This document shows positions 1 to 64,000 of a DNA stretch of 64,000 nucleotides, one piece after another. The position numbers and the translations under genes were made by a program. The stretch lies in the NCBI GenBank assembly GCA_964252035.1, contig OZ176213.1; one strand, given 5' to 3'. Below the pieces are notes generated by a model, which saw only the letters and a list, made by a program, of their open reading frames with translations, was not told where the DNA came from and did no database searches. Within the stretch, counting starts at the first letter, position 1. Each line of letters begins with the position of its first letter. Source of the DNA: Podarcis erhardii (taxonomy: Eukaryota).

Positions 1-10
1 AAGGGATTAC

Positions 11-40
11 CTGAGTGTGGGCAGGTAAGAGGCAAGGAGG
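11..40 (-). CDS. Candidate exon 3 (30 nt) of unidentified divergent gene
   Basis: Minus strand acatttccag|CCTCCT...ACTCAG|gtaatc; phase 0-0, encodes PPCLLPAHTQ, in frame with candidate exons 1 and 2. Inference only. Confidence 0.3.
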
Positions 41-545
41 CTGGAAATGTAAATATCAGACTTTGAAAAGCTGGTATCACTGGATCAAGTTCAACAGCTT
101 TGCTGAATTAATTAAACTAAAACTATTTTTAAATTAATTAAACTAAATTATTTATTTATTGTTAAATTAATCGAACTAAAATTGGATTTTGAATAAATGT
201 GCAATTAATTGTTACAATTTGGAATTTGATTGTTATTATCTTCCTTCATGGGTCATGCAAACCACCATTATGAATCATGCTATTTATTGGGAAGGCTAAG
301 GGCAGTGGGAATGAGTTTATGGAACCAAGAGCGCGGTGGCCCCCAAAAAGTTTAGGATCCACTGCAATAAACTCTATGTGGGGCTACCCTTAAGAGTGAC
401 CTGCAAGTTAAAGCCAACGCAAAATGTATTAGCTGGCATACTGTTGTCACACATGTTACAGTGTGCTTAAAAGAGCCTCATGCTAGCTGCCAATAAATTA
501 CTGGATCAGGGATAAGTTCCAACTTATAATACCCTAAACAGGTAC

Positions 546-680
546 CTGAAGGATTGCCTTCTTTCCTATCTCCCTGTCTGGCAGCCAGGACTGTCTGGTG
601 AGGCCCTCAGATCCCATGGGTCGTAAGCAAGGGGAAGAAGGCCTTTTGGGTAGCAGCCCCCTCTCTTTGGAATCCTCTTC
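546..680 (-). CDS. Candidate exon 2 of unidentified divergent gene
   Basis: Minus strand gtctctgaag|GAAGAG...CTTCAG|gtacct; 135 nt, open, phase 0-0 (EEDSKERGLL...KKAILQ); donor is weak. Confidence 0.35.
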
Positions 681-1018
681 CTTCAGAGACATACAGGCAA
701 GTGCCAACCCCAGAATCAATTGGGCCTCTGCTAAAAACGCATTTATTTCCTCTGGCTAGTCATTAGTGACAGTGGGCTGTAAAAGTAAGTTCTCGTAAAA
801 ATTAGAAATTAAAATTTGTACATTTTAAAGTGCGCACTCTGACACACTTGGCTGCTGGTTTAGTTTGTGCTGCAGTCTCAATACATTTTTAGCACCTTGT
901 CGTTTCAGACGAAAGGAGGTTCGTAAGTTTAAACTGTTCTCGGTTTATTGTTGATTTTATGTGCTGAATGATTTACAGAGCTGCTTTTGGGGTTTTTTGT
1001 TTTTAATTTTTATCTTAC

Positions 1019-1204
1019 TGCTTTCTTCTCTTCGTACACTCCTTCAAGGTTTCGGTTTTCTTTTGAAACTCCCCCTCCTCCAACTGCGAGGCAAGCCGGG
1101 TCCTGGGCCGCGAAAGACCTCCCGCCCCGGGAAGCCTGGATGGGGACGGGGCTGGGGAGCCACTGACCGTAGACCTCCAGGGCCCACTCCTGCTCCTGCT
1201 CCAT
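1019..1204 (-). CDS. Candidate first coding exon of unidentified gene divergent from SPG11
   Basis: Strong Kozak gccgccgctgccATGG at 1204 inside the CpG island; 62 open codons (MEQEQEWALEVYGQW...YEEKKA) ending at donor GCA|gtaaga followed by AT-rich sequence. Product not recognised. Confidence 0.5.
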
Positions 1205-2160
1205 GGCAGCGGCGGCGGTTCTGATCGGGGCCTCGGGCCGGTGGTGGGCCTGGTGGTCGTCCTCCTTCTCCCGGGCCTCATGCCCCCCGCTAGAGAGCGC
1301 CCGCCAGAGCAGCCCCAGCGACAGCATCCCGCCCCGAGCCAAGCCCGCTCGCAGCCTCCATCAACCGGCCCGCCTGCAGTCCCTCAGGCGGCCCTCGCGG
1401 GCACTTCCGGTCTCGGGGTGGGTGGGGCGCTCCACAGGCAAAGCGACGCTGTACTGTACTCACAAACGCGCCCTCTTCCCCACCAAGACTACATTTCCCG
1501 CCGTCCAACGCGCTCGCTCGACCGGCTTTCCGCGCAGCGAGGACTACATTTCCCGACTCGCAACGCTCTCACTCGCCGCCCGGAGTGCGGCAGCTTATCC
1601 CCGCGAGGCATTCTGGGAAGGTTAGTCCGAAGGAAGAGCGTCGGCCTCCGCCCTTCCGGCTTTCGTTCTGTTGTTGCGGCTCTGCCCCAAGATGGCGGCG
1701 GCCGCGGTAGGTTTCTGAGGAGACCCACGGACCCGGCGGTCGCGGTTCTCTCAGGGATAAAGAGGAGAATGGCGGCGTCGGAGGCTGGGTCGCTTTGCGT
1801 TCTCCTGCAGCCGTTCCGCAGCCCCAGCCAGGGCATCACCCGGGCCAAGCTCAGCGGCGGCCGAGACGCGCTGGCGACCGTGACGGGGGCGGAGCTGCGC
1901 CTGACGGGGCTGGTGTCAGCCCGGCTCGACGGCGGGCAGGACTGGCCCAGCGGGGACGGCAGTATCGCCCTGCCCGGCGCCTGGGAAGAGTAAGTGGGGG
2001 TGGAGCAAGAGCCGGGCCTGCGGGGGCCCAAGTCCAGCGTCGACCCTCCCCCCATAGAGAGAAGCAGGTGACGGACTCGACCCCCGCCTCCCCCAGCGAC
2101 AGCGCCCCACACCCCATTTAAAAACGTTTCGTAGTCGGAACAGCCGGTCAGGCACCCACC
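1085..2160. promoter_or_regulatory. CpG island / bidirectional promoter of SPG11 and the divergent gene
   Basis: Very GC- and CpG-rich; GACTACATTTCCCG at 1487-1500 and 1542-1555, inverted variant at 1613-1627 (ZNF143/SBS-type); CTTCCGG ETS-type motifs; AAGATGGCGGC YY1-type motif at 1689-1699. Confidence 0.85.
1769..1989 (+). CDS. SPG11: SPG11 exon 1
   Basis: MAASEAGSLCVLLQPF...LPGAWE; donor GA|gtaagt. Confidence 0.85.
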
Positions 2161-5100
2161 CACATGGTGATCTCAGAGGCTAACTTACTACAGTATTGCT
2201 TTTGAAGCAAATCAATCCTTCTCTGCAGCAAAAGGGTGTTTGTCCCCACGTAAATGTCGGGGCAGCAGAAGCAAACGCTGTTTGGGTTTTTTTTGCATAA
2301 AATTGATTGTAAAAAAAAAAAAGAGGCCTCAAAGCGGTTTACAAAAAAAGAAAGATAAACCAGTGAAATTATTAAGAAAAATTAACCATGATTTTAAGTT
2401 TTTGAAAAGTTAAAATAACAGTTTAGACTGAAACAGATTAAAGGCTTGCATCAAGTTTCTAAGCATCGGAGTATGCTTGACTAGACAGTGTTTTTAGCAG
2501 GCACCAAAAGGTTTATGTGTTATGAACGGAAAAAAAAAAAAAAAACTTATGAAAAGAGTACAGTGAAGGTGCCTCCCACACTAACAGTTTGAGTTCTTAC
2601 AAAGGTGTTATTATGTGGCACCTGAAACAGTACCAATTCCGCTGATTGCTTCAGCACATATGGGTTTGTTGCTGTGTTCATGATGGTGCATTGATAAAAG
2701 AAGAAGAAGAGTTTGGATTTGATATCCCGCCTTTCACTCCCTTTAAGGAGTCTCAAAGCGGCTAACATTCTCCTTTCCCTTCCTCCCCCACAACAAACAC
2801 TCTGTGGGGTGAGTGGGGCTGAGAGACTTGAGATAAGCGTGACTGGCCCAAGGTCACCCAGCAGATGCATATGACCTCAGTATTATCATCGTTAGGTCTC
2901 ACCAACCTTTTTTGGCCCTTTAGCACCTTTGCAAATCAGAGGAATTGTCTTGGATACTCCTCCCACCCTGCATTGCAACTAAGGACACACCACACAAACT
3001 ATCCTGTTGGTTCTTTAAAACCTCATTTTAGGAGAGGGGGCTGGAGACACATCAGCAAAAGCCTCTGTTGGCAACTCTTGAATGTGGAAGTAGTTGTAAA
3101 GCATGGATTGTGCCGCCACCCCCCCCCCCATTACTGCCCAGTTTCACTTGAATCAACCACTTCTCTGGCTCAGCATACCATTTTGCAACAGCCCCACCTG
3201 CTGTGAGGCTTTGAACCTCCATGTAAAATGAGCTGTCAGAATCTACAGTTCCCCAGTTCACCTTCTGGTCCCTTCCTACTTCTGTTGATAAGAAATTGAG
3301 TTGCTTGTAATTTTTCTTTGGATAAATAGGATGTATTACTATTCTTGTTAGAGAAATAGACAAAATTGTAAACCCCAGCAGATTATTATTGGTTTCACTC
3401 CCTAGAGTTTTTGTTTCATTGATTGTATGTTGGTTGTCTTTTTCAACTGTTGTGTTCTTCTAAGATTTTTGGTCATTTTTTGTGCAAGTGGACAGTAATG
3501 TAATTCAGTTAAGTAATTTATTTCTGAAAGGCACAGCATGCTTCAAATTTCAAAGAACAACAATTGGGGGTATGGCTCATGTATTAAGTATTGTTTTCCT
3601 AGCTTCACATGGGAGAGTGTGGAAGATGAGGACCTTCCAGTGGACAGTCTTAAACTGCTTGCTGTCAGTAAGACCCATGAACTTCTCGTATATGAAATTA
3701 ATCTAGAGGTTGGAAAATGTGATGCAACACTCTTGCAGAGCTGCAGTGAAGATACGCAGAAGCAGCTCATCAAACGTAAAAATATTAGTGAGTATAACAT
3801 TCATTCAAGATGTAAAATACTAGTTTATTAATTTGTTTATTGATTTGGAGGCCATTCTTCAGCAGTGTCTAGAAAACAAAATATGTTATATGGTATCTAT
3901 TGCAGACCTTAGCCCATGAGTTGCAACTTGCTCTAGACAGGTAATGCTTATAAACGTTGGTGGGGCTATTTCAAACATTGAATGCAGACGGCCTGACTTT
4001 TGCCACTTTTGGGATGGGTGACCTATTTATCTTTATTGGGACTGTGCTGTATCACTTGTTTCTCTGCACCTATTGTTACTGCATCTTAGAATATGAAAAT
4101 ATCCCTTTTGCCCTCGTCATGCAGGTTTATCTTCAATCACCTCTTTGAGAGTGCTGTCATTTAAAAATGGTAAAGCTTTGATGCTGCTCAACAACTGTAT
4201 TATTGCACAACTTGCTTTTCTTGGAGGCGAACTGAAAGCAGAAAAGTTGGAGGATTGCTTTCTTCTTGATCTGTCATCAGAAGCTCTGGAAAGGATAGTA
4301 GATGTTGCCTTTTGCAGAGGTGTTATTTTCTTGTTAGAGGAATCTGGGTGGATATGTATCCTTTTAAATTGAGTTTTAACATCCTGCCCTTCCTCCAGGA
4401 CAGAGTGGTTTGCAAAATAAATGTATAATATAAGCAGTAAAATAAAACACTAGCAGATAGTTCTCTGTGTTGCTCAGTAATTCTTAAGAAACAGACAAAT
4501 ACTGAGATACATAAATAGATATTTTTGTTGTTGTTTGTCTCTTAATAAATAAAGTGCTAGCCTTAATACAAACAGTCCAGGATCAAAACAGTCCAGAAAC
4601 AGTCCAGGATCAAAAAAGGTCAAAACCCATAAGATCACAAGGCAAGTCAGGATGCTAATGCAAGGATTTTGTTCAAGCACTCTGCCAGCAACTGGAGACT
4701 TTTAACCAGGAAGCTTCAGAGCTCCACCCAGAGCACAGCTGGAGGCCATCTGGATTGCCTGAGGCAGTGATTTTCAAACAGTGTGCCATGGCACCCTGGG
4801 GTGCCTTGAAGGATGGTCAGGAGTGCTGTGATGTCTTTGCCTCCCAGAGCCTTGCACAGCTGTTGTAGCAGCACTGGCTACAAGCTTCCCAGGCAAATTG
4901 TGCCTCTGGGGCTGGCCATGGGGAGCTGGTTGCCAGGGGCTGAGGCAACCTTGGAGTAAGCAAGCAAGTGGGCGAGGGAGCCCAGCCAGCCAGCCAGTCT
5001 TCCAGGCCTTGCTGATGGGAATGGACAGACAAGTCCTAGGCCCCTGTGGGGCAGTGGAAGGAGGCACCTCTTTTGGGGGTGGGGGGCAGCTCAGAGACCA

Positions 5101-8100
5101 TGGGCAGCAGGTTCAGCTCCCCAGAGGACTCCCAAGGAGAGGGGAGAGGAGAGGAGAGAAGAGGAGGCTGAGGGAACACTCCACAAGGCAGGGTGTTTGA
5201 AAAGGGGTGAGAGGTTGCCAGCTTTGTCGGCAAGGGGTGACATAGCTGGACTCCTGAGCCCCCATGGGTGCCGCAGAAAATGTAGTTAGTCAAGAGAGCC
5301 ATGGACTCAAAAAGGTTGAAAACCTCTGGCCTGAGAAGTTTGGTCTTCTCATGAGGAGGAGCTTCTTCACAAGTAACACTTTATTTTCAAGGAGTCCTTG
5401 TTCTTTGGGTGGGTGTACCTGTACCTTTATCCGCCAGCATGTCACCAGACTTGGTGCTAACTAAGCCTCTGCCTCTGATTCTTTGCAGGGGCCCTCTCTG
5501 TCTTGCAGAGAAGATTGGGATGCTCTGATACCTGAAGGTCCCAGATCCCCCTGCTCTGTCTCACTGTGCACTGACACAGCCTGTTTCTCTTTCATTCTTG
5601 TTTTGTGGAGCACCAAATCTTTCTGTGAAGAGGATTGTTCTAGCCATGTGCCTGACAGTTGCAATATCTTAAGAGGTGTCCAAATGCATGCAGTTTGGAA
5701 TGGTTCAGTCTACTATTTTGATTTGAAACAGTGCCCAGTAGTCTTGCACATTAGGTCTAAGTACACTTGCATAAGATTGCTGTGTCAGGATGGTGGGTTT
5801 TCCTTTGTATGTGTGCCTGTTCATGTGACTCAGAAAGTGTCTTTCCTTGACATTGTTGCAAAGATATTTTCGATGCTACGGATGGTGCCTACCTTGCCCA
5901 TGTTGATGTCTCCCTCTATCAAACAGAGGGGCAAGATGAGAAGCGTCTGGACATCCTGTCTTCTCTTACACTGTTAAATATATCCCATGATCTCAGTGTT
6001 GCTGTGGTTGCCAACAGCTCCAGTTGTGTCGTGGCTATTGACCTCCATGTATACTTCAAGTAGGTTCACCACAATATGCTATAAAGTGGTATTGGGCAGG
6101 CAGATTTTCACTTTTTAAATTCTTTGCCAGTTCTAGCTTTTCCTCTCTCGCTCTCTCTCCCGAAAAGTTTGATGGTCCTGCTCTCATGAAACATTTAGGA
6201 AAATGGTTAAAACTTTTTATTGTGCTGGGTGTTTGTGGTCTTAATCTCACTTTCTCCCCCTGCTGCTTAAATTGCTTTCAATGACTTTTTAATGCTCACT
6301 TTATTGTTATAATTTATTGTCAGTGAAAATTCAATTTTTTTTTAGATTAACTGTTATAGGGAACTTTTTGAGGGTTGAAAAGTGGAGTTGAAATCATCTT
6401 ATTTATAAATAAACACTTCCCCCCCGCAGAGAATATCCTGAGCATTTAATTTGCAAGAAAAACTTTGACAACCTTCCTGTAGAACAGTTGGAGGGGACAG
6501 ATGAGGATGACCTCAGAAGTTCAGATTACAGCATGAAACTTATGCAGCATCCATTTCGGACTGACAGGTATGTCTATAGAACTTCTGCCTTGCATCATTA
6601 ATCTATGTGGAAAAGAGGGATATGTTTGTTCAGTCCTACTTTCCACTTTAGCTCTCTGGTTCCTGCTGTTACTGCTGATACTGCTGGTAAAACAGCTTTA
6701 GAACGTTAGGATGAATTAGTATAAGCTTAGACATGTGGCATCATTTCCAAATAGATGCACTAGTATGTCTAAACACCGTCCTCCCCAGGACTAGTTTGCA
6801 GTTGTTTTGATGGCAAGAAACTATTTATACTTATCCAATCTGTTTATCTGTATTAAAAATCCTTTTCATTCAAGCAATACAACTATAGATAATTCATAGA
6901 TTCATTGTTGAAAATGTTGGTGTGATTTTTCTCCTTTTTCCAGATCCTGGAAGGCACATTTGTCTTCATTGTTTGACACAACAAAAGGATCTAATTCTTC
7001 AAATTTGGCAGCCAACGTTTTCCTGCCTTGGTGTCAGTATCCTTTGCATCTAGAGCACTGTGACTGTAAGACTCGTGAAGCTTCTGAGGCCTCCTTTCTG
7101 CATGATGCTGCTCATGTTCTTTCAAACTCAAGAAGAAAAGATCCCCAAAACACAGGCAAAAGAGACAGACTATGGAAGAGCATAGATTTAGGAGGACTAG
7201 AAGATGGTGTTAAACTCGAGTGTAAATCTGTGACAGGATTTAGTGCATTGTTCACTCTCTCAAGTGAGAGTGAAGGACTGATTCTTCTTCTGTGGGATTT
7301 GGAGACCCAAGACGTGATGCGTTCTTGTGTGGGCAAAAATTCATTTTTTGTGGAGTGTAACAGAGAAGAGCAGTTATGTCCCATCCTTTCAGGTGAGCAT
7401 CTTTTAGTTGCAAATAAAAACCAAAGCCTGCAGTCTAGAAAACAGAAGCATTTATTTGTTTGTAAGTACTGACACCATTGAGGGTGATGCAAGAAGATTG
7501 CATTCAGTCTCATAAAGTACCATATAGATCATGTTTGATATGACAGGTGAATAAGTTCTTCTTTTATTTATTATAACCCTTAGAGCCCGGCCTCTCCTTG
7601 GTTCTGTTTGGCTTGACTCAAGAGGAATTCTTGAATAGACTGATCATCCATGGAAGTGCTGGCACTGTAGATTCTCTTTGCCAGCTCAATGGATGGGGAA
7701 GATGCTCTATTCCCATACATGCCTTGGAGGTAAAGAAACACTTGTGGCCCTTGAGGTTCTGTGCCTCCCACATCTCCCAGTGCTGGAAGTGGTGGGATCT
7801 TGCAACTGGCAGGGGATTCTTTTTTCTTTTTCTTTTTGACAGCCTCAAATGTTTACTTTGAGCTTATCTAACCTGCAGCCTTTGCAGGCTACGTGGAAAG
7901 GGCACCTCCCAAAGTAATATACAGAGCTGCTGCCATGTGGATAAATTGTGGAGCATGACAAAACTGACTGCTCTTGATGACTCTGTCCTCCAGCCCTAGT
8001 TTTTTATTCTGCTGCAGTATTTGTGGCATGAGGTGATCCTTCTTTTCCTGATTTGTGCTGCACATCCTATCTAGGAAAGTCCTCCTCTCACAAAAAGACA

Positions 8101-11100
8101 AATGGAAGTTCTTACCTGCTGGGCATCTATTTTTCTGATAGATAGAAGAACATTCCACTCTCCTTCATGAAGCCTCACTTATGGGTCCATAGTGGAATAG
8201 TGCTTGGGGAAAATAGGCTTTCTTGTCTTGTTTCATGACTTTTTGGCTTATTTAATTGCATTCTTGCGTGGATGCTTTTTATTTTTTTATTTTTGCAATA
8301 CTTTGTTCTTGCCTTGCTGTTTAACCATCCTGAAAATTGGTAGAAAGTAACTTTTCAATCCGCAAAAAGAATATTAGTCCCTTAGTTAAGAACTTCTGTT
8401 TCTACATGTTGCTGCATTTTTAACAGTGATTCTGTTGTTGCTGTTTAGGCTGGCTTAGAGAACCGTCAGTTGGACACAGTGGATTTCTTTTTAAAGAACA
8501 AAGAGAATATTTTCAGTCCCTCAGCAACTTGCTCCTTACAAGATCAGCCTGCAAGCACTATGTCAGATTTTTACTTGAAGAGTAAGTAAAACAATGCAAA
8601 TGCTGAAATGGACATTGCTTTGACACAGACCTTCGCAAAGCATAGTGTAGTCTTCCCCTGCCTGATGCCTTCCAGATATTTTGGACTACGTTTCCCATCA
8701 GCCCCAGCCAACATGGCCATATGTTGCCGAGACTGATGGCAATCCAAAACATCTGGAAAGTTCCATGTTAGGAAAGGCTGGTGTAGTGAAGGTGAAAGAA
8801 ATTCACTGTGGTACAGCTCGTGTGAAATTAATGCTGCACAAGCCGCATAGAAAATAATGAGAGCTCTATAAGGGCATACTATGTTCAGCGAAGCATTCTT
8901 GGGAGAGATGGAATATGCACTGTGTTTTCAGAAAGCGCAATGGGGTACATGGATGCCATATAAAAGATGGAGGCAAGCTGTGCTTTCTTTTCTGCGAATC
9001 CTTTTTTGTGGCGGGGGGGGGGGAGGACATTTTAAAGCGATCTTCTGGTCATTTCCTGCTTTTTCTCACACAGGCATGGAAGAGCTTACACCAGCCTTAG
9101 ATTTGCTTTGTATGGCAATCCGAGAAAATGATTTGGAAGCACAGAGCAAGCATTTCTCAGAGCAGCTGCTGAACCTCACCTTGTCTTTCCTTAACAAACA
9201 GCTCCGTGAAATTTGTATCCACAGAGAAGGTAACGGTTGTGCTTGTGTTGCTTGAATTATCATCATGCTCTGCATTTCCCCTGTAACGGGCCATGAAACC
9301 TTTCTATTATTTGAGCTATTTTCATGTGCAAGCTGTGTGCTCCTGCATGTGACCTTTTTTAAAAAAAACCCCAACACCTCTCCAGTGGTGATATTTGATG
9401 AGAGAAGAGGAGGAGCAATTCAGGCCTCAGCTCAGTGAATAGTGTAGAATTGTTTTCTCCCATTAGCGTAATGTCCAAATCCTATACACACATACTTGGA
9501 GGTGTGCCCTTTTGGACTCCGTGGGATGTGCTCGTGAATAAACACACAGACAATCATAGTCACTGTATGGGCTGTAAAGCTGTCATTCGTAAAACGATTA
9601 AGTCAGTTTTCCAGGATTTAAGCTGACTTAACAACATAGTCCTTTGGACTAGCTGGACCAGCACCTGTACTGGGTCAGGAGGGGTCAGTACCTTATAGTC
9701 AGTTCATACTGTGGGCTTTGGCACTTTTGCATATTGTGTGCTTCTCTCTAATCTATATTTGGACTCCTTTGTCATCCTGTTGATGACTGAGTGCACCTGT
9801 GTGAGTGGCCCGGTGAGTGGCCCAGGCAGGCTTCCCTGTGTTCCTGCTGTCACTGTCACCACTGGTAATGAGGAGAGGAATGAAGGGGAGAACGTCTTTC
9901 TCCCCCTCTGCACCAGTGCAAGCGGAACAGGATGTCGTGGGATATATCTTTGAATATGTTAATGTTCATTGGGCTGCCCTTAGTGTTGCAAGTCTCCCAG
10001 GGAGATGTTTTCATTTGTTCCTTCCATTAAATGTATTCCTGATATTCTTCACAGAACTGGATGAAAATCTGGACAGATGTGTTGCTATTTTAACCAGCTA
10101 CATCAATAAACTTAGGATGTTTATGATAAAGTTCCCTCACAAGCCTTCCAGCATCATCAGCTTCACGGGCAATCTTGAAGAAGACGTGCCCTGCGTAGAA
10201 CAAAGCCAGAAGTGGGAAAAGTTCAATACAGAGGTAACTGGAGCATCAGTTTCAACAACTCCTGAGCATACTGTATATTGTCCAAGACATTGTGTCTGTT
10301 TGCTAAACAATTTCATTATCCCAAGGAAAAATTAGTGACCCAAAGCCACGTTTATGGCAGAATCCAGTCATAGTTAAGCATTTGGAAGTCCTGTTGATTT
10401 CAGTGAGAGAGCTAGAGACTGTGTGCCAAACACTCCCATTGAAATGAAAGGCAGGTAGCACAATAAAAGCATTAACTTGGTTTGGAGCAACTTTTGAAAA
10501 GTTGTGTGCTAAGGAAGGATTTGAAAGTACAACTTGATAGTATAGCAATGGAAGACTATGTTGAGTTCTGGCTGCCTCATAACAGAAAAGGATATCCTGG
10601 AACTGGAAAATATCTAAGAAGGGCTACCAGAATGATCAAGTGGTAGCATGGAGGGAAAGTAGCAAGAAAGACATTTCCCCCCTTCCTCATAATCATAGAA
10701 TTGTAGGGTTGAAAGGGACCCCAAGGGTCATCTAGTTCAGCCCCCTGCAATGCAGGAATCTCAGCTAAAGCAGGCGACTTCCTGTGTTTTTAAGACTGAG
10801 TTGTGTGCCCTTGACAACTTCCACCCACTTCTCCTCCGCCATTCCCTAACTTGCCTCTCCTAATCCTTCAGGAAAGAGGTTGAATGTCAGGCGTGGTGCT
10901 TTTCAAAAGCAGCTAGTTGCATTGCATGCCTTTCTTTGCTCTTTCAGCAAACGGTTGCTGAAGCCATATTAAACAACAAGCTCCCGGAGGCTCAGACCTT
11001 CTTCCGGATGGTGGGTAACCCTGCCCAGAATCTTAAGGTGCTGACCCAGATAGGACTGGATCTGGTGTACAAAAGCCTTCTGAAGGATGATGTCAAAGAA

Positions 11101-14100
11101 GCCTCCAAACTCTTAAGAAACATGGTGAGTAATGCATGTCCAGAGTGGGGCTTGATCTACAGTGCTTACTTCAGTGTACTTGCATGTACACCCAGCAAGG
11201 GATTGGCTTTGCTTCTTCAGGTGTTAAAGAATGGCCATTGGAGGTCCTTGGCGAGTTAACAATGGGAGTTGAACTCATTAAGGATTTTATTTTTCCTGCT
11301 TAATTGGGGGGAGAGGGAGAGAAGTATCTAACATAGGAGAAAAATAAGTGTGGGCATGATCACACACACAAACGCACACTGATGTTTATACAGTCATACC
11401 TTGAGTTGAATCTGCTTCGGGTTGAGCGCGTTCGAGTTGCGCTCCACGGCAACCTGGAAGTAACGGAGCACGTTACTTCCGGGTTTTGCCGCTTGCGCAT
11501 GCGCAGACGCTCAAAATGACGTCATGCGTGGAAGCAATGAAATGTGACCTGTGCACACGCAGACACGCCGCCGTGTCTTGCATTCCATTTGGGATGCGAA
11601 CGGAGCTCCGGAACGGATCCCGTTCACATCCCAAGGTACCACTGTATATGTGTACATGTATGCATTTGATTCTTAATTGGGTGGGTAACATAGGTCTGTT
11701 GTCACTTTCTGCAGTCATCTTTTCAAAAAGGGTAGTATGTGTTCCTTTTATGTACATATATTTGGATAAGCACTTTAGATCTTGTTTTATTGTCATTTTT
11801 ATATTTAGTTTTAATATTTTTTTGTACCTCTATTTTTATTATGTAAGTCACTGTGAGACACTTTGCTCTAAAAAGCAACCAACGGTAATAGTAATAATTT
11901 GTCTGAGGAAGGGAGGCAGGAGTTTTGAAGGTTTGAGCATTTTAAGCTCATTTTGCAATCTGTTGAAATTTCTTCAGTCCTTTGCAAGCTGCAGCCGAGC
12001 CCTGAAATCCTTTGTAGATACGCACAAAAGAAAGCCTATGAGAGAAAATAAGCCATTAATACTTTCTTGTGTAAACTCTTCTACCCTCCCTTGCCAGGGC
12101 TTCATTGTGATGGAGCAGCTGCGCAAAATATGTTTCTACGTAACTGATCACCGTGTTCGTGACTTTTTGGTGAGTGCGGGGAAAACCTTTGCATGGGTTG
12201 TGGTCCTTTAATTTCATATGTCTCACCTGCATGTGCAGGGTACATTCCTGGGTGACTTCTGCTGCTACTGCCTGCCCCCACCTCACAAATTGTGTTAGTT
12301 TTCACCCAAGTCCCAGTGATGACTTCACTTTCATGTTGTCTCTTTGGCATTAGTAGCTGATGTGGAAATCCTGTTGCGGTGCCATCGGTGCCATCAGGGA
12401 TCCACACCATATTGTTTTGTTCTAGACCACTTCCAGTTCCTGCTCATATTTTTGATTTGACAGCAAACCCTATAAGGAGTTGCTTTTCCAGTGTCTTTTA
12501 TGTTAGGGTGCAAACTGCATTGCTAGTTAATGTTTTGGTCTGACTCTCAAGGTGAACATACTGAAAGAGGAAAACTACTTTTCTGAAGCTGAGAAGGAAA
12601 TGATAGACTTTGTGCATAAGGTGGAAAATGTCTATGCAAGAACTTTCCAAGAGAAGGAAAAGACTACAGCCCAGCCCAGGTAATAGATCTTCAGCCTCAA
12701 TTTTTTAAAATGTCATCTTTACCAACAGTGATGTGATGAGAATTGTGTGAGGTTTTGAATCTCTACCCATGCAGCAAAAAACATGAGTCCTTGCTTTCTC
12801 CAGCTGCAAGCTTTCTTTCCATGGAAGGTGTGAGATGATTTTCCTTCTTACTCAACTGGTTGTTAGCAGTTCCAGCTTAACTGTGCTGTAGGCTGCAAAC
12901 TTTCACTGTTCATTGGAAATGGTTGTATTGGGAACAAGGTGGCTAGCTTGAAAATCTGAACTCATCAGGAAGAGTAGATATATGACATGAACCTCATAGA
13001 GATGTTTTGTTCTCATTTTCAGTTCCTGGAGAAAAGAACAAGATTTGTCTATCCACATTCCTGTTTTGGATTCATTCCTGCAATGCAATGAAGATGGAGT
13101 TAATATTTCAGAGTACAGCATTATGTTAAACTGGGCTCAGTGGTGGGATCAGGTTACCCGAGAGACAATTCTTCTTCCTATGCAATCTCCCGAAGGCAAG
13201 TACTCTGCCATAAATATGTTGTGGTCAGGGAGCTTTGTGTCTTAAGGCTGTTCTTTTGGGACTAACAATAGGCCATAATGTTTTAAGGCAAGTGTGGGGA
13301 TATCTGACCCCCAAGTCAGATGGAACCATCAGAGGCTTCCCGTCTGGCCCCTGAAGCATCACTTGCTCCCCACCCTCAATTTCTGTAGTGGCTGCAGAGG
13401 GAAAGGAAGAAAACAGGAAATGGCAGGAACTGGGGACTTGTTTTGGATTGGGACTCCACCCAGCACGTGAGGAGCTTTTAACCCCCTGTTATCTTCTGCA
13501 GTCCACGTCTGGGATGAGCCCTCCCCCTCGCCTACATTTTGCATTGATAATAAGAGATCTGTTGAAAGGAATGAATTGGGAGTATCCTGGATCTGGGCCA
13601 GAGTGGGGAGCAAAGGGTCATGTATTCAGTAATCAGGGCATAGCTGCCAAGAAGACCTTTTAACTTGTCCTAACTAACTGTGCCTTGGCCACAGACAGGA
13701 GGCTCTCTGATAGAATGAGGGCAGACTGATGTTGGTGAAGCAGCCCCTTGGGTACCCTGCACCCAGATTGTTAAGGGTTTTAAGGATAAGATCCAATTCT
13801 TTGCATTACACCAGGAAACAGATTGGCAGGCATACACATAGTTTATTGTACTGACTACCTTTTTTTAAAAAAACCACACACAGAACGCAAATCATGTGAT
13901 CCAGAGGTTCTTTGGATGCACCTGTCATCTTGGCATGACTACTCCAGTATGAGCTCATGGATTGCAGCATCTCAGCAACAGGAGAGTAACACAAACTGGC
14001 CACGGCTGACAACAGAGACCATTGAGCGCAGAACATTGTGTAGCCATTACATGCAAAATGAAATATTGGACAATTTAGCCAGGTATGTGCCTTGTCTAAG

Positions 14101-16379
14101 TCTTGGTTGGGGGAACCTCTGGCCACAGGTCTCATTCAGCCCACAGGCCATTTCCAGCAAACTGTGCCCATTTGCCAATTGTATGACATCATTTGACATC
14201 AGTCATTTCGATCCGCCCTGCAACTTTCTGTAGTTTCCTGGGTTAGACTTATAATTGCCCATAATTTTACATAATCTGTGTTGTGAAATTGGCCTTGCCC
14301 ACTTTGATCTCTTACCCACCCACCATTGGAATGTGGTCCCTGAAGACTAGCCAGGTTTTAAATCTGGCGTTTAGGCTGAAAGGGGTTCCCCTGTCTAGCT
14401 CTAAATTGATGATCAACTTCTGTCAAGCAGTATCGTTTGTTGGTGGAAGTATTGTTTATTGGTGGAAGTTTCCTTAACAATGTGAAGAGATCACTGGCTG
14501 CTTTGCATTAAAAAGATCGCTTTGTTTTTCTTGGTAGCAATGGAATATTTGTGCCAGTGGAACTAGAAGACTTTGAATGCCTTCTCCAGAGATTGACTCT
14601 TGTTGGAGGAGTGATGCAGAATCCTCATCCTGTTCCAGAATATATGTCCACCAGTGGCTTAGATTTCCATGCTTGCTTTATCCTGTACTGTTTAGAACAT
14701 GGGCTGGACCATCTTCTCTACACCTATCTCGACTACTATAGGTAGGAATACATGACCTGAAGTGGTTTCGTATACACACATTTGTATATGTGTCTACCTG
14801 CTTTGTCTACTTGTGATGGGAGTTGTAGTCATAGCTGTCAAGCGTCCCTTATTTGGCGGGACAGTCCCTTATCCCAGCGCCATGTCCCGCTGCTGTCCCT
14901 TATTGATGAGGCTTCATTTGGCTGCTGGCTGGGCTTTCTGTCTTTAGCTCGGAGGGTCTCAGAAGTTGAACATACCTGTGCCCGGAAAATCCCTTATTTT
15001 GGCTGCTGATCCCTTATTTTCGAGGCTGCTGGTCCCTTATTTTCAAATCTGTAAGTTGACAGCTATGGTTGTAGTTCAGGTTGGTGAAGCTTTGTGTAGA
15101 CTATACATCCTCTTTCCATCACCACCTCCAAAATGTTTTCAGAACAAAGGCAGCAGAACTTCTCCCCATGCCCCCAGACTGTTGCCTTCCTCCAGTGGAG
15201 CTTTGTTCAGGGCTCTGCAGCTGGAGCATCATCTAATTTTGTAACCTAAAGGAGCAGAGATGAGAGAGTGCTTGCCCAATGGGGTCTGTGTGGCCAGTAC
15301 ACCCCTAGCTAACTAAGCAGTCTCTTTTACTCCTGCCAGAGCAGTTGGTCTTCTCAAAATCCATGTGGCTGCTTACCCAGCCTTCTACTGGCCCATATTT
15401 TAAAAGGGGGAAATAACTTGTTTTGCTTTTTTATTCTATGAAATTGATATTTTGTCCTTGATTTTGCAGTTTATTTCCTTCAAATTGCCCTCTTTTGGAT
15501 GACAAAGCACTTCACGAAGCTCATCCGTGGTTTGAGTTTTTAGTGCGGTGTCGAGCCATCGCCAGCAATTCTGGAGGTAGGAACCTTCATCTGTGATTCT
15601 CTTCTGAGCCAATGTTCTTTGTGCAATTCTGATCAAAAATAAGCATTTGTGAGCCATTGACCATCCCAAGTGATGATGGATTCTCCCTTAATGGTCAGCT
15701 TGGAACTCACCTGGGCATGACCTTTTCTGTGGATGCTTAGGTGGTCGCTGTGGGGACAAGCACCTTTTATACCAACGTTGTCTGGTCTGTGGGCTTTTTG
15801 GCATCCTATTTTGAAAAATGGGGACCCAGCCATTGTCAATAACAGTCTGCTAACCTCAAAGTTTAGGTTTCTGCAATGTGCTTTATGTGCTTTAGGTTTC
15901 TGCAATGTGCCTCAAAGTTTAGGTTTCTGCAATGTGCTTTATGTGGGGCTGCCTTTAAAAAATGTTTGGATGCAACAGCTGGTTCAGAATGTACTGGGCT
16001 TTTGACATAGGAATGAAATATTTTTTGTTCTTAACTGACCCCTGGTTGATTTCTGGACTCAACTCAAAGGGGTGGTAAGTTCTGCTCCAGGTTCCCCTAC
16101 CTACAGCATTGTGGTTGGGGAACTAGTTATAGCAGTGCCCCATCTATGGAACCTTCCCCACAGGGAGCTTTCAGAGAGAGGGTTGTATATGCCAAGGGCT
16201 GGATTTTTATTTTTATTTAAATTGGAGATAACATTTTGGCTGACTTTAGAAAAGTTAACTGTTGATCAATTATTATTGTTGCCATGTGCTTGGCCTTTTA
16301 AAGTTTTGCTGTGTTTTAACTGGTTTTAATATTGCATTTTTAAATTGTTGTAACGGGGAAGGGCAGGTAAGAAATCAAA

Positions 16380-16444
<65 letters not shown>

Positions 16445-19400
16445 TGTGAATTTCTTCTCTTTGCCATCTGCCTTTGGAGCCTATTCTTGGGCAGAAAGAC
16501 AGGGTATAATAATGGAAAACAAGGCAACAGTTTTTTCTTTCTTTCCTCCCTCCAGATGCAAATAAGATTTTCCAAGCTAGCCTGGCAAATGCCCAGATCT
16601 TGATTCCCAGCAACCAGGCCAGTGTGAGCACAATGCTGTTGGAAGGCCGAACGCTCCTTGCTCTTGCCACCACAATGTACACCCCTGGAGGTATTGATCA
16701 GGTATGCTATAGAATATTGGGAGGCTGTTGATGACCTTTTCCTTTCAAAGTGACAGAAAATGTCAAGAAGATCTTAAATGCCAGCAGCCTCAGAAAATTT
16801 GGGTCGTGTTCTTTCTCTGAAGGTGCAGATAAAGCCTTGTGCCAGGTGCTGTGGCTTGTGCCAATGAACTGTTCGGTTCCCATTTCCTTGCAAGTGTATT
16901 CAGGTTCTTCTTCTTCTTCATTGTAGGTCCTTCAGAATGGAGATGGAGGAGAGAAAGTAGATGCCCAGCTCTTCAGGATGGCCCTTGCTCCTTATCCCAA
17001 GCTGAGAGCAGCCCTCTTCCCCCAGTATAACAGTCATGGGACCTTGCCTTCCGACATTTCTCTCTACCACCTTGTCCAGGTATAAATATATACCTATCTG
17101 CCCCCAATACAAATAGAATCATAGAATTGTAGGGTTGGAAGGCACCCCAAGGGTTATCCAGTCCAACCCCCTGCAATGCAGGAAACTCATCCAACCTCTG
17201 CTGAAAACCCTCCAAGGAAGGAGGTTTATCACTTTTCAGCCTTCTCTTCCAGGCTAAACGTACACAACTGCTTCAACTGTTCCTCATAAGACTTGGTTTG
17301 TAGACCCTTTATCATGTTAGTGGCCCTCCTCTGCCCATGTTCCAGCTTGTCCATATCCTTCTTAAACTGTGGTGCCCAGGTGGGGTTTGAGCAAGGCAGA
17401 ATAGAGTGGAACTATTACTTCCCTTGATATGGGCGCTGTAATGCTATAGTCCAGTTATAGCAGCTGCCACTTTACCCAAACTTACACCAGTGAGACTTGA
17501 AAAAGGGCTGTAATGGGAAAGTGGGGCACAGGTTTGAGTTCCTCTCCTGCAAAATGCTGAAGGTGACCTCTGCAAGGCATTGCCTCTTCATTCTGGGTAT
17601 TCTGCAAGCAGTGTTAATTTGGGATTGGATAGGGAGAGGCTGCAACCTCCAGCTTCAGAGAGCAGCTCCCTAACCACACAGTCACAGGAGCAGGTAGGAA
17701 AAAAGCCACATGACAGCCTGTGTGGATGTCCTGGGGGCTTAGCCTATGGCACACCTCCTTCCAACGTACAGGGGCCCAGAGCTCCCAGCAGTGTACACTA
17801 GAACACATAATTATATTTGCATGTCGGCTTTCCATAGTTAAAGCCATGCTCAAGGCTGCTTGTAACATTAAAAATGACACATATTTGCAAATGTAAGTAG
17901 TCATAAACTGTAAATAAAACAGCAAGTAGTGCACAACCAAATTAAACAATTTCCACATAAATCATAATAAGATCTAAAATAAAGGCACAAAACAATTAAT
18001 AGAAACAAGAACAACTACCCTGCCCCCAACTACACCCCAACTTAAGAATCTGTTCAGCAGCCTCAGCTTTTGTAGCTGGAGTCAGTCCTCCCAAGTCAAG
18101 TGGAAAAAGCCTTGCAAGGCAGGGAGCAGTACTGCCGGGACATGGCTCCCATACCACCACCCTTTGGCGCCACTTCTCCCCATCTTAGCCACAGCTACAT
18201 AGCAATAGCCCTGACTTGCACAAGTGGAAGGGCACCTGCCTCTCCCACCATCACTTACCACAAGAGCATTTCATGGAGCTGCTGCGTCTTGTTGGATGCT
18301 TAAGCAGGGGTCAGCAAACTTTTTCAGCAGAGGGCCGGTCCACTGTCCGTCATACCTTGTGGGGGGCTGGACTATATTTTCGAAATAAAAATAAAAATGA
18401 ACGAATTTGTGTGCCCCACAGATAACCCAGAGATGCATTTTAAATAAAAGCACACATTCTACTCATATAAAAAGACACTGATTCCCGGACTGTCTGCGGG
18501 CTGGATTTAGAAGGTGATTGGGCCAGATCCGGCCCCTGGGCCCTAGTTTGCCTACCCATGTTTAAGAGTGAAATGCCCTTTTGCCTCGCCCTCTGTGGAT
18601 AATTTTCTCCTCAGCTTGGTTTCACTTGACACAGATATTTTAAAATATTAAGTGGCTTAAATATGCTTTTGAATAAATAAAATCCTCTGGAGCTGCACTC
18701 TGCTCTGTGGAGTGTATGTATATAAGACTGGGTTTGAATTTGATGTGACTGTTTCATTCCAGAATATCTGGGTCAATGTGTGACAGCAGCTGTACTACAT
18801 GTGTAAGATGCTGCACAAGATGTGTGCTCAGTTGAGCAGCTTGGGTTAACATGTTTGCTGCATTTTAAGCAGGCCTTGAAATTAATGTTGTGTTCTAATT
18901 TTTCAGGCGTTAGTTCCATTTGATCCTACAAAATTGTTTGGCTGGCAGTCAGCAAATACGCTTGTCATACCTGGTAGGTAACTTTTGCCGTATCTTGTTA
19001 CTATTTAAAGTGAATATAAAGTATACGTGTGTGGAATCTCCCAGTATTTCATTCTGTTAAATAGACATTTCTCTGGGAGCTGACAAGATGCTGAGAGGTT
19101 TGCCTTCCAGCAGAATCTTCTTTGCTCTCCCTGTTGCATCTGATCTTTCAAAAGGTGAAATAGAGCCCTAGAATTAGGCAAGCTTGTATTCTTGCCTCCT
19201 AGCTGTTTATCTTGAATCTAAATGATGTCCCAGACTGCCACTCTCCTAAAGTTGGCAACAAGAAAATTTCTGTATTGTCTTTTTGCCAGTTATTAAGACT
19301 TGATCTTAAGTGGTTTTTGGCCATGTTGTCTTGCTCCTGTAATTTAAATTGTTTACAGATTACTATTTTTTTTAAAAAAAAAGTTTATTCAGTGTGGCTA

Positions 19401-22400
19401 TTGGACAGACAAATTCTTGAAAAATAGTTCTCCTTCCCTTGGAGCTCCCTTTCATCAATCCACTTCTTGGCTCTCACACACAAACTTTACGCTGTCCAGA
19501 AAGCCACTGCAAGTCAGACAATGGTCCTGTGGTTCTTCTGTATCAGAGGAGGCCAGCCTGTTCCAGCAGCAGTGAAATGTTTACCATTCCAAAGTCTCAG
19601 TCCAAATTCTTTACGGGTTTGCACTCTGGATCAGATGCAGCCACTGCTTTGGAAACTGGCCCCACAGATTTTAGGGCATGGTTGGCTGCTTAAAAACTTT
19701 AGCTCTGTATCCACATTTACTAAAGTGTCTCTGGCTCCAAGTGACAGCTGTAATAGTACATGGCTGAAAATGGGACTCTCTTAGAATACCTGCAGCAGCA
19801 CTGGACTGTGCCCCTCTTTTCTTGAAGCCAAGTTCAGTTGCACAACAAATTAATCAAACCAAATCCTGGAATAGAATGTTTTCAAGAGCTCTTGGTTCAT
19901 ACAAATAAATTTTTCTCTGCACTTTTTAAAATTCTCGATGGAAAATGTATCCAATTTATCAATTATTTGTGTTTACAAGATGCGACTTGTGTTTCACTTC
20001 TCTCACCCTGGATGTTCTGCATTCCCAAGTTTTATTTAGAAGGTTTGTTGACAGTTTGGTGGTCTTGAGAGAGTGAAGGTCTAATGGAAGCGAAAATGTT
20101 GGGTCAAGTCCTCCCTTCTTGCCATTTTTATTCTGGAATTTGAAACCAACTAGTTGTCCTCCTTCTGGCCACTACTGGTTAGGTCAGTAAGTTTTTATAC
20201 AAGTGGTTCGATGAGCAGATAAAACTCCTGGGGTTTCACTGGCAGAGAAAATCAGAAAGCAGCTGGTTAAAAGACAGCATAATTCTCCTTGTGGGTTTTG
20301 TTTTGTTTAATGGGTTGTGTGCTCTTCTATATAGTAATTGTGTTCATATCTGTGATGTATCTAGTTTTGGATTATAGAGTGCAATAATAAATCAAGATAC
20401 TTTAGGCCATTGGGACTTGCTTTTAGAAACCAGTGCAGTTCCCCTCAGAAGTTGTTGGCAGTGGTGTGGCTTTTTCAGCTGTAGCTGTTAGAAGGGCATG
20501 TGGAGGCTGTGTGGGAAAATAGCCCCCACCCCAGTCTGCTTCCATTGGCAGCTGGACAGCTGTAACTCTGTTGCTCTTCCAGTGTTGGGACCCTGTGGAG
20601 GCTCTGGGGTAGTCTTTGCCAGCTTGGCCTAATTTGGCTGGTGTTGATGGGAGTTGTAGTCAAAAACATCTGGAGAGTGCTAGTTTGGCAAGGCTTCCTC
20701 TTTCAGTGGTCGAAAGTGTCCATCCCCAAGGCTATAATGGCTGTCGCTGGTGTTTCAACTGTAATCCCATGTGGTGCTCTGGCACTCAGGTCCTGTGTTG
20801 GGGCTTCTGTTTGGCCATTGTGAGAACAGGATGCTGGTTTAGACAGACCTTTGAGCCTGATCCAACAGGCTCTTAAGTTTTTATGGAGATTGCTGAGATT
20901 GTCAGTTACTTCCTGGTGTAGACACTGAGCAGCAAAGCTTCCTACCAGAAACTTTTCCTGCGCCAGCCCCATTGAAACCCACAACACTTATGCATGAAAG
21001 GACAGAGCTGCCTTTTTGTAGCTCTTTCAGTGGACTGACCCAAGAGAAGTGCCTGTGGCCAGGTGCGAGGCCAAGTTTCAAGGAGTCAACCAGAAGAATT
21101 GTGTCTGGCACGTGGGCCTGTGGAGCCTGCTATTTTTCTGTCTACTCACCACGTTGTTCTCCCTTCTCTTTAGATACCTGTAGTGACCTTCCTCACTTCT
21201 CAAGTGCCCCTTTTGTCAACAAATATGCTGTAATCGAACGTCTGGATTTCTCCTACTTCTTGCGTCATGAACGCCCCTCATTTGCTTTTGGGACTTTTTT
21301 AGTCCAACAGCTGGCGAAGAGCAAAACTCCAAAGCAGCTGTGAGTATTTGAAAACAGCAGAGATGTGGAAAGGAGCCTCTCATGTTCTCGACAGAACATT
21401 TTCTATGGAGAAATCTTTGTATTGCAATCAGGTATTGTGTTGCTTTAGATAGATGTAAGCTGCTTTGTAAGAAGGGGTATTTATTTATATAAAGTACTTT
21501 TCAGATTTGGGACCCCAGGTTTTTCCTGACCTGCTTACAGTCCCCTTGGCTTTGATTTTGACTGTGTGCAGAGTTGGGTCCTTTCCTTGCAACCTCTCTG
21601 CTGTTCCAGATGCATGATGCTAACGGCTGCTGCCTTTTCTTCCCTAGGATCCAGCAAGCAGGCAATGATGCCTACTCCTTGGCCCTCTCCTTCTTTTATG
21701 TGCCGTCTGTGGCTTCTGCCTGCACCTGCTTTTTGGAACTGCTGGGCCTTGATAGCCTCAAACTCCGGGTGGATGTTAAAGCTGCCAATGTGATCTTGAG
21801 CTTCATGTCTCGAAGAGAGGAGCCTCAGCATAACTCAATCAGGCAGTCCTTGGGTAGCGTTTCTTCCACATGTTTTCTATATTGGAGAAAATATTTGATG
21901 GGTGCACAAGAGCAGAAAGCCCCCTGCCCTTTTGTTCCTGAATGGAAAGTCCACAGTTAGAACTGTTATATTTATTTAATCAGTTTGTAGACTGTTTGAT
22001 GTTTTAAAAATTCCAAGTGATTTACAAAGTAGACACCATAAAATAACAAGGTTAGAATACCAGCAAAACAAAAATACAAAATGTTGATAAAAGCGCCAAA
22101 ATGCTAAACCCAAGGTAGATAACCTATTGGGGGGGGGAATATAACTTTGAAGTATTCTGCAGCCACGGACTTCCGGGTTAGCGCGAACGGCTAATGGCGG
22201 ATTCCCTCCGAGCTCCGGAGGGAATCGGCTCTGCTGAGGACGGGTCTTGCCGTGCCGGCGACACGGGGACCCTCAGAAACCGCAGGCGCGGAAGCCTGCG
22301 GACTTGGTGACTCGGTGGGCACCTTAAGCGCCCTCCCCGACCCACGAAGAGCCTTTTTAAAGGCTGCGGAGAGGGTACGGAGAGTGGCGTGGTGCTGAGA

Positions 22401-24960
22401 GTAGACCGCTACCTCAGTAGAGCGAAGCCGCAAGCCATGGCCGGAGAGCGCTGACTTTCTTCCCAAAATTTGGACTGGATAACAAAGGACCCGTGAGTAG
22501 TGGAATTTGGACTTTAAAAATTTTATCCTGTGAATTCGGCACGATCGGGGGATGTGTTAAAGGGAAGTCCGCACCCCCTCTACTTATAGACGTTTCAAAG
22601 CAAGGAACGGAGAATTAAGGCGGAATGAATACTGTTTTGATGATTTAAAAGTTTCTCACAAATTTGATAGAACAAGATTTTTGTGCTGGAGAGAAAGGGA
22701 ATTTGGAACTTTGTGTGTATCCCCCCCAAAAAACCCGGGAGTGTCCTATTTGGGTCCCGGAGGAAGAAGTGAAAGGAGTTTGACAGCTGTCAAAGAAGCT
22801 GTCAAACGGGCGGACAAAGTAAAGAATTTTGCTATTTAATAACTCTTGGAATTAAAGCTGATACATTTGGACTGAGGCGATTGGAAACAAAGTATTGATA
22901 ATAACAAAGTAACAGATTATTGGAAAAGGACTACTAAATAACTGAAAGCCCCCTAGGGGGAATTAGTGACATTACAATGGCTGCAGAAGGAAAATTACTG
23001 GCGGAGATAGAAAAAATGTTCTTTCTCGTGGGAATCCTGCAGGAGCAGAGTATGGCTCTGAGTAAAGTTTTTATGACCTTGAATCCTGAAACAAACAACT
23101 CTGCTGAATGCACAAAGGAGATGTATGATAAAAATTCTGCAGCTGAGCAGGAAGAGATGCCTTTGGAATTGACAGAGAAAAAAGAAGGAGTTCAGACACT
23201 ACAAGTGGAAAATATCAACCAGGAATCTGCAGCGTTAGAGTATGAGCAAGAAGACCTCTGGATTACAGACCTGCGAAAGATGAGAAAGAAGAAGAGAGAA
23301 GCCCCTGGAGTACTTGGAATATTAAAACTAGAAAGAACAAAGCAATATGATTGGGACTTTTCTCTTGAGTATGGAAAACTAGATGGTCTTTCGCAGCAAA
23401 CACTCTTCAACATTCTGAATGAAAGAAAATATGATCTGACTCTGACTGAACTCCTTCGGGGTCTTAGGACCATCAAAGAGGACTACCAATATAGCTGGCA
23501 GAGAGGGACTGACAGAGAATCAGACGCCTCGGACGTGAGGAATCCGGGCTAGAAATATTTTTTGTTTGTTTTCTGGACATTTGTCTAGGAAGGGACAGAA
23601 ACCGGGGCAGGGGGGGGAGAGAATAGAATTATAAAATGTTATGTTTTGTTTTACTTGGTCAATGTGACCTATAATTAATATAATAAAGGGAAAATTTGTG
23701 AAGGGGAAGTTAGATCGACCTTAAAAAAAAAAGAAATTAATGATTATAAGAGAATTGGATAGTTGAATATAGATAAACAAAAGAATTTAATTTTTAAAAG
23801 CAATGTGAATATCTTTAAGAGGTTAGGTAAGAACTTGCTGAATTAATTCTGGAATTGGGATGTAAGAGGAGGGGGTGGGGGGAAGTCAATGAAAGTGGGT
23901 AAAGAAACTTAGGGTATGTAATTGTATTTGTGTGTTTGTTTGTCTTTGTCTTTGTGTGTGTGTCTGTTGTTATAAAATGTAAAAACCCAATAAAAATTAT
24001 TTAAAAAAAAAAAAAAAGTATTCTGCAGCCACATGAAGCTTTGCCTTTTCTGTTTGCAGTTGAAAAGCTGACTCAGCTGGCAGAGGGAGAAAAAACAGCA
24101 GCAGAAGAACTCCTTGTCTGCTTGGAGGAAGCCGTGTGGGATAAGATGGAGCACCAGGAGATAAGCAAGTGAGTCAGCCCTTTGAGCCCGTGGTGGGAAT
24201 TTGCTATACATTCTTTGTGGCCTTATATTACTTCTATGAAGACTTAAGGATTCAAATTTGGAAGGATTGATTTGATTTTTGAGTAGATTTGATTTGATTT
24301 ATTATATTTCTATGCCACTTTTCATTCAAGTGAATCTCAAAGCGGCTTACAAACAATAAATAACAATAACATAATAGAACATCACAAATACAGCTTAAGG
24401 TTGAAGTGTGATGTATAGAACAAAAAAAGGAGGAAAACAAGTATAGCTTGCATGCTGTCTCCACCCCCTTTACTTTTTAGCCTGGAATCCCTGCTAGCTG
24501 CATATTAGCAAAGAGAGATTCCCCTTCCAAATGCTGTTTCTGTGTTTCAGTTTCCTGTATCTCCACATTCACTTGAGTCACAGGGGATGGAGAGGGGTAG
24601 TTAAGAACATCAAAGCAAGGAGGGGCAGAGAAGAGTGTAAGAAGCAAAGGGCCCAATTAATCCAGTGCTGTTTCCAGATACCTCTGAGGCACGAGAGCAG
24701 TGGTACTCTCCCACCCATAGCAGCTGCCATTCATAGGCATGCCCTCTCTGACACTGGAGGTAGTAATAGCTCGCTGTCATAACCAGTAGCCTTTGATAGC
24801 CTTGTTCCCCATGAATGCTGACCCCTTTCAAAGCAACCCAGATTCATGGCCATTCTTGCAGTGTCTTTCCTTTTGTTTGTCTCTACTCTTCCACCATTTA
24901 TCTTGATTGGATGACCCAAGTGTGGTCTAGTATGATGTGTTCATTTTCTGCACACCATGC

Positions 24961-25011
<51 letters not shown>

Positions 25012-26435
25012 TTTTATGCCTTCACTTGCCTTTTCTTTGGAGGGCTGTTGTGCTAGTCCCTTGATGGTTTTGGTTTCTCTTGGCAAGTGTTTTTTATGGA
25101 GGTGGAAGCTTAAGTTACTGGCTGTTCCCCATAGGACATCCAGTGAGGCAAGGAAGCAGTGGTCTCTGGTGGCCCAGTTTTGCAGGCTCCACGGCCTCAA
25201 GCTGAGCATGTCATACCTGAAGATGTGTGCGAGATCCAGCGAATGGCTGCAGTTCCTCATTGAAGCCCAGAGGTACAACTACCAACCCTCTGAGGTAAGG
25301 AACCCTTCAGGCAAAAGTGATATGGCCATCTTTATTAATTTGGGGTTTAGTCTTTGCAGTGGCTGCTTTGAACAGACAATGCTCTTGAAATAAGGGGAGA
25401 GATCACTAATGTGGCTTCATTTGCCCTGGCAGCAGAAAGACAGGTACAAATCTTTAAAGGCATTAATATAGTAGAATTCTAATTTGTGTTTGGTATGTGT
25501 ACCACTTTGCTGTGACTCATGAGCTCAAGACAATAAACTAAACTTCCAGGTGCTTTGTTCTGCAACTCCCATCAGTCCCTCGAGGGCACCAAGTTGGTGA
25601 AGACTTCAATAAACCATTGTCTGGTTGCCTCTTTGCGCTGTTTGTTCACTTTATACTGTTCACCTAGTTTGTTCTTTCCCTTCCCCAGGTTGTCCCCATC
25701 CTCCAGGAGTTTCCCCCTCCTCTGCAGGACCACTTGAGGCTGGCCTTGGAGAGTTTGCAGTCCTCAGTTACTCCATTGGAGGACGGTCAGGGTGGCAACT
25801 CCCACCGGGAGCAAAAGCCAGGCACCCACACCACTGATCTTTTCCGCATTCTCCTTTGGTGTCAGGAGCAGCCACGTCCCTGGCATTACCTTCTGGGTGA
25901 AGCTGTGAAACACCAGGCTCCCATTCTGAGCATCCTTGCTGCATGCTTCCAGGTAAGAATGCTCTGAGGATGACCCTGTGCTTCTGTTGTTCATTTATTT
26001 CCGTAGGCCGAATGTGTGATATTTTAGAAATATTTGCAAGTACATTCCTCAAGGTGGGTCACTTCCTCCTTGTATCTAACTTATTTACTTCTTTCCTACT
26101 CCTCTCTGGCCACATCCACCCATTTGGAAGGACACCAGTATTATCCATTGCCTCTGTGTTTGGCTCATAACTTCCTTGGATAGCTCCACCACTGCCCAAG
26201 TGACAGACCACTTGGAAGGCTCAGCTGAAACCCATGAATGGGATCTTCAGGACTTGGCCACCCTCTGGCAGACACTTCTCCAGAGGCAGAAAATCCAAAC
26301 TCTTCTTCGTGGCTTTCAGTTCTTTCTGAAGGTAACTCTTTAAGTCCCTTTACGCCCCAGCATGCAACTCCCATTTGTTTAACTTGTGCTTCTTCACATT
26401 TTCAAGAGTGCCTTTGAAAATAAATGTAACAAGGG

Positions 26436-26476
<41 letters not shown>

Positions 26477-29400
26477 TGTCTTCAAACTGAAAGCTTCAAG
26501 AGACATGGAAACTGCACATAGAGCAGCCCAAATGAACCCTCCGTTCCAAGTTAAGGAAGGGAAATGGTCCAATTTCTGCCCCCTGCTGTGGTTACACTTT
26601 CAGAGCCTCAGGAGCTAGATTGGGGGGGAGGGTTCAGTGTCAGAGGTGTATTTTTAAATAAATAAATGGTGCAACACTTGTGAAGAATGTTGAACATAAA
26701 TTTGCATCAATCTATTCAGGACTCCCCTTTGCTGATGATCCTGGAGCTGTACGAGTTGTGCATGGACTACAGAAACTACAGCGAAGCGCAGAGCAGACTC
26801 CTTGCATTCCAAGCCAGTATTTCAAGAGTAAGCAGACCTTTCCCTTTGCTTGCTGAAGCTTTTGAACCAACTCTTTAATTACAGAGGTAGCTAGCATCTC
26901 TAGGCAAGAGCATAGTCTTCTCTTGAGTGTGTGAGGTTTAATTTTTCCAGTTGAAGGATTGTTTGAGCATGCAGGCACACACGTATGGCTGCCCACCCTT
27001 CTTCCTTGGATGCATCCTTCCCAGTTCCCTACCACGCTACTGCTTTGCATTGTACAAGTTGGCTTAATTTGTCAGAGATGAAGGAGAGGGTGGGGGAGAG
27101 GCATGTTTTGGCACTTGGATAACTTTCAAAATGACTTTTGCACAGCTGCAAGCCCTACCCGAAGGTCCACCTCTCCTCTTGCCTGTGCCCTGGCTGGTGT
27201 CACAGGCTTCATTTCTTCTTGAGCTGATGCTTCAGCAGTGCAGAACTCAGTACGAGCTGGGAAAGGTCCTTCAGCTTTTTGCAGATACGGACACCGTTCT
27301 CCCTCACGGTACGGACAGTTTTCTTTGGTTCCCTGTCAGTAATTTGTTACCTGCACAGCCAAGACTTCCTCTTGAAATCTGCTTTCAGTGCCTGACACCA
27401 GGCAGCCCTCGGGAGGTGGTAGTAAAGGAGCATCAGCTGCCGAGTTCATTCTGCTTTTAAGTGTAGTCAGATCATTGGTTTTCGGGGCATGGAAATAAGA
27501 TGGGAATCCAGGAGGTTTGGAAGACCAGAAAAAGGGATGTGCATGTGCATGCCTCTCCTTGGCATTTTGGGAAACCCAGTCACTTCTCTCTTTGTCCATC
27601 ATGTGCATCCTCAGTGCTGCATATAAAGGCAGGGACTGATCTGCATAAGAGATGGTTGTCTTCTGCTTCATTTTTATACCATCTTTCATCTAAAATGATC
27701 CCAGGTTGGCTTGTGAACTTTAAAGATAGAAGAAGTAAAACATGGGAATAAACTAGTGAATTAGAAGCAACAGCAGCATGTCAGCAATTTAAAAGCATTG
27801 GGGTGAACAAGAAGGTTTTTGGTCTGGTGTCTAAAATAAAATAAAAATACTGATGCCAAGTGGGCCTCCCCTAGTTGGGGCTCTGCAGCCAAAAAGACCT
27901 CCCTTCCTAGGCCTCCCTTTGTTGCCCTCCACTTCACTTCTGCCAAAGTTGTTGCTCAGCAAAGGGCCACAGCATGGGCAGCTTGATGGGGATCCTCTTT
28001 GCTCCTTTCCAGAAAAGCCTGCGTCATTAAAGCACAGACTATCCAGTTAAGGACCTGTTTCTTTTTGGGCTGCTTTTGTGCTTAGGGCCTGATATGAAGA
28101 AGCTGAGTGCCCTCAGTTTCACCTTGAAGGACTCTCCTGTCTCCATTGATTGTGCCATTCTGAGCAGTTACACCCCAGAGAATTTCCAGAAGGAGTGCAG
28201 AAGAATTATGGAGGAGCTGCAGGACCAAAGCTCTTTCCTAATAGCGCGGAAGGTGGCAGAGCTGGCAGAGCTGCCTGTGGACAACGTGGTGATCCAAGAG
28301 GTGGGCTAGCCTTTTGACAACTCATTTTTTGGTTAATTACGTTCCATCTCCAACCAAGGCTGAATTAGAATGTGGCTTCCCCATCTATTGGACTCAGCCC
28401 CTAGTTTTGGTGGCTCAGTCCCAGATCTGGTGCTGCCTTTGGCTACATATGAGTAAGTAAGGGAACTTGGGGACCGATAATGAGGTGCTTGTAGTTTCCT
28501 GCTGTGAGGCAGAGAGGGGAATACATATTTATCTGTCAAACCTTGGACTGTGTCCGGTAATAATCAGGCAACCAGCGCAGGTCTCTCAAAGCTGTTGGTA
28601 CATGTTCTTGAGCCATCAGGCCCATCAGTATGCTATCAGCTACATTTGTCACTATCTTCCATCTCCACACAGTTCTCAAGAGCAGTCCCATGTTGTGTAA
28701 ACAGGAGTTGCAGCCAGGCTCTCCCTATCGACAAATGGCCATAGCTGGTGAATCAGTAGTTCAGCTTCCTTTCATTGGTTGTCATGGAAAGATGGGGCTG
28801 AGAATCCCTTTGATGTTTTGTGTGTTTTGCAGGTCCTCCAGAATATACACCTCTTGCAACAAATTGGCCACTGGCCTCAGAAGCGGACAAGGATCGAGTT
28901 CTGGGAAAAGTGCCACGAAAACTATGTGAGAAATGCCATCTCAACCCAAGCGGCTTCCAATTTCTTCTTAGCTCAGGCAGACCTTCTGTCTGAGTCCTTG
29001 GATGAGGGGAGAACATCTGGCATCTCGGAGAGGCAACTTCTGCTAACCTTGGCTGGCCACTGGTTAGCCAAAAGCGATCCAGTTCCACTTCAGGAGCTGG
29101 AAGGGATTGAGAAAGAAATCTGGCTTTGCCGTATCGCTCAGCAGACTTTGAACCAGGGCCCCGAGAAGGCCAAGCACAGATTCTCCCACCAGATTTCTAT
29201 GAGTGGTGAAGTGTCCTTTGATTCCTTAGCCAAGGAGTTTTCCTTTTCCAAGCTGGCTGCCTTGAATGTGCCCAAGTACTTGCAGCTGGAGGGTTTGCCC
29301 TCACACAATGCATCCTTGCAAGCCACACTTTCTGCGGCTGATGTGGAGTCACTGAGCTTTCTGGTTGGGCGCCTGCTGGACGAGGGGAGCATCCATGAGG

Positions 29401-32400
29401 CCAGCCGGGTTTGCCGGTACTTTAACTTTTACAGTCGAGATGTCTTGCTTGTCTTGCACTGCAGAGTGCTGGCATCTGGAGAAGTCCTTTGGAGCGAGTT
29501 TCACCCAGAGGTTCATGCCATCCTTGCAGCAAGAGACAGAGAGGAGGCGAAGGACAAGAATAATGGAGGGGGAGAGGACTCTTCAAAGAAAAAATCTCTG
29601 AGCAGTAAGTAGCAGAAGCGTTTGGAGCTGCAAATTGGACAAAAAGCATCTCTCCTCAGGAGTCCACAGAGGACCCTCCTGGGCCATTTCTTCCTTTCTC
29701 TGCCATTTTGTGGGTTTTGTCATTGCCCGTTCTTTAGAAATGTAGGTGTTTCTTGGATCTCAAACTTTGCCATTGGTAGCATTCAAAACTGCTGCAATGT
29801 TTTTCCTTCAAAAATTGGGGGGGGGGGGGAGAGAGAAGGGAGGGTGGCAGCTGATCAGTTTAGAACCACTGAGCATTTCCAGTGCTCAAGTTTGTCATAG
29901 AATCATGGCAGTGTCGAGTTGAAGGGATCCAAAGGGTCATCTAAACCTGCAATATAGGAATCACAGCTAAATAATCCCTGTGTTTAAAAATCTCCGGCCT
30001 CCAGAGCTCAGAAGAGCAATAAATGTGCCCTTATCCCACCCAGTGTTGGTTTTCTCCTCCCAGTTTTGCCCTATCCATCTCCAGCCTTGTCTTCTCCCCC
30101 CCGCCCAAGCATCCTGCTCAGCCTGTTCATTCCTTGCTATCCAGAGTCTCTGTTTCCTTTTCAGCCTCGAGCCTTGAGTCCTGGTCCTTTGTGGGAGGTT
30201 CAGGCCCAGAGAGCGAGGTGGTGGGCAGCCTGCAGGCCCTGCTGGCGGAATGTGTCCATGGGCGGAACTACTGCCGGCAGGTCCTCTGCCTGTTTGAGCT
30301 GTCCAAGGTGTGTGCGGGTTGGGAACTGGGGAGGGGCAGCCATTGTGCTACAGTGATGGGAGCTGCAGGATCTCTCCAGTGGGGGCCTTGCCTGCCAGCA
30401 TGGCACTGAGGGGCCCTTTGAGGATGAGACGCCTCAGGATCCAAGACGTAAGACTTCCCCATGGTCTTTTGCAGGAACTGGGATGTCCCTTCAGTGAGAT
30501 CTCTGCCCACGATTCCGAGAAGCTGCTTCGGGTGATCCTGTCTTCTCAGCAGCCGGACAGGTGCAAAAAAGCCCAGGCCTTTGTCACCACACAGGGAATG
30601 GAGCTGGAAACCGTGGCGGAGATTGTGGCCGAGGAAGTAACCCGAGAGCTGCTAGCCCCTTTGCAAGGGAAAGGCAGTGAGTCCTGCTTTGTTGTTATTG
30701 ACCAAAGAGAATAATGCTATAACTTGTGGGGAAGCGGAAAGACTCCTAGGATCGGGTTTGGGCAGGAAGTGGAGGCGGTGCTGTTTCTTCCCCTTTCCCC
30801 TGTCAGCTGGAGAATATCCTGTCACCAATATGTCATTTGTATATACAGAACAAAAGCAAATTCTGAACCCAGCAGAGGAGAGCCAGGCATTCCTGCAGCT
30901 GGCTAAACTGTGCCAGGACCACACGTTGGTTGGCATGAAGCTATTGGACAAGATCTCATCTGTGCCGCACGGGGAACTTGCATGCAGTAAGTCAATGATG
31001 GGCAGGTGGAGGAACCTTTTTGGCCAGGGATCAAACATCCAGTAACAGCACACTAGCATGCTGCATGGCTAAAGCTGCGATCCAAAGCCTGCTTACTTGA
31101 ATGCAGAGCTTATTCAGGTTCTTGGGACTATGCTTCTACATAAATATAGGTGGGGTTAGGCCTCAGGAGGAGGGTTCTCATGCCCTTTTTTCTGTTTGCT
31201 GTCTTTGTGTGGTTTTCATCTGGAAAATGCAACCACCCCACCCCACCCCCGATCATCTTCATTGATGCCAGGAAGCTGGAGCTGTGGTTGTGAAGGGTTT
31301 GACCCACATGCTGCTATTCTCCAGTACAGGTTTTTGCTGGAGCCTTTCATAAAAGAGCATTTAGCAATTCTGGGGGGAAAGGGAGTGGCCTCTGACTTCA
31401 CCTAGCTGTCCTCAAGGCGGGGAACAGGGTTTGTTTATGAGCAGCTGAGGAGCTTTTGCCTCCGAAAGCTGCTGTCCCTGTCCAGTGTTTGTGAAAGTGA
31501 GAGTTGTTGTTCCACAGTTGAGGGACCAGATGCCACACAATCTTTGGCCAAGGGAGAAACTTAAATTGGGGTGGGGAGGGGGTCTCCCTTGTTGTATTGG
31601 AGAGCACCTGCAAAACTGCAAAAAATGTGCTTGCTTATGAAGTCCCCTTCCCTCCTTTTTCAGCTACAGAGCTGCTGATCTTGGCCCACAACTGCTTTAG
31701 CTTGACCTGTCACATGGAAGGGATCACGCGGGTTCTGCAAGCTGCCCGGCTGCTCACAGAGGAGCATTTGGCACCCAACGAAGAATATGGCCTTGTGGTA
31801 TGTGACTGCTCTAAAGCTGCCCTATTTGTGGGAAATGTGAACTGGTTGCAGGGACACACACACACACCAGGCCTTTGAAGGGTCCTGCTGATTCCAAGAC
31901 ATCCCCTTGCTTTGCTGAAAAAGGAAGGTAGTGGCAGGTCAGAGACTCCCACAGATGGTTCATGCTCAGCTGCCCTCTGCATTGATGTTAGCAAGTAGCT
32001 CCTCTTATAAGAAGCAGTATGTGCAGCCTTCATTGGGTTCCCTTGGCCTGGTAGGAAAGCTGCCTTTGCTTTCCCCTGACCATCTATTGGAAATGGCTGA
32101 TCAGTAACCTTCCACAGACTTCTGTTGTGCCCCCTAAGGAGGGGTGGTGGCGGCTGCCATGACCTTCTGGCCTACCTCAGTGTGCATGATGACACAGAGT
32201 AAGGCCCTTCTGCCTGCCTTGCTGTACAAGTCCTTATTTCTTCTTCCTCCCTACCAAAGGTTCGGCTTCTCACTGGCATTGGCAGATACAACGAGATGAC
32301 ATATATCTTTGACCTGCTGCACGAGAAGCATTACTTTGAGGTGCTCATGAGGAAAAAGCTGGATCCGGTGAGTGCAGGAGACGCAAATCTGCCTCATCCT

Positions 32401-32501
32401 TTCTCAAGAGTTCCAAATGTAAATGTGTCGTTGAGTCTGAAGCCTTTATTTTCAGCAGGATGTGGATGAGGCTTAGTGTCTCTCTCTCTCTCTCTCTCTC
32501 T

Positions 32502-32532
<31 letters not shown>

Positions 32533-35500
32533 CCATCATATGGATATCATCCTGAGTGATCCAAGGGAGGGAGGTTGAAGCCAGGATATGTGCTGGCTCT
32601 TTATTCTGAAGGGAACTTGACTGGCCTGGGAAAGGTGGCAGTTGAATGCAGCTCAAAGTATTTCTCGTATCTGAAGGCTCATTCTCAATTCTCAAATCTG
32701 CTTCCCCCGCAGTGCCTTCAGTTCCCATTTGTTACCTTCTTGCCAAATCATCATTCCAGTCACAGCATCCCCACTCCAGAATGTCCCTGCTATAGTAAAG
32801 CCATAAAGCTAAAATGCTCCTTCTTTCATAGTGGCTTTTTCTCGCTCACTTGTTGAAATGCAGCCATTCCTTTCCTTAACACTTGTGGCTCCAGCTCTGC
32901 TAATCCTTTCTAGATACACTTTTTTTGAGGGGGGGGTGCTGCTGAAGGCTCTAGCTGAGAGCTCTAGCTTCCCCTGTTCTCAGCTGCAAGCTTTCTCAAC
33001 TCCTCTTTGTCACATCCACTCCTTGCCTCCCTCCCACTTTGGCAGAGCGGGACCCTCAAGACAGCTCTGCTGGACTACATCAAGCGCTGTCGCCCGGGGG
33101 ACAGCGAGAAGCACAACATGATTGCCCTCTGCTTCAGCATGTGCCGAGAGATTGGGGAGAACCACGAGGCGGCAGCCAACACCCAGCTGAAGCTCATTGA
33201 ATCCCAGCCGTGGGGTAAGTTGCCAGACCAATGGGTAGTGGGTAGATGGGCAGTCTCTGTATTCTCGGGGCTCATCTGACACTTCGGCAGTCTGATGGGG
33301 AGGAAGATGTCTGCCTGAAGAGGAATGAACTCCTTTGCCAGCCTGGTGCTGTTCAGATAGTTTGGACTACAATTCTCACCAGCTCCAGCTAAAGAGGAGC
33401 CAGTATACTCCAGACATGCAGAGAGCCTACCTGTCGAGGATAACAGGTGCTCAACACCCTGGTTCCTTATTCACCTTTTGTGAAGAAGGAGATGTGATGG
33501 AACCGCAAGAGCAGATCCATAGTTTAAGGAAGCAACTGTATCATTCTAGACCCCAAAATTCTACAGGCCCTAAAACTGACTGTTCGTCCTAGCAGTATGA
33601 AATTTAGCATGGGGAATCTGTTCAGTAAGGTGTATGATATGGCTAAATTTCAGAAAAATCAGGCAATGTCCAGTTGAGCCACAGCAAGTTTAAAACTTGG
33701 CATTAGGGAGGCCTATACCTGAAAGTACACATTGCCCTGAATCAGCCTAGGTTGATCTAGTGAAAGGCATAATCTGTTTGCTTTGTGCCTATCGTTTGAG
33801 TCCTCACTGAGGTGCCTGGATTGGCTTTGGTGGATACATCTTTGGTTCACTTGCTACCTCTCTTCCCTCCCTCTGGATTTGGCATTTGGTTCTGTATTTG
33901 CTGCCTTCTCCCCATGAAGGTATTCAGCACCTCTTTCCTTTTCAGAGGAGTGCCTGCAGGATGTGCCCAATCTGAAGAAGCTCCTGATGAAAGCCCTGAC
34001 CCTCTACATAGATGCTGCAGAAAGCTATTCCAAGGCAAGATGGGAGTGGGATTGAGTGAAGGTGGAAAGGCGTGCGGCAGGGCCTTGTTTGTGTTTGCTT
34101 CAGGGATTGATGTGTCCCGTAGAGTTACAGAGGTGGCATCAGATGTGAGAAGAGGGCTGTGACCAGCGAGATGTTTGCAAGTGTGTGTGTGGAGGAGGGA
34201 AGGCAGTTGCAGCCACTTAGCTTCATCCGTGCGTCTTTGACTCCCTTCTCTTAGGACTTCTGTGTGCGCCAGTCCTTGCGCTGCAACAGGCTGACAAAGC
34301 TCATCACCCTGCAACTCCACTTCCTGAACAGCAGCCACAGCACCAAGCTGATCAATCTGAGCAGGAAGAGCCTGCTGGAGTGTATCATGTCCCTGCCCAG
34401 GTTCTACCAGGTAAGGATGCCAGGCACCATCACAAGAGCCTGTAGTGTCCTATGGATGGAAGGACAGAGTTCACATTCCTGGGAGGGTAATGTCAGCTGG
34501 CATTTCTCTTCCGTCTCTCCCCAGGCTGCCATTGTGGCTGAGGCCTACGACTTCATCCCAGACTGGGCTGAGGTCCTGTATCAGCATGTGATCTTGAAGG
34601 GAGACTTCAGCTACCTGGAGGAGTACAAGCAGCGTGGCCTGCTCAAGACCAGCACCTTTGAGGAAATAGCCCGGAAGTGAGTCCAAGGGAACCATTTGCA
34701 GCCGACTACTCCCAGTGGGAGACAATCCCCAAATCAGGCTTTCTATAGAGTCAAGATCCTCACTCTAATCCTTGGTTGCTGGTTGCAATCCTGCAAGTTG
34801 AAATACAAGCAAAGCAGAGAGCTTTTAAGCTCTCTGCTGTGCTTGAGAAGCAGGGCTCACTCCAGAAGGTTCACACAGGAGCGGTTCCAAGGTTTATATA
34901 TAGGACCCTTGGAACCAACCCCCCACCCTGGTAAATTGCAGTGATACAGTGGTGCCTCGCAAGACGAAAAGAATCCGTTCCGCGAGTCTCTTCGTCTTGC
35001 GGTTTTTTTCGTCTTGCGAAGCAAGCCCATTAGCGGCTTAGCGGATCAGCTGTTAAGCGGCTTAGCGGATCAGCTGTTAAGCGGCTTAGCGGCTTAGAAA
35101 AGGGGGGGAGGGGGAAAAACCCGCAGGAACTCGCAAGACATTTTCGTCTTGCGAAGCAAGCCCATAGGAAATTCATTTTGCGAAGCACCTCCAAAACTGA
35201 AAACCCGTTCGTTTAGCGGGTTTTCCGTCTTGTGAGGCATTCGTCTTGCGGGGCACCACTGTACTGTATGTACTGAAAGAGTTCTCCCTCCACTGGGTAC
35301 CTTTTTGTCCCAAGGGCAACACCTTTCTCCCCTGCTGCACTTAGGTGGCAGGTAGAAGTGGGATCCTGTCAGAGGGCAGAGTGGGGGGGATGAGGCTTAT
35401 GTCTAACGCCTCTGTGATCTTCTGCTCCAGGTTCAAGCAGCACACAGGCAATGAGCCTGCTCTGAAAAACCTGAAGCGGCTGCTGACCTACTGCGATGAC

Positions 35501-35611
35501 ATATATGTGTATTACAAGCTGGCTTATGACAACCAGTTCAGCGACGTAGTGAACACGCTTCTAAAAGATGCTCAGACAGGTTGTTGTCTGAAGGACCTGC
35601 TGGCCAACTAG
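1769..35611 (+). CDS. SPG11: Spatacsin (SPG11), complete gene span, 40 coding exons, 2431 aa
   Basis: 40 exons join into one open frame of 7296 nt; peptides match spatacsin as recalled (e.g. LFGLTQEEFLNRL, VRLLTGIGRYNEMTYIFDLL, SGTLKTALLDYIKRCRPGDSEKHNM); most exon lengths equal recalled human lengths; neighbour of EIF3J as in other amniotes. Confidence 0.97.
2698..2873 (-). mobile_element. 5'-truncated tRNA/CORE-type squamate SINE
   Basis: (AAG)n tail followed by gagtttggatttgatatcccgc...gtctcaaagcggctaac...ggcccaaggtcacccagc, resembling a common lizard SINE; family from memory. Confidence 0.6.
3603..3787 (+). CDS. SPG11: SPG11 exon 2
   Basis: ttcctag|C FTWESVEDED...KRKNI A|gtgagt; 185 nt. 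Confidence 0.93.
4125..4355 (+). CDS. SPG11: SPG11 exon 3
   Basis: catgcag|GT LSSITSLRVLSF...EESGWI T|gtatcctttt (U12-type donor). Confidence 0.92.
4356..5863 (+). other. SPG11: U12-type (minor spliceosome) GT-AG intron 3 of SPG11
   Basis: 5' end GTATCCTTTT; branch site TTCCTTGAC at 5843-5851, 12 nt before the end of the intron; no polypyrimidine tract; frame continuity WI-Y-IFD. Confidence 0.9.
4765..5328. mobile_element. Non-autonomous hAT-like DNA transposon
   Basis: Termini cagtgattttcaaac / aggttgaaaacctctg are imperfect inverted repeats; 8-bp TSD gcctgagg / gcctgaga (7 of 8). Confidence 0.7.
5864..6059 (+). CDS. SPG11: SPG11 exon 4
   Basis: gcaaag|AT IFDATDGAYLAHVD...DLHVYF AA|gtaggt. 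Confidence 0.92.
6430..6567 (+). CDS. SPG11: SPG11 exon 5
   Basis: ccgcag|A EYPEHLICKK...HPFRTD AG|gtatgt; 138 nt. Confidence 0.93.
6944..7392 (+). CDS. SPG11: SPG11 exon 6
   Basis: tttccag|A SWKAHLSSLF...LCPILS G|gtgagc; 449 nt. Confidence 0.93.
7584..7729 (+). CDS. SPG11: SPG11 exon 7
   Basis: ccttag|AG PGLSLVLFGLTQEEFLNRL...IHALE|gtaaag. Confidence 0.95.
8449..8581 (+). CDS. SPG11: SPG11 exon 8
   Basis: gtttag|AGLENRQLDTVDFFLKNKE...DFYLK A|gtaagt. Confidence 0.95.
8651..8780. mobile_element. Degenerate palindromic MITE (GGACTACAACTCCCATCA-core family)
   Basis: Two arms ccttccagatattttggactac...cccatcag / ctgatggcaatccaaaacatctggaaag; similar to the intact copy at 40975. Confidence 0.55.
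9074..9229 (+). CDS. SPG11: SPG11 exon 9
   Basis: cacacag|GC MEELTPALDLLC...ICIHRE G|gtaacg. Confidence 0.94.
10055..10233 (+). CDS. SPG11: SPG11 exon 10
   Basis: ttcacag|AA LDENLDRCVAIL...EKFNTE|gtaact. Confidence 0.93.
10688..10770 (-). mobile_element. CR1 LINE 3' terminal fragment
   Basis: atcatagaattgtagggttgaaagggaccccaagggtcatctagttcagccccctgcaatgcagg, the reverse complement of a typical CR1 3' end; repeated several times in the window. Confidence 0.7.
10948..11124 (+). CDS. SPG11: SPG11 exon 11
   Basis: ctttcag|QTVAEAILNNKLPEAQTFFR...LLRNM|gtgagt. Confidence 0.95.
11391..11644. mobile_element. Tc1/mariner-pogo (Tigger-like) MITE
   Basis: TA|cagtcataccttgag ... cccaaggtaccactg|TA; imperfect TIRs, TA target duplication, CpG-rich interior. 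Confidence 0.7.
12098..12169 (+). CDS. SPG11: SPG11 exon 12
   Basis: tgccag|GFIVMEQLRKICFYVTDHRVRDFL|gtgagt; 72 nt. Confidence 0.95.
12552..12679 (+). CDS. SPG11: SPG11 exon 13
   Basis: ctctcaag|VNILKEENYFSEAEKE...TTAQP AG|gtaata. Confidence 0.94.
13023..13195 (+). CDS. SPG11: SPG11 exon 14 (GC donor)
   Basis: ttttcag|T SWRKEQDLS...LLPMQSPE G|gcaagt; phase 1 required by exon 15. Confidence 0.9.
13884..14082 (+). CDS. SPG11: SPG11 exon 15
   Basis: cacacag|AA RKSCDPEVLW...EILDNLA AG|gtatgt. Confidence 0.9.
14538..14741 (+). CDS. SPG11: SPG11 exon 16
   Basis: ttggtag|C NGIFVPVELEDFECLL...YLDYY AG|gtagga. Confidence 0.94.
14830..15067. mobile_element. hAT-type MITE nested in another MITE
   Basis: Perfect 12-bp TIR catagctgtcaa / ttgacagctatg; perfect 8-bp TSD gttgtagt (14822-14829, 15068-15075); internal tcccttattt repeats. 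Confidence 0.85.
15470..15576 (+). CDS. SPG11: SPG11 exon 17
   Basis: tttgcag|T LFPSNCPLLDDKALHEAHPWFEFLVRCR... G|gtagga. Confidence 0.95.
15855..15945. repeat. Local tandem duplication
   Basis: tttaggtttctgcaatgtgc occurs three times (15862, 15891, 15918); 35-bp identical copies at 15855-15889 and 15911-15945. Confidence 0.85.
16380..16444. repeat. Compound (TAG)n(TAA)n microsatellite
   Basis: Read directly from the sequence. Confidence 0.95.
16556..16701 (+). CDS. SPG11: SPG11 exon 18
   Basis: cctccag|AT ANKIFQASLANAQILIPSNQAS...GGIDQ|gtatgc. Confidence 0.95.
16927..17079 (+). CDS. SPG11: SPG11 exon 19
   Basis: attgtag|VLQNGDGGEKVDAQLFRMALAPYPKL...YHLVQ|gtataa. Confidence 0.94.
17112..17432 (-). 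mobile_element. CR1 LINE 3' fragment (internally deleted)
   Basis: atagaatcatagaattgtagggttggaagg... then ccttctcttccaggctaaac...ctcataagacttgg...tccttcttaaactgtggtgcccag, typical of reverse CR1 3' region. Confidence 0.75.
18305..18560. mobile_element. hAT/Charlie-like MITE
   Basis: Termini caggggtcagcaaac / gtttgcctacccatg; no clean TSD. Confidence 0.65.
18907..18973 (+). CDS. SPG11: SPG11 exon 20
   Basis: ttttcag|ALVPFDPTKLFGWQSANTLVIP G|gtaggt. Confidence 0.95.
21174..21339 (+). CDS. SPG11: SPG11 exon 21
   Basis: tctttag|AT TCSDLPHFSS...KSKTPKQ CT|gtgagt. Confidence 0.95.
21648..21853 (+). CDS. SPG11: SPG11 exon 22
   Basis: tccctag|G IQQAGNDAY...SIRQSL G|gtagcg. Confidence 0.93.
22167..24015 (+). 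mobile_element. Full-length non-autonomous L1-type retroposon (1849 bp) with a single ORF and no RT
   Basis: 17-bp TSD aagtattctgcagccac (22150-22166, 24016-24032); 5' start GGACTTCCGGG; CpG-rich leader; A-rich ORF; G-rich 3' tract gaggagggggtggggggaagtc; AATAAA at 23989-23994 then poly(A) from 24003. Confidence 0.88.
22977..23552 (+). CDS. 191-aa ORF of the retroposon (acidic, possibly coiled-coil; ORF1-like position)
   Basis: Uninterrupted ORF with Kozak acaATGg (MAAEGKLLAEIEKMFFLVGILQE...DVRNPG*); no RRM, endonuclease or RT motifs recognised. Confidence 0.6.
   Translation: MAAEGKLLAEIEKMFFLVGILQEQSMALSKVFMTLNPETNNSAECTKEMYDKNSAAEQEEMPLELTEKKEGVQTLQVENINQESAALEYEQEDLWITDLRKMRKKKREAPGVLGILKLERTKQYDWDFSLEYGKLDGLSQQTLFNILNERKYDLTLTELLRGLRTIKEDYQYSWQRGTDRESDASDVRNPG
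24060..24168 (+). CDS. SPG11: SPG11 exon 23
   Basis: tttgcag|TT EKLTQLAEGEK...HQEIS AA|gtgagt. Confidence 0.95.
24961..25010. repeat. (AAT)n microsatellite
   Basis: Read directly from the sequence. Confidence 0.95.
25135..25294 (+). CDS. SPG11: SPG11 exon 24
   Basis: cccatag|G TSSEARKQWSLVAQFCRLH...YQPSE|gtaagg. Confidence 0.95.
25689..25952 (+). CDS. SPG11: SPG11 exon 25
   Basis: tccccag|VVPILQEFPPPLQDHLRLA...LAACFQ|gtaaga. Confidence 0.93.
26131..26331 (+). CDS. SPG11: SPG11 exon 26
   Basis: ttggaag|DTSIIHCLCVWLITS...GFQFFLK|gtaact; 201 nt, weak acceptor. Confidence 0.9.
26440..26475. repeat. (TG)n microsatellite
   Basis: Read directly from the sequence. Confidence 0.95.
26720..26827 (+). 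CDS. SPG11: SPG11 exon 27
   Basis: tattcag|DSPLLMILELYELCM...ASISR|gtaagc. Confidence 0.95.
27146..27308 (+). CDS. SPG11: SPG11 exon 28
   Basis: tgcacag|LQALPEGPP...TVLPH G|gtacgg. Confidence 0.93.
28086..28300 (+). CDS. SPG11: SPG11 exon 29
   Basis: gcttag|GG PDMKKLSAL...DNVVIQE|gtgggc. Confidence 0.94.
28833..29604 (+). CDS. SPG11: SPG11 exon 30
   Basis: tttgcag|VLQNIHLLQQIGHW...KKKSLS A|gtaagt; 772 nt. Confidence 0.95.
29896..29995 (-). mobile_element. Degenerate CR1 3' fragment
   Basis: catagaatcatggcagtgtcgagttgaagggatccaaagggtcatcta... Confidence 0.55.
30165..30307 (+). CDS. SPG11: SPG11 exon 31
   Basis: ttttcag|CC SSLESWSFV...LFELSK|gtgtgt. Confidence 0.92.
30475..30676 (+). CDS. 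SPG11: SPG11 exon 32 (alternative GC donor would end at 30673)
   Basis: tttgcag|ELGCPFSEIS...LQGKG A|gtgagt. Confidence 0.9.
30849..30986 (+). CDS. SPG11: SPG11 exon 33 (alternative in-frame start at 30807)
   Basis: tatacag|AA QKQILNPAEES...HGELAC A|gtaagt. Confidence 0.9.
31664..31797 (+). CDS. SPG11: SPG11 exon 34
   Basis: ttttcag|CT TELLILAHNCF...EEYGLV|gtatgt. Confidence 0.96.
32260..32367 (+). CDS. SPG11: SPG11 exon 35
   Basis: ccaaag|VRLLTGIGRYNEMTYIFDLLHEKHYFEVLMRKKLDP|gtgagt. Confidence 0.97.
32479..32534. repeat. Compound (TC)n(TGCC)n microsatellite
   Basis: Read directly from the sequence. Confidence 0.95.
33046..33214 (+). CDS. SPG11: SPG11 exon 36
   Basis: tggcag|SGTLKTALLDYIKRCRPGDSEKHNM...ESQPW G|gtaagt. 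Confidence 0.97.
33946..34034 (+). CDS. SPG11: SPG11 exon 37 (GC donor)
   Basis: ttttcag|AG ECLQDVPNLKKLLMKALTLYIDAAESYSK|gcaaga; 89 nt. Confidence 0.92.
34255..34410 (+). CDS. SPG11: SPG11 exon 38
   Basis: ctcttag|DFCVRQSLRCNRLTKLITLQ...PRFYQ|gtaagg. Confidence 0.96.
34525..34676 (+). CDS. SPG11: SPG11 exon 39
   Basis: tccccag|AAIVAEAYDF...EEIAR AA|gtgagt. Confidence 0.96.
34947..35261. mobile_element. Tc1/mariner-pogo (Tigger-like) MITE
   Basis: TA|cagtggtgcctcgcaagacga ... tcgtcttgcggggcaccactg|TA; 21-bp TIR with one mismatch; internal tandem agcggcttagcggatcagctgtta repeats. Confidence 0.88.
35431..35611 (+). CDS. SPG11: SPG11 exon 40 (last coding exon)
   Basis: gctccag|G FKQHTGNE...TGCCLKDLLAN TAG. 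Confidence 0.96.
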
Positions 35612-36628
35612 ACGATGCTTGGGAGAAAGAAGAGCCACAGCCATCACTGGTGGTGTAGGAAACTCCGGTCAGTATAGGCAGGGGTTTGTGCAGAAGCGGA
35701 TACATTTGTTTCAGTATCTGAAACGTGCAACAAAGCGGACGACAGCATTAATCAATGGTATGAAATGGTGAGGAATATTAACCACAGGGTTGGTTTCGAG
35801 TTAATTTGACAGTTGAAGTTAGAACTTTTTATTAGGAGAGAGCTTTTCTCTCTGGGAATCCTTGTGTTGAATATAGAGGTTACTTAAAAACTAAGCTGGC
35901 TCTTGAAGCTGCAGCTGAGTTTCTGGGTTACAAAATGATGAGGGCAGGCTTTCTCTTCGGTAACCTCTCTCCCTTGCATATTGCTGGATGATATGAATAT
36001 CTGGAGAACCATTTGCTGTCTAAAAATATTTTTTTGTGCAGATTTAATATTGAACATATGGTATAAACTTTGCCATACCTGCTTTTCCCTGGTTATGTAT
36101 AATTTAATGTTCTCAAAGTATTTCGGGTACAAGGTAGGTGGAGTGTCATAGAAACTTGGAGGCACTATCTGAGAGTGCTGAGCTCCTCTAACCCTTACGA
36201 CTCCAGTGCATGAGCTGTTCTTGCTCATTTCTGCAAAGCTGTTCCTTAGCCAACACCAGTGCCCAGCTTTTACTATCTTTCAGAATGAGCGTCAACAAGA
36301 GTGGCACTGTGTGTTTTTGTCCGTAGGAAGGTAGCTAAATGAGGAGTGTTTATAGAAATGGTCTTCCAATGTTTCTAAAGTCACCAATACAGCTTGAGCT
36401 ATGGCGGTGTATACTTGTGTGAAGACTACAGAACATTACAAGGCTCCCTGTAGTTGGGGAATATAGTGAGCCAAAGAAGCTCTTCTGGGGAAAGAAATCT
36501 CTGCTTGACTACAATTCTTGCTTGCTCCTCAAATACATATCCATTTGCAAGCTTGTAGCTGTTAGTGGGGGAAAATCAAAAGTGATAGGAAGAAAGAAAA
36601 CATGGCAACCTCTTACAGGTTGATGGTT

Positions 36629-36658
36629 TTTATTGCTTTTTGGCGAATTAAAATTAAA
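36629..36658. terminator. Cluster of opposed candidate poly(A) signals for EIF3J (-) and SPG11 (+)
   Basis: AATAAA on - at 36629-36634; ATTAAA on + at 36647-36652 and 36653-36658; I found no + strand AATAAA between the SPG11 stop and here. Confidence 0.4.
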
Positions 36659-37970
36659 TCTTCCCATAAGCATCTGATTAAATAACAGCCTTTTGACCCT
36701 AGAGAGCAGGGGTGGAGAAACTCTGGACATGATCCATTGCCCCCAAACCATGCCTGCCCACCAGTCTAGTCCCTCACCCTCACCTTGCTTACAGCAAGCC
36801 TGCCTAGCATCTCCCCATAGATCCATCCCACAAATAGCAATGGAAAGGAAGAGGGATATGGGTAGGATAAACACTACTAGTTGGCTTCTGGCTCTGCCCA
36901 AGCAGTCCTACTTCACTCCTCCCTGCTTCTCAGCCCCTTTGGACTTTTTTGGGGGGCAGGGATGGAGTCACTGCAGTTCACAAAAACTAAGACATCTGTT
37001 AGTCTTCTGTGGTGCCACAAGACTTTATGTCCTGTGATTAAACACCCTGCAGTGGGCTTGCCCCAATCCAGCAACAGTTCTTGCCCGAGGTGGAAGCACA
37101 ACCAAACCAAAGCTCTCAGTCCTCACAATAGTGATTTTATTAAATTAGTTGCTTTTATAAAACATTGCAGATGTCATAATTGTTAACATAACAATTTACC
37201 CAACTGTCGTAACTGTTGCAGTTTGCTAAGCAGGATTCCTGTAAATGAAAAAAGAAAAGAAAAGAAAAACAGCAAAGTCTTGTGAGAGCTCAACTAAAGC
37301 CACCACAAGCTGGTGACAAAGAATTCTCCCAAAGAGTCAGGAAAAAAATGTGTATAAACTAAACTGCTTAGACTTAAGCCACAAGTTCCCCCCGCCCAAT
37401 GCAACAGAACCAGCCTCTGTTCTGACCCAAAGAAAGGGTTATTTGCTGCTTTCAAAAGCTCCAATGTCGAAGTGCAGAATCTTCTCCCTCAGGCCATTTG
37501 CCAACCTAATGAAACACCTCAAGCTCTAGTTTAATAGATAAAAGCCATTTTTAATACTAAATACACACCATGCCCCCTTGCTGCAAACTGCTTTTGTTGT
37601 CTGGGTAGTCAGTGGAAGAGGTACAGTTAAGGCTGTTATGACTAAACTGTGCTGGTAAGAATACAATTTTGGCCTTGTTGAAATTAATTAGTTTCCAATT
37701 CAGTGCTGCTTCTGCTGCTATGAAGTCAAACATGAACAAAGTTCCATTATTTCCTATGATTAAGCAATTGAGCCTCATAATTTTACTCCCTTGGCATCGA
37801 GATGGGCATCCCAATGCTTCAGCAGCTGAGTGGCGACAGGCTAACCCAACAGCACAAATATACTGCCCTTTTTTTGATTGTAGCATTTGGCAGAATTTAA
37901 AGGAAAGAAGTTGTGCTACACATTTAAGGGATTATGGGCAACAGAAAGACAACAGGAGGGAGAAGAAATG

Positions 37971-38102
37971 TCACATGAAGTCTTCAAAGTCTTGTACATA
38001 GCCACCGTCATAACCACCATAGTCTGCCAGGTCATCTTTCATAGTCGCTTTTAAACCACCTCCAGGCACCACCCCCTTTTTCTTCTTTTTGGCTTTGTTT
38101 TG
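37971..38102 (-). CDS. EIF3J: EIF3J exon 8
   Basis: cccacag|QNKAKKKKKGVVPGGG...DFEDFM TGA. Confidence 0.97.
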   Translation of the reverse strand, partial: QNKAKKKKKGVVPGGGLKATMKDDLADYGGYDGGYVQDFEDFM

Positions 38103-41100
38103 CTGTGGGAAAGACAGAAGCAGTTTAGGAAGGGAACAATAAAGCCCAGCTTCAGCATTCCTACCCTCAGTTAGTGAAAAGAGAACAGCACTTTCTATAA
38201 ACACAGACTATGATTTATTTATTTCATGCCGTTTATATGCCACTAGATTCTTAAAAACAAACCCACCACCCGCAAAGCAGTTTACAAATAAAAGAATGGC
38301 CATTGCCTGAATTTTCTCTCATGGAGAAAGAGGTAGTCAATCACAGTATTCCGTACCATCTACTGACTATGTGTGTACAGTACTGTGTTTCACCAGAAAA
38401 ATTTATGGATTTAACTAGGCAATGAGAATCGAGAAATTGAACACATTAAACATGGCAATCTCGGGATGCTTCAGCAAAGGTATTGCAAAGATGCACGTGG
38501 TAAGAGGGAGATGGCAAAGAGTTCTAGCATCAATGCTTCCATTTAAATCATACAACCCTCCCCTGATCTAGCATGGTCCAGATGTATGGAACTACAGCTC
38601 CCATAATCCTGAGCCATTGGGACTGAGGGGGACTTGGGCGTCCGACCACACTTGAAGGGCACCCAATTGGGGAAAGTTGGATTAGCAAGTTAGAAAGGTG
38701 TAAGAACTGAATGCTACCACAGTCACTAGAAAGAAGCATTCTACAGACGCTCAGCATCACCTAGAGCAGGGGTCAGCAACCTAAGGCCCATGGGCAGGAA
38801 GCAGCCTGCAGAGGTTGTTTGACCAGCCCACGATCTGCCCCCGAACCCCGTTGCCTGCCCGCTGTGCTAAACTGGATCAGCGCAGGAACTCGTTTCTGCA
38901 GTGCCAGAAATCGCTTCTGCACACGTGTGAAATCCAGCCCAGGCAAGATAAACCTTGCCGACCCCTGACCTAGAGGGCACTCAACACAAACATTCTCAGA
39001 GGAAATATGCTCAAGACGTACCTTCTCTTGTTTCTGCTTCTCGCTGCATAGCACTGTCAAGGAATTTGTGATCTTTTTCAAGTCATCAACTTCCACTAAA
39101 TTGGAAATAAAAGCACAGTAAGGAGGGTCATTTATATGGCTTTCCAACCACTGGACCCAGTCTGTTTCTGTTACTGAATAACGGGATTCCTATTTACAAA
39201 ACAAGTGTGGCATTTTAGATCTCCACAGGAAGCCCCTTTCAGAAAAAAATGCTTCAGACGGAATGGAAAGAAGCCAAGGGAAAGAAGGGCTGAAGCTTAC
39301 TAGCAAAGCATTGTGGGTGTTCAGATGCTTGTGGCCACAGGTTCAGCCGCTGCCATCTCCAGGTTACAAGCATCTCAAATGCAGAGCTGAAAAAGACCCC
39401 TCTGCCAAGCAGGGTAGACAGCCCTGGGTCAATATTCCCAGGTCAAGGCGGCTCTTCCTTATACTGCTTGTAAGTGGAAAACAGGAGACAGATGAAATAA
39501 GCAATTGCTCACAAGCTCTCACATGATCTCTGAAAGGAAAACCCCTCAAGTCTCCCCCTTGGGGAGGCCGCCCAGCTGCTGTGACAGAGATATAAAGGGC
39601 AAGGCTGATCAGAGTGGCACAACCCAATCACAGAAAATATTTTAGGTGGTCATGTTGGTCCAGTAAATAGAGATTATAATCCCAAAACCCCTCAGGCAAT
39701 GCCGAATAGGACTAACTAAAATGCCACAAGGATGCTGACTGTTACGTAAAACAGCAAAACGGAGTAGAAGGGGAGCAAAGTGCAAAATAAGTCACAAAAA
39801 TGTCCAAAGTGCATATATTATTATATAGTTTGTAACAGTCTTCAGATGGAGCACAGGACATACTATACAGACTAAGAACACCAGTTTAACCCCACCTGAC
39901 CACCCAGCCTCTCTCAATTGATCCCCATTTTATCTCTTCTACATGTTTAGAAGAGCAATGCAAATTTGTGATAAACATACTTACGTGAAATACATACATC
40001 TCGAACTAATGCTTCCAAAAAACCAGCATAATATAGGGATTTCTCATACTGTGTTATTTTCTCTTTTAACAATTTGCCGAACTCCGTGAAGTCATCTTTG
40101 GAAGATGGATTCATGGCATCTATTCCACACGTGCTATTTACACCTGTAGAAAGAACAGCCAATTGATCAGAGTGGTGTTGGAGACAGGGTGGCAAAAATC
40201 AATTACCTTTCTGTGGTGCCCAGAAGTGAGGGGCAAACCCACCCACCCCATTTCAAGTATCAGGCTCCCTGGTGGCAAATGTGACAACAGAACATCCTTG
40301 TGTATTCCATACATGTCCCCGCAGCAGTCTCTCAACACTTACCAAAGGTTTCTTTTGCTAACTCAAGGTCTGCCTCTTCTTGCAATTTCTGCAGCCGTAG
40401 TTTGTCTGCTAACTGTTCTTCTGGCGTAAGTTCTTTAGATTCTTCCGATTCCTCTAACTTGAAAGAAGTAATAAAATCAAGATCAATTACATGCAGCAGC
40501 TCTTTTATCAATGCTGCTTAATAAACTAAATATGGAAGCCAATGTGGGTTTTAGAAAGCTTGGCATTCACATAGTGAGCAAACAATGGGAATATTTTGGA
40601 TCTTTACTTTAATGTCCTTACATGAACACCCCCTCTAGAAAAAAAATTTGACCACTTAGTTGAGCATGCCAGGGTACCACAAACAGGTTTAACTCTTCAC
40701 TATATTTAAAAAAGTGAAACGTCAAAAATAATTGCATGTTTATATAACTAAGCAACAACATAGCAAAAATTGCAGTCTAGTATGAAACAAAATGTTTTTT
40801 TAAATCCCCCAGCTACTACTGGAAATGGATAGTCATGGGAGACTGTAATAACACTGCTTCTACAGGGTCAAATTGACCGCCCCCTTTTTTTGCACAAGTT
40901 AGCTTTTCAGTCAGTCATTTGTGTCCATCACTAGGCACAACAATGATGAAAAACAAGATAAAATACCTCTAAAGCAGGCATAGGCAAACTCTGCCCTCCA
41001 GATGTTTTGGGACTACAACTCCCATCATCCCTGACCACTGGTCCTGTTAGCTAGGGATGATGGGAGTTGTAGTCCCAAAAACATCTGGAGGGCAGAGTTT

Positions 41101-44100
41101 GCCTATGCCTGCTCTAAAGTCAATATAGTTTGGTTAAAATACAAACACCCCTTCCATCCTTACTGGAGCCTGGGAAGAAGCCTCAGCATCAAGATGGGCC
41201 CTTTAAAGACCCACAAGACCCCTGTAGTGCTCAGGGTGGTCATCCCTATTTACCCAGTGTGACAGCTGGCTGTTATGAATTTTTTTGCAGTTTTTGATTT
41301 CTTCTGCTAGCTTGATTGTTGTCTTAAAAAACACTTTCCTTTGCAATTATAATCAAGTTTTCTGGTGCTTTCTGTTGGTCTTTAAGTAAGATACAACACT
41401 ACAAACCCCAGCAGCAAAATCAAGGGCCTTCCCCTCAGAGAAGTCATGTTCACCTGGGGTGTTAGAGGGTGCCTCTCAAAGCTAACCTCACCAGGTGATC
41501 TACATACAAGCAGAGGGAACTGATTTGGGGCAGCAACACATGTAGCAACTCACTCAAAGCAGCAACAACTGGAGCAGCTCAGTGTGACCTCATGGGACAA
41601 ACTCGGAACATCCAGACAAAGATCTTACTGTGTGGACAGAGCTGGCCTTTGGTAACTCAGATAAGTATTCCCCACTCCCAGCTCTTTGACATCCTCATAG
41701 GCAAAAGTTATTGGGGCTCACTCCTTAACAAACCAAAAGGGCAGGTAAAACTGAATCAAGGCACTGAAATTTATCTGGTGCATGAATTAGGATCTCCACC
41801 CTCTCCTATCTCAGAAATGCCTTACCCTTTTTTTAATCTCCTCTTGCTTTTTCTTCTGCAGTTTTTCCCTCTCTTTTATTTTTTCTGCTATTTTCTTCTT
41901 TTCTGAAACTTTGGGTTCTGCAAACAGGGCACAACATTATTTCCTTCCATTTTATTTTTCAGTGCTAAGGATTCAGAACAAGAAGTGCTACCCACACATC
42001 ATCCATAGGTATCCAATCCCATCTGCAGGAAACATGCATGAGGCTGCCCAAGCCACAACCAGCATCCTCCTGCCCCACAAAAGGAGCAGAGTCCCGCCCC
42101 CTGCCATATTTCTCACCTGTCTTTACATCCGCCTCCTTTTCTTCTTCCTCTTCCTCATCATCCCAATTATCCTAGATGGGGGAAAGAAGAGGTAGGACTG
42201 GTTGTCAGCAATCATGCCCAATGCAGCAGCCCCTGACCCCAACACTAGATCCTTTTTCAAATAATTCAATGCAGTCTTTGGAACCGGAGTGGAGAACTTG
42301 GGACCAGGCTTACCACTGAAGCAGCCAGGTATATTTCCACCACTTCAGATCACTGAGGCCTTATGCAAGGGAAGCTGGCAGAATTATGACTCTGCTCTTT
42401 AAGAGTCTCACTGCTCCCACCCTTAAGAGTTACAGGAACTGAGAGATGGACTCTCAGCTAAGGCCAAGCTCAGCCAGTAGGCTGGCTTCCTTTATGACCC
42501 ACTCAACAGAATATTTTTCCAAGGACAATAGGAAGTTTTCATTGGAAAATGAGAAACATTCCCACACTGTAAAAAGCTATAGAATTTCACCCTGTTTGGA
42601 TACTGTTCCAGGGAGGAGCCCTCAACTGGAGCGCTAAAGCCAGGCATCAGCTGCTTAGCTATTTCCACCAAAGACATCTTAAGACAGCATCCTTGAGCTA
42701 ATATAGCTGCTGCAAGATGGCATCTCTGCATCTTACTGGAGCCAGCTCAGCCGCAGACTCGGGTCCTTCCGGCCTTGAAGAATTGCAACAAAGCATCAGA
42801 CTTAATTGCTAACTCCTAGTAGCACACTTTAATTACCAACCTAAGTGAAAAACAAGAGGGGAGGAACTGGACTTCCCAGTCCAGAGTGCTTTGCTCACCC
42901 AGCAAGTGCCGGAATACAAGAGTTCTGCCTGGAGCTGCAGCTCCAACACATGGCGCATTGGCTCAGCAGTGTCCCTCATAGCACAGCTGGCTCATCTTCC
43001 CTTGCACACTATTCTTTCAGTCTGCAACTGACAAACAATAAAACAAGAACTGCCTTCCCTGCCTGGAAGTTCTTACTTGCTGCAGGCAGCCAAAGAAGTG
43101 GCTATTTACAAACCTGTTTTTGAAACAGTAGCAAGGGAGCCTCCTATTTCCATTCATGGGGAAACTTTTTCAATAATGGACAGCCATGATTTACAAGTAA
43201 CTCATCTCTGCATCCTTGAAAAACTCACTCTCTGTGTGTGGATAGATACCAATTTATCTTTTGCAAATAGCGTTTCTGACAAAATATACAAGTGTCAATA
43301 GATATTTGAAGTATAAGCCAAGGAAACTGAATGTGGCTATTTTTACCCGCAGGGATTATGACACACATCAGGCAGTCACTCATCTCCCACAAGTAAACTA
43401 GTGTGCCTAGCCATATTCTAGGGACAGGCCCTCTGACATCCCACTTCCAGAGTCTAGCTTCTCAGCAGCAACCCTACAAGCAGCCACACCCTCTGCCTGG
43501 CTTGACACACCTCCATGCCCATGACTGATAAGGGCAAGACTGAACATATGGCCCTGCCCCAAGTCCATTTGCTCCCCTGATACAACCATGGCTGGAGCCC
43601 CAGAAAAACAAAACAAATTCATGACAGTTATCCCAGCTCTAAGAATATGATCACTATAGAAATAAACTATATATAAACTATATGCTCATTCTGAAAGAAT
43701 CTGGCAAGGTAGCTGCATCAGAGAAAGCTAACAGAGACCAGAAGAGACTCAAACATGAACCATCAACAGAGTTAATAACTTACATTTAACTTCCATCAGA
43801 GCACCAAAGTTTGTGCCCCAAGATGACAGACATAGACAATGTTACTGTTCTAGGTTGTTTTAAGAGAATCCAAAAATATATTTAAAAACTCTTCCATCAT
43901 TAAGAATTTTAGTACATCCATGATTTTTGTTGGAGACAAATCCAGTAAGAATGGCTTGATCAATAGGAAATATCTCCCTCTCAAACACTGCACCATTCTC
44001 CAGCTTTCTGTTGTTAAGCCCCCTGCTACATCACAGAAAGGTACAGTTGCCTGACAAAGTTTTATTTCATGATTTGCCTTGTCTGCTTTTAAGGGGAAAT

Positions 44101-45419
44101 CTGCAAAACTCAAGAACCTTGCCTGAAAGATACTAAACCTATTTCATGTTCTTAGGTTAACCCGAAGTCCGAACAAGCTTGATTCAAACTACCTATTTCA
44201 CCTGCCTGGGCACCAGTGTAATGTTACCTGGTGTAGGAGATGGTAGCTGCCCCCACCTCTATGCCCTTCCCCTTCATGATCTCACACTCTTTCCAAAACA
44301 TGTAGTAATTAGATACTGACTGGTCAGCGGGCAGCTACAGACGGGTAATCCCACCTGCCTTTCTCTCTGTGGGCTGTGAGCAAGGGAGGCCCCACAGCCT
44401 AAGCCAAGAAACGGACCCAGCCAGCTGCAAGCAAGAGAAGCTCGGACTTGACAACACGAGATCTCAAGTCCATAGAAAAAAAGCGGGGTGCCCTACAAAG
44501 GTGACCCCTACCCATATAGGCCTTGCTGAGATCTCCCTGGGCCCGTTCTCTCCTCCCTCCCCACATACATACAGGCAACGTAAAGCATTTGGCCCTGGCG
44601 GTGCCACATGCCCCAGGGCCAAATCCTGCCCTAGATAAGCAAGTCCCAAAGCAGAGCCCGACACAACCAAGTCCCACGCGGCTTCTCCCGCGGCGGGACC
44701 AACTTCCAGATCGACTAGGAAAACGGCTTCCACGTCCGGGGCTCCCTGGGACGGAGGCGGAAGGGGGCGCCGAGGGGCCGCGCTGGCCGAGCAGCACAGC
44801 AGCCCCGGCACCTGTTGGGCCGCCACATGGCAGAAGCGGAAGCGGCCCAGCAGGCGGTGGCCTGAGCAGCCCCCCCCCCATTACATACAGGATCCTTTCC
44901 TGCTGAGTCATCAGCCCCTTTCCCGAGCCGGAGGGAGACCCAGCTCGACATATGGAGGGCCGCGGAGGAAGGACGGGGAGGCAGATCCAACACGCTCCCC
45001 CCCGCCCTGTTCCCGCTCGGAGGAGAAGACACCCCCCCATCCGCTTCAAAGCCCCCACCCCTGTCGCGGGGGGAGGCAGGGGCGTCTCCATAGCGACCGG
45101 GCCTACAAGGGGCCGGGAGGGGAGAAGCCTCTTGACAGGCCTGAGTGGGGCCCCTTCGCTGCCCACCTTGACGTCGTCGTCCTCGTCCTCGCCGGCCCAT
45201 CGATCCACCACCACCCCGGCCGGCGTGGGTAGGAGCCGCCTGGCCACGGGGTCCGGCGCCTCGAAGGAGTCCACGTCTGTGGCGGGAGAAGGAGGGAAAG
45301 CGGCGTCAGCGGACGGCGCTGGGCCGAGGGGAAGGGGGAGGGAGGGAGGGAGCGAGACGCGCCGCTGGGCCGGACTAGGCCGGGCCGGACTTACCCCAGG
45401 AATCCGCCTCGGCCGCCAT
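37971..45419 (-). CDS. EIF3J: Eukaryotic translation initiation factor 3 subunit J, complete gene span, 8 exons, 253 aa
   Basis: Eight GT-AG exons join to 762 nt: MAAEADSWDVDSF...DNWDDEEEEEKE...KKKKKGVVPGGGLKATMKDDLADYGGYDGGYVQDFEDFM*; matches eIF3j as recalled. Confidence 0.97.
38767..38967. mobile_element. hAT/Charlie-like MITE
   Basis: TIR caggggtcagcaa / ttgccgacccctg; perfect 8-bp TSD acctagag (38759-38766, 38968-38975). Confidence 0.88.
39022..39095 (-). CDS. EIF3J: EIF3J exon 7
   Basis: aatttag|TG EVDDLKKITNSLTVLCSEKQKQEK|gtacgt. Confidence 0.96.
39985..40143 (-). CDS. EIF3J: EIF3J exon 6
   Basis: tctacag|GT VNSTCGIDAMNPSSKDDFTEFGKLL...DVCIS C|gtaagt. Confidence 0.96.
40343..40457 (-). 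CDS. EIF3J: EIF3J exon 5
   Basis: tttcaag|LEESEESKELTPEEQLADKLRLQKLQEEADLELAKETF G|gtaagt. Confidence 0.96.
40975..41111. mobile_element. Near-perfect palindromic hAT-type MITE (137 bp)
   Basis: caggcataggcaaactctgccctccagatgttttgggactacaactcccatcatccct ... agggatgatgggagttgtagtcccaaaaacatctggagggcagagtttgcctatgcctg; perfect TSD ctctaaag on both sides. Confidence 0.92.
41826..41917 (-). CDS. EIF3J: EIF3J exon 4
   Basis: tttgcag|AA PKVSEKKKIAEKIKEREKLQKKKQEEIKKR|gtaagg. Confidence 0.96.
42117..42171 (-). CDS. EIF3J: EIF3J exon 3
   Basis: catctag|DNWDDEEEEEEKEADVKT G|gtgaga. Confidence 0.95.
45167..45276 (-). CDS. EIF3J: EIF3J exon 2
   Basis: gccacag|AC VDSFEAPDPVARR...DRWAGEDEDDDVK|gtgggc. 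Confidence 0.93.
45395..45419 (-). CDS. EIF3J: EIF3J exon 1 (coding part)
   Basis: aagATGGCGGCCGAGGCGGATTCCTGGG|gtaagt (MAAEADSW). Confidence 0.92.
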
Positions 45420-46073
45420 CTTGCCCGCTTGCTCGCTCAGGCCAGTCAGGCCAGCAGGAGGGAGGAGGAGAAGTAGGCGTCAGCCGCGCGGAGGATGCCG
45501 GGATGGAGGAGGCGGAGTGGAGCAATGGGCGGAACTTCCCGCCGACCCGCTCCGCCCCCTGGCAGACCAAGACGGCGACGTTGGGCATAGATTTACTAAA
45601 ATGGTGACTTGACCGCGGGGACCCAACTTCCGGCTCTGTTTAGGCCGGATAGGAGTTGCCGCCTGTTACACGAAAAAGCAGAGGAGGAAGAAGCAGGGAC
45701 TCTGCAGACTCCCGGCCGCCGCCTTGACATTCATTTATTCTACGGGTGAGAAAAACAGCCCCAGACGTCATGGTTGACGCTCTGACAGAATCACGGCGCA
45801 AAAGCGAAAGGGGTTGCGGGGCGGAGATCGGGGAAGCGGAGCAGCCTCAGGCCCTGGCATTCTTGGCATGGCCAGCTTGGGGGAGGCAGAACGGCTTAAG
45901 AGAGGCGGCGGCGGCGGCAAAAGTTGCTGGTAGGGAGGCCCTGCGCTCCAAGTGCAATGTCTGCGGATGGCTGACCCTGGAGGGAGGAGCCCGTGGAGTT
46001 TATTCCATGCGGCCTCTCCCAACTTCCTGCCTTCCAACTTCCAGCAGCCCCCCAGGCTGCGCCACCATGGGGA

Positions 46074-46530
46074 TATCATAGAACTGCAGGGAGTTGCAGT
46101 GGCGTAGCGTGGGTTGTCAGCACCCGGGGCAAGGCAAGTAATTTGCGCCCCCTAACCCTGGATTTGCGCCCCCTAACCCTATCCCTAACCCCCAGATGTT
46201 GCGCCCAGTGCGGCCGGCCCCCCCCCCTGCACCCCCACGCTACGCCACTGGGGAGTTGGAAGGGACCCCAAGAGTCATCTAGTCCAACCCCGCGCAATAC
46301 AAGAATCACAGCTAAAGAATTCCTGACAACCGCTACTTAAAACCCCCCATCAAGGTGAGGCCACCACTTTCTGAGGAAGTCCGTTCCACTGTTCCAACAG
46401 TTCTTACGCTCAGAAAGCTCCTCCTAATGTTTAGTCACAATCTCCTTTCTTGTCATTTGAATTCATTGGTTTGGGTCCCCCACTCTAGAGCAGCAGAAAA
46501 CAAGTTTGCTCAATATTCCATGAGACAGCC
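46074..46530 (-). mobile_element. CR1 LINE 3' fragment interrupted by a MITE
   Basis: atcatagaactgcagggagttg [MITE] gggagttggaagggaccccaagagtcatctagtccaacc...gttccactgttccaacagttcttac...ctcctcctaatgtttag. Confidence 0.75.
46097..46250. mobile_element. hAT-type MITE with CCCTAA motifs
   Basis: 17-bp perfect TIR cagtggcgtagcgtggg / cccacgctacgccactg; perfect 8-bp TSD gggagttg (46089-46096, 46251-46258). Confidence 0.9.
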
Positions 46531-47671
46531 CATAAAATATAAAACACAGTGCACTTACAGAAAATAGAAACACTTCTGCCTGCAGGGATTTGAGCTGGTG
46601 ACCCTGCGGCCTATCTTAGTGTCCTTCACCTTTGCATTACTGCAAGTCTACTGACCTTTCCCAGCTGCTGTCTCCACTTTCAAGGCTTCGAATGCAGAGT
46701 AAAGTTGACTGTTGCTTTTTTCTACTTGAAAACAATGTTTCTGTTACATTAGGCTTTTTTGTAGCCCTACACCATGACTGCCTCTTGTTCGCTGTTATTC
46801 ACTGCTATCCTGAGAGCCTTTTCACACATGACACTGTCAAGACAGATAGTCACCACCCTACCTATTATTTAATTCAATCCCAGCCTCTCATCTTTTGGCA
46901 GAATGGCAGCAAGAGCACCAGTGTGGTGTTTGAACTTGGGACTTAGAATAGCTGGCAGGCAGTGGCAACCATGCCTGGGCAAGTATGCCTGCCTCCTTTA
47001 TTTTTTGCTTTGAACTGCTGTGACTGAAGTGGGAGGTCTCTGAGCCTCAGGACTTTGCAACAGGCAAAATTCCCACCTTTAACTCTAGAGGGCGCCCTGC
47101 CACCACCTTGCTCAGCTCTAATCAGCAGTCAAGACTGAGTTACATCTGGCAGCTCTGAGAATCTGCAGAGGTTTTTAAAGCACTCTAAGCACATGCATGT
47201 TTCAGATTGTGTGATCAATTTTGTAGGAGCCGGACAGGAGACTGCAGAATACATTAGGCCTGCCCTGGATGTTGCAAGCAAAAGGGACAGATAGGCAGTT
47301 AGCAGCCTCCAGGTCGCTGGAAATCAAGATTGGTAGAGCTGGAAGGGAGCCGGAGAGTAATCTAGTCCAACCTTGTTTCTCAAGTGCCTCTGAAAAGCAT
47401 GCCTATAAACAGCGAGAAGCACTTTAGGGAAGTCAATAGCAGGTAGCCTGCCAAATGATCAGCAGCAGCTTTCACCAACCTGGTGCCCTCAAGGTGTTTT
47501 GGACTACAACTCTCATCGGTTTTGCCTGGGCTTTCTCTGCTTTTTGCCATTGGATGGGTTTTGAGATTCTTTGATTCAGCTTGGCTCAGGGCATTTTTTG
47601 CTGACCAGGGGGCTGATGTGAGTTAATGGTCCAAATCATTTGAAGGCACCACTCTAGCAGAGGTTGTGTTA

Positions 47672-48021
47672 AAGGTAAAGGGACCCCTGACCATTAGGTC
47701 CAGTCGTGGCCGACTCTGGAGTTGTGGCGCTCATCTCGCTTTACTGGCCGAGGGAGCTGGCATACAGCTTCCGGGTCATGTGGCTGGCATGACTAAGCCG
47801 CTTCTGGCGAACCAGAGCAGCACACGGAAATGCCGTATACCTTCCCGCCGGAGCGGTACCTATTTATCTACTTGCACTTTGATGTGCTTTCGAACTGCTA
47901 GGTGAGTAGGAGCTGGCACCTTACAACAGGAGCTCGCCCCATTGCGGGGATTTGAACCACTGACCTTCTGATCAGCAAGTCCTAGGCTCTGTGGTTTAAC
48001 CCACAGCACCACCCGCGTCCC
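47672..48021 (-). mobile_element. Sauria SINE, full length
   Basis: Minus strand starts GGGACGCGGGTGGTGCTGTGGGTTAAACC with tRNA-like A/B boxes (GGTTCAAATCCCC) and ends in a (CCTTTA)n tail; 13-bp TSD agaggttgtgtta (47659-47671, 48022-48034). Confidence 0.92.
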
Positions 48022-50677
48022 AGAGGTTGTGTTAGGTTCTAACAAAAAACAAACCCAAGTTTGCCGTCACCACCCCTTTTGTATTTAAAAAGAGTAAATC
48101 TCCTTTGTGTGTGAATTACTTCTAGGAGAAGAAGATAAAGATTTAATTTAACTTAAAGCTGCATTTGTTAGGAAACCTGATGTCTTGAGCATGCTCAAAC
48201 CAAGCACTTGGGAAGTTTTTAGTTTGCGATGCTGTACTGTGTTTTTACTATATTTTGTTGGGAGCTGCCCAGAGTGGTTAGGGCAACCCATATAAGTAAA
48301 TAATAATAGCAGAGATCCACAAACCTATGGAGCTGTACGTAAGATAATAGATCTAATTTTTACTGTTTACAAAGCGCTGCACACCCATTAACTTTAGAAA
48401 AGTTTTGTTAGGATTTCATTCTTTTTTAAAAAGCTGGAGTTGTGGTTAGGTGTTGCCAGATGACTTGCTGCCCCATTTCTGATGTTTACTTGAGTGAGGG
48501 AATTCAATATCCTAAGCCGTTCAGGAAGGAATGTCATTTGCTGCTTAGGGGTTAGTAGTAGGTTTTGCTTTAGGTTTTAAGTTCTTTCTTGCTGTTCACC
48601 TCTAACCCACAAGCCAGTGTCAGCCATATTATGCATGCAAAATCCTTGAAAAAGAAACTTAAAGGAAATGTATAGTAGAAATAACATATTATGCCCTTGT
48701 AATAATTAAACAGTGGGGGTAGTGTCATATATTCTTGTTAAACAGTTTTCATCAGGGAGCTAGAAAAACTGGTGTGTCCCATTACACAGTCCTTCTCAAG
48801 GTAACATTCAGAGTCTCTACGGATCATTTCATTGAAGGGTTCTTTTTTAAATTACTAAGCCATTTGCAAAATGCCTAAATATTGTGATCTGCTTTAGACA
48901 ATCTATGGCTGCTTTCTTATTTTTATTTTAATAGTCTGTATATTTTAATACAGTATGTGATTGGTCGATCATAAACTATATTCATAATTACCTGGTTTTT
49001 TAAAGGCACAAAAAAAATGAACAAATGACTCACATTGAGCATCAGAAACCTGTTTACAAAAGGATGCAAAACATGACAGCCAGTGAATGAAGAATTAAGA
49101 CACTGATCTGAAAGTGCTCAAATCTTCATGAATACAAAGTAGCAGCAGCTTGTTGTGATAGCCAAACCCAGACTAAACCCTGCAAAGTGAAAGTGCTCTT
49201 AAAATAATTATTAGCAGATTAGAACTTGATACGGCTCAATAGCCACACCAAACTGTAGTTGAGGAAGCTTAATTATGGTTTGGGCTGAATTGACCAAGCA
49301 CACTTTGCAGCAATCGGACTCAGACACCATGGCTTGTGCTAACTAGGCCATGGCACAATGTCTGACTTGGCAAACCATAACTACAGCTGTAGCTTTACCT
49401 CCAAGAGAATGGAAACAGGGATTGCTGAGCACATGGAACATAAAAGGAGGCAGCAGCTTTAAGCTGTGTCTGCCTGTCCATTTGGAAAAGAATCATCTGG
49501 TTTGGTGATAGGGCTTTTAAAAATCACATCAAAGATGGGTGCTTTTGCTAAAAAGGGTGGGGGTGACAGATGAGGAAAATCTGAACAACTTTGGAATTTT
49601 CTTTATGCAAGTAGGAATTCAGCTGGAGTAAGTGATGGAATACAAGTTTGTGTCCTTTGCCTTTTTTCAATGATAGTTCTCAAAATGCATTTGGCCTAGA
49701 TGATTTGTTCTCTATAACAAAAGGAAGACCTTCCCATACTACCTTGTTTAGTTATTCCAAATTCAAGAAAAAACAACCCAACCATGCCAAAAGAATGAAA
49801 TCGCAACACCGTATGACATTTACAATAACCATAGTAGCATTTTTACATTTCCACTGAAAAGGGACAATGGGAATTAAAAATCAGACTTGCACCAACTTAC
49901 AAAATGATACTTTAATATGTATTTACAGAGCAGCCTGCAATGGTTGATTTAGCTGTCCTAGGTAGGACTGTAGATTTCCCTACAATTTCTAATAATCGTT
50001 GTTGTAAAAGCTCACATTCTTTCTTCTTTTCTCTTTTCAGTGATCAGACATCACAGAACAGGTAGCTTGGTAATATGCACTGTGTCAGCTTCACGAAAAG
50101 CAGTGGGGTTTGTAATGGGGGAAAAAATGGAAATGCACAAATGCTTCAGAAAGGTACTCTAAAGAAAATGCTGTACAGTTTTTCCTTCAAGTCACCAAAA
50201 AATGTCCAACTATTTATTTGGTGGGGAGGAGGTTCTACTCACTTATTTGTGAACTGCAGAAAATAAAGAATCTCTCTGTGCCTACCTTTCACCGAGGCAA
50301 GTACATTTTGCTCCCATCGCAGCTGCCATTATCGTGCTGCTGTCACCCCACTTTTAGCTGGTGCTTCTATCAAGCTGAAGAAACTCAGCCTGGGCAGGTG
50401 TCCCTGCAAAGCCTCCTTGGTCAACTTCTGTATCCAAGTGTGAACAGAAAGAGTGTGCTTGGGATGCCTCTTCCTAGAGACCACTGGGAAAAACTGCTGT
50501 GGGTTGCTAGCATTGGTAGGAGCAATAAGGGAGTGTTTCTTGGTTATCACTAGATGTATCTTTTCCTTAAAAAAAAAAATATGTGGGAAATTTAAAACTT
50601 AACATTTTCAAAATCAAATGTATCTATATCCCTATTTTTAGCAAAACAGGAAGGGAGTGGTTACAGGGGTCACTTCT

Positions 50678-50824
50678 NNNNNNNNNNNNNNNNNNNNNNN
50701 NNNNNNNNNNNNNNNNNNNNNNNNNNNNNNNNNNNNNNNNNNNNNNNNNNNNNNNNNNNNNNNNNNNNNNNNNNNNNNNNNNNNNNNNNNNNNNNNNNNN
50801 NNNNNNNNNNNNNNNNNNNNNNNN
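50678..50824. other. Assembly gap (147 N)
   Basis: Run of N. Confidence 1.
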
Positions 50825-51295
50825 TTTATTTCAATAAAGACGTTAAGACAAACAGCATAAAGATGTTCAGATGCCCTAAAGATAAATACATTTCAGAGAT
50901 TCTCATTAAAATGAATTTGTATCATTTTCCTGCAAGCAAAATACCTTTAGCATTCTAGATAGCAAATGCCTTTCTTTCTTTCTTTTTCTTTCTGCAGAAA
51001 ATCCACCAAAATTTTGTTTCAAATGAATAATGATTTTCCACAAAGCAGGCTTGCTCTACATGCTTACTTTTTTTTTAACAGTTCAGTGACACAATGTGCT
51101 AGCTACATATACAACAGATAATATAGTAAGAAAACACTCAACCTGATGAAAAGTTAAAATCTTCATTAATACATTGGAAAAAGTTGATATAACTCATGCC
51201 TTTTAAAATCAAAAAATACAAAAATTAAATGTTTTCCTAAAAAGATTTTCCTTATTTTAAGGACTCATTTGAAAATGAAGCTGCGTGTAATTTGT

Positions 51296-51452
51296 NNNNN
51301 NNNNNNNNNNNNNNNNNNNNNNNNNNNNNNNNNNNNNNNNNNNNNNNNNNNNNNNNNNNNNNNNNNNNNNNNNNNNNNNNNNNNNNNNNNNNNNNNNNNN
51401 NNNNNNNNNNNNNNNNNNNNNNNNNNNNNNNNNNNNNNNNNNNNNNNNNNNN
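51296..51452. other. Assembly gap (157 N)
   Basis: Run of N. Confidence 1.
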
Positions 51453-52856
51453 CACCCTTTACACAAAAACAGCCCGAGCCTATGGCATGTCAATGCAGTT
51501 TAGAGGCAAAGCTTACTAACTTTTACAAATTTTTCCCTTCCATAAAAAGCCTCCTAAAAAGGAGATTACACTCCATTAAAAAAATATCAGCCTCTTTGTA
51601 CAAGCTGCATTAGAGAACCAAGGCTTGAAAACCATTTCCATATAGCATAGAAAACCACTCTGATAGCATATCAGCTGCACTGGTGGCAAAGGAGTGTACT
51701 GAACCACAGGGTTATGCACAGTTACTGGGGTGGCCCTGTCCCTGCTAGGCAAGAAGTTTAGCGTTGATTGTAACAAGCTGCATAGCAGAGAGACCAACCC
51801 ACGCAAGACCGTTTCAAATACTGAACTGCTCTCCACAATACTTCATTCTTGGAGGACACTGAAGGCAGAAGTAACTGAATTGCATTAGACCAAGCAAGCT
51901 CTCCCCAAGGACTTGTATTATGCACAGTAGACTCTGAGGTATTGATCCTTGTCCATCAGCCATGTGCACCACCACAATAGATCATCTCTGTCCAGAGTAC
52001 ATGCCATCACAATGGTTTAAATATTCTGAATATTAGTAATTCTTATATTTTTTCTTATCTAGCCAGTCTCTTGATTTTTTTTGAAAAGATTTCCACTACA
52101 GTAGAATATTACAGAAACAAAAAATATATATTTAAACGCAGATTTCTAAATGAAACTTACATGGAATAAAACTAGATATTTTTAAACAAATATACAGTAT
52201 TCAGGCAGTCAAAGCAGGAAAATGGCCATTCAATTGTATAATAAAAAACTAATAAAACTTGGCTATTCCCAGAAAAACTATGAAGCCGCCTCAACTAAAA
52301 GGAATGCATAATGAAATTCTAAACTCTAATACAAGTCAAAAATGTAAGAAGGTTATAAACCTTAACAGGAAAAAAAAAACATTTACTGGCCATTCCTGTT
52401 GAAATGAGAATCTTAAAAGTAACACAAAGTGGCTATAAACCCACTTAGAGAGCACCAAACAGAGAGAAAAGAAAAAGAGTCCATTTTCAATCTCTGTTAT
52501 TTCATAAAATCCTGTGTGTGTGTTTATAGGTCAAACTGCTGGTGGCAGAAACAGAATTCTTTAAAAACGGCAGATGTCCTGTACATAAAAAAAATTATTG
52601 GAGTTGCACTAGTTCTAAAGACGCTTCTGTTCTAGCCTACCTACTGTATGGATTCCATTTGGCGAATATTATTATATAAAGTTCTTCTGTAACCCTTGAT
52701 TATTGTTGGGCACCAGAGATAAGAAAGCGAGACAGGGTACAAAAATGCAAAAATTTCAACAGTAATGGCAATGTTTTTGTTTTAGTCCAAAAAGAAAAGA
52801 AAAAAAAAAGGTCCTGCATTTTCTTCTCCTTCAGCTACCTGGCAAAGCATTGGTGT

Positions 52857-52922
52857 TTAGTCAGGGGGTAGTAAGTCGTGCAAGCGAAATCTGTCTCTGA
52901 TGTGAGGTCGAACATCTTCATT
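52857..52922 (-). CDS. CTDSPL2: CTDSPL2 last coding exon
   Basis: tttttag|[24 protein letters not shown]. Confidence 0.96.
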   Translation of the reverse strand, partial: NEDVRPHIRDRFRLHDLLPPD

Positions 52923-55900
52923 CTAAAAAGAAGCAAGGAAGGAAAAACCAGTAACTTCCATGTCTCACATGCAAGAAACAGCGCTCCACTTGTAAATGCA
53001 CAGTAGTTCTCCACCACAGCAGAAGAAAATATGACAACAGAGATTCTAATTTTCAACTGCTCACCTGCAGTTTTCCACAATTCCCTTTTACTCAAATGTT
53101 ATGCCTAAACCTACTTCTATGCAGAATTTCCAAGTACACCGACTTCTTGCATGCATGTAAAATCCAGCGAATGATTTTGCTGTTGTTCCTCTCCAACCCA
53201 ATTCCAGAGACTCAAGGCAGCTCCACTAATCTAGCCATCCTCTGCAAAATTCCACATTGCTTGGCCTCCTGAAAGCGTTCATCCTTGAGCTTTGGCAGAC
53301 TTTACATTTACTAATGCAGAAGCTATAGCAGGAGCGGGGAACCGCCAACCCATGTGCCAAATTGGAACCTGTGCTGGGCCACATTAAGCCAGGCAGGCTA
53401 GAGGTTCCCCGCCTCTGATCTAGCTTCTTTTTCCCAAACCACATCAACCTGCCCCACACCTAATGAGACATGCAGCATCAGGTGTGGGGCAGGTGCACGA
53501 AGTGCCAAACCTTAGAAGTGCGCGCCTGATTGCTGCCACCACCAATTGGTGAATGGGCACTTAAAAAGCTAAAGGTAAAGGGACCCCTGACCATTAGGTC
53601 CAGTTGTGGCCGACTCTGGGGTTGTGGCGCTCATCTCACTTTACTGGCTGAGGGAGCTGGCGTACAGCTTCCAGGTCATGTGGCCAGCATGACTAAGCTG
53701 CTTCTGGCGAACCAGAGCAGCGCACGGAAACGCCATTTACTGTCCCGCCGGAGCGGCACCTATTTATCTACCTGCACTTTGACGTGCTTTCGAACTGCTA
53801 GGTTGGCAGGAGCAGGGACCAAGCAACAGGAGCTCACCCCATCGCGGGGATTTGAACCGCCGACCTTCTGATCGGCAAGTCCTAGGCTCTGTGGTTTAAC
53901 CCACAGCACCACCCACGTCCCTCTGAATGGGCACTTAGAGCAAGCCAAATGAAATTGGGTGCGCTACTAAGTTCCCCATGGGGAATTCCATAGTGCAGCC
54001 AACCCCACAAGAAAGCAGAAGTCAATGACTATCAGCTGACATATGCTAACTTCAAGCACCATGGGACTTGTTGTACTACTGAGCTCCCCAAACTGAACTC
54101 CACAGGGAGTTGAAGGGGCTTGCAAAGAGCAGAGGAAAAGCTCCTTACAGGCAGCCCTGCTAAGTGTTTTGAAGTGCCCGTGATCAGCTGATCAGTGGTG
54201 CTGAAATCACTGTGCAGAAATATTTGCAAACCCTGCATGATGATCTGGAATCCCAAACAATGTTTTTTTAGGGAAGGCTTTTTACATCAACATCAGCATC
54301 CTGAATTATGCCCAGAAAGCAACACAGGGCCACTACACTTGTAATGCTATCAGGTTTTAAGAGGAAAAATTCTATCAAAAGATTAATCACTGAAATACAT
54401 ACCATTTCTACAAGTTTCTCCAGAAAAGGAATCAATTTTAGGAGCTCATTGTCATTTTTATCCATGAACCAGCTCTCTATAGGAATTCCATTTGAAAGCT
54501 AGAAAAAGCAAAATATCAGAGGCAATTTTAATTATTTATATATTTTTATTTAAATTTCTAAACCCACCCTTCATTCAGCTCACAAGGCATATTATAATTA
54601 AATACATGCAATTAAACAGGCCAACACCAGACATATGGTCAATTGACAAGAATTTCTGAAGCGAGTTCAGGCAAGTAGCAATGCCATCTTACTGTGAGTT
54701 TCATTTTTGGCAATTCCCCTATGAGCCCAACAGTCCCCAAATATGAAAAGCTGTAAGGGTGGGAAAGAAGGCTGGGGAAAGCAGTTGGAAACTTCAGTGC
54801 ATTAAGTGCATCTTCCTTACTACAGATTGTAGCCACAATCAATACAATGCAACTTCTATTTCTGTCAACAGATCATATCAACAGTTTCCTCTCCATTCCA
54901 GAGATTTCATGCTTAATGCTGAAACATCCTGGCCCCTAATCCAGGAAGGCGTGTGAGGGCAAATCTCTTAACATGACCAAAACTAATACAGGATAAGGTC
55001 AACAGCAGTGTCCTAACTCTGATTCAACCACATAATTTTACATAAGCACACTTTTTCAGTATTTATCATGAAATATTGTGGTCGCAAACTGCCCTTCAAA
55101 TTGTAACGTACCGTATATGTTTTGTGGTGAATTAGGTACTTGCCCCCACATGCATAAACAAAAATCATGCTTTTTTACTTGCTGAGGCTACAGATGAAGT
55201 TACGTTAGCATTTGTTTTGTCTGCAAAGCCAGCTGCGGAGAAAAAACACTCACCTGATAGGCAAAGGCTTGTGGTGAATTGTCAATAATAATAGTTTTTG
55301 AGAGATCTCTACCAAGGATATTTAAATCCTTTATGTAGTTTCCTTGTACACAAACACAATGCTCACGGAAAAGTCGATGCCTGTATTTGGTTAAAAGAAC
55401 ACATTCAGATTACATGGAGAAAAATGTATATGAAGCAAATGCTGTTTTTTACAAGATTTCCTCTCTTTCATGGGATTTAATGTTAAGAATTGTCTTTTTA
55501 TTAAATGGTAGTTTTTTGGTGTGTGTGGTGTTATATCTATTTGAAAAATAGATGTTAAAAACACAGCTAAAGGTTGCTTTTTCTTGGCTGAAAAATAGGT
55601 TTTTAATTCTCTGCAGTACAATATATTTACCATATCTATCACGCAAAACCAAACAAGGCCTTGTGTTCTTAATGATTAATTTGACCAGGAGGTGGAGCAC
55701 CTGTGCTGTTAACTATGGAAGAAAATCAGGCAATGATGAAGTGTTTTTACAATGATCCCATAACATTTGGAGAGAACCCAAAGACAGCCAAGCCTCAACT
55801 GCCATCTTTCACGCACAAGTCCACCAGGAGAATTCAGTTGTTCTTCTTATGTTGTTATAGTTTTCATGTTTGAGCCTAATTTATTTGTATTGATTTAATT

Positions 55901-58900
55901 TTTACTATAATCTGCCAAAAGAACTTTTGTTATTGTGTGGGATATAAATATTATGAATAATTAAATAGGACGGCGCATCTTCAGGGTTCCAAACATCCAG
56001 CTGTGTCTTCCTTCAGAATAGTACACGCTATCAGGCCAACAGACCCCTCCCCCCAAGTTTCTGTTTTTCCTTCCCAATATTTCAACATTCTGTGGCTCCT
56101 GGACACTACTGAGCATGCCCAGCAAACATTTGGGAGTTTTTCTTTTTTGCTTTTAAAAATGTTTTGTACTTCTGCATACCTCGGGGTTCACCCAAGCGTG
56201 CCGATACCTCCCTCCTGTTCCTCAGTAGCCCAATTCTGTCTGCACTCAGCCACATGAGTTCACTATTAGAAGGAACAAGTGGGACCTGCAACAAAATGTT
56301 GCATCATTAACACGAGTGCTTCTCTTCAGACTTCCAGTCAGTCACATATTTTTCCAGGATACTAGGTGCTGCTAGGGACTCAAGCAAGTCAGTCCACCCC
56401 ACCCCCCATTCCAGGCCAACTGAGTATCCTATTTTTCATTTACCAGTACACTCCCTCATATATGTAGGAAGTGCTACCTCATTGGCAGGTAGTCCCATTT
56501 TTCTCCCATGTGGACCCTTCAGGTGATGCTGGACTCCAACTCCCGGCACCCCCAGCAGCTAATCAATGGTCAGGGATAGGGATGATGATGGTCAGGGATG
56601 GTAGGAGCTGTAACCAACCACATCCAGAGGGCCCCCACAGATTTCCCACCCCTGCACTAGACCATCTGAGTTGCTACCACATATATGAATAAAATGGATA
56701 ATCAAATCCTCCAATAGCAAACTCAAGGGGATTGAGTGATGACAGGGAATTGAAGCCAAAATGGGGTCACTGAGAATCAAGAGGAATATTTTAAAATGCT
56801 TAGTGATCCCTAAAGTATGCAGAAATACAACACTTAAAAAAACATCCTGTGGCGATCACACAGGGTCCCCGGATGTTTGACAGTCTATTGATCCCTGTGC
56901 CACCACTGTGATTGCCTCCTCGCTGCCACCAACCCGTTTCTCTCGGGTACACATGGAGTCCAGACAGTTGTTAACATTAACAAATAATCAATTTATTTTA
57001 TAAGCATGAACAACAACTTATAAGCATGTTCCTAACAACTTCAAACTGATTATCCCAACTATCTGACTCCACCTAACAGTTCCTCTCGCTCTCTCACATT
57101 AAAACTAGACCAACCCACAAACTTATCCTCCCTCTTCCTTCTCCAACTCCCCACTGACTTCCAAACAACTCCAACTCTAACTCTAACTCCTCCCCTTGGG
57201 TTCACACTGGCCAATCACTTCACACTCATTTAACCCTTTCCTTATGACCCACCTAGGAGGGCAAATGCCACACACCCCCACCCCGGAACATAAGAGTCCA
57301 ATGAGAACTGAGCATGCCACCAGTGGCCACTGCAAGCTGCTATGGAACGCTGACGTAATTTGGTAAAGAAAACTAGGAGATGGAAGTCTGGGGTGGGCAG
57401 AAATGGAACGAACTGGCCTGCTTGAGCCCCTCAGAACTTGGGGAAGGTATGGCTGGCAGGTGGGAACCCTGAACATGAGCACTCAGTAGAGCCTGAGGAG
57501 ACACTGCAGCATTTTGTTGCAGGCACCCATTTGTTGTTGTACTGTTCAACGTTTCCAAGGTTTCAAAATAGCCTGTTTTCAGCGTTTTATCTGTGTTTCC
57601 ATGTGTATTCAGATAGGATAACTAAAATGCACTCAGGTTCTACATCATAATAGTGTATGCTGCAATTCTGATTAAAAAAGAAATAACAGCCACCACTTCG
57701 TCATCAAGCTTACCTGACCAGTTGCTTTTTGGGGTCTAGTATGTTCAGCAATTTGTCTGCATATACTTTCTTTGAAGCAGTAAAAAGAATGATCTGAAAA
57801 TGAAGGGAGGACATTGTTATTATCTGTTCTACTGCTGAAGGCTAAGATAATCATACAAGGTCCAAATTAAGTCCCTTTACCTCGTAGATTTGGGACATAC
57901 GCTCCAAAAATTCTCTGAAGAATGGTCTTAATCTCACATAAACCTAGAACAAAAAGAAAAAGCAATTTTAAAATACACAGAATACAATAGGGACATTTTG
58001 CTTCAAATGGCAGGGGTTTCTGAAACTATAGTTGGTGGACAGCAGTGAAAATTTACAGTAAAATACTTATTATATTCAGTAATTGAAGAAGAAATAGTAA
58101 TGCTAGAGAGGGTGTAAAATTCTTATTACTGTTTGCTTGTATAATTGGAAAACAAAACAAAACAAAAAACAACCCAGTTATTGTTTGGTTCGTATGTTAG
58201 CTTGTCCATATGTTTTATGATAAATCAATAAAAATTACTATTACTACAACTCACTCAAAAACTTGTAGCATCATCTATTGCACTTGATACAATGGCAATT
58301 GTACCAGGCAGTATCTTGTTTTTATTTATAAGAATATTTATAAACCACCAACACATAAAAAGTATCAAAACAGTGTACAGTAAAATCATCATAAAAGTTT
58401 TAAAATCTTAAAATTATAGAATTATAAAATACAGAACACTCTGTCTCACCAAAACTGTATCAAATTAATTTTCTACAAACAAGTTTTCCGCAGGCAACAA
58501 AATACCAGGATTGTAGGTGCCTGGAACAGTGTTCCAAATTACTGAAAGCCTTGGTATGCTATTTCAGCAAGTTCCTCTATACTGAAAGCCTTGGTATGTG
58601 GAGAAACTAAAAAAGTATGGGATAACTGGGACAATCAGGAAAGCTTCTCCAGATAAGCACAGTACATAAGGAATAAGGCAGTCCCTTCAGGTAACCTGGT
58701 CCCAGGTCATTTAGGTTTATACACCTTTATAATACATTGAGCTTAGTTCAATAATGTACTGGCAGCCAGTGCAGAGCTTTCTTCATCCGTGTAATATGCA
58801 GTGTTCCATCAACAATTGGGGTGCAGCATTCTGCACTAGCTATAATTTCTGAACCAACCTCTAGAGCAGCCCCAAACAGAGTGTGTAGTTCAGTCTAGAA

Positions 58901-61900
58901 GGTGAGCAAGGGCAGTACTACTGTGGCCAAACTATCCCTCCTGACATAAGTGTGTACAGCCTTAGCTGTACTCTGTAGCTTCCACAAGAATGTTCCTCAG
59001 CAAAGATCCCCATTTAAAGCAGGGATGTGCCACCATTTAGCTCACAAAGGACACATGTGGGTGGTTAGCGGCTGCATGCCTGTGGGCAAGGCTGGTGCTG
59101 GCTGGGCCTGTAGAAAAGGAGAGCTGAATGAAGTGCACCCCGGGGCCCAAGGGTGCCTTCATTATGTATCTTAGGCGCCAGGCAAACACATTCTCCTTCT
59201 CCCAGGCCTTTGGCTAATTAAACAATCTATGGCCTTTAAAATTATATGGGGTGGGAGGTATTGCTTTAGTTTGTTACTATGTTACGTATTTTTGTGCTTT
59301 TATATTGTAAATCACCCTGTGGTCCTTAGATGAAGCTAAAAAGCAACCATTGCAGCAAATTGGGCTCAATAAATGGAAGAGATACAGCAGCAGATCCTTT
59401 GCTGTTCATCTGCTTTGGTGCCTGGGGCAAGTTATGGTGGGAAGGGCCACCTGTTTTGTATGCAGAAGGTCCCAGGTTCAATCCCCAACATCTCCAGGTA
59501 CAGCTGGGAGAGAAAATACTGAGTTCAGCAGACGAACTGTCTAAGTCCAAGTCAGCTTCCTATGTTCTGGTGTTCCCAAGTTATCCCCAGGCGCCTTCCT
59601 CCCTATGTAAACAGCATGCCCCAGTCTGGCAGACAGCTCTTTAGCAGGGTATGGGAAGAGTGACTGTGATGTGGAGGAAGGGATAACTCTCCCTGAATAC
59701 CTTCCAGTCCATCCAAATTGTGCTCCCTCAGGTGGGTGGGGGATGAAATTCAGCAGTGAGGGTGGATTGAGTGCCTGTGGTGAGTCACACTGAAGAGCAT
59801 GAGAAGGTTGCTCTCTAGTGAACTAAAGAGAAGTCTTATTCACTGATTAACAATCCCTTCATCAGAACCTCTGCAAGTGCCAATACAAGTTATTAGTACC
59901 CAAGTGTGTACTGAGTACTGACTCATAGAATCACAGAGTTGGAAGGGACCCCCAAGTGCCATCTAGTCCAACCCCTGGCAATGCAGGAATTGGTTTCCAT
60001 CCAGAAGAATAAACAATATTTGGCTGCAAAGTGGACAAAGTTCTTGGGTTCACATTATTTCCAGTTGGTGTCAATAATTTAAGACAAGCTATGAATATGC
60101 CTCTGTCTAAGGGAAAAGCACAAATGCTAAAGGAGTGAGCAAGGCCTTTAAAAAAACCTCAACTCTAGACAGTTGCTATATTTTAGGATACTTAATTCTA
60201 TAGTATCTTTCAGTGCCCAACTTGCTTTACAACTCTCATTTGCCTTCAAAACCACACTGAGAAACAAATTAAGCAGATCACCACTTCCAAAGGACCACAT
60301 GACAGAGAATTTAAACCCCATACTGCCTTCTTGAATCAGTACTGTCACAACAGGCCTTTGCAATCGACAGAAGATGATCATTAAAAAGGGTGGGGAGAGC
60401 AAAAGAGTGAACTTGCATGGTCTCAGTCATTCTTTGCACAGTTAAGGAACTACTTGAACCTTCCTTCCTATTATTATTAAATTTTTAGTCACCAACTCCA
60501 AAGCCTCCTGATGACTTACAATAAAATAGTTTAAAACATCAAATAAGCAAATACAACCTGTAAGATAAATACAGCATAACCAAGTTTTTAACAAAGCAAC
60601 AAACTAATAACAAAATCCACTCCTCAAGTATGGGCACAACCCCCATTAAAATTAAAAAAATCGAGCTACCCTGGCACATAGCATTAAGGGCACCAACTGA
60701 GAAGAAGATAGTAAACTGCCTGGGAGGAAAGACAGGTATTTGCCTGCTGCCACAAAGTCTGGTGCCAGGGGAGCATCTCTGGAGAAAGCACCCCAGAAAT
60801 GGGGGACAACCACAAAAAAAGTCTCTCTTGTTGCCATTCTGATTTTCAGCAAGATCTTGGAGGAAGTCTTCTGGATGACCAAAGGGCCCAGATAAGCACA
60901 AGCTTGGCTGCAGTAACAGACCACATCACTACAACACTTGATCATCATTGTGAACATTTGCACCAAATTAGTTCTAAATAAATTATGTAGCAAATAAAGA
61001 GGACTCTGGTCCACAAAAGGCTTTTGATTGTTTTTGCCTTTTGGAGTTTGACTGAATAATGGTTTTTCAGAGACTAACAATAATATTATGAAGCTGACAC
61101 TTCACACTTCCTTGCCATTTTCACTGGGCCCATATCAAAATAGAAGAAATGACACTCAAGCGTAATAGGGGCAAACTCTGTTTATCTATAGCCATAGATG
61201 GCCGTGACTGCAATTTCAAGCATACTTGGAAACTGGTTTCCCCTCAAAGCAATGAAATGTACTTCCATATGTGAGCATTTGGCTTGGGAGGCAAAATGCT
61301 TAAGGGTTAGGACCAGGTCTGGAACATTTACAGCTGCAATTCTTAACCTGCTTACTCTGGAGGAGCTTTTTATGAGACTGGCAGTGGAATAAGTGGATAG
61401 AGGATTACAAAGGTTGAGGTACAGAGGTCACTAAACTCCTAACTAAATGTCCAAGTTTGCAAAAATCAAGTTTTATGGTGCTAGCCCTGTGCTAGGCAGA
61501 AAAGGACTGCCAAGAAACCAATCACTCAGTCAATCATTTTATTTGTATGCCGCCTTTCCAAATATAAAACTATGCTCAAGGCAGCTTACAACATATTAAA
61601 AAATTGCATAACTACTAATGTAGCAAAAGTAGTTATAAACACTAAACAAAATATCAAAACTATTGAACACTTTCCACATAATTTTTAGGATTTTTATTTT
61701 GGATTTTACAATTTAACAGCAACAGCAACAACAACCCCACCCCAAACAACACCCCCTAAACAATAGCCCAGCCCATGAACCAAGGAGGGGTTTGTAAAAT
61801 TGGAACTTTACATTTATTCCACCCAAGACTCAAATGTGTTGTTGCTCACTTCAGCAATATTTATATAAAGAAACCTCATAAAGTAGTGTTTACTTCTCAG

Positions 61901-63152
61901 CTGTTCTCAGCAAGATGTAATATTGGCAAGCCACAGAAAAGATGATGATGCTATCAGCCAATTTTCAGCTCTTGCTTTTACTATCCAAAATATTCTAAGG
62001 TAACTTCCTAACTTATCTAATTAAAGAGGAAGCTGAACACTGGTGTCACTAAACATGATTTCTTCTGGGGAAAGGAAAGACCTCATTTTAAGCCTCAGAA
62101 TTTTGGAAGGTTTTACAGAACAAAAAGACAAAATGGAAGTTTTAAAATTAGGGTAAAATACCTGGACAAGTGTCCATTTAAGGTGCCTGATGTCATTCTC
62201 CAAAGATACTACAGAGGAGTCCAATATCGTGCAAATTACATGAAGGGAAGCTGTTGCTACTCCCAGGTACATCACACAATAGGGACCTGAGAACAACAGC
62301 CGGGGTGAGTGCAGCATTTTTGGCAGTTGCTGGAACACACCTCTAACTCTTCCTCTTTCCTCTGTTCTTCGCTGACCGAACTGTTGTACACACAGTAGAT
62401 GGAAGCTAAGAATATGTTGTGAAGCACAACCAACAGCTAGCAATCTGGTAGTCTCCATCAACAAAAGCAACTCCTGCCACACAAACAGCACCTAACTATG
62501 AAGGAAGAGATGGATCTGCACAAGTTATTCCCAGGTCTGTATTTTTAATCCCTTCTGAGCAGAATAGCATGGGTCGATTTTACTCAGGCAAGGCAGAAAA
62601 GCAAGTCTGCACTAAGCACTAGTAAAATTATTTAAGCTTCCAGAACTCCTGCCTCCACCTGCTGGCAGGGAGAAAAGCTGCCACGTAGAAAGACAGCTAA
62701 GAGGAAGCCTTCTGGCTTCCTCATGCTTGAGCTCTTTACAAATAAATGAAAAGGAAGTGTAAAAGTATGCAAGTGTACAAGGAAGAAGCAGTGTGTCACA
62801 ATACATCTAATATCTGAGGACGTGCCTGACAAAATTTCAAAGAATGTAATCAATACTGCTTAATTGCCAATGTTCCAGGGTGGCAAGAAGACACCATGTG
62901 CATGACAAGTGTTTGCCCATTTAATTTATATAAGCAGTTTTATACTTCACTGGAACGTGGTTTTGATTACCTGGTAAATGACATCTTGGAAAAGGACTGG
63001 AAATGTGAGTGCAGCATCTTCCAGTTCATTTAGACTACAGTGGACTAGTGTTTCATCCTATAAAGAATTAAGAAATGAGATGACTTAGAAGGCAGGTAGA
63101 AATAAAGTATGCTCGGAAATGAAGCCCTCCCACCTGCAATTTGTGAGGCATA

Positions 63153-63242
<90 letters not shown>

Positions 63243-63389
63243 TTCTATCATAACTAATGCCAATATGTATTCCTTACCAAGTCTAGAACTAAAGAAAATT
63301 CTGGTGTGCTTCTCGTTTTCAATGGAAGAGCAGGCTTCCGATTAAGTTGTTCTTCTGTTAGTGGTGGAACATGTTTGATGAAGTAGTAC
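52857..63389 (-). CDS. CTDSPL2: CTD small phosphatase-like 2 (SCP4), 3' part; 5' exons lie beyond the window
   Basis: Seven exons encode [46 protein letters not shown] (FCP/SCP DxDxT motif) ... [11 protein letters not shown]; neighbour of EIF3J as in other amniotes. Confidence 0.97.
53564..53923 (-). mobile_element. Sauria SINE, full length
   Basis: Closely similar to the copy at 47672; 14-bp TSD tgaatgggcactta (53550-53563, 53924-53937). Confidence 0.92.
54403..54498 (-). CDS. CTDSPL2: CTDSPL2 exon
   Basis: tttctag|[32 protein letters not shown]|gtatgt. Confidence 0.96.
55254..55380 (-). CDS. CTDSPL2: CTDSPL2 exon
   Basis: aatacag|[20 protein letters not shown]...[10 protein letters not shown]|gtgagt. 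Confidence 0.96.
56848..57272 (-). mobile_element. Solo LTR (425 bp)
   Basis: TG...CA ends with 6-bp inverted termini tgtggc / gccaca; 5-bp TSD catcc / caccc (4 of 5); AATAAA on - at 56992-56997. Confidence 0.7.
57714..57793 (-). CDS. CTDSPL2: CTDSPL2 exon
   Basis: ttttcag|[28 protein letters not shown]|gtaagc. Confidence 0.96.
57881..57943 (-). CDS. CTDSPL2: CTDSPL2 exon
   Basis: gttctag|[21 protein letters not shown]|gtaaag. Confidence 0.96.
59440..59570 (+). mobile_element. Degenerate tRNA-derived squamate SINE (Squam3-like)
   Basis: gtatgcagaaggtcccaggttcaatcccc (B box) ... gcttcctatgttc; family name from memory. Confidence 0.5.
59923..59990 (-). mobile_element. CR1 3' terminal fragment
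   Basis: tcatagaatcacagagttggaagggacccccaagtgccatctagtccaacccctggcaatgcagg. Confidence 0.7.
62971..63057 (-). CDS. CTDSPL2: CTDSPL2 exon
   Basis: tttatag|[29 protein letters not shown]|gtaatc. Confidence 0.96.
63155..63241. repeat. Compound (TC)n(AC)n microsatellite
   Basis: Read directly; lies inside the 220-nt intron 63058-63277. Confidence 0.95.
63278..63389 (-). CDS. CTDSPL2: CTDSPL2 exon
   Basis: cttctag|[38 protein letters not shown]|gtaagg. Confidence 0.96.
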
Positions 63390-64000
63390 CTAGAAGAAAG
63401 GCAAACCAATATACGGTTTGGTAATTTATTACAACTGCTGCTTTACAACTCTTGGGACAAATTTGGAAAGCAGCCCTGGCAGGCTAATGTAATGTACCAC
63501 CAGGGCAGTAAGAAGACATCTTCAGCAATCCCAGTCCCCACTGGATGCAGGATGGAAATAGACACATAACTAATCTGGGAAGCCCTGGAAAACTTTCCTG
63601 TATGATTCAATGGGATGTGGCGTGCGTGTGCAATTGTAATGTTTTGGGATCAAATGAAGGTGTTTTGAGATAAAACCTTTTTGTTCACACAACTAACGAC
63701 TGCTGATTTTTCTTTTACCAGCAGGTCTTCTTTTTTTTTTTTTGAATAAACGTTTTATATATATACAGGCAGATCCCCATTTACATGGGGGTACATTCTG
63801 AGGCATCGCAAGCACCAGCGGGATGATATAAACCCACCCCCTTCTACCCCACCCCCTTGCAGTGCCGAAAATTGTGCGCCTGTCAGCAGTCATGCACGTG
63901 CTGATTATGCACAAATGGGGAAGTACCTGCATCTAAGTGGGAGCTGTAAATGTTGCAGCAGCGTGGCATGCTCCTGCTCACGGTTCTAGTCAGCTGACTT

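What the first reader, a model, noticed from the sequence alone, without database searches (positions are those of the whole stretch)
22150..24032. Complete 1.85-kb RT-less retroposon carrying one intact ORF (half-L1-like element)
Seen: perfect 17-bp TSD, an L1-endonuclease-like target (TTTG/AA), an untruncated 5' end (GGACTTCCGGG), an 810-nt leader, one A-rich 191-codon ORF, a roughly 450-nt 3' region with a G-rich tract, AATAAA and poly(A). No ORF2, endonuclease or RT remnant is visible. Knowledge: this is the signature of target-primed reverse transcription by L1-clade machinery; ORF1-only HAL1 elements are known in mammals. Inference: a young, non-autonomous, protein-coding retroposon family that parasitises lizard L1. 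Identical TSDs and retained CpGs suggest a recent insertion.
Basis: partly seen in the sequence, partly recalled or inferred. Interest (0 to 1): 0.78.

Follow-up and report, generated by a model that had tools for sequence, protein, structure and literature searches.

The report
Young protein-coding lizard retroposon copy
This is a recently inserted, complete copy of a very abundant 1.85-kb lizard "jumping gene" that has no copying enzyme of its own, so it must borrow one (most likely from LINE-1). It carries one small conserved protein gene that shows no detectable likeness to the usual LINE-1 proteins.

Summary
An exact 17-bp target-site duplication (22150-22166 and 24016-24032) brackets a 1849-bp insert with a CpG-rich 5' end, an 810-nt leader, one 191-codon ORF, AATAAA and A15.

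Contigs of a sister species (organism B, two samples) run straight across the site without the insert, so it is a recent insertion with exactly these ends.

In the source species, summed contig depth over the element is about 2,500-6,000 times that of the flanks. About 2,100 contigs are at least 99% alike. This is a high-copy, young family, not a processed pseudogene.

The ORF belongs to a small protein family of about 170-215 aa. Its N-terminal helix and its C-terminal ASD[VL]R.PG-stop are invariant. The proteins are mostly acidic, and the only public annotation is one "hypothetical protein" in Podarcis lilfordi. Pfam and a profile search of 1.84 billion proteins link it to neither L1 ORF1p nor ORF2p.

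It therefore works like a mammalian half-L1 (HAL1), but I could not show that it derives from L1. L1 as the helper is inferred from the poly(A) tail and the duplication.

This scan had already noted what look like copies of the same roughly 1.9-kb family on other DNA of this genome.

The copy lies sense-oriented in a short SPG11 intron, 44 nt from the 3' splice site.

The parts
22150..22166 (+). 5' copy of the 17-bp target-site duplication AAGTATTCTGCAGCCAC
   Evidence: Exact, and only two occurrences in the window. The flank contig of organism B ends its first aligned piece at 22166.
22167..22470 (+). CpG-rich, strongly folded 5' module, presumed internal pol II promoter plus structured RNA leader. 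It starts GGACTTCCGGG, with an ETS-type core CCGGAAGT on the minus strand at 22169-22176.
   Evidence: GC 63% and CpG o/e 0.97. RNA fold of 22167-22500 gives -166.5 kcal/mol, z = -6.6, with 0 of 100 shuffles as good. It is the most abundant part in organism B, about 1000-2000 x flank depth, so other families share it. Promoter function is inferred.
22194..22310 (+). Upstream ORF of 38 codons in the leader. Four more short uATG frames start at 22437, 22552, 22625 and 22640.
   Evidence: Their role is unknown.
22471..22976 (+). A-rich second part of the leader. Its last 27 nt (22950-22976) encode in frame PLGGISDIT, matching the N-terminal extension of relatives P0004-P0007.
   Evidence: tblastn of P0004-7 starts at element position 778-784.
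22977..23552 (+). Single intact ORF of 191 aa. The protein is acidic and predicted mostly helical or disordered, with a conserved N-terminal helix and an invariant C-terminal ASDVRNPG-stop.
23553..23988 (+). 3' untranslated region with two G-rich tracts (23604-23617, 23871-23882) and a TG-rich stretch (about 23918-23972)
23989..23994 (+). Polyadenylation signal AATAAA, 9 nt before the A run
24003..24015 (+). Poly(A) tail. The run is 15 A to 24017; its last two A may belong to the duplication.
24016..24032 (+). 3' copy of the target-site duplication
21610..21853 (+). Host context: SPG11 (spatacsin) exon upstream of the insert
   Evidence: Translation matches spatacsin residues 1230-1296, E = 1.2e-22.
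24060..24168 (+). Host context: the next SPG11 exon. Its 3' splice site lies 44 nt after the insertion point.
   Evidence: Translation matches spatacsin residues 1299-1333, E = 4.7e-07.

Best explanation
A full-length, recently inserted copy of a high-copy, non-autonomous, protein-coding poly(A) retroposon family of lacertid lizards.

Shown:
- The 1849-bp unit was inserted as one piece, with a 17-bp target-site duplication and a poly(A) tail, after the source species split from a sister species.
- Thousands of copy-equivalents, many at least 99% alike, exist in the source species.
- The unit encodes no endonuclease or reverse transcriptase.
- Its one ORF belongs to a conserved protein family.

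Inferred:
- The CpG-rich, ETS-site-bearing 5' module is an internal pol II promoter, so each copy carries its promoter with it.
- The transcript is polyadenylated at AATAAA.
- The 191-aa protein is translated and helps the RNA enter or assemble a retrotransposition particle.
- A poly(A)-dependent LINE enzyme supplied in trans, most likely L1 ORF2p, nicks an A/T-rich site, primes on the poly(A) tail and copies the RNA into the genome.

Functionally it is the lizard counterpart of mammalian HAL1. Its protein, however, is not recognisably an L1 ORF1p.
For: - Duplication exact and unique.
- Poly(A), AATAAA, single ORF and composition as described.
- Empty site in organism B in two runs of two studies, with flanks about 4% diverged (records 9 and 24).
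- In run X1 the flanks are identical to the window and have word depth 82-112. The element has summed depth 250,000-650,000, roughly flat from 5' to 3'. Of 6,420 contigs laid, 2,111 are at least 99% alike.
- Protein relatives: 7 by word search and 10 true ones by the exhaustive profile search. All are 129-215 aa with the same architecture. Invariant residues are M1, G19, L21, Q22 and A184-S185-D186..P190-G191.
- In a substitution-only drift simulation, only 0.4% of ORFs stay open at 50% identity.
- No tRNA or other small-RNA head.
- No other copy in the window that could suggest a local duplication.
Against: - No L1 or other LINE sequence was available for comparison, so the helper is not identified.
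- The target site is only a loose match to the L1 consensus.
- No RNA run clearly holds the element, so transcription and translation are not shown.
- Summed contig depth is not a true copy number, as the tool itself warns.
- Protein databases hold only intact ORFs, which biases the argument for selection.
- The protein's function is unknown. The AlphaFold models are poor (pLDDT 45-46).
Confidence: 0.8

Rival explanations
1. True HAL1-type element. The family arose from a lizard L1 by loss of ORF2, and the 191-aa ORF is a shrunken, fast-evolving remnant of L1 ORF1 (for example its N-terminal coiled coil) that still co-assembles with L1 ORF1p/ORF2p.
For: - General anatomy matches: 5' promoter module, one ORF, G-rich 3' UTR, poly(A).
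- The N-terminal helix 2-39 is the only confidently modelled part, and it shows a 3-4 hydrophobic spacing at L8, I11, F15, V18, Q22, L29 and F32.
- Earlier notes of this scan (s1-220626, s1-224449, s1-254825) reached this reading on other copies, but they are leads only.
- Coiled-coil parts of ORF1p evolve too fast for sequence searches.
Against: - No hit to the L1 ORF1p families of Pfam in any of 15 members, even at E up to 1.
- No L1 ORF1p or ORF2p among the hits of a profile search of 1.84 billion proteins.
- The protein is acidic (pI 4.8; 13 of 15 members below pI 6.5) whereas ORF1p is a basic RNA chaperone (ORF1p property from general knowledge).
- No beta strands are predicted, so no RRM or CTD.
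- A trimer test of residues 1-45 gave no answer.
Confidence: 0.35
2. Processed pseudogene: a one-off L1-mediated retrocopy of a spliced host mRNA that happens to keep its reading frame.
For: - mRNA-like build: CpG-island-like 5' end with an ETS site at the start, long leader, one ORF, AATAAA, poly(A), duplication.
- The relatives sit on contigs of about 1 kb that could be transcripts.
Against: - Summed depth is thousands of times that of the single-copy flanks over the whole unit, and thousands of contigs are laid on it.
- No annotated vertebrate gene product is among the relatives except one 'hypothetical protein' fragment in Podarcis lilfordi.
- Other windows of this genome hold units of the same size (leads only).
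Confidence: 0.02
3. Same kind of element, but mobilised by a LINE clade other than L1, or derived from such a clade whose normal ORF1 is this roughly 200-aa protein. The relatives in the databases would then include ORF1s of autonomous elements.
For: - The protein is unlike L1 ORF1p.
- The family is deep: 25-30% identity between its extremes.
- The target site is only loosely L1-like.
Against: - From general knowledge of vertebrate LINE clades, a pure poly(A) tail after AATAAA plus a 17-bp duplication is typical of L1. It is not typical of CR1, L2 or RTE/Bov-B, which end in short repeats.
- Database contigs that hold the relatives are 0.9-1.9 kb, which fits short elements.
- Depth in organism A falls to flank level at both ends of the 1.85-kb unit.
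Confidence: 0.1

Closest known systems
Mammalian HAL1 ('half-L1') non-autonomous elements (Smit 1999; Bao and Jurka 2010, as cited in PMC5753468)
   Same: Multi-copy poly(A) retroposon with duplications. It has its own 5' promoter region, one maintained ORF and no ORF2, and depends on an autonomous LINE. Kojima's review states that HAL1 encodes only ORF1p and arose several times independently.
   Different: The HAL1 ORF is recognisably L1 ORF1. Here the ORF has no detectable similarity to L1 ORF1p, is half its size and is acidic. L1 ancestry of the ends could not be tested. The host is a lacertid lizard, and I found no published lizard HAL1.
L1-mobilised non-coding retroposons and processed pseudogenes (SVA, retrocopies)
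   Same: Trans-mobilisation of a pol II, polyadenylated RNA. Duplications of about 15 bp, poly(A) tail and mostly full-length copies.
   Different: Those do not carry a family-specific, conserved protein gene. Processed pseudogenes are one-off copies, whereas this is a family of thousands.
Other 'half-L1' and non-coding L1-derived retroposons noted by this scan in the same genome (s1-220626, s1-224437, s1-263172, s1-224440 and others)
   Same: Same unit size (1881-1902 letters with the duplication) and the same description: single ORF, no RT. A folded 5' module of about 335 nt was also reported for a non-coding 1.63-kb family.
   Different: Sequence identity with those copies could not be checked here, because the look-up by sequence was blank. 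Those follow-ups call the ORF a shrunken ORF1, which my searches do not support at the sequence level.

Membership tests
LINE-mobilised (target-primed reverse transcription) poly(A) retroposon | Target-site duplication flanking the insert | tested here: met
   17/17 identical and unique in the window.
LINE-mobilised (target-primed reverse transcription) poly(A) retroposon | 3' poly(A) tail preceded by a polyadenylation signal | tested here: met
   AATAAA at 23989 and A15 at 24003-24017.
LINE-mobilised (target-primed reverse transcription) poly(A) retroposon | Precise empty site in a related genome | tested here: met
   Organism B contigs join 22166 to 24038 with 12 letters between, in two runs.
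LINE-mobilised (target-primed reverse transcription) poly(A) retroposon | L1 endonuclease target TT|AAAA on the sense strand | tested here: inconclusive
   The site reads TTTG|AAGTAT, with 3 of 6 consensus positions.
HAL1 (half-L1) | Multi-copy family lacking ORF2 (no EN, no RT) | tested here: met
   1.85-kb unit with one ORF. Summed depth is about 2,500-6,000 x flanks, flat along the unit.
HAL1 (half-L1) | The ORF is homologous to L1 ORF1p (coiled coil + RRM + CTD) | tested here: not met
   No Pfam hit in 15 members. The profile search of 1.84e9 proteins finds no ORF1p. pI is 4.8. No strands are predicted. A fast-evolving coiled-coil remnant cannot be excluded.
HAL1 (half-L1) | 5' and 3' ends derived from an autonomous L1 of the same genome | not testable with these tools
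Processed pseudogene | Single or few copies derived from an intron-bearing host gene | tested here: not met
   Thousands of copy-equivalents. No host-gene relatives.
SINE | Head derived from a small pol III RNA (tRNA, 7SL, 5S); length under about 600 bp | tested here: not met
   No Rfam or tRNA match. The unit is 1849 bp with an ORF.
2A-like 'stop-go' peptide | Motif D[VI]ExNPG followed by P | tested here: not met
   The C-terminus is SDVRNPG followed by a stop. It has one residue fewer between DV and NPG, and relatives have DPG or SPG.

The most novel reading that the evidence does not exclude
The 191-aa protein is a new type of retroposon-encoded factor, unrelated to ORF1p. It is an acidic helical adaptor whose invariant N-terminal helix and invariant C-terminal ASD[VL]R.PG-stop let the parasite's RNA capture the LINE reverse transcriptase. 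It could do this by docking on the L1 particle, or by holding the ribosome and RNA at termination. That would explain how an RT-less element reached thousands of mostly full-length copies in one lacertid lineage within about 4% sequence divergence.
Probability: 0.15. Interest if true: 0.8.

Novelty: new variant of a known kind. Interest (0 to 1): 0.5.

Why it matters
Non-autonomous elements that keep a protein gene of their own are rare. Mammalian HAL1 is the textbook case, and its protein is plainly ORF1p.

Here a lizard family of thousands of young copies maintains a small acidic protein with no detectable link to LINE proteins. If that protein is needed for mobilisation, it offers a direct way to ask what, beyond a poly(A) tail, lets an RNA hijack a LINE reverse transcriptase.

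The family also looks active or recently active and lineage-specific. It is therefore a useful marker system for lacertid phylogeny and population genetics, and a source of insertions inside genes. This copy sits 44 nt from an SPG11 splice site.

Tried and rejected
- Processed-pseudogene reading: rejected on copy number.
- Pfam on the ORF and on all 15 family members: nothing recurrent.
- Profile of the family against PDB sequences: only chance-level hits, E = 1.
- ESM Atlas: no usable hit.
- AlphaFold2 with 8 and with 15 sequences: pLDDT 46 and 45. Only the N-terminal helix is confident, so no fold search was run.
- Complex prediction on three copies of residues 1-45: no answer, neither support nor evidence against.
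- The search for related loci in metagenome and viral contigs: pattern matches only, no relative.
The DNA, species and context of the Logan relatives could therefore not be read, and no dN/dS could be computed.
- Search for L1 or other LINE remnants in the window to compare ends: none, by Pfam on the nine other longest ORFs and by RT-motif regex in six frames.
- BLAST of the element and its protein family against the rest of the window: only a (TG)n match.
- Rfam and ARAGORN for a small-RNA head: none.
- The bacterial promoter/terminator scan is irrelevant to a eukaryote and is ignored.
- 2A-like reading of the C-terminus: rejected, because spacing and N are not conserved.
- 'C-terminus is the tip of L1 ORF2': no ORF2p surfaced in the profile search. 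This is a weak negative, since a match of about 30 aa is near the detection limit.
- Literature searches found no description of such a lizard family. Bao and Jurka 2010 is not held.
- The search of earlier findings by sequence was blank, which means nothing.
Full report
**Observation**

The stretch 22150-24032 is as described.
- The 17-mer AAGTATTCTGCAGCCAC occurs exactly twice in the 64-kb window, at 22150-22166 and 24016-24032. Dinucleotide-preserving shuffles give 0.03 matches even when two mismatches are allowed.
- Between the copies lie 1849 bases that start GGACTTCCGGG.
- The first 304 nt have 63% G+C and CpG observed/expected 0.97, against 0.12-0.29 in the flanking kilobases.
- The 810-nt leader holds five short upstream ATG frames, the longest 38 codons at 22194.
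- One ORF runs 22977-23552 (191 aa). It is the only sense-strand ORF above 52 aa.
- The 3' region is 445 nt, with G-rich tracts at 23604-23617 and 23871-23882. AATAAA is at 23989 and a pure A15 run at 24003-24017.
- A 1.85-kb unit with this single ORF cannot encode an endonuclease or a reverse transcriptase.
On the sense strand the target is CTTTG|AAGTAT, whereas the L1 consensus on that strand is TT|AAAA. The site is A/T-rich and compatible with L1, but not diagnostic.

**Insertion and age**

I laid Logan contigs of four runs on window 21300-24700.
- Run X1 (organism A) has flank contigs identical to the window (0 differences over 838 and 285 nt). It is the source species, perhaps the source individual.
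- In organism B, one contig per run aligns to 21300-22166 and then resumes at 24038, with only 12 record letters between. These are X4 record 9 and X7 record 24, from different samples and studies.
- That is a precise empty site. The flanks differ by about 4% (36-37 substitutions in 867 nt).
- The insertion therefore happened after the split of A and B, and the inserted piece is exactly the one bounded by the duplication.
- The perfect duplication, the unbroken A15 and the retained CpGs agree with a young age.

**Family or one-off**

- In X1 the single-copy flanks have word depth 82-112. The summed depth of contigs laid on the element at 85% likeness or more is 250,000-650,000 in every bin from 22098 to 24035.
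- 6,420 contigs were laid. Of these, 2,111 are at least 99% alike and 2,119 are 95-99% alike.
- The tool warns that summed contig depth is not a copy number, so I read it only as an order of magnitude: thousands of copy-equivalents, many very young.
- The profile is roughly flat from 5' to 3' and drops to flank level at both ends. Most copies are therefore full length, and the unit does not continue into a longer element.
- This rules out a processed pseudogene and a one-off internal deletion.
- In organism B the pattern differs.
  - The first 350 nt or so reach about 1000-2000 times flank depth.
  - The region around the ORF start reaches 100-400 times.
  - The 3' half of the ORF and most of the 3' UTR are at 1-20 times.
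- The 5' module is therefore shared with other abundant families. The subfamily carrying this particular ORF and 3' UTR expanded in the lineage of organism A.
- No second copy or fragment lies in the window.
- This scan had already noted units of 1881-1902 letters with the same description in other windows of this genome (s1-220626, s1-224437, s1-263172). I treat those as leads that fit the depth result.

**The protein**

- The word search found seven relatives (39-51% identity, 188-214 aa), all from Logan assemblies on contigs of about 1 kb and without names.
- An exhaustive HMMER profile search of 1.84 billion representatives found only eleven proteins. Ten have the same architecture (129-215 aa). 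The eleventh is a false hit to a fibronectin-type repeat protein.
- The only publicly annotated member is a frameshifted 129-aa 'hypothetical predicted protein' of Podarcis lilfordi, CAI5779343.1.
- In the 15-sequence alignment A2, identity between extremes falls to 19-30%. M1, G19, L21, Q22 and the C-terminal A-S-D-[VL]-R-x-P-G-stop remain invariant. Both termini are conserved at 70-100%, against about 40% in the middle.
- In a substitution-only simulation of neutral drift of this ORF, 2.1%, 0.4% and 0.1% of copies stay stop-free at 70%, 50% and 40% amino-acid identity.
- Databases hold only open frames, which biases the sample. Even so, the pattern of conservation points to selection on the protein.
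- In-frame codons just upstream of the ATG (PLGGISDIT) match a 12-aa N-terminal extension present in P0004-P0007. This subfamily has lost an upstream start codon.

**Is it an L1 ORF1p?**

I could not show it.
- No Pfam family, including the L1 ORF1p families, matches any of the 15 members even at E up to 1.
- No L1 ORF1p or ORF2p appears in the profile search, although that library must contain very many of them.
- The family profile finds nothing in the PDB, and the ESM Atlas gives nothing.
- The protein is acidic: pI 4.8, net charge -10, and 13 of 15 members below pI 6.5. It has one basic patch, KMRKKKR, at 101-107. From general knowledge, L1 ORF1p is a basic nucleic-acid chaperone.
- AlphaFold2 models are poor (pLDDT 46 and 45). 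They show helices and disorder, no strands, and only helix 2-39 is confident.
- That helix has a 3-4 hydrophobic spacing, so a coiled-coil remnant of ORF1 remains possible. A trimer prediction gave no answer.
- The C-terminus resembles a 2A peptide at first sight, but it fails the motif. It has one residue too few, N is replaced by D or S in relatives, and a stop follows instead of proline.

**How it most likely works**

Shown: retroposition as one polyadenylated unit, recent activity, high copy number, lack of enzymes, and a conserved ORF.

Inferred:
- The 5' module is an internal pol II promoter. It is CpG-rich and carries an ETS-type CCGGAAGT core at +3 to +10. No tRNA or small-RNA head is present.
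- The same module is a structured RNA. The fold of 22167-22500 has z = -6.6.
- The RNA is polyadenylated at AATAAA and the ORF is translated.
- A LINE enzyme supplied in trans primes on the poly(A) tail. L1 is the most likely helper because poly(A) tails and duplications of about 15 bp are its signature among vertebrate LINE clades (general knowledge).
- No L1 sequence was at hand.

**Comparison and novelty**

The closest known kind is mammalian HAL1, a non-autonomous L1 derivative that encodes only ORF1p and arose several times (PMC5753468). This family works like HAL1, but it fails the one defining feature I could test, ORF1p homology. I could not test the other, L1-derived ends. Four literature searches found no description of such a family in lizards. 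I could not consult Repbase or Dfam. I rate it a new variant of a known kind, already seen several times by this scan in this genome.

**Host context**

The exon at 21610-21853 encodes spatacsin residues 1230-1297 (E = 1.2e-22). The exon at 24060-24168 encodes residues 1299-1333. The element therefore lies, in sense orientation, in an SPG11 intron. That intron is 2206 nt now and was about 340 nt before the insertion. The insertion point is 44 nt upstream of the 3' splice site, with AATAAA and the A run just upstream of the polypyrimidine tract. Whether this affects SPG11 RNA, or whether the insert is polymorphic, could not be tested.

Noticed in passing
window:21854-24059: The retroposon sits sense-oriented in a short SPG11 intron, about 340 nt before insertion and 2206 nt now. 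It lies 44 nt upstream of the 3' splice site, with its AATAAA and A15 next to the polypyrimidine tract. It may disturb splicing or cause premature polyadenylation, and it may be polymorphic.
   Followed up: partly
window:24264-24391: A short interspersed repeat in the next intron reaches about 400-500 times flank depth in both organism A and organism B. It is probably a SINE.
   Followed up: no
window:10691-10768, 17117-17194, 46238-46315, 59950-59990: A dispersed repeat of about 78 nt in four copies at 73-88% identity. It looks like a SINE core.
   Followed up: no
window:47670-47969 and 53570-53869: Two 300-nt direct repeats at 90% identity, 5.9 kb apart.
   Followed up: no
window:22098-22440 versus 23124-23807, in organism B runs: In the sister species the element's first 350 nt or so are about 1000-2000 times flank depth, while the ORF's 3' half is near single-copy level. 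The 5' module appears to be a shared cassette used by several retroposon families.
   Followed up: partly
P0013 (CAI5779343.1, Podarcis lilfordi): The only publicly annotated relative of the ORF is a 129-aa 'hypothetical predicted protein' with a frameshifted C-terminus. Gene annotation has otherwise missed this protein family.
   Followed up: no
window (whole): The window holds 304 N.
   Followed up: no
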